The translations under genes and the position numbers were made by a program. A DNA stretch of 35,669 bases from a virus (lineage: Duplodnaviria; Caudoviricetes). The notes under the pieces were generated by a model. It had not been told where the DNA came from. It made no database searches and worked only from the letters and a program-made list of their open reading frames with translations. How positions within the stretch are numbered: position 1 is the first letter of the stretch; every line of letters starts with the position of its first letter. Where the stretch lies: the IMG/VR virus record IMGVR_UViG_3300032290_000659, positions 1 through 35,669 of that record; one strand, given 5' to 3'. Shown piece by piece: positions 1 to 35,669 of this stretch.

Positions 1-387
1 AACAGGAACCATGGCAGGATCACCATAAGAACCCATACGAAGTACACGACCAGAGAATAACTTAACGTACTCATCTTCCGTGATCTGATCATAACCAGAA
101 CCAGAAGTGTAGCACTTCCAAATAGAATTAGGTGCCTGACCAACATTCACATAGCAGGTGCCATTGTTGATCTTACGATGAGGACAACCACCGCAAATAG
201 ATTCATCCAAACCCTCATTCGATGCAACCACAGGGTTAACATCACGACGCAGAATCCAGGTTTGGATCTCATCACCAGTCTTACGGTTTGAAGACTTTTC
301 AGTGAAACCTGTGGCAATCAGTACAATCGGAGAACCATCAATCGGAGAAAAACCTTCCCAGATCACGCGACCGTTTGTGTTGCTCAT
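1..387 (-). CDS. Cys-containing phage protein, GP88-like (possibly Fe-S/radical-SAM-related); 3' end runs off the window
   Basis: Not in the ORF track. Read manually from ATG 387: MSNTNGRVIWEGFSPIDGSPIVLIATG...SSNRKTGDEIQTWIL...SICGGCPHRKINNGTCYV...RMGSYGDPA, open to base 1. Preceded by -10 TATTCT (413-418) and the element at 447. Confidence 0.7.
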   Translation of the reverse strand, partial: MSNTNGRVIWEGFSPIDGSPIVLIATGFTEKSSNRKTGDEIQTWILRRDVNPVVASNEGLDESICGGCPHRKINNGTCYVNVGQAPNSIWKCYTSGSGYDQITEDEYVKLFSGRVLRMGSYGDPAMVPV

Positions 388-446
388 CGGTTTGATTCCT
401 GACGACTCATTAAGAATACACCATTCTGCGCCCAGTGCCGCCACCT

Positions 447-470
447 TGTGCCACTTATCAAACCGTCCAC
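447..470. promoter_or_regulatory. Palindromic early-promoter element, bidirectional copy
   Basis: TGTGCCActtatcaaacCGTCCAC; minus -10 TATTCT at 413-418 (28 nt away), plus -10 TATACT at 500-505 (29 nt away). Confidence 0.7.
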
Positions 471-611
471 TGATACCCTCAAACGGCACCATGAGACCCT
501 ATACTAAGATCACAAGCAAAGGAGAGGCGGAAACCTCAGCGACAACAACTAAGGTACTCACCCTGCAAAGAAATAACACTATAAAGAATTAAATAAGAAT
601 CCTTGTTTTAT

Positions 612-680
612 ACTTTACATTTAACTAAGTGTAAAGAATCAAATAAGGAGTTGATGACTATAAGAATCAACAACTCCTTA
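612..680. terminator. Two adjacent hairpins, likely terminators
   Basis: CTTTACA..TGTAAAG stem and TAAGGAGTTG..CAACTCCTTA 10-bp stem, just past the stop of 692-907. Confidence 0.5.
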
Positions 681-691
681 AGTATTAAGAA

Positions 692-907
692 TCAGATCAC
701 AAGTTCAATCCAATAACAATCATCACAATCACGATCTTGGTAGAGGTTACTACGAACAAGATCTTTCTGAATCAATGCACTCAGAACACCAGCACAAACT
801 TTATCACTACCGAAAGGATTAAGTTCATGTAACCATCCACACCCAGGTTCATCCATTCCTTCAATGATAGAATCAAGAAGTTGTTGTTCTTTAGTGGTGA
901 GTTTCAT
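692..907 (-). CDS. hypothetical protein (small, possibly winged-helix-like)
   Basis: 71-aa ORF with its own promoter (TATTCT 931-936, element at 966). Confidence 0.75.
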   Translation of the reverse strand: MKLTTKEQQLLDSIIEGMDEPGCGWLHELNPFGSDKVCAGVLSALIQKDLVRSNLYQDRDCDDCYWIELVI

Positions 908-965
908 GATGTGAATCTCTGGACTTTTATAGAATACACGAAAACAATCACGAGTCTAGGTATCC

Positions 966-989
966 TGTGCCACTTCAGAAACTGTCTGA
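966..989. promoter_or_regulatory. Palindromic early-promoter element, bidirectional copy
   Basis: TGTGCCActtcagaaacTGTCTGA; minus -10 at 931-936 and plus -10 TATAAT at 1019-1024, each 29 nt away. Confidence 0.7.
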
Positions 990-1235
990 GAGGTGCCCAG
1001 AAGGACCTGGAAGGTGCCTATAATACTCTCAGCGATACAAACCACCTATGAGTGTTTAATTCACAATTTAACGAAGCGTAGAGAACGCAATGACACAAAT
1101 CTAGAAACTTACCCTGCAAACTTATAATTTCTTATTCACTAAGTTATACTCTTTTCTATCACTCACTTCGTTCGTGATACACTTCGTGCTCTCTGATTGT
1201 TGATACTTTATTCACTTATCATCCCTCACAAAGGT

Positions 1236-1264
1236 ATTATACAAGGATTCAGAGTACGTGTCAA
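1236..1264 (-). promoter_or_regulatory. Perfect sigma70 consensus promoter with no downstream ORF
   Basis: TTGACA (1264-1259)-N17-TATAAT (1241-1236). Confidence 0.75.
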
Positions 1265-1289
1265 GTTTATATTCACGGTTTTATTGACA

Positions 1290-1330
1290 ACAAAAAGGTC
1301 CCACAGGTACTTTGATACCTATGAGACCTT
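1290..1330 (-). terminator. Intrinsic terminator after the 1368-1541 gene
   Basis: Imperfect stem GGTCTCATAGGTA..TACCTGTGGGACC followed by TTTTTT on the minus strand. Confidence 0.55.
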
Positions 1331-1367
1331 ATTCACGAAAAAACTAAAAGTATAAAGAATTAACGAA

Positions 1368-1541
1368 TCACCACCTATCAGGACGCGACAAATCTTCCAC
1401 GTATGCTTCACATCTTTCTGCAGGTTCTAGTTTGAATAACTTTTCCCAATCAATTTGGTGTGGGTCGAAGTCTGGAAACGCTGTGATGTCCAAAGTTACA
1501 CGATAACGAACCTTCTGTGCTTGTTGATACGCAACCGACAT
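1368..1541 (-). CDS. hypothetical protein, 57 aa
   Basis: Below the track cutoff: MSVAYQQAQKVRYRVTLDITAFPDFDPHQIDWEKLFKLEPAERCEAYVEDLSRPDRW; consensus promoter directly upstream. Confidence 0.75.
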   Translation of the reverse strand: MSVAYQQAQKVRYRVTLDITAFPDFDPHQIDWEKLFKLEPAERCEAYVEDLSRPDRW

Positions 1542-1568
1542 GAGTGTGCTCCTGATTGACTTGAATAC

Positions 1569-1597
1569 ACTATAAGATGCTGTAGTGATTTTGTCAA
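1569..1597 (-). promoter_or_regulatory. sigma70-type promoter
   Basis: TTGACA (1597-1592)-N17-TATAGT (1574-1569). Confidence 0.7.
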
Positions 1598-1722
1598 GGT
1601 CTGTGTGTGATATTTATGTGGTTCTGGTGGATTTTTTGAGGTCTCTGTGTGGATTTTATGACGGCGGGGGAGAGTTTTTATTGACAAAATCGCGTTTCTC
1701 TGTTAGCGTCGTCAAAGATAAC

Positions 1723-1964
1723 GACTCCTAGGAGCATTTAATTGATTCATAAGATTCATAAGGATTCTATTCACAAGACTCCTAGGAGCATTTAATTGAT
1801 CATAAAGATCACTACACTCAGAGGCATTTAATTGATTCATAAGATTCATAAGGATTCTATTCACAAGACTCCTAGGAGCATTTAATTGATCATAAAGATC
1901 ACTACACTCAGAGGCATTTAATTGATCTATAAAAACTTAATTGATCTATAACTATAAAGATCAC
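1723..1964. repeat. 90-bp tandem repeat with iteron-like cores
   Basis: 1734-1836 is identical to 1824-1926. GCATTTAATTGAT at 1734, 1788, 1824, 1878, 1914 (partial at 1937). Palindrome CTCCTAGGAG at 1725, 1779, 1869. Confidence 0.9.
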
Positions 1965-2116
1965 ATCACAACATATTAACGATTTTATTCACGAATAACA
2001 TTGTCTTTATTTCAACACTTTCTGCTTTAATCAATTCTTAACAGTTATAACCTCATTTTCTACACACATATAATTATACCTAATACATACACAAATATGG
2101 TAGAAAATACAAGATC

Positions 2117-2656
2117 ATGGAAGTAAGATTTAAGATGATCAATGACATTGAAGGACTCGAAGATTATATTCACTATGCTATATCAACTGATGGTAATGTC
2201 TGGTCATTTAAGAACAACAAAAAACGAATACTTAAACACAGTTGGAGACGAAAGGTTGGTAAGAACTATTATGGAAAGTATGTTTGCTTAGTTAATAACA
2301 AAGGAAAAAGAAAACCTTTCTCAATACAAAGATTAGTTGCTCTTGCGTTCATACCTACTGACGATACAAATAGAAAGATCAGACACATTAACGGAGATAA
2401 GAACAATAACAGTGTTGATAACTTAGAATGGACATATACAATTCCTGAATGTAAACGAGAATATAAACAAACTAAAGTTAAAGTGAATAACTTTATCATT
2501 GAAAATGAATTACTTGATAAAATTAAATTAGTACATATTGCATCTATTAAAAAAGGATTAACTGTTCCTGATACAAATACCTTTTTGAATAAGATAGTAG
2601 AAAGTGCATTAGATGAATACATTATGCGTTACGGATTAAGAAAATTGATGCAATAA
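2117..2656 (+). CDS. NUMOD4/HNH (I-HmuI-like) family protein, probably nuclease-inactive, with a C-terminal extension
   Basis: YAISTDGNVWS (NUMOD4-like), QRLVALAFIP, HINGDKNNNSVDNLEW. Confidence 0.8.
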   Translation: MEVRFKMINDIEGLEDYIHYAISTDGNVWSFKNNKKRILKHSWRRKVGKNYYGKYVCLVNNKGKRKPFSIQRLVALAFIPTDDTNRKIRHINGDKNNNSVDNLEWTYTIPECKREYKQTKVKVNNFIIENELLDKIKLVHIASIKKGLTVPDTNTFLNKIVESALDEYIMRYGLRKLMQ

Positions 2657-2690
2657 AAAAGAGCGGAGTTACCAATTCCGCTCTCTTAAA
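2655..2690. terminator. Intrinsic terminator between convergent units
   Basis: A-run, then GAGCGGA-gttaccaat-TCCGCTC. Confidence 0.75.
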
Positions 2691-2802
2691 ATCACCTAAC
2701 CACCATTAAGAATTATCTGTTTCGTTACATGGTCACTTTTGATTGTAGATGAGGCAAACCACTTCCTCTTTGTTTAGAATCTTTTACGAAAACTTATTTT
2801 AA

Positions 2803-2928
2803 TCATTGTGCTGATTGTGCTGCGGATTGAATTGTATGAACTGCGCGATTACCAAGATTTGCTAATCCTTGAAATCCTACAGTTGCAAGAACAATACCAG
2901 TGACGATTCCTACAATGAAGTTATTCAT
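2803..2928 (-). CDS. small membrane peptide, 41 aa
   Basis: Manual read: MNNFIVGIVTGIVLATVGFQGLANLGNRAV...; hydrophobic N-terminus. Confidence 0.6.
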   Translation of the reverse strand: MNNFIVGIVTGIVLATVGFQGLANLGNRAVHTIQSAAQSAQ

Positions 2929-3061
2929 GATCGTAAACTTCTTGAATTGTTTCTTGAATCGTAATCACTTGATTTGATTCAGTTAGATAATCAGTTCGGA
3001 TTGTATTTGGTCCGATGATAGACTGACCGATAATTGTGGATGCAAGAAGAAGTTCAATCAT
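2921..3061 (-). CDS. hypothetical protein, 46 aa
   Basis: Manual read: MIELLLASTIIGQSIIGPNTIRTDYLTE...; overlaps both neighbours. Confidence 0.6.
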   Translation of the reverse strand: MIELLLASTIIGQSIIGPNTIRTDYLTESNQVITIQETIQEVYDHE

Positions 3062-3192
3062 TTGACAAGTTTAGCGGGTGAACCACAGGAACGATAAAAT
3101 GCAATCATACGTTCTGCTTCATCAAGTGTTGGAAATGTTTGAAACCTCCATTCACAAGAATTGTAAGGAGTTTGGTATGTGATGGTGAACAT
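3058..3192 (-). CDS. hypothetical protein
   Basis: MFTITYQTPYNSCEWRFQTFPTLDEAERMIAFYRSCGSPA; start moved to ATG 3192. Confidence 0.65.
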   Translation of the reverse strand: MFTITYQTPYNSCEWRFQTFPTLDEAERMIAFYRSCGSPAKLVK

Positions 3193-3378
3193 GAGAATCA
3201 AAGAGTGAAAGAAACAATCAAAAATGCAATTCTCATCAGACTTCATTACTCATTTCAATGATTTTATCATACAATGCAGGAATGTCTGCCTCTGTAAGTT
3301 CATTCAGATAGTGCCAATCAGATGATTCAAAAACTGCTAGAATTGCATCCAATTCTTGAAATGTCAGAGTAGTTTTTG

Positions 3379-3564
3379 TCATTTGTTCAGAAGAGAAGAG
3401 AAGTTGTCAACGACAATTTTGCAAGCAAGATCTTGAACCTCAGAGAGATAATCTACCTCACCGAATTGCGATTCAAGCATACAAATCAGATCCTCTTGGA
3501 TTTGTTCACGAAGACTCATCAATTCAGTCTTCGATGAGAAATAAGAAAATGAGTTTTCAGTCAT
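3379..3564 (-). CDS. hypothetical protein
   Basis: Track ORF in a minus-strand operon. Confidence 0.6.
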   Translation of the reverse strand: MTENSFSYFSSKTELMSLREQIQEDLICMLESQFGEVDYLSEVQDLACKIVVDNFSSLLNK

Positions 3565-3569
3565 GAGTT

Positions 3570-3776
3570 TCAGTTAAGAATGTGACGATAATCAATGGAT
3601 TTGATGCACCAACCTGTTGCACAAGTGATCTCTTCGACTAGATCATCTTCATCATCTGCTTCCCAGATTGTACCTAAGACTTCATCGTAGATTTCATCTT
3701 GAGACTCAACATCAAGTGGTTCATCATCAAGATCATCAGTGAAATCAAACTCAATTTCAGTAACTTGGAATTGCAT
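3570..3776 (-). CDS. acidic hypothetical protein, paralog of 3813-4010
   Basis: Shares IEFDF, QDEI and IT..TGWCI.S..Y with the neighbour. Confidence 0.75.
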   Translation of the reverse strand: MQFQVTEIEFDFTDDLDDEPLDVESQDEIYDEVLGTIWEADDEDDLVEEITCATGWCIKSIDYRHILN

Positions 3777-3812
3777 TGTTCTCAAGAGTGAGTAATGGTA
3801 AAAATCTTAGAA

Positions 3813-4010
3813 TCAAGCAACAATGACATCATATGACAAAGAATTGATGCACCATCCAGTGTTGTTAGTAATAGTATCAGTTAATTCTTCTTCAGTTGGT
3901 GAAGTCCAAAGACAATTTGTTGCTTTTTGAATGATCTCATCTTGCTCTTCTTGAGTGAGATCTTCACCATCAAAATCAAACTCAATTTTGGTGATTTTGT
4001 AGTAATTCAT
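3813..4010 (-). CDS. acidic hypothetical protein, paralog of 3570-3776
   Basis: Same shared motifs; promoter element at 4074. Confidence 0.75.
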   Translation of the reverse strand: MNYYKITKIEFDFDGEDLTQEEQDEIIQKATNCLWTSPTEEELTDTITNNTGWCINSLSYDVIVA

Positions 4011-4100
4011 GTCGTTTGAGTTGTTTTTGACTTTTTAAGTATTGCAGAGATTGCTGGACTTTGCAACCTCTGCTGTGCCAGTTTCAGAACTGGATAAGTT

Positions 4101-4280
4101 TCATGCAAACACCTCAGTCAGTTTGATGAACTTACCACCACGAACTTCATAGATGTTGACACGATTTCCATGAAGTTCTACACTCCAATCAAATGCAACA
4201 TCATAAGCATGTTCGAGATCAGTGTACCATTCTGCATCATCTTTGCAGAAGTCGGATGAAGTTGGAAGAACAGCAAACAT
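4101..4280 (-). CDS. hypothetical protein, 59 aa
   Basis: Manual read: MFAVLPTSSDFCKDDAEWYTDLEHAYDVAFDWSVELHG...; lies between elements at 4074 and 4340. Confidence 0.7.
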   Translation of the reverse strand: MFAVLPTSSDFCKDDAEWYTDLEHAYDVAFDWSVELHGNRVNIYEVRGGKFIKLTEVFA

Positions 4281-4339
4281 GTCGGTGGTTGTTTTCGACT
4301 CTTTTAATATACAGGTTTTTGAGCACTGTGCTCATTTCA

Positions 4340-4363
4340 TGTGCCACCTTGAGAATTGGCACA
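4340..4363. promoter_or_regulatory. Palindromic early-promoter element with perfect arms
   Basis: TGTGCCA-N10-TGGCACA. Confidence 0.75.
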
Positions 4364-4529
4364 TTGATGGCGGATCCTGGTATCAGTGTCTGGTGTCATT
4401 TGAGACTCGCTGAGAACCCAGTCCACCACTGAAGCAAAAACAGGAAAAACTTGCAATTTCACTGATCCTGATGTCTGTGTCATGCCGTGCAAATGAAAAA
4501 ACAGAAAAAATGATTTTTCATAAAAACAT

Positions 4530-4560
4530 AAAAAAAGAGAGGTATTTCTACCTCTCTTGA
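4530..4560 (-). terminator. Intrinsic terminator
   Basis: AAGAGAGGTA-tttc-TACCTCTCTT next to an A-run (U-tract on the minus strand). Confidence 0.8.
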
Positions 4561-4563
4561 TAA

Positions 4564-4695
4564 TCAGAACTCAATCGGTTCAGATGTTGGTTCGGAAGTG
4601 TTAATCTGTTCTTCAGTCAGAGTATCAAGAATCTGAAGAATCTCTTCACCAGTGTTACCTTTACGGAGAAGACTCATCATCACAGATTTGGTCAT
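4564..4695 (-). CDS. hypothetical protein, 43 aa
   Basis: Manual read: MTKSVMMSLLRKGNTGEEILQILDTLTEEQ...; followed by a terminator. Confidence 0.65.
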   Translation of the reverse strand: MTKSVMMSLLRKGNTGEEILQILDTLTEEQINTSEPTSEPIEF

Positions 4696-4765
4696 AATCA
4701 AAAAGAAAAAAAGTAAGGAACAGTTGAGCAGTTTTAAGACTTGCTTAGGTCTATTGAATCAGTCT

Positions 4766-4975
4766 TCAGTCATTGTCGAGTTCATAAACAAGATCTTCAA
4801 GTTCTTTCAAAAGTTCAGGAGTGAAAAGTTCAACGATTGGTGCAATAGGTCCATCATGTTCATCGAAATGATACAAATTATATTCATACTCATAATACAA
4901 ATCCTCATCTAGAGTCATTAGATTCTCTAGTTGTTGCTCTATACTCTGAATGAGTTGTTCTTGAGTTTCAGTCAT
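4766..4975 (-). CDS. acidic hypothetical protein
   Basis: Track ORF, start moved to MTETQEQ. Confidence 0.65.
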   Translation of the reverse strand: MTETQEQLIQSIEQQLENLMTLDEDLYYEYEYNLYHFDEHDGPIAPIVELFTPELLKELEDLVYELDND

Positions 4976-4976
4976 T

Positions 4977-5189
4977 TCAACCTCCACCGTACACACAATC
5001 TATAATGCCAGCAGAATGTTGTACGTTTTCGATAACAGTGAACTTTGCACACTCATCAAACTCTTCAGCATAATACTCTTTGAACTCTTTGATGAACAAT
5101 TCGCGGCAGTGGTCTTTCGATTCAGCAGCAATTACAACCATGCCACTGGTGTAATCAGAAAGGATTTCGTTGATGATGTAGAGATTCAT
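4977..5189 (-). CDS. hypothetical protein
   Basis: MNLYIINEILSDYTSGMVVIAAES...VYGGG; ATG overlaps the upstream stop. Confidence 0.7.
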   Translation of the reverse strand: MNLYIINEILSDYTSGMVVIAAESKDHCRELFIKEFKEYYAEEFDECAKFTVIENVQHSAGIIDCVYGGG

Positions 5190-5374
5190 AGTTCGACAAT
5201 CCAATCAGAATCAGAAGTGAGATTGACCCAGAAAAAGTTTTTACAGTTGAGTGATCGCAGAAACAAACGATCACCTTTGTTTTGTTCAATGATGCACTCC
5301 GATTCTTGATTCATAAGATTGCAGAATCGGTTTTTCGCTTTTTTAGATTTTGGAGTGACAAATGCAGTTTCCAT
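5186..5374 (-). CDS. hypothetical protein
   Basis: VTPKSKKAKNRFCNLM...FFWV; operon context. Confidence 0.7.
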   Translation of the reverse strand: METAFVTPKSKKAKNRFCNLMNQESECIIEQNKGDRLFLRSLNCKNFFWVNLTSDSDWIVEL

Positions 5375-5379
5375 GATCT

Positions 5380-5544
5380 TTAGTGGCGATCAGAAATGTT
5401 CCAAACATTGGTGGGTTGAGGTTGAATCAGACCAGCGCGAACTTTAGCACTGTACTCTGCTTCTTGTTGCAACTGTTGTTTGTAAGATTGAATTGCAATT
5501 TGCACTGCAGGATCATTCTTAGCGGTTTCGTTCAGAATAAACAT
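5380..5544 (-). CDS. hypothetical protein, 54 aa
   Basis: Manual read: MFILNETAKNDPAVQIAIQSY...WNISDRH; promoter at 5568-5627. Confidence 0.65.
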   Translation of the reverse strand: MFILNETAKNDPAVQIAIQSYKQQLQQEAEYSAKVRAGLIQPQPTNVWNISDRH

Positions 5545-5567
5545 GATTGAATTGCTTGAACTCTTTA

Positions 5568-5627
5568 AGAATACAAGGGCACCGCAGAGACCGCAAGTGC
5601 CCTTGTGCCAGTTGTCAAAGTGTCACA
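5568..5627 (-). promoter_or_regulatory. Early-promoter cassette (element, hairpin, -10)
   Basis: TGTGCCAgttgtcaaagTGTCACA at 5604-5627; AAGGGCAC..GTGCCCTT stem; TATTCT at 5568-5573. Confidence 0.75.
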
Positions 5628-5925
5628 CTGCTACTTTTTGATTGAACCAGAGTCTTTCATCTTCACTGACAATTTCACCATCTTTCCGATAATAAGTTTT
5701 CGTTGCACCTGGCATGTTCCAAAGTTTGCCATCATTAGCAATAATTGCCATGAAAGCATAATCAAAACTATGCTCATTCATCAGAGTTTCAACATACTCT
5801 TCTGCAAGTTTTTTAGAATCAAACAAACGAGTGGTTTGTGCAGTTTCACCCTCATAATCAGTTCCGCCCATTACCATGTAGGCAGAAAAGTTAGGATTTG
5901 CTTCAGAGAAAGAAACGAAAGTCAT
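5623..5925 (-). CDS. hypothetical protein
   Basis: 100-aa ORF whose stop lies inside the 5604 element. Confidence 0.7.
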   Translation of the reverse strand: MTFVSFSEANPNFSAYMVMGGTDYEGETAQTTRLFDSKKLAEEYVETLMNEHSFDYAFMAIIANDGKLWNMPGATKTYYRKDGEIVSEDERLWFNQKVAV

Positions 5926-5949
5926 TGTGGTGGTCTCTTGGACTCTTTA

Positions 5950-6007
5950 AGAATACAGGATTTGAGGCGATGTGCTCATTTGGTGTGCCAGTTCTACAAG
6001 TGTCACA
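5950..6007 (-). promoter_or_regulatory. Early-promoter cassette
   Basis: Element at 5984-6007; TATTCT at 5950-5955. Confidence 0.75.
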
Positions 6008-6287
6008 CTGCAAGGATTTCGAGATCACCATGCTTCAGAGCACGATTCAATTCGCTACCCCAGGATGTTGCTTCTCGTGCTTCACTATCGCTCAGAAGAT
6101 CAATCCAACGAAGTGCAGCAGCATCATCTTCAAAAGCATACTGATAGATTTTATCAGGATTGCTGTTGAAGATAACCAGCAGATCATAGGTTCCTTCCAT
6201 CTCTCCAGAGATTACAGAGAGTTGGGAGATTGCACTGCTGTTTACAGACTGGTGAACAAAAGTGCGTGAGGCGGTTGCGGTTGTCAT
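6003..6287 (-). CDS. hypothetical protein (KTSC-like N-terminus possible)
   Basis: VNSSAIS...LLVIFNSNPDKIYQY loosely resembles KTSC; stop lies inside the element. Confidence 0.65.
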   Translation of the reverse strand: MTTATASRTFVHQSVNSSAISQLSVISGEMEGTYDLLVIFNSNPDKIYQYAFEDDAAALRWIDLLSDSEAREATSWGSELNRALKHGDLEILAV

Positions 6288-6310
6288 GTTTGGTGTTCCT
6301 TGAACTTCTT

Positions 6311-6369
6311 AAGAATACAGGATTTTGGACGTTGTGCTCATTTTATGTGCCACCTATTCAACTGGCACA
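6311..6369 (-). promoter_or_regulatory. Early-promoter cassette
   Basis: TGTGCCA-N10-TGGCACA at 6346-6369; nearly the same block as 4305, 5949 and 7084. Confidence 0.75.
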
Positions 6370-6545
6370 TCCTCCAGCAGTTCGGGACTGTATTCTGTAA
6401 CTTCTCGAATCAGTTCAGCATCAGAATAGGATGATAGATTGCCCTGCAAAGTGTCATAAACGAAACACTCCATTGTTTTCATGTCCATTCCATCTAGGAT
6501 CTGCTGAGCATAATCAGCAATCAGTTGTTCGCGGTTGAATGTCAT
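6354..6545 (-). CDS. hypothetical protein
   Basis: 63-aa ORF; stop lies in the element spacer. Confidence 0.7.
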   Translation of the reverse strand: MTFNREQLIADYAQQILDGMDMKTMECFVYDTLQGNLSSYSDAELIREVTEYSPELLEDVPVE

Positions 6546-6682
6546 TTTGTGTTGCAGTAGTTGGTGTTAATTTGGCAGAAACGATCTGCTTGTTGTTCTT
6601 GATACTCATTGGTTGTTGCATGTGCAATCAGACCAAAGCGAAGACCAAGTGCAAGAGTAGCAATCAGAAATGCAATTCTCAT
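6542..6682 (-). CDS. small membrane or secreted peptide, 46 aa
   Basis: Manual read: MRIAFLIATLALGLRFGLIAHATTNEYQ...; ATGA overlaps. Confidence 0.6.
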   Translation of the reverse strand: MRIAFLIATLALGLRFGLIAHATTNEYQEQQADRFCQINTNYCNTK

Positions 6683-6807
6683 TTTTTTGATTTTTTGTGA
6701 CGATAAGATGCAGAAGGGTCAGGATCATAAAGACCGCCACCAGAGCGATCTTCAAGATAAAATAGAAACGCGAACATTGTCACAATAAACCCACCTAAAA
6801 TCAACAT
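6679..6807 (-). CDS. small membrane peptide, 42 aa
   Basis: Manual read: MLILGGFIVTMFAFLFYLEDRSGGGLYDPDP... Confidence 0.55.
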   Translation of the reverse strand: MLILGGFIVTMFAFLFYLEDRSGGGLYDPDPSASYRHKKSKK

Positions 6808-6809
6808 AA

Positions 6810-7058
6810 TCAACAAGCACCTTGCATAAAGTTGTACTCTTGAACTAGATCAATGTTGTCACCAGTGATAACATAATCAAGTGCAAGACGCTCATCAATC
6901 TCACGAATTGCATCTTTTTTGCTGATGCACTTTTGAGAGATTGTATCAACACCCTTCCAAGATAGAATCTTGAGAGTGTGAGTGGAGCAATCCTCAATGG
7001 GATAGAATCCCACGAGCATAGTTTTGTCTTTGGACTGAAGTGTGGGAAACTCAATCAT
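6810..7058 (-). CDS. hypothetical protein
   Basis: 82-aa ORF downstream of a promoter cassette. Confidence 0.7.
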   Translation of the reverse strand: MIEFPTLQSKDKTMLVGFYPIEDCSTHTLKILSWKGVDTISQKCISKKDAIREIDERLALDYVITGDNIDLVQEYNFMQGAC

Positions 7059-7083
7059 CAGGTGGTGTTCCTCTCGACTTCTT

Positions 7084-7142
7084 AAGAATACAGGATTTTG
7101 AGCACTGTGCTCATTTACTGTGCCAGTTCCACAAGTGTCACC
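7084..7142 (-). promoter_or_regulatory. Early-promoter cassette
   Basis: Element at 7119-7142; inverted repeat TGAGCAC-T-GTGCTCA; TATTCT at 7085-7090. Confidence 0.75.
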
Positions 7143-7392
7143 ATTTGTTTTGTTGTATCAAAATCTTCTTAATTTCTTGATAAATGAACTGACGAAGTTT
7201 AGGTTCGGTAGTGTTATCAAAAGCATTGTAAAGACGATTCAGATAATCTTGTTGTGTGACACCAATGTTACCATTACCTCCAATGTCATTGAGTGAAGAA
7301 CCTGCCTTAGATTTGGCACGTCCAAAATTGCCAGTGATGTTGCCCTGCGTTCTCAGTTTGGGGCGAATCTTTGAAAGGTTAGAGTGAGTCAT
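7138..7392 (-). CDS. hypothetical protein
   Basis: 84 aa; stop lies in an element arm. Confidence 0.7.
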   Translation of the reverse strand: MTHSNLSKIRPKLRTQGNITGNFGRAKSKAGSSLNDIGGNGNIGVTQQDYLNRLYNAFDNTTEPKLRQFIYQEIKKILIQQNKW

Positions 7393-7757
7393 TCTTCAAC
7401 ATCAAAAATAGAATCTTCCCAACCATCAAAACCATTGTCAGGTTCTCTATCACCTAGAAGTTGTTGAGCATACGTTAGAGTTCCACGATCAAAGTATTCA
7501 TCACGGAAATCATCAGTTTGACCACGACTCTTATACCAACGAAGAATACCAAAACCTACACCAAATGTCTGAATGATACTCATACTATAATCATCAGACC
7601 AGACTCGATTTGCATTTGCCTTATCACGCAGTGCATTAAGAGTGGCACAGTTCCAGTTGTTTTCTAGAAAGTTGCCATTCTCATCAAATCCACATTTGGG
7701 ATCATCACCTTCCCAATCTTTGACACGTTCCTGACAGCGAGGACATTGAAAAGTCAT
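7389..7757 (-). CDS. hypothetical protein with CxxC (possible Zn site)
   Basis: CPRC..WEGDDPKCGF..NWNCATL. Confidence 0.7.
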   Translation of the reverse strand: MTFQCPRCQERVKDWEGDDPKCGFDENGNFLENNWNCATLNALRDKANANRVWSDDYSMSIIQTFGVGFGILRWYKSRGQTDDFRDEYFDRGTLTYAQQLLGDREPDNGFDGWEDSIFDVEE

Positions 7758-7927
7758 TCTTCATCCTCACAAGGAAACATTATATCATATTCTTCATCAG
7801 TGAGAGTAAGAAACTCTACATCAACACCTTTGTGATCTTCGGCATACATCAACTGATAATGTGCAAATGCAGCAGGATCATTGCTTCCATATTCAACAAT
7901 ACCATCAACAAGGCAAAGATAATTCAT
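7754..7927 (-). CDS. hypothetical protein, 57 aa
   Basis: Manual read: MNYLCLVDGIVEYGSNDPAAFAHYQLMYAEDH...; ATGA overlaps on both sides. Confidence 0.65.
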   Translation of the reverse strand: MNYLCLVDGIVEYGSNDPAAFAHYQLMYAEDHKGVDVEFLTLTDEEYDIMFPCEDEE

Positions 7928-8151
7928 TGTGCAATTACATCCAGAGTTTCAATCAGCATCATTGAAAGTTCCTCTTGATGCTCATTATCAACCACCTTAA
8001 TATCTGACTCTACAAACTCTGATGAAAGTTGTTGTAGAAGATCAGTGTTTTGGAGTTCTGCAAATACATAAGCAGCAAACTCATTCTTAAATCCATCACA
8101 CAAAAGTTGCAAAGATTTTGTCATAGTTAGTTCTTCAGTAGTGTTCATCAT
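7924..8151 (-). CDS. hypothetical protein
   Basis: Track ORF, translationally coupled to neighbours. Confidence 0.65.
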   Translation of the reverse strand: MMNTTEELTMTKSLQLLCDGFKNEFAAYVFAELQNTDLLQQLSSEFVESDIKVVDNEHQEELSMMLIETLDVIAQ

Positions 8152-8291
8152 TTGAAAGTCGCATTAACGCCAACAACTTTTGCAGTTGGATTTCTTGCAA
8201 GTGCGGTTACACGTGCATCTTGAGGATTTCGTGCTTGTACTTCTTCCTTAAAAACTTTTCCAGAAATGTAGAGATCGACAATGTACTTCAT
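8148..8291 (-). CDS. hypothetical protein, 47 aa
   Basis: Manual read: MKYIVDLYISGKVFKEEVQARNPQDARVTALARNPTAKVVGVNATFK. Confidence 0.7.
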   Translation of the reverse strand: MKYIVDLYISGKVFKEEVQARNPQDARVTALARNPTAKVVGVNATFK

Positions 8292-8330
8292 CGTGTTTGA
8301 AACTCCTGTGCTTCAAAGTTGTGTTGAAAA

Positions 8331-8540
8331 TCAGCAGTAAGTAGGAACAATAGAGAAACTTCCACACCAACCACGAACCCAATCAAGAGTATCAAAGTAA
8401 CCGCGAGGATTGCTCATTGTCATACTTTTATCCTCTTCAGGATTGTATGCAACAGCAACATAGAGGTTCTTTCCAACCTCTTCAATCCACATTTGACACA
8501 CTTTGTTTTCTTTCCAGTTGGTAGTGTAGTGAAATACCAT
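8331..8540 (-). CDS. hypothetical protein
   Basis: Start moved to MVFHYTTNW, downstream of the 8604 element. Confidence 0.65.
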   Translation of the reverse strand: MVFHYTTNWKENKVCQMWIEEVGKNLYVAVAYNPEEDKSMTMSNPRGYFDTLDWVRGWCGSFSIVPTYC

Positions 8541-8603
8541 GTCAGTGGGTGGTTGATTCAACAAAGTCATTCTAAGGGCAGTGTGGGTCAATCTGAGAGG
8601 TCT

Positions 8604-8629
8604 GGTGGACAGTTCAGAGACTGTCCACC
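8604..8629. promoter_or_regulatory. Element variant, perfect inverted repeat
   Basis: GGTGGACAG-ttcagaga-CTGTCCACC. Confidence 0.65.
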
Positions 8630-8638
8630 TTTTACAAA

Positions 8639-8992
8639 TCAAATATATTCTTGTGCGATCGAGATAGCATCATCAAACGTGCGAACATCTTCTGCCACAC
8701 ATTTAGAACAACCAGGGCGACCAATGCTAGAATCAGCATCCTGAACATTTACCCAAACATTAAAAGAATCATAAGCGATTCCTGCAACGTAAGTGTTGCC
8801 CTTGATAGGATCTTCTTTAATCAGTTCAGAAGGTCCACGACGAGCACGATGATTGATAGAAACCTTAGAGTTTCCAATCATCTCATATACATCAAAACTA
8901 TCAGATTTCATGCGACGATAACAAACTTTCATGAAATCATCAGAGAGATCATTTCCAGTCTCGAACAGAGTCTTGGTTTGAGTTGCAGTCAT
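8639..8992 (-). CDS. hypothetical protein
   Basis: 117 aa; promoter element at 9050-9073. Confidence 0.7.
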   Translation of the reverse strand: MTATQTKTLFETGNDLSDDFMKVCYRRMKSDSFDVYEMIGNSKVSINHRARRGPSELIKEDPIKGNTYVAGIAYDSFNVWVNVQDADSSIGRPGCSKCVAEDVRTFDDAISIAQEYI

Positions 8993-9083
8993 GAGGTGTT
9001 TGTCTCAACACAGATACAATACACCATTTAGAGTGCTGTGCCCATATTGTGTGACAGTTCTTCAAGTGTCACCGAATCAGAAA

Positions 9084-9779
9084 TTACCCTCTCATTGTTC
9101 CAGTTGTTATACCAGTTTTTTTATTCATTTTTGCCTTAAATTGTCTAGTATAGATACTATCTCTTTTTTGTTTTCCTTTTTTTGGATCTTCATCTCCCCT
9201 TACTGCAGAAGGTGTAAATGCAACTTTATCACCTGGTTTTGCACCTGCATGTTTTAGAGCATCCTTTCCACCACGAAGTTCTTTTTTGAAACTTGTTTGT
9301 CTTTGTGGTAGTTTATCTGGATCATTTTTACGATAATCGTCATCAGTATAAACTCCAACATTATGTACTGGTTTAGATGTACGATCACCACCTAATTGCT
9401 TTCTCAGTGTTTTGAGGTGACTAACTCTTTTTGATGTTGGAGTTACTTTATCTACTTTTCCTCCTCTCCTTGTTACAAATTTACCAGTTCTAAGATTTTT
9501 ATGATACGTATTTCGTAGAGCAAAGTCACTTTGATTAGCATCAGTGTCTACTGTAGTATAATGATGAGCAGATCTGGTGGATTCATCTCCTACAGAATCT
9601 TTTCCACTCGCAGGTCTTTTGAATCCCGCCTTCTTCAACGCTACTCTATCTGAAGTATTTCTTCTTTGTCTTAATCTTTCTGCTGATGATCCAGATGTTC
9701 CTCGGGACGCAAGGCGTCGTCTACCGCGTTCTGGTGTTGAGGATTCTGCAAGTTCTAAAAACTCTTTAAAGGTAATCAT
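9084..9779 (-). CDS. putative internal head protein (capsid-targeting-like N-terminus), basic; paralog of 9809-10483
   Basis: MITFKEFLELAE resembles the T4 CTS MKTYQEFIAE; late-promoter core ATAAATA at about 9800-9806. Confidence 0.7.
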   Translation of the reverse strand: MITFKEFLELAESSTPERGRRRLASRGTSGSSAERLRQRRNTSDRVALKKAGFKRPASGKDSVGDESTRSAHHYTTVDTDANQSDFALRNTYHKNLRTGKFVTRRGGKVDKVTPTSKRVSHLKTLRKQLGGDRTSKPVHNVGVYTDDDYRKNDPDKLPQRQTSFKKELRGGKDALKHAGAKPGDKVAFTPSAVRGDEDPKKGKQKRDSIYTRQFKAKMNKKTGITTGTMRG

Positions 9780-9808
9780 GAGGTTATTGTTTTTTCAAAT
9801 ATTTATGA

Positions 9809-10483
9809 TTACCCTCTCATTGTACCCATCGTCCTACCAGTCTTTGGATTCATTTTTGCTTTCAATACCTTCGTATAGATCTTGTCTCTTTTTTGTTTTC
9901 CTTTTATTTTGTCTTCACCACTCATAGTTCCTGAAGGTTCTGACGTAACTTTATCACCTGGTTTTGCACCTGCTTTTTGAAGTGCTTTTGGAACTGATTG
10001 CACTTCTTTCTTGAAACTCCTTCCTCTTGAGATTAAGTCTTCTCGATCATTTTTGGCATGAGGAGTATCACTTAGAATTGCAACATCATGTACTGGTTTT
10101 GATGTACGATCACCACCTAACTGCTTTCTTAATGCTTTTGCGTGTCTTACTCTAGATGCAGTTGATCTTACTCTAGATTGCCCTCTTCCAGATCCAACAT
10201 TTTTAAGTGGTATTTGATCTAGAACGTAATCACTTTGATTTTTATAAGTGCCCACTGTAGAACGATGATGAGGTGATGCCGAAGCATCAGTTTCTTTAGG
10301 TTCTTCGCCAGATTCACGTCTCTTGAATCCTGCTTTTTTTAGTGCTACTTTATCTGAGATTCTTCTTCTAGCATCTATTCTATCCCATGTATTTTCACCT
10401 GGACCACGAGAAGCAAGTCTTCTTCTACCTCCTTCTGGTGAAGATGATTCGGCAAGTTCTAAAAACTCTTTGAAGGTAATCAT
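9809..10483 (-). CDS. putative internal head protein (capsid-targeting-like N-terminus), basic; paralog of 9084-9779
   Basis: Same N-terminus; CTAAATA at about 10502-10508; shares LRKQLGGDRTSKPVH, AGAKPGDKV and GTMRG. Confidence 0.7.
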   Translation of the reverse strand: MITFKEFLELAESSSPEGGRRRLASRGPGENTWDRIDARRRISDKVALKKAGFKRRESGEEPKETDASASPHHRSTVGTYKNQSDYVLDQIPLKNVGSGRGQSRVRSTASRVRHAKALRKQLGGDRTSKPVHDVAILSDTPHAKNDREDLISRGRSFKKEVQSVPKALQKAGAKPGDKVTSEPSGTMSGEDKIKGKQKRDKIYTKVLKAKMNPKTGRTMGTMRG

Positions 10484-10908
10484 TGAAATACTTTTTTTAA
10501 GTATTTAGAAAAGGGATTTACTCCTGTTCGCATTGTTTTCTTATATTGTTCTAAACCTGGATTGACAGCATCAATCTTTACATATAATTTTTCAGGTATA
10601 TTTCCAAAATAAGATTGCAACCAAGGACACAACCAAACTTCTTCATAGAGTTCTGTATCCAAATAAACAGATCCTTCATCATTAGTTTTTTGAAGTTGAA
10701 GTTCAGTATCATATTGATCAAAAGATTCTGTACTTACAATAATATCAAGTCGATCTCCTTTTTTAGCAGATCGACTCATATCAATTTCAAAATACTCATT
10801 CAAAACAAGTTCAGTACCATTACACAATGGTTCTTCTACAGTGTTTTGATGTTCATGATCAAAAACCCAAATAAAGTCTTTTTTGATTGCAGTGAGATTG
10901 AGTTGCAT
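10480..10908 (-). CDS. conserved hypothetical protein (DUF6717-like)
   Basis: WVFD..EPLCNG..GSVY..WLCPWLQSYFG..PEKLYV; start moved to MQLNL. Confidence 0.6.
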   Translation of the reverse strand: MQLNLTAIKKDFIWVFDHEHQNTVEEPLCNGTELVLNEYFEIDMSRSAKKGDRLDIIVSTESFDQYDTELQLQKTNDEGSVYLDTELYEEVWLCPWLQSYFGNIPEKLYVKIDAVNPGLEQYKKTMRTGVNPFSKYLKKVFQ

Positions 10909-10978
10909 AATTTGATTTATTTTTCCAATTATATCATGAAATATAAAATCATGAAGAGAATTGTGACGTGTCCTAAAA

Positions 10979-12367
10979 TTAATGATTAGGATCAATATAT
11001 GTTCCAGTATGTTTCACTGGATCTAAAGGTTTTGCCCCTTTTGCTTTTTGTTTTGGTGAACGATGTCTTGCAATTCCTGCTTGCACACCTTTTTCATTTG
11101 GAGCACTCATTCCCTGTGTTCTTGTATTCAATGATGCTCTACGATTTCCTACAGGTTGTGATACTAATGTAGTTCCAGGTCTTGCTGAAGATGATACTCT
11201 TTTTTTAATGTCTTGCATTGCTCTCGCTGCACCAACTTTATCAGTTGTTTCTCCAGTTTTAGTTGTATTCTGAATAAAAGTTCCAGGTTTATCACCTGCA
11301 GAATACTTTACTTGAATTGGATGCTTTCGATGAGTAAATGTATGCTCTCCTGTCTTTTCATTCTTTTTGTAATCAATGTCAGGATGTCCTGGATTGTTGA
11401 TTGGTTCAGCGAATGTTTTAACTGATGCTCTTACTTTATTAACATCAGTTCCTTTTTTTCTTGCAGCACTCAATGGACTTTCTGTTCCACCTCTCAATCT
11501 TTTTGATGCAGGAGGAATCCAAGCATCATCTAAAAGTTTGATAGATTCTCTTACTTGTGGATGTCTGATATGTGTATCAGAAGTTGAAAAATCTCTTTTT
11601 TTACCTCTATTTGCTTCAAATCCATGAGATTTATAGAAGTCTGCTAATTTCTTTTTCTTTCCAGGATCAGGATCTTGATTCAAGGTGATTTTTTTACCAG
11701 TTTTATCTGCATACTTACCAAGACCTTTCATCACTCTGGTTCCTATTCCCTTTCCCTGAAGATGGGGAGGAACCCATAATTGATCCACACGAATGTTACC
11801 TGTTCTTTCACTATGAGAAGTATCAACATTCACGCCACGATGTTTCCTCCCATATGCCTTTGCTATTTTAGAAAGAACTTCTTTAGGTGGTCTTGCTTCT
11901 TTTGCTTCTGAAACACTTGGTTTTTTCTTTGGTTGCGTTTGAGTTCTTCTTTTGAATCTACTGTCTGCAGGCAATAAACTTTGATATTTTTTAGGAATTT
12001 TTGGAGAATCTATTACACCTTGTTTTTCTTTTGAAATATGTTTATTCGCATAATCACTACTCATGGTTGTAGAATAATGTTGTCTACCCCATTTATCAGT
12101 TCCTCTTTGCCCATCTGTTTTTACAACTTTTCCAGGTGGTTTGTCCTCAATATGCTTTTTAGGAACTCTAAAAGATACTAGTTTAGTGTCCTCACCTTTT
12201 CTATTTCCAAAAGATTTTGCTGTTTCTTTTGAAGTTGAAGTATAAACTTCTGGTGTGTTAAATCCTGATTTTTTAATTTTATCTGCAGAAGACGCGGAAG
12301 TTCCGTGATACATTTTTACGAACTTCAATCTCTTTGCTTCTGTAATGAATTGTGTAAAAGTTTTCAT
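10979..12367 (-). CDS. putative virion-packaged multidomain protein: CTS-like leader, ADP-ribosyltransferase-like domain, GNAT acetyltransferase, unknown domain
   Basis: MKTFTQFITEA; MYHGTS..IKKSGF..VYTS..AKSF; LWVPPHLQGKGIGT..LADFYKSHGF; TATAAATA at 12469-12476. Confidence 0.75.
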   Translation of the reverse strand: MKTFTQFITEAKRLKFVKMYHGTSASSADKIKKSGFNTPEVYTSTSKETAKSFGNRKGEDTKLVSFRVPKKHIEDKPPGKVVKTDGQRGTDKWGRQHYSTTMSSDYANKHISKEKQGVIDSPKIPKKYQSLLPADSRFKRRTQTQPKKKPSVSEAKEARPPKEVLSKIAKAYGRKHRGVNVDTSHSERTGNIRVDQLWVPPHLQGKGIGTRVMKGLGKYADKTGKKITLNQDPDPGKKKKLADFYKSHGFEANRGKKRDFSTSDTHIRHPQVRESIKLLDDAWIPPASKRLRGGTESPLSAARKKGTDVNKVRASVKTFAEPINNPGHPDIDYKKNEKTGEHTFTHRKHPIQVKYSAGDKPGTFIQNTTKTGETTDKVGAARAMQDIKKRVSSSARPGTTLVSQPVGNRRASLNTRTQGMSAPNEKGVQAGIARHRSPKQKAKGAKPLDPVKHTGTYIDPNH

Positions 12368-12373
12368 TTTCAA

Positions 12374-12451
12374 TCAACTTTACGAACAAAAACATGTCTA
12401 CCAAATTCTTTTACTTCATCAATAATACGAATATCTTTTGCGTCCATTGTT
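12374..12451 (-). pseudogene. 25-codon mini-ORF MDAKDIRIIDE..., possible gene relic (coordinates approximate)
   Basis: Lies between the late promoter and the polyprotein start. Confidence 0.35.
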
Positions 12452-12468
12452 GCAAATTTCTTTTTAGA

Positions 12469-12498
12469 TATTTATAAAAAAACCACCCGAAGGTGGTT
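12469..12498 (-). promoter_or_regulatory. Intrinsic terminator overlapping a T4-type late promoter TATAAATA
   Basis: AACCACC-cgaa-GGTGGTT hairpin with an A-run, then TATTTATA on the plus strand. Confidence 0.8.
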
Positions 12499-12504
12499 GA
12501 TTGA

Positions 12505-13422
12505 TTACCAGTTTTTGGCGATTGTAAAGTTCAATCTACTAAACTCATCTCTGTTGACAATCTTATAACTTCCAAACTCATTGTGCATCACATATCCTTC
12601 ATGATCACTCAACCTACCATCAATCTGACAAATAATGTCAGTGTCGGATTGAATGTAGAAGAACATATCCATCTTGATAGACTCAATAAGTTTCCAAAGT
12701 CTCATGAGATTCACATCAACATCATGATTTTCTGCAATTTCATGCTCGTCCACTTCCTTACCCTCGCGGATGTAAGAATTGATGACTTTTTTGAGTTCCT
12801 TTGCTTGTTTGTCATTTACAAAGGTGCAAAGTGTGCTCATTTGCTTTGCAAACTTGCAGAAGTCTTCAATATCCTCACGATAAGGGCAAATTGATGCTTC
12901 TGGTTGCACAAAGAGACAATCTTTAGTGCTAATCAGTTTGGATTGCAGAGGAGCAGCAATCATCTCTCGAATATCATCAGCACCACCATAGATTGTGTGT
13001 GGAGCGATGATAATCTCCTGACGTACTACTTCAGGAAACTTATAGGTAATTGTATTAGGCGTAAAAGTATCTAAACCTTTACCGAAACCAATCCAATCAC
13101 CTTGCAATACTTGTTTAGTGCGAGGCAGAAAATCAAGACAGAAGATGAGAATCTGTGCTACACGATGCTGATGTCCAAAGTGAGTGAAAACATCATCTTC
13201 GTTGTAGCAAAGGCGAATCTTTTGTTTGTTAAATGCTGCCTTCGTGCAAACAAAGAACTTACCATTTTGAGGATTTGTGCCCCAGACTAATGCTGGAGCA
13301 CCGTCCATCTTGATGCTGATGTTAGAATCAGCAGAGAACCAATCAAGACAATTTAAGTTTCCTGTCAGCACCTCATCTTCAGGATGATTCAGGTGAATGT
13401 TTTTCATTGGTTTTTTGTTCAT
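12505..13422 (-). CDS. covalent nucleotidyltransferase/RNA-ligase-like protein (DUF6267-like)
   Basis: KMDG (motif I), LQGD, HEGYV, YKIVNR; element at 13464-13487 upstream. Confidence 0.65.
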   Translation of the reverse strand: MNKKPMKNIHLNHPEDEVLTGNLNCLDWFSADSNISIKMDGAPALVWGTNPQNGKFFVCTKAAFNKQKIRLCYNEDDVFTHFGHQHRVAQILIFCLDFLPRTKQVLQGDWIGFGKGLDTFTPNTITYKFPEVVRQEIIIAPHTIYGGADDIREMIAAPLQSKLISTKDCLFVQPEASICPYREDIEDFCKFAKQMSTLCTFVNDKQAKELKKVINSYIREGKEVDEHEIAENHDVDVNLMRLWKLIESIKMDMFFYIQSDTDIICQIDGRLSDHEGYVMHNEFGSYKIVNRDEFSRLNFTIAKNW

Positions 13423-13453
13423 GCCTTAAGCGTAGTGCATCGGGGTGCCGAAG

Positions 13454-13603
13454 TCAATGAGTAGTGGTCACTTGTTCAACTGTCCAATACCTATTAAATT
13501 GATTTCTTTCTATATTATTTTTTATACAAAATTCTCTTAGTGAAGTATATTCTTCCCAGATTTTGCCATTAGGTAAATATGCGTAGGTATAATAGTTATT
13601 CAT
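13454..13603 (-). pseudogene. internally deleted GIY-YIG homing endonuclease relic, 49 aa
   Basis: MNNYYTYAYL joined directly to PNGKIWEE..SLREFCIKNNI; TATAAATA at 13627-13634. Confidence 0.55.
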
Positions 13604-13626
13604 TCTTGTCTTAAACGTCGCAGTAT

Positions 13627-13663
13627 TATTTATACAAAAAGAGGAGCATTTCTGCTCCTCTTC
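13627..13663 (-). terminator. Intrinsic terminator plus late promoter
   Basis: AAGAGGAGCA-tttc-TGCTCCTCTT with an A-run; TATTTATA adjacent. Confidence 0.8.
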
Positions 13664-13696
13664 TGTGCTTCAGTTGCGACGCTTAAGCATCATTAT

Positions 13697-13903
13697 TTAG
13701 TTGTCTTCTTTGAGTTTATCTTGTGTAGACTTACTAATTTTACAAACTAGATCATTATCGTAAAAATACTTAACTCGTTGTCGCCTTGCTTCTAAGAGTA
13801 GTTGATATTCTTCGGTTTGACTTGGAGTGAAATTAAAGTCTTGACGCCTCCAAGCATCACGAAGTTCTTGAAGATGAGGCAGGACGTTTACAGTGTCAGT
13901 CAT
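13697..13903 (-). CDS. hypothetical protein
   Basis: 68-aa track ORF. Confidence 0.7.
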   Translation of the reverse strand: MTDTVNVLPHLQELRDAWRRQDFNFTPSQTEEYQLLLEARRQRVKYFYDNDLVCKISKSTQDKLKEDN

Positions 13904-13908
13904 GATTT

Positions 13909-14088
13909 TCAGGATTCAGTAATTTCAGTGGTGGTTTCTTGAGTAACTTTAGGTGTCACACGAACATTGTAAGGACTGTTGAAAAACCTGCGGAAAGAAG
14001 TAACAACAATAAGAAGCGTTGAAGCAACACCAACCAAACCAAGGAAGGTAACAGCATCACCAGAAAAAGTGTAAGTGTCAGGAGTCAT
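13909..14088 (-). CDS. single-pass membrane peptide, 59 aa
   Basis: Manual read: MTPDTYTFSGDAVTFLGLVGVASTLLIVVTSFRRFFNSPYN... Confidence 0.65.
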   Translation of the reverse strand: MTPDTYTFSGDAVTFLGLVGVASTLLIVVTSFRRFFNSPYNVRVTPKVTQETTTEITES

Positions 14089-14090
14089 AA

Positions 14091-14225
14091 TCAGAAATCG
14101 TGGGTGGAGTTCAAGTGTTCATTAAATGACCTATCATCAAACTCTTCATCAATGAAGATGTCATCTTCTTCGATGAAATTGAAATAAGGATCTTCTTCAA
14201 TTTGTGGATTGTCAAAGGTGTTCAC
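14091..14225 (-). CDS. very acidic peptide, 44 aa (GTG start)
   Basis: Manual read: VNTFDNPQIEEDPYFNFIEEDDIFIDEEFDD...; promoter TTGACT/TATATT and element at 14287. Confidence 0.55.
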   Translation of the reverse strand: MNTFDNPQIEEDPYFNFIEEDDIFIDEEFDDRSFNEHLNSTHDF

Positions 14226-14307
14226 TGAGTGTTCCTCAATTCAACAAATACAATATAGTGGATTTTGAAGAGAGAGTCAAGAGTCTTGTGCCAGTTATCC
14301 AACTGTC

Positions 14308-14799
14308 CTAACGACTCATAATTGCTTTGAGAATGGCATTGTGAGATCGTTGTTGAGTTCTCTCTTTTGTGTCAAGAGAAGTTCTAATTTTGTTTCTACG
14401 AGAAATACTACCTCTCGTTTGTTCTCTTGATTTCATGATATTGAACGGAGTTTGTGTCATATGAGGATCTTGTTCTAATTGTAAGTCCTCTTGTTGATTT
14501 CGTCTTTCTAATCTTGCTTGCCTTTCCGCTTCTCTTCTTTCTTGTTCTGCCTGTCCTTTTGCTCTTAATTGTTTCTGCCTTTCTTCATGATCTTGTCTCA
14601 TTTGTGCATGTTTTTCCTTTTGTGCTTGCACACTTGCTCGCTGTCTTTCTGTAAAATCACTTGCAGAAGTTTTTGATCTTTCAGCAGCAATTCTTCTTCT
14701 CTGTACAAGTCTTTTTGCTGGAGCATCCTGCTGTGATATAGTATCAAGATTTCTTCTTAATGATTGCACATCTTCATTAAATTTCTGAAATGTTTTCAT
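14308..14799 (-). CDS. putative internal head protein, coiled-coil, CTS-like N-terminus
   Basis: MKTFQKFNE; ATAAATA at about 14820-14826. Confidence 0.65.
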   Translation of the reverse strand: MKTFQKFNEDVQSLRRNLDTISQQDAPAKRLVQRRRIAAERSKTSASDFTERQRASVQAQKEKHAQMRQDHEERQKQLRAKGQAEQERREAERQARLERRNQQEDLQLEQDPHMTQTPFNIMKSREQTRGSISRRNKIRTSLDTKERTQQRSHNAILKAIMSR

Positions 14800-14840
14800 C
14801 GTATCTTGACTTTTTTAGATATTTATTCTAATATATGCTT

Positions 14841-14870
14841 AAAGGAGAGGTTTTACCCTCTCCTTTTTTT
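14841..14870. terminator. Intrinsic terminator, possibly bidirectional
   Basis: AAAGGAGAGG-ttttac-CCTCTCCTTTTTTT. Confidence 0.75.
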
Positions 14871-14871
14871 A

Positions 14872-15117
14872 TTATATTTTGTTAATTTGTCTTGCAACTC
14901 TCTTAGCGTGCTTTTCCACTTTCTTTCCACCACTTTGGTCTAACACTTGTTTCTTAATTTCCTTTTTTGTTGGTTTTTTTGTAGGACCATCATAGGATTG
15001 AAGAGTATAAGTGAGAGTGCCACTTGCATCTCTATTGACAGTTCCTGGAACTGCATGTGGAGGAGTTTCTGGTTTCTTTCCTTCACAGATTTTGTAGAAC
15101 TCTCTAAATGTCAGCAT
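14872..15117 (-). CDS. putative small internal head protein, basic, CTS-like N-terminus
   Basis: MLTFREFYKICE; ATAAATA at about 15134-15140. Confidence 0.65.
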   Translation of the reverse strand: MLTFREFYKICEGKKPETPPHAVPGTVNRDASGTLTYTLQSYDGPTKKPTKKEIKKQVLDQSGGKKVEKHAKRVARQINKI

Positions 15118-15206
15118 CTTTCTTGTTTTTGATTATTTATTTCACCAATATCTTTATATCTTTTGCACCTTGTTTTTCGACTGCTTTACTCCAAAACTCA
15201 GCATCA

Positions 15207-15491
15207 TCAATCGTAAATAATGTTGCGGTTTGTTTGGAATACCCTTTCTTTTTGGGTTTCAGATAAGTAACCTGGTACATTTTCCTCATCAATTAAAATT
15301 TCAACATTTATAACTGTCTCATCATTCCAATGTCGAATAGCATTAGCAACAATGAAGCAGTTGGTAATAAAAATACTCAGAAACATCACAAGGCGGATAA
15401 GTGCTACTTTATCCGCCTCTTTATTACATTTGCTTGCTTTTTCACCCAATGCTTTAGCAAGTAATCGCCAAGCATTTTTCTGTTTCTCCAT
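15207..15491 (-). CDS. membrane hypothetical protein
   Basis: WRLLAKALGEKA..ADKVALIR, a hydrophobic helix, then NAIRHW. Confidence 0.7.
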   Translation of the reverse strand: MEKQKNAWRLLAKALGEKASKCNKEADKVALIRLVMFLSIFITNCFIVANAIRHWNDETVINVEILIDEENVPGYLSETQKERVFQTNRNIIYD

Positions 15492-15717
15492 AGATTGAAT
15501 CTCTCGATTTAATATATTTTAGTTCTTTCCATTGTTTTGCGTAACAAACCACAAGTAATCGTTCATTTCTGTGAATAGGACAACATTCAAGATTTACTTC
15601 ATCTTTTGGGCGAACAATATACTCAATAGTAATATATTCTTTATCCTTGAAATAAATCCATCCTTCAACACCTTTTGTCCATATAACGTAATCGTTTACT
15701 TGTGGAATGTAATTCAT
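15454..15717 (-). CDS. hypothetical protein
   Basis: Start moved to MNYIPQVNDYV. Confidence 0.65.
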   Translation of the reverse strand: MNYIPQVNDYVIWTKGVEGWIYFKDKEYITIEYIVRPKDEVNLECCPIHRNERLLVVCYAKQWKELKYIKSRDSIYGETEKCLAITC

Positions 15718-16049
15718 ACAAATGCAAGTTCTAGTGGATTTAGATTCAGAGGAATTGCGGTATAGTTCCGCGTATCCTTGATATTTACACAAGCACCGAT
15801 GGTCTTACTATTGACGGGGGAGAAGTATTCATTTGTTTTTTGTTTCCAAAAACCCCAGATGGTTCTGGTTGCGGCACCATTATTGTAATCAAACCTATGA
15901 TGGCAACGCAACCATATAGACACCACACCACGCTTGAACTCTTCAAACTCATAACTGTAACCTTCTGGTGGATAATGTGGAAAATCAACAATCGTAAAAT
16001 CTGTCTTTTGACATGTATTTGATTTGTTCTTGGAGACGCAAGATTTCAT
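15714..16049 (-). CDS. hypothetical protein (true start uncertain, probably near 15995)
   Basis: FPHYPPEGYSYE..TIWGF..SPVNSK..TRNYTA. Confidence 0.65.
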   Translation of the reverse strand: MKSCVSKNKSNTCQKTDFTIVDFPHYPPEGYSYEFEEFKRGVVSIWLRCHHRFDYNNGAATRTIWGFWKQKTNEYFSPVNSKTIGACVNIKDTRNYTAIPLNLNPLELAFV

Positions 16050-16146
16050 GTTGTTGCTCCGTAATTTGCTGTTGCAGAAAAGTAATGCGTTCTTGATACT
16101 GCTGTTTCAAATCGAACGCAAGACGATTGATTTCAGGATTACTCAT
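15985..16146 (-). CDS. coiled-coil peptide, 53 aa
   Basis: Manual read: MSNPEINRLAFDLKQQYQERITFLQQQITEQQHEILRLQEQI... Confidence 0.6.
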   Translation of the reverse strand: MSNPEINRLAFDLKQQYQERITFLQQQITEQQHEILRLQEQIKYMSKDRFYDC

Positions 16147-16388
16147 CAGGTGGTAAAAGATTCAACGACAGTGGATTCTACATTTTCAGCAAGAGCATAA
16201 GTTCTTGCGTTGAGGATGTTTTCTCTCAGATTGCTATAGAACTTCTCATAGAAATTACCCTCATCATCTGCAGTAATCAAATCAAAACATTCATCATCAT
16301 CTTCAGCGATTACATTCCAAATTCCACCATATTCGCTGGAAGGAAAAGGAATGTAGTGGTCAACGATATAAAGAAACTTTTGTGCCAT
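16146..16388 (-). CDS. hypothetical protein
   Basis: YIVDHYIPFPSSEYGG..VESFTT; start MAQKF. Confidence 0.7.
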   Translation of the reverse strand: MAQKFLYIVDHYIPFPSSEYGGIWNVIAEDDDECFDLITADDEGNFYEKFYSNLRENILNARTYALAENVESTVVESFTT

Positions 16389-16436
16389 TTGTGTTTGTAA
16401 ATTACCTCTCAAGTTTAGAATTGATTGTTGTCTTTG

Positions 16437-16574
16437 TCAATAGAATTCCGCAAGATAATAGTCAACAGGAATTTCTAAACGTGCTGCTTCTCGTTCAATT
16501 TCTGCCCAGAACTCGCGGGCAACTTTTTCACGTTCAGCTTTCATAATCAGTTCTCGAAGGCGTTTTGAAATCAT
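16437..16574 (-). CDS. hypothetical protein
   Basis: MISKRLRELI..EAARLEIPVDYYLAEF. Confidence 0.6.
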   Translation of the reverse strand: MISKRLRELIMKAEREKVAREFWAEIEREAARLEIPVDYYLAEFY

Positions 16575-16664
16575 TTGTTTTGTTCTCGTCCAGATAGTTG
16601 AAGTGTTTTGAGAATAGAACAGTAAAGCACCACCCAAATGCTGCTGAGATGAGAAGAAAGTAAA

Positions 16665-16829
16665 TCACCGAACATTTGTGGGTGGAGATTTCTGTAGATT
16701 CTCTACCGCTTTTGTATGATAATAAGAATCATAAAGTTGTTCATCTCGTTGAATTAGAAAGACATTCCACCCAAGAATAAATGCAAAGACGGTCAATCCG
16801 GAGATGACATACTTACGATTTCGGTTCAT
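16665..16829 (-). CDS. membrane peptide, 54 aa
   Basis: Manual read: MNRNRKYVISGLTVFAFILGWNVFLIQRD... Confidence 0.6.
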   Translation of the reverse strand: MNRNRKYVISGLTVFAFILGWNVFLIQRDEQLYDSYYHTKAVENLQKSPPTNVR

Positions 16830-17233
16830 TTGTTCATCTGAAGTGTAGGAACAGGCATACCACCCTCGGTAGGAACATAAATGGTCACATTACCATTCTT
16901 GCTACCATCTTCAATGCCCGTGATATACAGATACTGAAGATACTCACGATTATCTTTCAATGAATTACCAATGATTTGGTTTGCCTTGGCAACACCTTGA
17001 GCACGGATGATTTCAGCATCAGCAAGTTGTTGTGCAGAATCTTTCTTTGCTTGTGCTTCCAGAACTGCAACCTGACGAGTATATTCTGCTTTCTGCAGTT
17101 CTGCTTTACCTGCAAGAGATTGTTGCCATACGTTGTATTGAGGACCACCAATGAAGATGAGACCACCAACGACAACAGCACCAACTACAATCAGAGCAAC
17201 ACCAGAGTCAATAAATCCGTTTTGTTGTTTCAT
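16826..17233 (-). CDS. membrane protein resembling the SPFH/prohibitin C-terminal coiled coil
   Basis: N-terminal TM; AEIIRAQGVAKANQIIGNSL..YLQYLYI..IYVPTE. Confidence 0.65.
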   Translation of the reverse strand: MKQQNGFIDSGVALIVVGAVVVGGLIFIGGPQYNVWQQSLAGKAELQKAEYTRQVAVLEAQAKKDSAQQLADAEIIRAQGVAKANQIIGNSLKDNREYLQYLYITGIEDGSKNGNVTIYVPTEGGMPVPTLQMNK

Positions 17234-17421
17234 TTAGAAGATACTCCAGTATTTTTGAAAATAAGATTAGCAAGAAAGACCATAGCAAAAGTTTGCCAGA
17301 TCGTAAAATTAACACCAAACCAAGATAGAATCAAACCAAGCAACCACGCTTCAAAAAGAAGTCCAGCAACAACAAGGACAATTACACCAAAAGTAACACC
17401 AATAGCAGTAGTAGTTTTCAT
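17230..17421 (-). CDS. small two-TM membrane protein
   Basis: Hydrophobic 63 aa; ATGA overlap. Confidence 0.7.
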   Translation of the reverse strand: MKTTTAIGVTFGVIVLVVAGLLFEAWLLGLILSWFGVNFTIWQTFAMVFLANLIFKNTGVSSK

Positions 17422-17966
17422 CAGATTGCCTCAGTTACGATTTTAGCACCCTTGAACTTGGATCGGGCACTTTTGTTTTTTGTATCCACACCAGTTACCA
17501 CGGCAACTTGAGGAGTGCTGGAACCAGTGTAGAGTAGCACATCACCTTTGTTCAGAGCACCAGGAGTACCAACATAATGGGTTTCTTTACCACCCATAGA
17601 TGCACTGAAAGTATAAGGTACAACTTCTTCCAGGTCTTTCTTATCAAAGACATGAATTTTACCAGTACCTTTTTCTTCAATCAGATATTGGTTGCTACTG
17701 TTGGTGCCGATGTGAGTGCCATAGGCAACCTTACCATCAACAGTGAAAGAATAGAGAGTTTTAGTGTCAACAGTCATTTCAGTTTCCTCATCGTAAAGTT
17801 TTAGATCGGTTCCGTAAGCAGAGAATGTTTGTTTGTTATGAAGATATTTGCAAGAGTATTGCCCCCCTCCATAACTACCAGAATATGAATATGAGTTAGT
17901 AATCTTGGCAGGTTTCTTGCCGTATTGTTTGGTGACAATATCACCAATGTTAAATTGTTGTGTCAT
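17421..17966 (-). CDS. hypothetical protein (possibly SH3/KOW-like beta domains)
   Basis: 181 aa; FNIGDIV. Confidence 0.7.
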   Translation of the reverse strand: MTQQFNIGDIVTKQYGKKPAKITNSYSYSGSYGGGQYSCKYLHNKQTFSAYGTDLKLYDEETEMTVDTKTLYSFTVDGKVAYGTHIGTNSSNQYLIEEKGTGKIHVFDKKDLEEVVPYTFSASMGGKETHYVGTPGALNKGDVLLYTGSSTPQVAVVTGVDTKNKSARSKFKGAKIVTEAI

Positions 17967-17978
17967 AATTAAAAAAGA

Positions 17979-18401
17979 TCAAACAGCAAGAGCACCAGAG
18001 GGGATTTCAACGATTTCGGGCATTTTGCTGCCGAACTCATTACGATTATAGCACACCCACTCACCATTTAGAGTGTAGAGATATGCGTACTCTTCACCTT
18101 CTGCAAGGTAATCGTACTTATTTGCATCAAGGCGAGGAGGACACTCACCATCATTTTCTCTCACAAAATACTGGGGACCATATTCTTCAACTTCAATCGA
18201 AGAACCTTCAAAAGTCCAACGATTCTTAGTCCAACAGGAGGACATATCTCCACCATCAATCAATTCAGCGGCAAGTTCTTTGCTATTGTAGTGAGTGGTG
18301 AGAATACGACCCAACCATTCAGGATAACCATCTGAGTGATGATACACAGAGAGCACAGATTCGTCAGAGAGTTGAATACCGATGCGACTTCTTGTTGCCA
18401 T
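17979..18401 (-). CDS. conserved phage hypothetical protein
   Basis: MATRSRIG..SVYHHSDGYPEWLG..HY..LIDGGDMS..EEYAY; element at 18496. Confidence 0.75.
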   Translation of the reverse strand: MATRSRIGIQLSDESVLSVYHHSDGYPEWLGRILTTHYNSKELAAELIDGGDMSSCWTKNRWTFEGSSIEVEEYGPQYFVRENDGECPPRLDANKYDYLAEGEEYAYLYTLNGEWVCYNRNEFGSKMPEIVEIPSGALAV

Positions 18402-18514
18402 GAGTTTACTTGAAAGTGGTTTGTGATGTCTTGAGGCAACCTCTGTGCCTCATGAACTTAAGATACTGCATCCAGAGGGCAGGTGGAAGGTGTAGTGTGC
18501 CACTTCCTCAACTG

Positions 18515-19174
18515 TCACCTGAGTTCATAAACATAGATGTGCTTTCCTGGTGTCTCTATCCACTGTGCTTCTCCAGATTTAAGTGCATCAAGTAATCTTA
18601 CCGCAGATTGGGCAAGAACTCTTTCTCCAGTCTCATTTAGTATTTTTTTATTGATGTCTCTTACACACTTATCATGATATTTCTTACCATTAAACATAAT
18701 AACTTTTCCTGGAGCAGTCATTCCTCGATGTTCAAAATTAGATGCTTTGTAAATAACACCTTCATGACCATGAAAAGGATCTGCATATGATACGATTCTT
18801 TTAATATCAGTATTCTTCTTCAACCATCGAATTGTTTTTCCGATGAAGTAAGATTCAGTATTTCTAGGAGTTTTGTCAATGCAACAAAGTCTTCTGAGTT
18901 CAATAACATCATCTGGATTATCTGCATATCTTTTCCAAGCATTTACCATCGCAAGGTGTCCGTACACCATTGCTCCGATAATATCACTTTCATACATCAA
19001 TTTGAACACATGCCTCTGAATCAGAGCAGCAGTAGATTTAGAGTAGTGCCAGTGCTCTAAGAATTGTTTTACATCTAAAAGAGTTGTTTCTTCTACTCTA
19101 AACTGTTTTACTGGAACATCAGAAAGATCAACTTCTGTGGATAAAAACTGCTCTAATAGTGGATTAACTGGCAT
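18515..19174 (-). CDS. mom: Mom-family (GNAT-fold) DNA adenine modification enzyme
   Basis: HWHYS, IIGAMVYG, IELRRL, PRNTESYFI, IVSYADPFHGHEGVIYKASNF. Confidence 0.75.
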   Translation of the reverse strand: MPVNPLLEQFLSTEVDLSDVPVKQFRVEETTLLDVKQFLEHWHYSKSTAALIQRHVFKLMYESDIIGAMVYGHLAMVNAWKRYADNPDDVIELRRLCCIDKTPRNTESYFIGKTIRWLKKNTDIKRIVSYADPFHGHEGVIYKASNFEHRGMTAPGKVIMFNGKKYHDKCVRDINKKILNETGERVLAQSAVRLLDALKSGEAQWIETPGKHIYVYELR

Positions 19175-20126
19175 ACTGAAATATGGATGAGTTGATAAGA
19201 TACGATTGAACTTTTACATTGATTGTTTGATTATAAGACAAATTTTTTGCAAGTGCAATGACTTTCGGATTGTGAAGAATATCAAAATAAGAATCTCTTT
19301 CTTCTTGACTGTCAAACAAATAACAATCCGATCCGCTGCTTACATTTGTATTTTCCAATTTCTCTGCTCTCAGTTTAGGAATGTTAGAGTACACGACTAA
19401 ACCATATTTACCTTCTTTTTTAGCATTGTCTTTGACTGCTTGGATTTTTTCTGCAACCTTAGAACCAGAGAATGTTATCCTCTTATACTCACTTTGTTTT
19501 TTACAATTAAAAACATAATTGTAAGCACCTTCATTATAGTGATGAAGAATTGTATCCTGATGGACATCTACTTCGACAATTTCTCCAGTAGAATACTCTA
19601 CAAATGTATTTTTATGTTTTTTATTCTTAGTGACTTCAACAAAACAATAATTATTATCAATCTTAATTTTTTCTACTTGAAACCAGTCGTAATCTTTATC
19701 TTGAAGTTGAAGAATAAGTGGAAGAGGAAACTTACCTTTAAGAGTACCACCATCCTTTAGAACTTGAGAAATAACATGCCTAAACCATTGAGTGAATGTA
19801 TTAACTTTCTTTCCTTGATATGGAACTTCTTTGTCAAGATCCATTAAAGCAGTATCATATTTTTTTCCGAACTCAAATTTTTTGATTGATTTCAAAAAAC
19901 CATAATCTTCTTTTCCACAAACAAAATAGTCATGGTTACCAAGTCCATAAAGAAGAGAAAGAGTAAGAAGATGTGGTGATGCAACTATTACCGTTTCTCC
20001 TGATGGATGAAGATTATTGTAAAAATCAGAAGACCTAATTGTATTTTTAATAAATGCAATTTTTTCGCATAGCACTTTATATTGTGCTTGCTTTTCCTGA
20101 TTGAGTTTCATGATTGTTGGTTGCAT
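19164..20126 (-). CDS. degenerate, likely inactive N6-adenine methyltransferase-like protein (Eco57I/gamma-class layout)
   Basis: KYDTALMD..EVPYQ in place of KFDxIxGNPPYQ; VLKDGGTL..FP; YLFDSQEE..ILHNPK C-terminal pattern; no SAM-binding GxG motif seen. Confidence 0.5.
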   Translation of the reverse strand: MQPTIMKLNQEKQAQYKVLCEKIAFIKNTIRSSDFYNNLHPSGETVIVASPHLLTLSLLYGLGNHDYFVCGKEDYGFLKSIKKFEFGKKYDTALMDLDKEVPYQGKKVNTFTQWFRHVISQVLKDGGTLKGKFPLPLILQLQDKDYDWFQVEKIKIDNNYCFVEVTKNKKHKNTFVEYSTGEIVEVDVHQDTILHHYNEGAYNYVFNCKKQSEYKRITFSGSKVAEKIQAVKDNAKKEGKYGLVVYSNIPKLRAEKLENTNVSSGSDCYLFDSQEERDSYFDILHNPKVIALAKNLSYNQTINVKVQSYLINSSIFQYAS

Positions 20127-20132
20127 GTGAGT

Positions 20133-20190
20133 ACAATATCAAAGAATGAAGAAAAAATCTGAAAGATGTGCCAGTTTTTATGCTGGCATA
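20133..20190 (-). promoter_or_regulatory. Early-promoter cassette for the pseudo-MTase and mom genes
   Basis: TGTGCCA-N10-TGGCATA at 20167-20190; TATTGT at 20133-20138. Confidence 0.65.
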
Positions 20191-21581
20191 AGGTCAAGCA
20201 TAAGTTCCTCTACACTTTTACTTCTATAATCTTCAAGAAGATTTTCATGAATCCATTCCATTTCAATATCTTTAGCAGTTTTTCTGAATTGTTCTTGAAT
20301 ATCTTCGATCACTTCTTCGGATTCACCTCGACCTGTAACTTCTGTGAAAATAGAGTCAAGAGGCACACCATGTTGAAGGAGAGAGATGATGATTTGCTTG
20401 GTCAAATCAGAAACTTCTGAAGTGTCATCTTCATGCTCTACAATGCTTACAACTCCATACTTTTTCCACTCACCCGCTGCACGAATACAACGACCGATAG
20501 TTTGGGTAATGAAGATGTCATTGAGACTAGAACGCATGAAACAGACGCCAGTAAATCCTTTCACATCAATACCTTCGGCAATCATTTCATAATGAAGAAC
20601 AAGAAGTTTAGCATTATGATCTGATCCATATTCTTTAAGTTTAGGCATAAACTTTTCTTTGGTCATCATTTTGCCATCAATATATCCACCATTTTGTGAA
20701 TCAATTGAAAGAACATGATAACCCTTCTCAGATGCCCAATCCTGGAACTTCGTCTTATATAAAAGATCCTTGATATTCTTGGTGCCCTTCATGCAATAAA
20801 GAATTTTATGTGCATGAGTATGTGTATGAGTTTTTTCGTAATAGTCTACGTTCTCTACAATAGTTTGAAAGTCAATTTGCTCAGGATGAGAGTTCTTAAT
20901 ACAAGCATCAGATTTTTGACGATGCAAAAACGGTTCAACAATGTAACCTTTTTCAACAAGATAATTAAAAGGTACACTTGCAATAATTTCTCCATAGACA
21001 GATACATTATTCATACCAGGTCCATTAGAAGATCCAGATGAAGTGTATCTAGGAGTTGCAGTAAAGAAAAAGCAATTTGAAGATTTTTTGCTTGTATCTT
21101 TTACTGCATCAAAATAATTACCTTTAACTGCATTGTGAGATTCATCAAAATATGCAACAGTAATTGGAATTCCTGAAGAAATTACCTTATCAAGACTATC
21201 ATACGTTGAAAAAAGAATCAAAGGAAGATTATTTTCTTTTGCAATCTCATAAGTTTCATAAATTTGTTGTGGAATTGTTGTAGGAAGTTCAGGTTGAATT
21301 TTTACTTTTTTACGAACACGATGAATAATAGATGATTGAGAACTTACTTCACGATGAGCAAAATCATAGTCGTAAAGGTAAGTATCAAACTCAATAAAAA
21401 GTTGTTGTCCAAGCATGAGACGAGGAGAGACAACAAGAATTACATTTCCTGGAAGAAGAAATCTTTTTGTATCTTCTGCCATACAAATGGTTTTTCCAGA
21501 ACCAGTAGGTGATACAATGATACCTTTATTAGTCAGCATCATTTTAGATTTAATTTCTTCTTGATGTTCACGCAGTTTCAT
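20178..21581 (-). CDS. SF2 helicase/ATPase, restriction-enzyme (ResIII/Type ISP) type
   Basis: SPTGSGKT, FDESH, FTATP, AEGIDV, QTIGRCIR. Confidence 0.9.
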   Translation of the reverse strand: MKLREHQEEIKSKMMLTNKGIIVSPTGSGKTICMAEDTKRFLLPGNVILVVSPRLMLGQQLFIEFDTYLYDYDFAHREVSSQSSIIHRVRKKVKIQPELPTTIPQQIYETYEIAKENNLPLILFSTYDSLDKVISSGIPITVAYFDESHNAVKGNYFDAVKDTSKKSSNCFFFTATPRYTSSGSSNGPGMNNVSVYGEIIASVPFNYLVEKGYIVEPFLHRQKSDACIKNSHPEQIDFQTIVENVDYYEKTHTHTHAHKILYCMKGTKNIKDLLYKTKFQDWASEKGYHVLSIDSQNGGYIDGKMMTKEKFMPKLKEYGSDHNAKLLVLHYEMIAEGIDVKGFTGVCFMRSSLNDIFITQTIGRCIRAAGEWKKYGVVSIVEHEDDTSEVSDLTKQIIISLLQHGVPLDSIFTEVTGRGESEEVIEDIQEQFRKTAKDIEMEWIHENLLEDYRSKSVEELMLDLMPA

Positions 21582-22144
21582 TTCAGATTCTCCTTTACAG
21601 TGTTACGAAAAATAGTCCAAAAAGCAACATTACCATTTACTCGCCTAGAAATAAGTTTTCTATTCAAGCAAAGTGCTTGATCTGCATAAGCATGTGAACG
21701 GTGAATACCAGCAGCAGAGGTAAAACAAATAAGGTTTTTTCCATTGGGTCTCCAACCCTCATTCAAACTCGCTGTTGCATGGTTTCCAAGATTATGTTCG
21801 TTTGTGAGATACTTATCAGGATCTGCAACAAACTTACATTGAACAGTAGCAAGACTGCCATCTAATGTGGATTTGCCAAATCCATCAATACCATTATCAA
21901 TACCTAGATTTGGTTCATATTCCCAAAGATAGGTAAAAGTGTGATCTCCATTATGAAACTTGAGAAAAAACTCAGCAAAAAATTCCCAACCATCACCCAT
22001 ATATTGAAGTGGATTGTAACAGTCGGGGTTTTGCTTAGATGCCTGTTTAATCAAACGATTGATGAAAACAGACAGTTTGTTTGTCTCAAGAAGGAAATCA
22101 ATATCCTCACAGTTGTGGAGGAAATGATGCTTCAGTTGATACAT
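21578..22144 (-). CDS. Mrr-like PD-(D/E)xK endonuclease
   Basis: GDGWE..DNGIDG..VQCK (D-QxK); ATGA overlap with the helicase; element at 22202. Confidence 0.75.
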   Translation of the reverse strand: MYQLKHHFLHNCEDIDFLLETNKLSVFINRLIKQASKQNPDCYNPLQYMGDGWEFFAEFFLKFHNGDHTFTYLWEYEPNLGIDNGIDGFGKSTLDGSLATVQCKFVADPDKYLTNEHNLGNHATASLNEGWRPNGKNLICFTSAAGIHRSHAYADQALCLNRKLISRRVNGNVAFWTIFRNTVKENLK

Positions 22145-22189
22145 TGTGTTTTGTTTAGAACATAGTAATCATAGCATAGAGTAGGTTCA

Positions 22190-22426
22190 TCAGACAAACA
22201 CTGTGCCACTTTGAGGAGTGGTCCGGTGTTGTCTGATGAACTTCTGTGCTTGGAGAACTGTGCTTACATCAGTGAGTTGTTCTCCGTTATAAATGATTAC
22301 TAATCGTTTTCCCCAAGGAACTGCGGCGTAACCATCTTTTGTTTCAAATCCATCAGAAACTTTCGACGTAGGCGTAGTCGAACTTTTCTGCTTCTGCGAA
22401 GTAGTTTGTTTCGTATTTTTTGGCAT
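22190..22426 (-). CDS. hypothetical protein
   Basis: GFETKDGYAAVPW..IIYNGEQ; overlaps the end of the upstream nuclease; start uncertain. Confidence 0.55.
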   Translation of the reverse strand: MPKNTKQTTSQKQKSSTTPTSKVSDGFETKDGYAAVPWGKRLVIIYNGEQLTDVSTVLQAQKFIRQHRTTPQSGTVFV

Positions 22427-22865
22427 AACCATCAAGGAAAAAGTATTCTGGGTGAGGATCACAGTGTCCAGTCAGAACTGTGCCATTGAACTTGATATTA
22501 TAAATCAAACTGGAAGGAACACAACATGCTTTTCCAAATTTGATGTCAGTAAAAATAAAAAAATCTGCAAGTTTTTCATTGACAAAATCCTTTGATCGAC
22601 TATTCTTTAGGATTACATTACGCACCGCCGCTTGCGAAACATTCTTAAACTGAGTTACTTTAGATTCGTATGTAAATTTATCTTTACTAATCAAATCCAC
22701 GCCTGGAAGATTGACACGCTTTAGTTGCCCTTTACTGTATACATCATAGGCAATTTCTACAAGTTCTCCTGCTTTTGGAAAGCGAAGATTATTGGATGTA
22801 TATTCTTTAAGACTATACAGAAGTTTGGAGAGACGATTCAGTTCAAAAGTGTTGAAGTCAATCAT
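22353..22865 (-). CDS. PD-(D/E)xK endonuclease-like protein
   Basis: GELVE..PGVDLI..YESK. Confidence 0.65.
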   Translation of the reverse strand: MIDFNTFELNRLSKLLYSLKEYTSNNLRFPKAGELVEIAYDVYSKGQLKRVNLPGVDLISKDKFTYESKVTQFKNVSQAAVRNVILKNSRSKDFVNEKLADFFIFTDIKFGKACCVPSSLIYNIKFNGTVLTGHCDPHPEYFFLDGYAKKYETNYFAEAEKFDYAYVESF

Positions 22866-22876
22866 GATGTAGTAAT

Positions 22877-24097
22877 TCAGCGTTTGATGGTTGAAATAGC
22901 AGGTAAACCCTTACAAAACACAATGTCAACCACGTTTTGGATTTTCTTGGCGGTGCTAATGCCAACAGAGTTAAAGGTTGGAATGATCACAAGACCATAT
23001 GACTTATGATAGTCCTCAAGTTTGCCAGGTGTCAAGTCTCCAGAGCGAAGACGTGCGGCATCTTTATGATGCAATCGCACCACCCGACCAATAGTTTGAC
23101 AGATACCAATGGCATCCATAGATCGCATAAAGATTACTGCCTCAAGTCCAGAAACATTGATACCCTCAGATAGAATAGAATAATGAAGTAAGACAAACTT
23201 CTTAGAGTCATCAACACTCCATTCGTGAAGAGTGTCAAAGAACTCTTCACGATTTACTTTTTTGCCATCAACAATCGCACCAGTCTTGGAAGTAATGACC
23301 ATCCAAGAATATCCACGATCTTCTAGTTCTTTACAGAAATCAGTCTGTGAGATTAGATTAGTAATTTGTTTAGTTGCCTTGGCACAAATTAGAATCTTAG
23401 ATACTTCTGCCTCATCAATACTTTCTATGAGATGATTGCAATCACGTTCAAACACATTAGTGCTTGACAAAGAAACTTGTTTAGCAACAATCTTTGGCGG
23501 AATAATGTAACCTTCATTTACCATTCTTGGTGCAGAAACATTTGCAATGATATTACCATAAACCTGAACATTGTTCATTCCAGGTTTTTTAGGAGTTGAA
23601 GAATACTTAGGAGTTGCAGTATAGAAATAGCAGCGATCTGCATGTTGACTGAAGTATTCAACGGCAGGATAAAAGTTCTTTTGCACAGAATTATGTGCCT
23701 CATCAAAATGAATCGTATCCACCTTAATATCAGACTCCATCACTCGATGAAGAGAATGATACGTCGTGAAAATGAGTTTATGAGTTTTTGTATGAAACCA
23801 CCATTTGAACAAAACATCAGGTTTTGTTGAAGAATGATGATGCGTATCACCAGAATGAACATGAAAAACTGAAGCATTATCAATATGCTCCAGATATTCG
23901 GAAGACAGTTGATTCGCAAGCAACAATCGTGGAGCAACAATTACAACAGTTTGAGGAGTATCAGACTCAAACTGTCGAATTGTATCTGCAACTCCTACAA
24001 GAGTCTTACCTGCACCTGTAGTTGCACAAACGATTCCTTTATCGTATTGTTCTAGTGCAACACAAGATTCTTTTTGATGAGTGCGAAGAGGAAGCAT
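22877..24097 (-). CDS. SF2 helicase/ATPase (ResIII-like), paralog of 20178-21581
   Basis: ATTGAGKT, FDEAH, YTATP, SEGINV, QTIGRVVR. Confidence 0.9.
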   Translation of the reverse strand: MLPLRTHQKESCVALEQYDKGIVCATTGAGKTLVGVADTIRQFESDTPQTVVIVAPRLLLANQLSSEYLEHIDNASVFHVHSGDTHHHSSTKPDVLFKWWFHTKTHKLIFTTYHSLHRVMESDIKVDTIHFDEAHNSVQKNFYPAVEYFSQHADRCYFYTATPKYSSTPKKPGMNNVQVYGNIIANVSAPRMVNEGYIIPPKIVAKQVSLSSTNVFERDCNHLIESIDEAEVSKILICAKATKQITNLISQTDFCKELEDRGYSWMVITSKTGAIVDGKKVNREEFFDTLHEWSVDDSKKFVLLHYSILSEGINVSGLEAVIFMRSMDAIGICQTIGRVVRLHHKDAARLRSGDLTPGKLEDYHKSYGLVIIPTFNSVGISTAKKIQNVVDIVFCKGLPAISTIKR

Positions 24098-24118
24098 GAA
24101 ACGAAGGTCAATGAAGTA

Positions 24119-24180
24119 ATAATATCAAAAAAAAAAAATGGTCTTGAGAAAGACCAGGTGCCAGTTATTCGAGTGTCACA
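24119..24180 (-). promoter_or_regulatory. Terminator/early-promoter cassette with an A12 tract
   Basis: Element at 24157-24180; TGGTCT..AGACCA hairpin; A12 at 24127-24138; TATTAT at 24119-24124. Confidence 0.7.
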
Positions 24181-24318
24181 TTAACCCTTTTTGTACTTTT
24201 CTAGTATAAGATTTGAAATATAATCTTCAGGACTTTTTGCCTTTCTATCTTTATCGGCAAGTTCCTTGATCATTTTGTGAAGATCTTCAGAAATTTCTAA
24301 TTTTACTGTTTTTGCCAT
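24181..24318 (-). CDS. ribbon-helix-helix-like small DNA-binding protein
   Basis: MAKTVKLEISEDLHKMIKELA..SPEDYISNLI; ATAAATA upstream. Confidence 0.55.
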   Translation of the reverse strand: MAKTVKLEISEDLHKMIKELADKDRKAKSPEDYISNLILEKYKKG

Positions 24319-24337
24319 TTGTTTTTTTAGATATTTA

Positions 24338-24502
24338 TCAACCACCTCTTTCTTTAAGACTACGAACAAGGTACTCCGTAAATTGTTCCATTTTCTCAGG
24401 AACTACCGACTGTGGAAGTTGGTTAATTGCATTTTTAAGTGCTACCATTTCTTCAAATTCTGCATCAGTCAATTTATGTTGGTTTACTGACGAAAGAGTC
24501 AT
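24338..24502 (-). CDS. hypothetical protein, 54 aa
   Basis: Manual read: MTLSSVKPHKLTDAEFEEMVALKNAINQLPQSVVPEKMEQFTEYLVRSL... Confidence 0.65.
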   Translation of the reverse strand: MTLSSVNQHKLTDAEFEEMVALKNAINQLPQSVVPEKMEQFTEYLVRSLKERGG

Positions 24503-24592
24503 TCTTTTGCTCCCGAATATGAGGAAATCATAACACTATTTAATTGAGAAATAGGATTCCTTAATAATGTCTTTAGAGTGCTGTTACAAAAC

Positions 24593-24823
24593 TTAACTAA
24601 AGAACGTTCCAAAAGAACCTTTATCATCACCAAAACCTTTCATCCGATTTTCAAGTTTATCTAGAAGTTGATCTGTTTTAATCAAACTATCAATTCGACA
24701 AATCATCTCGGAGATCTCACGACTCACAAAAGGTTTCTCTTGTCTTGCAGAATAAGCAAGAGCATTTCTGAGACTTGCTTCTGCTTCTTTCAAACTAGAT
24801 TCAACTGATTCACTCAATGCCAT
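24593..24823 (-). CDS. hypothetical protein
   Basis: MALSESVESSLKEAEASLRNALAYSARQEKP. Confidence 0.7.
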   Translation of the reverse strand: MALSESVESSLKEAEASLRNALAYSARQEKPFVSREISEMICRIDSLIKTDQLLDKLENRMKGFGDDKGSFGTFFS

Positions 24824-24824
24824 T

Positions 24825-25400
24825 TCAACATTCCTCCATTCCAACAGGTTTAATTACTTTTTTAATTTCAAAACTACCATCACCACGGTCAATCCAGTAT
24901 AATTGTTCTCCGTTTTTCCAATTCACTTGTTCCAACAAATCGTCAGGAAGTTGAATAAAATAATCATCAACACCCTCTTCAATTATCTGTTGAACAGGAA
25001 GAATCCATTTAGTTACTTTATCTTTTTCTGATGCTGCTTTATCGCACATCGCATTCAACACTTCTTCACTGTATTGGGAATATTCTTCAGGATAATAATT
25101 TTCTTCCCAGAAATCGTTCCACGCTTTTTGACACTTGGAAGACTTATCATCTTTATCGCATACAAGATTTTCTTTTTTCTCAACATACTCATCGTATGCT
25201 GGAATATGTCCAATACCATTACCATTCAGAAGAGCAAGAAGTTCATAACATCTTTCCGTATGATTTTTATAGATGCAATAGTTTTCGTCAACTACACTTT
25301 TAATCACATCATAAATCTCCTGCGGTGTTGCTTCACTACAGGAAATTGCATCATGCACCCAGTTCTCTAGATTTTCAAGAGAATACTTTTTATAGTCCAT
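24825..25400 (-). CDS. hypothetical protein with a C-terminal AbrB/MazE-like domain
   Basis: YFIQLPDDLLEQVNWKNGEQLYW..DGSFEIKK. Confidence 0.65.
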   Translation of the reverse strand: MDYKKYSLENLENWVHDAISCSEATPQEIYDVIKSVVDENYCIYKNHTERCYELLALLNGNGIGHIPAYDEYVEKKENLVCDKDDKSSKCQKAWNDFWEENYYPEEYSQYSEEVLNAMCDKAASEKDKVTKWILPVQQIIEEGVDDYFIQLPDDLLEQVNWKNGEQLYWIDRGDGSFEIKKVIKPVGMEEC

Positions 25401-25402
25401 AA

Positions 25403-25535
25403 TCAATCTTTTGGTTTTGGTTTAGAACAATCGTGACAATAATAAGAGAAACCATCACGGAAGTATTTTACAACCTGATAGTGGTCTTTGTCAAGTGGTT
25501 TTGTTTCACCACACTTATCACAAATCCTTGTCTTT
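25403..25535 (-). CDS. Zn-ribbon peptide lacking an obvious start of its own
   Basis: CDKC..CHDC. Confidence 0.45.
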
Positions 25536-25697
25536 TTTGATAGACTTTCGGATTTGTTTGAGTTCTTTGAGTTCAAATTTAATATTTTTGTAAGCAGAGT
25601 CAGCATCTAGTTTGCCTCCAATCTCCATTGCTATAATAATATCTACTCTTGTACCAAAATGTGCCAATGCCTTTTCAAAATCGTCAAGTTCATACAT
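25518..25697 (-). CDS. hypothetical protein
   Basis: MYELDDFEKALAHFGTRV..EIGGK..AYKNIK. Confidence 0.7.
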   Translation of the reverse strand: MYELDDFEKALAHFGTRVDIIIAMEIGGKLDADSAYKNIKFELKELKQIRKSIKKDKDL

Positions 25698-25914
25698 TTT
25701 TTGTAAATGCCTCAATGGTAAGAATATCTATACGAGCATCAACTGCTTCTATAGAGTTTTGAAGTTCATAAAGACAGTTTGATGTCTCAACGTTTTCTTC
25801 CTCAAGTTTAGAAATACGTTTTTCCATTTCTACAATTTTGGCATATAAATCAGCATCTTCACTATTATGTTTTTGTGAAGATGCAATAAACCACTTGATA
25901 AACTTACGAATCAT
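25690..25914 (-). CDS. coiled-coil hypothetical protein
   Basis: LEEENVETSNCLYELQNSI. Confidence 0.7.
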   Translation of the reverse strand: MIRKFIKWFIASSQKHNSEDADLYAKIVEMEKRISKLEEENVETSNCLYELQNSIEAVDARIDILTIEAFTKNV

Positions 25915-26063
25915 TATATCAATCCAACAGATTTTAAGTACCTACGATATGATAAAAATCTTCCTAGAGAAGGTTTTCCAGGAAGATTAAGTTGATGATG
26001 AATCTCACAATAACAAATCCAATCGTGCCAAGGAGTAGATTCATCAAGAACGTGATAGTTCAT
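25914..26063 (-). CDS. hypothetical protein, 49 aa
   Basis: Manual read: MNYHVLDESTPWHDWICYCEIHHQL... Confidence 0.6.
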   Translation of the reverse strand: MNYHVLDESTPWHDWICYCEIHHQLNLPGKPSLGRFLSYRRYLKSVGLI

Positions 26064-26194
26064 ACTTCTGTTGATTTAAGTTCAACTTTAGATTTATTTT
26101 GTTTATGCAATTCTTCTACTGCTTTTCGCAGTTCTTCTGTTTCTTCCCATTCCCAGGAATTTCCATTCTTATCAATAAAAGTGCGTAGTGTCAT
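26060..26194 (-). CDS. hypothetical protein, 44 aa
   Basis: Manual read: MTLRTFIDKNGNSWEWEETEELRKAVE... Confidence 0.6.
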   Translation of the reverse strand: MTLRTFIDKNGNSWEWEETEELRKAVEELHKQNKSKVELKSTEV

Positions 26195-26424
26195 AGTTTT
26201 CCTCCAACAAATGAATCATAAGTCTTTTGCTCTGCCTTGTCAAACTCACCTTCTTGTTTTGCCTTCAAGCACCAACGTGTTGCCTTTATACACTCTTCTT
26301 CAGATAGTGAGGTGATAATACCTTTACCGTCAGGATAATGAGATTGCCAAGTACCCCAACGTTTTTGTTCAGCATAAAAGGCATTATCATCATACCATTT
26401 CTTTTCCATAACGTCAGGATTCAT
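26191..26424 (-). CDS. hypothetical protein
   Basis: Coupled ORF ending YDSFVGGKL. Confidence 0.7.
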   Translation of the reverse strand: MNPDVMEKKWYDDNAFYAEQKRWGTWQSHYPDGKGIITSLSEEECIKATRWCLKAKQEGEFDKAEQKTYDSFVGGKL

Positions 26425-26738
26425 TTCTTTTGTTTTGAATTGCGAGTAGGGTGTGAAGTGGAATCCAACTTTCTGGTTCGTTTTGAAACTGTACCAGAAC
26501 TTCCGTCACCTTTTGGTTTAGGTTTTTGCTCCACGTCTCTCTTGTGTTTTTTACTGCGTACAACGGGTTCTCCATCACGATAATCAATCTTAATGTCCTT
26601 CTTATCTAGTTTATATCGTTCTAGCTGTTTTTGCAAGTGTTCATCACACTGAAAAAAACAAACTGTAATATTTTTCCCTTCTTTAACTTGAAGTTTGATT
26701 GGGAAAGTTTCATATGGAAATTGTTCAGAATTTGTCAT
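26421..26738 (-). CDS. hypothetical protein
   Basis: FPYETFPI..CFFQC..HL, basic tail. Confidence 0.7.
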   Translation of the reverse strand: MTNSEQFPYETFPIKLQVKEGKNITVCFFQCDEHLQKQLERYKLDKKDIKIDYRDGEPVVRSKKHKRDVEQKPKPKGDGSSGTVSKRTRKLDSTSHPTRNSKQKK

Positions 26739-27130
26739 CGTCCAGTAACATCCTCATAATCCATTAACTTGCCATACTTAAAGTGTATTCTACACCGTGG
26801 CCAATCTTCCCATTTTCCTTTCCAATGTTCCGGATAAATCTCAACATATTTTGTGATACAATGAACCTTAACTTTTCCACGAGTTCCATTCGGAATCCAT
26901 CTAAAGTTAAATAGTGCCATATTATCATTATATCCATCATCACCTTCTTTGAGTTCTACAAAGTCAGCAGTATGGGCATAATCAATAAGATACAAATACC
27001 CATCAGGAGAAATCCAGTATTGGGTCATTGTTCCACCAATACCATCCTCAATGTCTTTTGTATGACATTGAGTTTCTGTAAAATGTTCACCTAGATTATA
27101 AGAAGAACGAACATAATCCATCATTCCCAT
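26735..27130 (-). CDS. conserved phage hypothetical protein
   Basis: MGMMDYVRSSY..HTKD..YWISPDG. Confidence 0.75.
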   Translation of the reverse strand: MGMMDYVRSSYNLGEHFTETQCHTKDIEDGIGGTMTQYWISPDGYLYLIDYAHTADFVELKEGDDGYNDNMALFNFRWIPNGTRGKVKVHCITKYVEIYPEHWKGKWEDWPRCRIHFKYGKLMDYEDVTGR

Positions 27131-27142
27131 TTTACTTTTTCC

Positions 27143-27316
27143 TCATAAGTATCGTGGTTTTTCTGTATCAAACTTGTAGAACTCAACGTCTTTCATATCT
27201 AGGCACATACGTATAGTTTCGTGCTCTCTGTGTTCTCTTGGTGTTCCTTTATATAGTGTTCTTCTTTGATAAGCACACTTCCAGATGTCATAGAAGATTT
27301 TAGATTTTTCATTCAT
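27143..27316 (-). CDS. hypothetical protein, 57 aa
   Basis: Manual read: MNEKSKIFYDIWKCAYQRR... Confidence 0.6.
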   Translation of the reverse strand: MNEKSKIFYDIWKCAYQRRTLYKGTPREHREHETIRMCLDMKDVEFYKFDTEKPRYL

Positions 27317-27524
27317 CATCCCAAGGTGCCTTTTTGAGCATAATCTCTTTTAATCTTTCCACTACTTTTGGGTCTGGTGGTTCGTTAATTCTTCTTACTA
27401 ATTCATCATATGCTTCTTTAGAAACATACATTTTTTGTGGTTTCATACCAAGATGTTTGAGGCATTTTCTTTCGTATTGCCAATCTTTATACTTATACCA
27501 TAAAGACCATAAAAGATTTCTCAT
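27309..27524 (-). CDS. hypothetical protein
   Basis: Coupled track ORF. Confidence 0.65.
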   Translation of the reverse strand: MRNLLWSLWYKYKDWQYERKCLKHLGMKPQKMYVSKEAYDELVRRINEPPDPKVVERLKEIMLKKAPWDDE

Positions 27525-27820
27525 TTCTTCGTCCAGGAATAATCATACATATTCATCCATCCATCATTCAACTCCGCCCACATCGCATAAGGAAGTTTAT
27601 AAGAATACTTCATATCTCTCGTCCAATAAGACCACGCCTCCCAAGCATTTGCTATACCTTGAAATCCCCAGATAAAGTGTCTCCACTTCTCATTATCATA
27701 CACCCAATCGTTGTTAGTATCAAATGGGTTCCACCTGAATTGAGGTTCAAAATCACCATCATAGCAGTAACGATTATACTGCTTACGAGTCCAGTTCTTG
27801 TATCGTTGAAGAAGATTCAT
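27521..27820 (-). CDS. Trp-rich hypothetical protein
   Basis: First gene after TATAAT (27844-27849) and the element at 27879. Confidence 0.7.
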   Translation of the reverse strand: MNLLQRYKNWTRKQYNRYCYDGDFEPQFRWNPFDTNNDWVYDNEKWRHFIWGFQGIANAWEAWSYWTRDMKYSYKLPYAMWAELNDGWMNMYDYSWTKK

Positions 27821-27886
27821 AAGATGGTTGAATTCATAAGAGTATTATAGCAGGTTTTTGAGGGTTCTGGTGGGGTCTTGTGCCAG

Positions 27887-28072
27887 TTAGTCAGGTGTCT
27901 CCTCACTATAATTAACATAAAGATTATCACCACCAATGTTTAAGTGAAATACTTGACCGTTGTTAAGATAGATTCCCAACCACACAGCACGACCTTGTTC
28001 CATCGTTTCGTAGTGAACCATCTTCACATCTTCCAGAATAATCTCATCTGGATTTTTAATGAATCTACTCAT
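27887..28072 (-). CDS. hypothetical protein
   Basis: NPDEI..VHYE..WLGIY; stop lies in the element. Confidence 0.7.
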   Translation of the reverse strand: MSRFIKNPDEIILEDVKMVHYETMEQGRAVWLGIYLNNGQVFHLNIGGDNLYVNYSEETPD

Positions 28073-28290
28073 CTTTCCTCCCAGAATTTACCATCAGGAC
28101 CACAAGAATAATCAAGTTCTTTCCATCTATTTGACCTCAACATATCACAAAATCGTTGCTTATAACCACTTACAAGGTCATCAGTGGTATTTGGAGAGGC
28201 ACACATATCATATTTGCTAGTTCTAAAAAGAATATGCTCAACCCAGGATTTTCTGTACCACTTACAATCCTTACAGAGTTTTTTAGTCAT
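28069..28290 (-). CDS. Cys-rich hypothetical protein
   Basis: CKDCKW..C..C..CGPDGKFWE. Confidence 0.7.
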   Translation of the reverse strand: MTKKLCKDCKWYRKSWVEHILFRTSKYDMCASPNTTDDLVSGYKQRFCDMLRSNRWKELDYSCGPDGKFWEER

Positions 28291-28553
28291 TGATAAGGGT
28301 TCTTAAGGTTATCAAGAATAGCAGAAAAGAATGCGATACGGTCTCTATCGTATTCCACATCAACCGAATGAGAATTGCAAAAATCTATAATGTTTTTCTC
28401 CGTTGGAGTTGGAGAATAACAATCACGGAACCTGGAATAAGTAATGTGCTCAACAAACTCTTTACGCATAATCTCAAAGAGTTGGAAGAGTTCTTGTTGC
28501 GAAAGTTCTACTTCTCGGTCAGTTGCTTGATGTCCTTTGAATTTGATGTTCAT
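28287..28553 (-). CDS. hypothetical protein
   Basis: Coupled track ORF. Confidence 0.65.
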   Translation of the reverse strand: MNIKFKGHQATDREVELSQQELFQLFEIMRKEFVEHITYSRFRDCYSPTPTEKNIIDFCNSHSVDVEYDRDRIAFFSAILDNLKNPYQ

Positions 28554-28554
28554 T

Positions 28555-28815
28555 TCAGTTTACTCCGTAAAGTTCAAGAATTCGTTTAGCAACAACAATC
28601 GCAAGTTCTTTGTTTGCGATAGACATATATTCAGTGATGCCTCTGTGCTCACTATCGTGCTGTTTTCCTGTTGCTTCTAGGTAAACCCCCCCATTATCTG
28701 CTTGAAGTTTTACAGTGTGAGTACATCCTTCTACTTCATCAGAAAATTCGTAAACATCAGTGATGCTATGAATAATTTGAGTTCCGGGAACAATGTTGTA
28801 AGGTTGAAAAGTCAT
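28555..28815 (-). CDS. hypothetical protein
   Basis: Downstream of TATAAT (about 28839) and the element variant at 28874. Confidence 0.7.
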   Translation of the reverse strand: MTFQPYNIVPGTQIIHSITDVYEFSDEVEGCTHTVKLQADNGGVYLEATGKQHDSEHRGITEYMSIANKELAIVVAKRILELYGVN

Positions 28816-28839
28816 TGTAATTGAGTGTTTGTGGGTTTA

Positions 28840-29127
28840 TTATAGGGCATCCAAGTCCTTTCTGTGGTGTACAGTGGACGGTTTATCAAGTGTCTCCAAG
28901 GCATCCGCAAGTTCATAAAGTGCTCTTGCTGAAACTACCATATCCTCACCATCACCAAAATGATAGTATTGAAGTTCATTGACTGCTTCACGAATTACAG
29001 CAGCAAACTCATAATAAGTTTTAGCAACCATAGGGTCTCTACCTTCACGGATAAGTTTTCCAAGTGTAGGAGAACCTTCAGCAACATTCCGCGCAGCATC
29101 TACACACTTTTGTGCTATCTTATTCAT
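28840..29127 (-). CDS. hypothetical protein
   Basis: Track ORF that reads through the 28874 element. Confidence 0.65.
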   Translation of the reverse strand: MNKIAQKCVDAARNVAEGSPTLGKLIREGRDPMVAKTYYEFAAVIREAVNELQYYHFGDGEDMVVSARALYELADALETLDKPSTVHHRKDLDAL

Positions 29128-29663
29128 TATGCTACTCCATCAGCACTATCTTTTAACTCTTGCACTCGTTTCAAAAACTCATCACTCTGCCGATACAATC
29201 CTTCAATCAAATCCTTGATGTCATCAATCGCAATTACATCATACTCCATATTCATATTCTCACAACGGAGAGCATCAATCATACATTCAAGTGTCATTGC
29301 CTGCATATGCTCTGGTGTGATTGGTGTGCCGTGAGGCATCCCAGAACATTCATCATTATAGAAAGCATTATATCGTGCCAACACAGTATCAGCACGTTCT
29401 CTACGTTCCCACTCATCTTTTTCAATCTCAGCAAGTTTCAGCATAGCATCACCGTGCTTTTCATAAAGTTCATCAAGGGCAGCAAGTGCTTTGTTTTCTG
29501 CTTCTCTTCGTTCTGCTTCTTCCAGCATTTCTTCATGAGTTGGATTGATATTCATAAGTTCTCTCAACCTCTGTTTGCCGTATTCTGTGAGTTCGTGTTT
29601 TTTGTTGCGGAGTTCATCAACTTCTTCTTGTGTGAGATTAACCCACGGCATATCTTCATTCAT
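29127..29663 (-). CDS. hypothetical protein, mosaic and acidic
   Basis: 178-aa track ORF. Confidence 0.7.
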   Translation of the reverse strand: MNEDMPWVNLTQEEVDELRNKKHELTEYGKQRLRELMNINPTHEEMLEEAERREAENKALAALDELYEKHGDAMLKLAEIEKDEWERRERADTVLARYNAFYNDECSGMPHGTPITPEHMQAMTLECMIDALRCENMNMEYDVIAIDDIKDLIEGLYRQSDEFLKRVQELKDSADGVA

Positions 29664-29847
29664 AAGTCGTAAAAAGAAATACTTTAAGTGTTTGTCCGTC
29701 GTCCTGAAGACTTACCTGAACGTTAGAGCATTCGTACCGAACAAACTCTCTTCCAGTATCAGTAATCACTTCAACACGAGTCACATCTGGATAGTTTTTT
29801 AGAAAGTCGCCATTGGGCATTGTGATGTCTTCGTTAGTCATAATCAC
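29656..29847 (-). CDS. hypothetical protein
   Basis: VTRVEVI..GREFV..SLQDDGQTLKVF. Confidence 0.7.
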   Translation of the reverse strand: MIMTNEDITMPNGDFLKNYPDVTRVEVITDTGREFVRYECSNVQVSLQDDGQTLKVFLFTTYE

Positions 29848-30035
29848 ATGCGATGCCTATGTGTAATTGTCATCCAATTGTAAAGAACTTCTTTCCCCAA
29901 ATCAATATGATATTTGTCTTCATTGGGAGTAGTCATTAGTCCTTTCCAAGTATCAAAACAAATAAAAAATATGTTCCAACCCGAAGTAAGTAATTTTAAA
30001 TATTCAGTTTGTTTTATTGGTTTTATATCAGTCAT
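29844..30035 (-). CDS. hypothetical protein
   Basis: Start moved to MTDIKP. Confidence 0.55.
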   Translation of the reverse strand: MTDIKPIKQTEYLKLLTSGWNIFFICFDTWKGLMTTPNEDKYHIDLGKEVLYNWMTITHRHRM

Positions 30036-30246
30036 AACAACCCTCAAAGTCAATGTGTTCTCTTACAGATTTAGCAGAACTTTGTGCTTGTTCTTTCCAT
30101 GCTTCAAGTTTCTCAATCCTCCTATGAAGTTCGGTGATGATGTGTATCAAAGAACGATAGTCAATGGATTCAATGTCATCTCCACCTTCCATATCATTAT
30201 AATATGAGTATAGGAGTTCTTTTGTAAAATTGCGTTCAGTCATCAT
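30028..30246 (-). CDS. hypothetical protein
   Basis: Coupled track ORF. Confidence 0.65.
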   Translation of the reverse strand: MMTERNFTKELLYSYYNDMEGGDDIESIDYRSLIHIITELHRRIEKLEAWKEQAQSSAKSVREHIDFEGCYD

Positions 30247-30956
30247 TTGTTCCTCAATTTGGATTTGATTTTCTTAAGAGCATCATTATAACCATCCACA
30301 AGGTCAATCACAGAAACATCTTGTGTTCCAGAACTATCCTGTTCTTTAGGCAACCACAACTGAATTTGGTCAATCAAATCATCAATCGCAGTTTCCATAT
30401 CCCAGTCTTCTCTTGTCGTGAATACATCACACCACCAACGAGTAATGAGTTCTTCCAGAGTTTTACCCATTTCAAACTTCAAAAAGTCTGGTGGATTTTC
30501 CTCCCACTTCTTCAGCATTTTATTCACAACTTCATCAGTGATACGATAAGGAGGATTGTCCTTCTCATCATGTTCTACTTCATCATACCAATCAGGTTCA
30601 TCAACTGGAACTGCGTGTGGTTGTGTTGATTGATAACCACGAAGAAAAGCATCCCACCTTGGATTTTCACTTGGAGTACCTGAAGGATATTCCCCATAAC
30701 ATCTTTTGTATGCTTCCTCTGTTGGTGTTTTTTGTTTAGGATAAGCATTCTTGAGTTTATCAAAAAACTCTTTTGTTTCTTCACAATATTCAACATACTT
30801 ATCAAGCATGTGAAGTTCGTCAAGTGTGAGTTCAAGTGTGAATTTTTGTTCAGTCATTTTGATTTCAAGTTTAGTCTCAGGGCATTTGGTTCCAAGAGTT
30901 GGAGGAGAAATACGATATGTTTCCTTACCATTTTTGTAGTAGATTATATCACTCAT
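30243..30956 (-). CDS. hypothetical protein; C-terminus related to 32393-33091
   Basis: WLP...GYNDALKKIKSKLR. Confidence 0.7.
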   Translation of the reverse strand: MSDIIYYKNGKETYRISPPTLGTKCPETKLEIKMTEQKFTLELTLDELHMLDKYVEYCEETKEFFDKLKNAYPKQKTPTEEAYKRCYGEYPSGTPSENPRWDAFLRGYQSTQPHAVPVDEPDWYDEVEHDEKDNPPYRITDEVVNKMLKKWEENPPDFLKFEMGKTLEELITRWWCDVFTTREDWDMETAIDDLIDQIQLWLPKEQDSSGTQDVSVIDLVDGYNDALKKIKSKLRNK

Positions 30957-31200
30957 TATCAGTAAGTCCTACTTCCTCTTCCAGTTTAGCATAGTTTGCT
31001 GCTTCCCAACCAGCAACGAATGCAGAATGTATCCATCCGTGCATAATGTCCTCACGGGTCTTTTCGTCTTCTACTTTACAGTCCCCATAAAACCACTCAC
31101 TACGAAAAGTATAAGGACTATAAAAGTCATTAAACCACTTTACAAAGGCATCCTCTGCATCATCGTGAAAGTTCCAGTTGTTGGTAGGATGTTTAGGCAT
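30949..31200 (-). CDS. hypothetical protein
   Basis: AFVKWF..FRSEWFYGD..WIHSAF. Confidence 0.7.
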   Translation of the reverse strand: MPKHPTNNWNFHDDAEDAFVKWFNDFYSPYTFRSEWFYGDCKVEDEKTREDIMHGWIHSAFVAGWEAANYAKLEEEVGLTDNE

Positions 31201-31375
31201 AAGGTTGTTGAGGGTCTTTTTTCCAAACTTCTTTGTAGATAATCCAAGGTTCTTCTTGATGGGTCATTTGAGCAGACCAATGCTGTCCATTCTCATCAAC
31301 AGCATCCAGATAATGAATGCGTGTCTTTGGGTCAATCACTCGTGTGATACTTTTGAATTTTACTCGTTCAGTCAT
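31193..31375 (-). CDS. hypothetical protein
   Basis: Start moved to MTERVKF. Confidence 0.65.
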   Translation of the reverse strand: MTERVKFKSITRVIDPKTRIHYLDAVDENGQHWSAQMTHQEEPWIIYKEVWKKDPQQPYA

Positions 31376-31376
31376 T

Positions 31377-31550
31377 TCAGTTCTGGTGTTGTTTGAGGTG
31401 AAGTTGGATACATTCCATAACATTATCAAGAGTTAGAGCACTACCCTCATAGTAGTAATCCATATTCATTACATCTGTGACTTTGAGTTTGTAATAAAAT
31501 CTATCACCAGGGAAATACTGGTGGATGTCTATGTGAGTTTCGTAGTCCAT
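31377..31550 (-). CDS. hypothetical protein, 57 aa
   Basis: Manual read: MDYETHIDIHQYFPGDRFYYKLKVTD... Confidence 0.6.
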   Translation of the reverse strand: MDYETHIDIHQYFPGDRFYYKLKVTDVMNMDYYYEGSALTLDNVMECIQLHLKQHQN

Positions 31551-31753
31551 CAGTTCTTAAAAAGTTTGTAGATTGCGTCTGCGATTGCAAGTGCTTCTTC
31601 TTTTTCCATAGTAATGTGAGTATGTCGTTTTCCATCTTGCCAATAGGAAATAGTACAACCATCATCACTGGTGACAATATTTGAATCTTCAACTGTGTAA
31701 TACCATTCCTCATCAGGAAGGATGTTGATACAGGTGCTGGTGTCAATTGCCAT
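31550..31753 (-). CDS. hypothetical protein
   Basis: First gene after a promoter cassette. Confidence 0.7.
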   Translation of the reverse strand: MAIDTSTCINILPDEEWYYTVEDSNIVTSDDGCTISYWQDGKRHTHITMEKEEALAIADAIYKLFKN

Positions 31754-31778
31754 TTGGAGTTCCTTTATGTATAAGAGT

Positions 31779-31837
31779 ATTATAAGGCAAAAGGAGCACC
31801 TGTGGGATGCTCCTGTGCCAGTTCGTCAAGTGTCACT
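31779..31837 (-). promoter_or_regulatory. Terminator/early-promoter cassette
   Basis: TATAAT at 31779-31784; AGGAGCA..TGCTCCT hairpin; element at 31814-31837. Confidence 0.75.
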
Positions 31838-32396
31838 TGTCGTTCCAAGTAAAGTCAAGAAGTAATTTAGTAAAGTATCTGACAATAAGATTTGGTTTCT
31901 TTTTCAGATACACTTTGATGTTTGGTTTGATGTCCCAGTATCCTACCTCATCTTTACCAATTCTATACTCTGTAGTCCAATCTACAACACTGCTCACACC
32001 AAGAGTAGAACAATCTAAATTACCTATTGTAAGTCTGACTGGGAATTGTCCGTGTTCCTTTGCATACTCAATATCCTCAATAATCTTGGTAATCTTTTTA
32101 CTAAACTGATACTCTTGATAGTATTTGAGTTGTGCGAACTTATACTCTACATCCTCAATCTGTTTATCAATCTTCTCGTCAAACTCTTGTGAGATTTCTT
32201 CCAAAGATTTTCGTGGTAGTTCAAGTTTGAGTTCTTGTGGCTCATTTGGAATTGTGAAGTATTCTTTGAGAAGTTCATACTTTTCGTGTTCTTCACTCGC
32301 ATTAGTAATCAAACTCATACACTCAAAAACATTCTTTACATCTTTGAGTGTTTTGATTTTACTTATATCAAGTTTATGGTTTAATGGTTCAGTCAT
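31833..32396 (-). CDS. hypothetical protein, paralog of 35084-35647
   Basis: Shares PRKSLEEI.QE..EK, EYA.E.G.FP, LD.S.L.V and KPN...R. Confidence 0.75.
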   Translation of the reverse strand: MTEPLNHKLDISKIKTLKDVKNVFECMSLITNASEEHEKYELLKEYFTIPNEPQELKLELPRKSLEEISQEFDEKIDKQIEDVEYKFAQLKYYQEYQFSKKITKIIEDIEYAKEHGQFPVRLTIGNLDCSTLGVSSVVDWTTEYRIGKDEVGYWDIKPNIKVYLKKKPNLIVRYFTKLLLDFTWNDK

Positions 32397-33091
32397 CGCA
32401 GTTTCGTCTTGATTTCATTCAAACAATCATTCCATCCTTGAGTATATCCCATCTCATCTTCTTCATATGCTAACTCATCAGGCAACCATTCGGCAACAAT
32501 ATCACAAACAGTATCACAAATTGATACTAAACCTTTATTGTAAAACATCTCATAAAGTGTGGATGATGTTGTATCTTCCTCAAACTCATCGGTATATCTT
32601 CCCTTTCGCACATCGTTGAACCACACACCTTCAAGCAAATGACGAGTTTCACCATCAGTAATCTGCACCAACATTATACCATCACCAGTATGCTTTCTCT
32701 TATACCAAGTATGACTTTCATCATTAAATTCAAGACGATAATAATTCTCATTATTATAAAAGACAATCTCAAACTTTCCACCAAGTTCAAAGTTCATTCT
32801 TGGTGGTTGAGATTTATGTGTCTCAATCTCTTTGAGGAGTTCCAACTTTTTTTGAAGCACTTTAATTTCTGCTTCCGTCTTTTCAATATCGGTGTTAAAA
32901 GTCATTTGGTTCAGATAAGGGGTAGCATCCATCACACCATCTTTGATTGCTTGTCTAAAAGCATCACGCAATCCATCGGCAACTTGTTCTGGTGTTTGTG
33001 GTTTTGGTTGAAATTCAGTCATTTTATCTTTGTTGAGAGGGCCATAAACTTGTTCCATTAGTTTTTGGAAATCCTTTTCAATACCAAACAT
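32393..33091 (-). CDS. hypothetical protein, mosaic
   Basis: WLP...GWNDCLNEIKTKLR. Confidence 0.7.
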   Translation of the reverse strand: MFGIEKDFQKLMEQVYGPLNKDKMTEFQPKPQTPEQVADGLRDAFRQAIKDGVMDATPYLNQMTFNTDIEKTEAEIKVLQKKLELLKEIETHKSQPPRMNFELGGKFEIVFYNNENYYRLEFNDESHTWYKRKHTGDGIMLVQITDGETRHLLEGVWFNDVRKGRYTDEFEEDTTSSTLYEMFYNKGLVSICDTVCDIVAEWLPDELAYEEDEMGYTQGWNDCLNEIKTKLR

Positions 33092-33240
33092 TATTTCTCT
33101 TCCTCTAAAACATTACGGGCACGGTCAGCAATCTGTCTCAAACTAATGCGAGGGTCATTATAAGATGTGGGTGTCCAATTATCACACCAACTATCAAGTT
33201 CAATAATAACTCGTTCTAATGCTGATTGGGTTTTAGTCAT
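33091..33240 (-). CDS. hypothetical protein, 49 aa
   Basis: Manual read: MTKTQSALERVIIELDSWCDNW... Confidence 0.55.
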   Translation of the reverse strand: MTKTQSALERVIIELDSWCDNWTPTSYNDPRISLRQIADRARNVLEEEK

Positions 33241-33466
33241 ATGCTTTCACAGTATTACAAGGAATTGTTTGTGGTGGAGTGAGAGAATGAAGAGAAGTAT
33301 AATGAGAAGGAGTATAAACTAATGGAGATTTACTCAAATACTCTTCAAGGATATTGCAATCCCAAGAATACTCATCATAATGCTTTTTACCATAGTCCAT
33401 AGTATCTTCCCGATTTGGAAATGCTACTACGAATGTGTCTTTATAATAGAGTGAATAAACTTTCAT
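33233..33466 (-). CDS. hypothetical protein
   Basis: Coupled track ORF. Confidence 0.6.
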   Translation of the reverse strand: MKVYSLYYKDTFVVAFPNREDTMDYGKKHYDEYSWDCNILEEYLSKSPLVYTPSHYTSLHSLTPPQTIPCNTVKAYD

Positions 33467-33747
33467 TTACAATCCTCATTTGGGTCAAAGTTCAGGTATT
33501 CTACCACAGGTTCTCTACAATACTCACAAAGTCGTTTCCGTGCTTCTTCTAGAGTATCATATCCACCATCAAAATAAACCTCATAGGCAAAGATATTATA
33601 CCAAGAATACAAAAATTTCTCTTGTGGAAAATACTTTGTAGTATCACCATAAGTTTCTTTTTTGATACGATACTTTTTCATAGGTTCATTAGGTAAAAAA
33701 TCTTCACGGATAAGACGGGGTTTTGGGAAGGTTGGTTTATTCATCAT
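33463..33747 (-). CDS. hypothetical protein
   Basis: KKYRIKKE..YFPQEK. Confidence 0.65.
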   Translation of the reverse strand: MMNKPTFPKPRLIREDFLPNEPMKKYRIKKETYGDTTKYFPQEKFLYSWYNIFAYEVYFDGGYDTLEEARKRLCEYCREPVVEYLNFDPNEDCK

Positions 33748-33776
33748 ATCCCCACATCAAAAATTTTCTTTATACA

Positions 33777-34034
33777 TCAATAATCATAAAAATCATCAAC
33801 TACATTACCATCCTTATCATAAGCAGTTCCACAATAAGGTTCTATTGAATTCACAGGTTCTTCATAATCAGCAGAAACATCATAACGATAGATGTCATCA
33901 CCATTGCCACCATACCCAACAGAGATTTTGCCACCATTAGGAAGTTCTCCAACATAAGTAAAAGTATATTTGTAGTATGTGGAAAACTTAACTTTCACAT
34001 TACCATATTTTTCAATAAATTCTTTTTTGGTCAT
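33777..34034 (-). CDS. hypothetical protein
   Basis: EFIEKYGNVKVKFSTYYKYTF; promoter TATAAT, hairpin and element at 34103. Confidence 0.7.
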   Translation of the reverse strand: MTKKEFIEKYGNVKVKFSTYYKYTFTYVGELPNGGKISVGYGGNGDDIYRYDVSADYEEPVNSIEPYCGTAYDKDGNVVDDFYDY

Positions 34035-34124
34035 TTCAGGTAATCAGGTTTCTGTGTGTATGAAAGTATTATAGGACAAAAAAGTGCCCTGTGAAGGCAC
34101 CTTGTTCCAGTTCGTCAAGTGTCT

Positions 34125-34379
34125 TCAATACTTATGGACATAAATCTCAAATGTAATTTTAGTACCAGCACTATATTTACTCATCGTATCCATTTCCATA
34201 CTCATATTTGTAACTATAGCATCGCAATTCATAACTTGTTCTGCGACTTGTTTAAAAGATGCTTTCAAATCGTGAGGGTCATAAGTTATAAAACCTTTTG
34301 GTTTCTCTACTGGTTTTGGAGGTTCTGGTGGTTTTGGATTGTAGAGTTCATTATATTTTTCTATAAGAGGATTAGTCAT
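34125..34379 (-). CDS. hypothetical protein
   Basis: Stop sits at the element edge. Confidence 0.65.
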   Translation of the reverse strand: MTNPLIEKYNELYNPKPPEPPKPVEKPKGFITYDPHDLKASFKQVAEQVMNCDAIVTNMSMEMDTMSKYSAGTKITFEIYVHKY

Positions 34380-34480
34380 TTCTTACACCGATGTAATGGA
34401 ATACGAAGAAACTGAAAAAACCTTCCAATATATCCTATCTGTGCTCCACATTTAGGGCAACAATATGATGGGTGGGTCAT
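34376..34480 (-). CDS. Cys-containing peptide, 34 aa
   Basis: Manual read: MTHPSYCCPKCGAQIGYIGR...; ATGA overlaps on both sides. Confidence 0.5.
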   Translation of the reverse strand: MTHPSYCCPKCGAQIGYIGRFFQFLRIPLHRCKK

Positions 34481-34614
34481 TCTTTATCGCCAAAATGTTC
34501 AAGTAAAGCACGGGCAAGTCCTCTCACTATTTCTTTATCATACCACCAATCCATACCATCACTCAAATATCCTTCAATAAATCCATCAAGTTCTTCGTCT
34601 GTTGGTTTAGTCAT
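34477..34614 (-). CDS. hypothetical protein, 45 aa
   Basis: Manual read: MTKPTDEELDGF..LARALLEHFG. Confidence 0.55.
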   Translation of the reverse strand: MTKPTDEELDGFIEGYLSDGMDWWYDKEIVRGLARALLEHFGDKE

Positions 34615-34796
34615 TTCACTCCAATCAGTTTAGCAAAATCAGGAGTGATAGTAAGGTTTTGTTCTCTTACAAGATTACGAACTTCCTTACGGAGATGAAG
34701 ATACTTATCTCGGTATTCTGTGAGATACTTTTGTGCTCGGTTCTTTTCATCAAAGTCCTTTTGGTGCTCATAGGTTCTGGTTTCGTAGTATCTCAT
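34611..34796 (-). CDS. hypothetical protein
   Basis: Coupled track ORF. Confidence 0.65.
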   Translation of the reverse strand: MRYYETRTYEHQKDFDEKNRAQKYLTEYRDKYLHLRKEVRNLVREQNLTITPDFAKLIGVK

Positions 34797-35035
34797 TTTT
34801 CATATTCTCCCAGTCTATAAAATGCTCTAAAACCTTTAGCAAGAGCACCTTCTGGTAAGTCCCGATAATCTGGGTCATAATGTTGAACCATTCCCAAAAT
34901 TGCGGTTGCTGTTTCTACTGGGTCTGGGATTTCTCCACTCCATTTTACAAGAGACCCACCATCCCCACCAATATGTTCCACAAGATGAACCATTACTTTT
35001 TCCCAAGAATTATTGGGCAAATCACTGAAATTCAT
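34793..35035 (-). CDS. hypothetical protein
   Basis: After TATAAT (about 35059), a GGGCAC..GTGCCC hairpin and a half-element at 35095. Confidence 0.7.
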   Translation of the reverse strand: MNFSDLPNNSWEKVMVHLVEHIGGDGGSLVKWSGEIPDPVETATAILGMVQHYDPDYRDLPEGALAKGFRAFYRLGEYEK

Positions 35036-35083
35036 AGGGTTCCTTTGTATATAAGAGCATTATACACCAAAGGGCACCCAATT

Positions 35084-35647
35084 TCAAGTGCCCGTGTTCC
35101 AGTTATCATCAATCCACTTGAACCCCAAGAGTTTATCCATACAAAAACGGATTACAAAATTCGGTTTAGTCGGCATATAGAACCTCACATAACCATTTCC
35201 AATTGTATAATAACCTTCGTGTTTATTTCCTTGTTTGATTACAAAACTGGAAGTAATATTACTACCATCACCAAAAACAGAAAGTTTAGAGTAATCTAAT
35301 GTTCCTGTAAGTTTAGGTGGGAAAAATCCATTCTCACGGGCATACTCAAAGTCAGCATCCTGCCTCTTACAGAACTCCTCATACCTTTTTTTCTTATACA
35401 ACCAATTGTGCCCTATCCTATATTCAAGATGAGTTTTCTCAGTCAGTTTCTCAAACTTCTCTTCCAGTTCTTGTTGGATTTCTTCTAATGACTTGCGTGG
35501 TTCAGGAATATCAAGATAAGGTTTGATTACATCAAAATACTCAAAATCTTCGGTGTAATAAAAAGCACCACAAATAAAAGGAAGAATACTTTGAGGTGCT
35601 CCCACAAGTTTCTTTGGATTGAGTTTGTATCCTATTTTTTCAGTCAT
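35084..35647 (-). CDS. hypothetical protein, paralog of 31833-32396
   Basis: Shared motifs as for 31833-32396; both are 187 aa. Confidence 0.75.
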   Translation of the reverse strand: MTEKIGYKLNPKKLVGAPQSILPFICGAFYYTEDFEYFDVIKPYLDIPEPRKSLEEIQQELEEKFEKLTEKTHLEYRIGHNWLYKKKRYEEFCKRQDADFEYARENGFFPPKLTGTLDYSKLSVFGDGSNITSSFVIKQGNKHEGYYTIGNGYVRFYMPTKPNFVIRFCMDKLLGFKWIDDNWNTGT

Positions 35648-35669
35648 TTTGCCCTCATAGCAGTAATCA

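Follow-up and report, generated by a model that had tools for sequence, protein, structure and literature searches.

The stretch of viral DNA analysed here (35,669 nucleotides, hereafter the window) comes from a T4-like cyanophage and carries four consecutive open reading frames on the minus strand, encoding a nuclease, a helicase, a methyltransferase-like protein designated X and a Mom-family DNA modifier (Table 1). Their coordinates confirm the arrangement described in the initial annotation: the ATGA at 21581-21578 is common to the nuclease and helicase frames, and the X and mom frames overlap by 11 nt.

Table 1. Features of the locus and of the flanks of the variable cassette site.
Feature	Position	Strand	Remarks
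Small conserved gene bordering the variable cassette site upstream	22190..22432	-	Anchor of the 49-locus survey
Promoter-like element GTGGCACA, 5' of nuclease	22202..22209	-	One of 16 minus-strand copies; putative promoter
Mrr-like PD-(D/E)xK-type nuclease (likely)	21578..22144	-	188 aa; E54, D87, Q102-x-K104
SF2 (ResIII-like) helicase/translocase	20178..21581	-	467 aa; motifs intact
Promoter-like element CTGGCACA, 5' of X and mom	20167..20174	-	Putative promoter
X, putative pseudo-methyltransferase with target-recognition domain (TRD)	19164..20126	-	320 aa, or 315 from second ATG; lacks NPPY and motif I
Mom-family GNAT DNA modifier	18515..19174	-	219 aa; PF25680 match
Conserved gene (phrog_1987), downstream edge of the cassette site	17979..18401	-	phrog_1987 match

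The nuclease residues listed in Table 1 are invariant in all 25 aligned homologues. The protein matches phrog_7683 in PHROGs (E=3e-52) and, in Pfam, Mrr_cat_2 at an E-value of 0.03 only, below the cut-off, while its ESM Atlas neighbours carry Mrr_cat_2 (score 0.94-0.95); taken together, these sequence matches make an Mrr-like nuclease likely. The helicase matches ResIII in Pfam (E=7e-15), and its Walker A, DE, TAT and QxxGRxxR motifs are invariant across 30 aligned homologues. The motifs quoted beforehand for the two proteins are present, as DNGID..QCK and SPTGSGKT/DESH/TAT/QTIGRCIR. The two genes form a conserved module also found in other phages, a natural nuclease-helicase fusion (P0060) is known, and the window helicase nests among helicases from modules with motif-intact methyltransferases.

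Each gene pair had been assigned a promoter element of its own. Copies of [CG]TG[GT]CACA do end at 22202 and 20167, but the element is not confined to the module: the window holds 16 copies on the minus strand, against 1.24 expected under independent bases, and 6 on the plus strand, with a further copy at 18503, just past mom. A similar element precedes X in L009 and L010, as well as the NPPY methyltransferase gene of phage Bellamy. The element is ancestral, above chance and not specific to the module, and its position before genes suggests an early promoter.

X, a methyltransferase-like protein without catalytic motifs

X contains neither a [DNS]PP[YFW] motif nor motif I, as previously noted, and yet has a gamma-methyltransferase/TRD fold. 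Its AlphaFold model has a pLDDT of 92, and a Foldseek search with this model returned CamA and M.TaqI as best matches (E about 5e-8; TM to M.TaqI 0.54-0.57). No match to X was obtained in Pfam, PHROGs, PADLOC, cultured phages or solved-structure sequences, and a profile of three sister methyltransferases also failed (P=1.3%); only a profile built from 33 NPPY subunits of sister modules matched it (P=97%, E=5e-11; controls at most 2.7%). An NPPY-type catalytic motif occurs in none of 33 X homologues, versus 33 of 33 sister subunits, and a motif I-like string in one of the 33 homologues. None of the 28 representative homologues is longer than 349 aa, and the loop that formerly held motif IV has no residue conserved across X. 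On profile and model, X is thus best described as an M.TaqI-type gamma-methyltransferase and TRD fold stripped of its catalytic motifs. The notion of a decaying pseudogene was rejected because the dN/dS of X is 0.12-0.18, a value indicating purifying selection.

The predicted complex of helicase and X scored 0.49 (best control 0.00), with agreement between runs in 7% of contacts or more and partner pLDDT values of at least 79. Of 157 solved complexes, 116 reach the mark used for such predictions, as do 2 of 215 mismatches; those that reach it with a score of 0.60 or below comprise only 18 solved complexes and both mismatches. The prediction lends weak support to docking, and the score may reflect a resemblance to solved ISP enzymes.

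Genomic context of X and Mom

A survey of the nuclease family covered 38 viral loci. In 32 of these, the nuclease is accompanied by a 133-192-aa protein with GEVFTP/DxxAGxG motifs, part of a motif-intact methyltransferase encoded by two genes; 30 of the 32 also encode a full NPPY/NPPF methyltransferase-TRD protein and a helicase, the other two being cut by contig ends, and none carries mom in the locus. Two further loci (L076, L077) encode a single-chain intact methyltransferase and one (L078) a split one. The remaining three (L010-12, representing one genotype) resemble the window in having X and mom and no small subunit. The small motif I subunit is absent from the window and from genomes G002 and G005, and six cultured cyanophages that possess it lack Mom genome-wide. 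An absolute mutual exclusion of Mom and the small subunit was nevertheless rejected, as G008 encodes both, its Mom lying at the core site. The comparisons show descent from modules with motif-intact methyltransferases, both catalytic halves having gone in the window.

Only nine distinct X cassettes have readable context, most X homologues having been retrieved by protein searches without it. A modifier lies directly behind X in all nine: Mom in eight, and in L106 a D12 (Dam-class) adenine methylase, so that the modifier need not be Mom. A nuclease-helicase lies upstream of X in all eight cassettes where this side is visible, but in six of these it is a different fusion of about 760 aa. The four genes are hence not the fixed unit that had been supposed, and the motor half (nuclease and helicase) is swappable between X cassettes.

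The window Mom belongs to the family first proposed for it (PF25680, E=2e-31; 110 bits against a curated cut-off of 27.1) and matches the Mu Mom structure 8bv8 (E=2e-9). Its H43/Y44, R95, S108, D132 and Y142 correspond to H58/Y59, R111, S124, D149 and Y159 of Mu Mom. Equivalents of Mu W48, W181 and R151 are missing and, since R151 is essential in Mu, the chemistry or activity of the window Mom is uncertain.

The dependence runs in one direction only, X implying a modifier. Of 26 viral mom loci, 25 lack X, and in four of five related genomes Mom is encoded at a core site separate from the cassette. Mom is therefore not confined to the module, and at the level of the family the independent occurrence of mom, which the initial annotation had named as a refutation of its reading, is observed. 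In S-SSM7 Mom stands alone, and in L095 and L096 mom sits beside a nuclease already paired with its own methylase; with the 25 loci and the core sites, these cases demonstrate that Mom can be a passenger at the cassette site. A weak match upstream of mom in L014 and L015 was rejected as an X homologue, being an unrelated intact methylase. Covariation with Mom is seen for the C-terminal half of X (Mantel r=0.60, p=0.003, 8 loci) and not for its N-terminal half (r=0.12, p=0.2), although such covariation can be simple linkage; between L010 and L043, Mom is 87% identical and the TRDs 35%.

Across 49 loci surveyed at the cassette site, X is present in six, and mom occurs in two of the 43 without X. 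Ordinary nuclease-methylase pairs occupy the site in L095, L097 and L105, a nuclease-Mom pair does so in DSL-LC03, and S-CAM7 isolates differ in their cassette. The site is a hotspot for ordinary restriction-modification pairs, dispensable and variable. A bacterial home for the module was considered and rejected: the two matches in the genome collection are both on MAG contigs, one of them nearly identical to phage L010. Avoided words were examined as a trace of the target site, but none specific to the cassette was found in G002 or G005; words avoided specifically in the window are mostly palindromes or weak, and RGCY avoidance is common to its kin regardless of cassette.

Interpretation of the locus

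The reading that we favor, with a probability of roughly 0.6, is that of an ATP-dependent restriction system carried by the phage, with site recognition left to the dead methyltransferase and the marking of self to a separate modifier. X would clamp an adenine-containing site through its methyltransferase-TRD unit and dock onto the helicase; the helicase would translocate DNA, and the nuclease would cut unmarked DNA, either the host chromosome or that of a co-infecting phage. Mom would acylate adenine in or over the site, such that phage DNA is no longer bound by X. X and mom, with their own promoter-like element, may then constitute an exchangeable specificity-and-protection half, and nuclease and helicase an exchangeable motor half.

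It is conceivable, if improbable, that nuclease, helicase and X form the restriction machine by themselves, and that mom, a gene of general anti-restriction function, took up residence at a site where DNA-modification genes accumulate; protection of self would then come from elsewhere (core Mom, host methylation, timing) or be unneeded. Mom is common in related phages without X, behaves as a passenger in L095/L096, and is represented behind X by two clades only 29% identical to each other, one of which travels with a GIY-YIG/NUMOD3 homing-type nuclease. A passenger would not, however, readily account for a modifier directly behind X in 9/9 cassettes versus 2/43 loci without X, or for the 11-nt overlap being kept in the window, L004, L005 and L043 despite different mom alleles. 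Moreover, G002 retains a window-type Mom beside X despite a second Mom elsewhere, and G005 likewise keeps a modifier beside X in addition to its core Mom; no clear amino-methyltransferase was found in the 153 kb available for G002 (completeness 72%; G005, 64%).

Weaker still is the case for a module not aimed at foreign DNA, whether as a selfish addiction or recombination-promoting element or as an X that guides Mom while nuclease and helicase serve phage recombination or DNA turnover. The low occupancy and variability of the cassette site, including among S-CAM7 isolates, and the single promoter-like element for X and mom would fit such a role. The constant presence of a nuclease-helicase upstream of X (8/8) argues against it, as does the fact that the conserved gene near the cassette site is a paralogous helicase without nuclease; Mu Mom, furthermore, is described as self-sufficient and site-specific (PMC13219725). 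The least probable of the alternatives casts X as a reader of modified adenine and the trio as a Type IV-like nuclease directed against methylated host or modified rival-phage DNA, with Mom masking the phage's own sites. Mrr proper is modification-dependent, and the flipped-base pocket could have changed shape when the NPPY loop was lost, but the former motif IV loop lacks any conserved residue across X, and in L106 X is paired with an ordinary m6A methylase, the protective mark expected of a classical system.

The restriction reading admits a stronger form, which we regard as tentative and slightly short of an even chance. Recognition and marking would be fully uncoupled: the methyltransferase would be reduced to a pure DNA-reading subunit of a translocating nuclease, and whichever adenine modifier travels along would mark self, in the window a tRNA-dependent Mom whose specificity matches. 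Lytic cyanophages would thereby break down the DNA of hosts or rivals, with motor, reader and writer each swapped independently. If the restriction reading is true, the locus would represent a naturally occurring case of restriction with a self mark other than methylation and a pseudo-enzyme as specificity subunit, and the surveyed loci would trace its likely origin, from single-chain methylase through split methylase to dead methylase with outside modifier. It would also provide several Mom enzymes with site preferences that may not be those of Mu Mom, a testable case for the 2021 prediction that Mom can be the M of a phage R-M system, and a candidate cyanophage weapon in phage-phage competition or host DNA breakdown.

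Relationship to known systems

No published description of the nuclease-helicase-X-Mom module was found, including in the accessible parts of PMC12839542 and PMC12707154, although supplementary material of PMC7824862 and PMC13219725, like paywalled papers, may list such neighbourhoods. PADLOC profiles gave no match to nuclease, X or Mom, and only weak generic matches to the helicase. A close relative is a Kyanoviridae module (Bellamy gp85-88, S-CAM7, ACG-2014f gp051-054) with orthologous nuclease (33-52%) and helicase (31-45%) and an NPPY subunit homologous to X; unlike the window, it keeps NPPY, has a 133-aa motif X/I subunit and lacks Mom. Its genes are mostly annotated as hypothetical, and no description of this parent module was found in the searchable literature.

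The Type ISP enzymes LlaGI and LlaBIII combine an Mrr-family nuclease, an SF2 ATPase, a gamma-class N6-adenine methyltransferase and a TRD in one chain (PMC4872093). The window presents the same domain types in the same order, its nuclease being likely Mrr-like, and the kinship to an R-M-like module implied in the initial annotation is supported; the domains are spread, however, over three phage-encoded polypeptides with a separate modifier, and X lacks both the catalytic NPPY and the SAM-binding motif of the ISP methyltransferase. No ISP enzyme was recovered with the X profile from solved-structure sequences or among the Foldseek matches listed, and the best structural matches, gamma-class M.TaqI and CamA, are both active methylases, in contrast to X, which is without motifs I and IV. 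The module is ISP-like rather than a member of Type ISP. The architecture first proposed is thus largely supported by sequence and models, with the corrections given above.

In phage Mu, Mom is a late enzyme that stands alone, uses Gly-tRNA and counteracts restriction (PMC13219725). The window Mom is a GNAT-family homologue with the shared and missing residues given above, but its gene follows that of a putative specificity subunit, in what may be an early region. The pairing of Mom with a restriction nuclease was already predicted in 2021; no publication describing a dead methylase as specificity subunit was found. For fusions of Mom and REase in jumbo phages, Iyer et al. proposed that phage DNA is shielded by momylation and that the endonuclease attacks DNA of the host or of superinfecting phages (PMC7824862). 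Those fusions join Mom to a simple REase domain, with no helicase or dead-methyltransferase subunit mentioned in the accessible text of that study; what they have in common with the window is the idea of momylation as self-protection with an associated nuclease.

Module genes and their setting

The window, a 35.7-kb virus record, is made up of small minus-strand genes. Their best relatives belong to Kyanoviridae, so the record likely comes from a T4-like cyanophage. The four open reading frames, their couplings and motifs match the description in the initial annotation. The promoter-like element assigned to each gene pair is indeed present before the nuclease and before X (the pseudo-methyltransferase with its target-recognition domain, TRD), but each is just one of 16 minus-strand copies in the window (1.24 expected). 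RGCY is almost absent window-wide (AGCT, 4 observed versus 105 expected; AGCC, 1 versus 56; both strands), a depletion common to the window, close relatives and Bellamy, whatever the cassette.

Residues E54, D87, Q102 and K104 of the nuclease are invariant in 25 homologues; it matches Pfam Mrr_cat_2 only at E=0.03, and its ESM Atlas neighbours carry Mrr_cat_2 at 0.94-0.95. The adjoining protein belongs to the ResIII-like SF2 helicases and its motifs are intact; a natural nuclease-helicase fusion of 723 aa is known. In a 411-aa protein (P0061), the N-terminal half of the nuclease is joined to an NPPY methyltransferase-TRD. The window has a second SF2 helicase that shares 35% identity with that of the module; it is kept upstream of the cassette site in most relatives, cassette present or absent. 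A 170-aa protein that matches no family contains a PD-(D/E)xK-like string (GVDL...YESK) and is possibly another nuclease; it is present in the partial genome G002 and viral locus L097 and absent from L010-12.

Coordinates of module genes and other features (L, viral loci; G, related genomes)
Feature	Location	Strand
Mrr-like nuclease, 188 aa	window 21578-22144	-
SF2 helicase, 467 aa	window 20178-21581	-
X	window 19164-20126	-
Mom	window 18515-19174	-
170-aa protein	window 22353-22865	-
Second SF2 helicase	window 22877-24097	-
Promoter-like elements sharing a longer form, TGGCACA..AAATGAGCACA..CTGTATTCTTAA, recurring before small genes	window 4081-7133	-
Several basic proteins starting M(I/K/L)TFxxF; two look like paralogues, and one has a GNAT domain	window 9084-12373, 14308-15117	-
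Second-clade Mom, directly behind a GIY-YIG-like nuclease gene	G002:65591-66232	
Nuclease-Mom pair of DSL-LC03	L039:6481-7651	
133-aa protein with NPPY-only methyltransferase genes	L001:4743-6958; L083:4436-5396; L084:3659-5396; L085:1190-5432	

The pseudo-methyltransferase and its parent module

The family search gave no match for X; its confidently predicted structure (pLDDT 92) matches CamA and M.TaqI (E about 5e-8), in keeping with the methyltransferase-like protein first proposed. An NPPY-type motif was found in none of 33 X homologues, yet three pairs give dN/dS values of 0.12-0.18, in line with purifying constraint. A profile comparison shows homology between X and the NPPY subunit of sister modules across 229 columns, at P=97% and E=5e-11, where none of 13 controls exceeded 2.7%; the NPPY column is degenerate in this alignment.

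Among 38 viral loci surveyed for the nuclease family, 32 encode a small protein that carries methyltransferase motifs X and I. In 30 of these a helicase is also visible, together with a full NPPY methyltransferase-TRD gene that has no motif I. Since the two genes jointly supply all motifs, the parent methyltransferase looks, from its sequence, like a split methylase. No mom was present in these 32 loci, many of which are just 4-6 kb. In two other loci, one of them on a 372-kb contig, all motifs sit in a single-chain methylase; another has a split form, and three, a single genotype, share the window's arrangement. Neither the window nor two partial X-bearing genomes contain the small subunit. 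A quick tree places the window helicase within those of motif-intact modules, which points to loss of catalysis as the likely direction of change. In cyanophages (43 phage records), the 133-aa motif X/I protein also lies beside several different NPPY-only methyltransferase genes, apparently an undescribed split-methylase family.

Neighbours of X and the distribution of Mom

Merging near-identical loci left nine distinct X cassettes with readable context (window, L004, L005, L006/7, L008, L009, L010-12, L043, L106). The next gene after X is an adenine modifier in all nine: the window's Mom type in six, a second Mom clade (29% identical) in two, one of them preceded by an inserted GIY-YIG/NUMOD3 nuclease, and a D12 methylase in L106. 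Upstream, visible in eight, lie the Mrr-like nuclease and helicase (two cassettes) or a helicase of about 760 aa whose N-terminus is weakly GIY-YIG-like (six; MUG113 E=0.018 in one); the ninth ends before the motor. An equivalent motor swap with motif-intact methylases occurs between S-CAM7 isolates and in MA01. The window's Mom matches PF25680 and Mu Mom, keeping six of nine mapped residues rated important in the available text of PMC13219725; Mu Mom R151, W48 and W181 have no counterpart kept.

The strict bond of mom to the module does not hold, as Mom is widespread without nuclease, helicase and X. It occurs in 337 cultured phage records, 25 of 26 viral mom loci lack the module, and four of five related genomes carry it at a core site. 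Five related genomes (L146-L149, G002) have a Mom of the second clade at a constant position ahead of a large conserved gene. Six cultured cyanophages have the small subunit without Mom, yet one of the four genomes with core-site Mom has both; mutual exclusion is therefore a trend only. At the window's genomic site, X is present in 6 of 49 loci, and mom in 2 of the 43 without X (one genotype); nuclease-methylase pairs occupy it in L095/96, L097 and L105. In DSL-LC03, behind the same anchor gene, a Type II-like nuclease gene overlaps a Mom gene in a stretch with no methylase annotation, which makes this cultured phage a test case for protection by Mom.

Proposed mechanism and known systems

In LlaGI/LlaBIII, the methyltransferase domain and TRD together hold the site in a clamp and flip its adenine, even if no cofactor is present (available text of PMC4872093); by analogy, a catalytically dead unit could therefore plausibly still read DNA. 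We infer, with a probability of roughly 0.6, that X guides a nuclease driven by ATP to sites that carry no mark, with the adjoining modifier protecting phage DNA by blocking it there; from the sequence, either host or rival phage DNA may be the target. Structure prediction weakly supports a helicase-X complex (score 0.49 versus 0.00 for the best control; at least 7% of contacts agreeing; partner pLDDT of 79 or more). Scores in this range were reached by 18 of 157 solved complexes and by the two mismatches, out of 215, that passed; resemblance to ISP enzymes of solved structure possibly accounts for the score.

X is a mosaic in which the C-terminal half, unlike the N-terminal half, varies with Mom identity (Mantel r=0.60, p=0.003), a covariation that linkage alone could produce. 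That Mom is a passenger beside X, as its wide occurrence elsewhere might suggest, is unlikely given a modifier in every cassette. A non-defensive or selfish role is improbable, and a modification-dependent nuclease slightly more so. Analysis of word avoidance brought out no target word.

Neither the module nor its split-methylase parent was found in the published literature searched. For Mom-REase fusions it has been predicted that Mom supplies the protection in a phage restriction pair (available text of PMC7824862). The Type ISP-like label of the initial annotation stands for the predicted mode of working; Type ISP enzymes, however, are defined by a single chain and an active methylase, and the module has neither.
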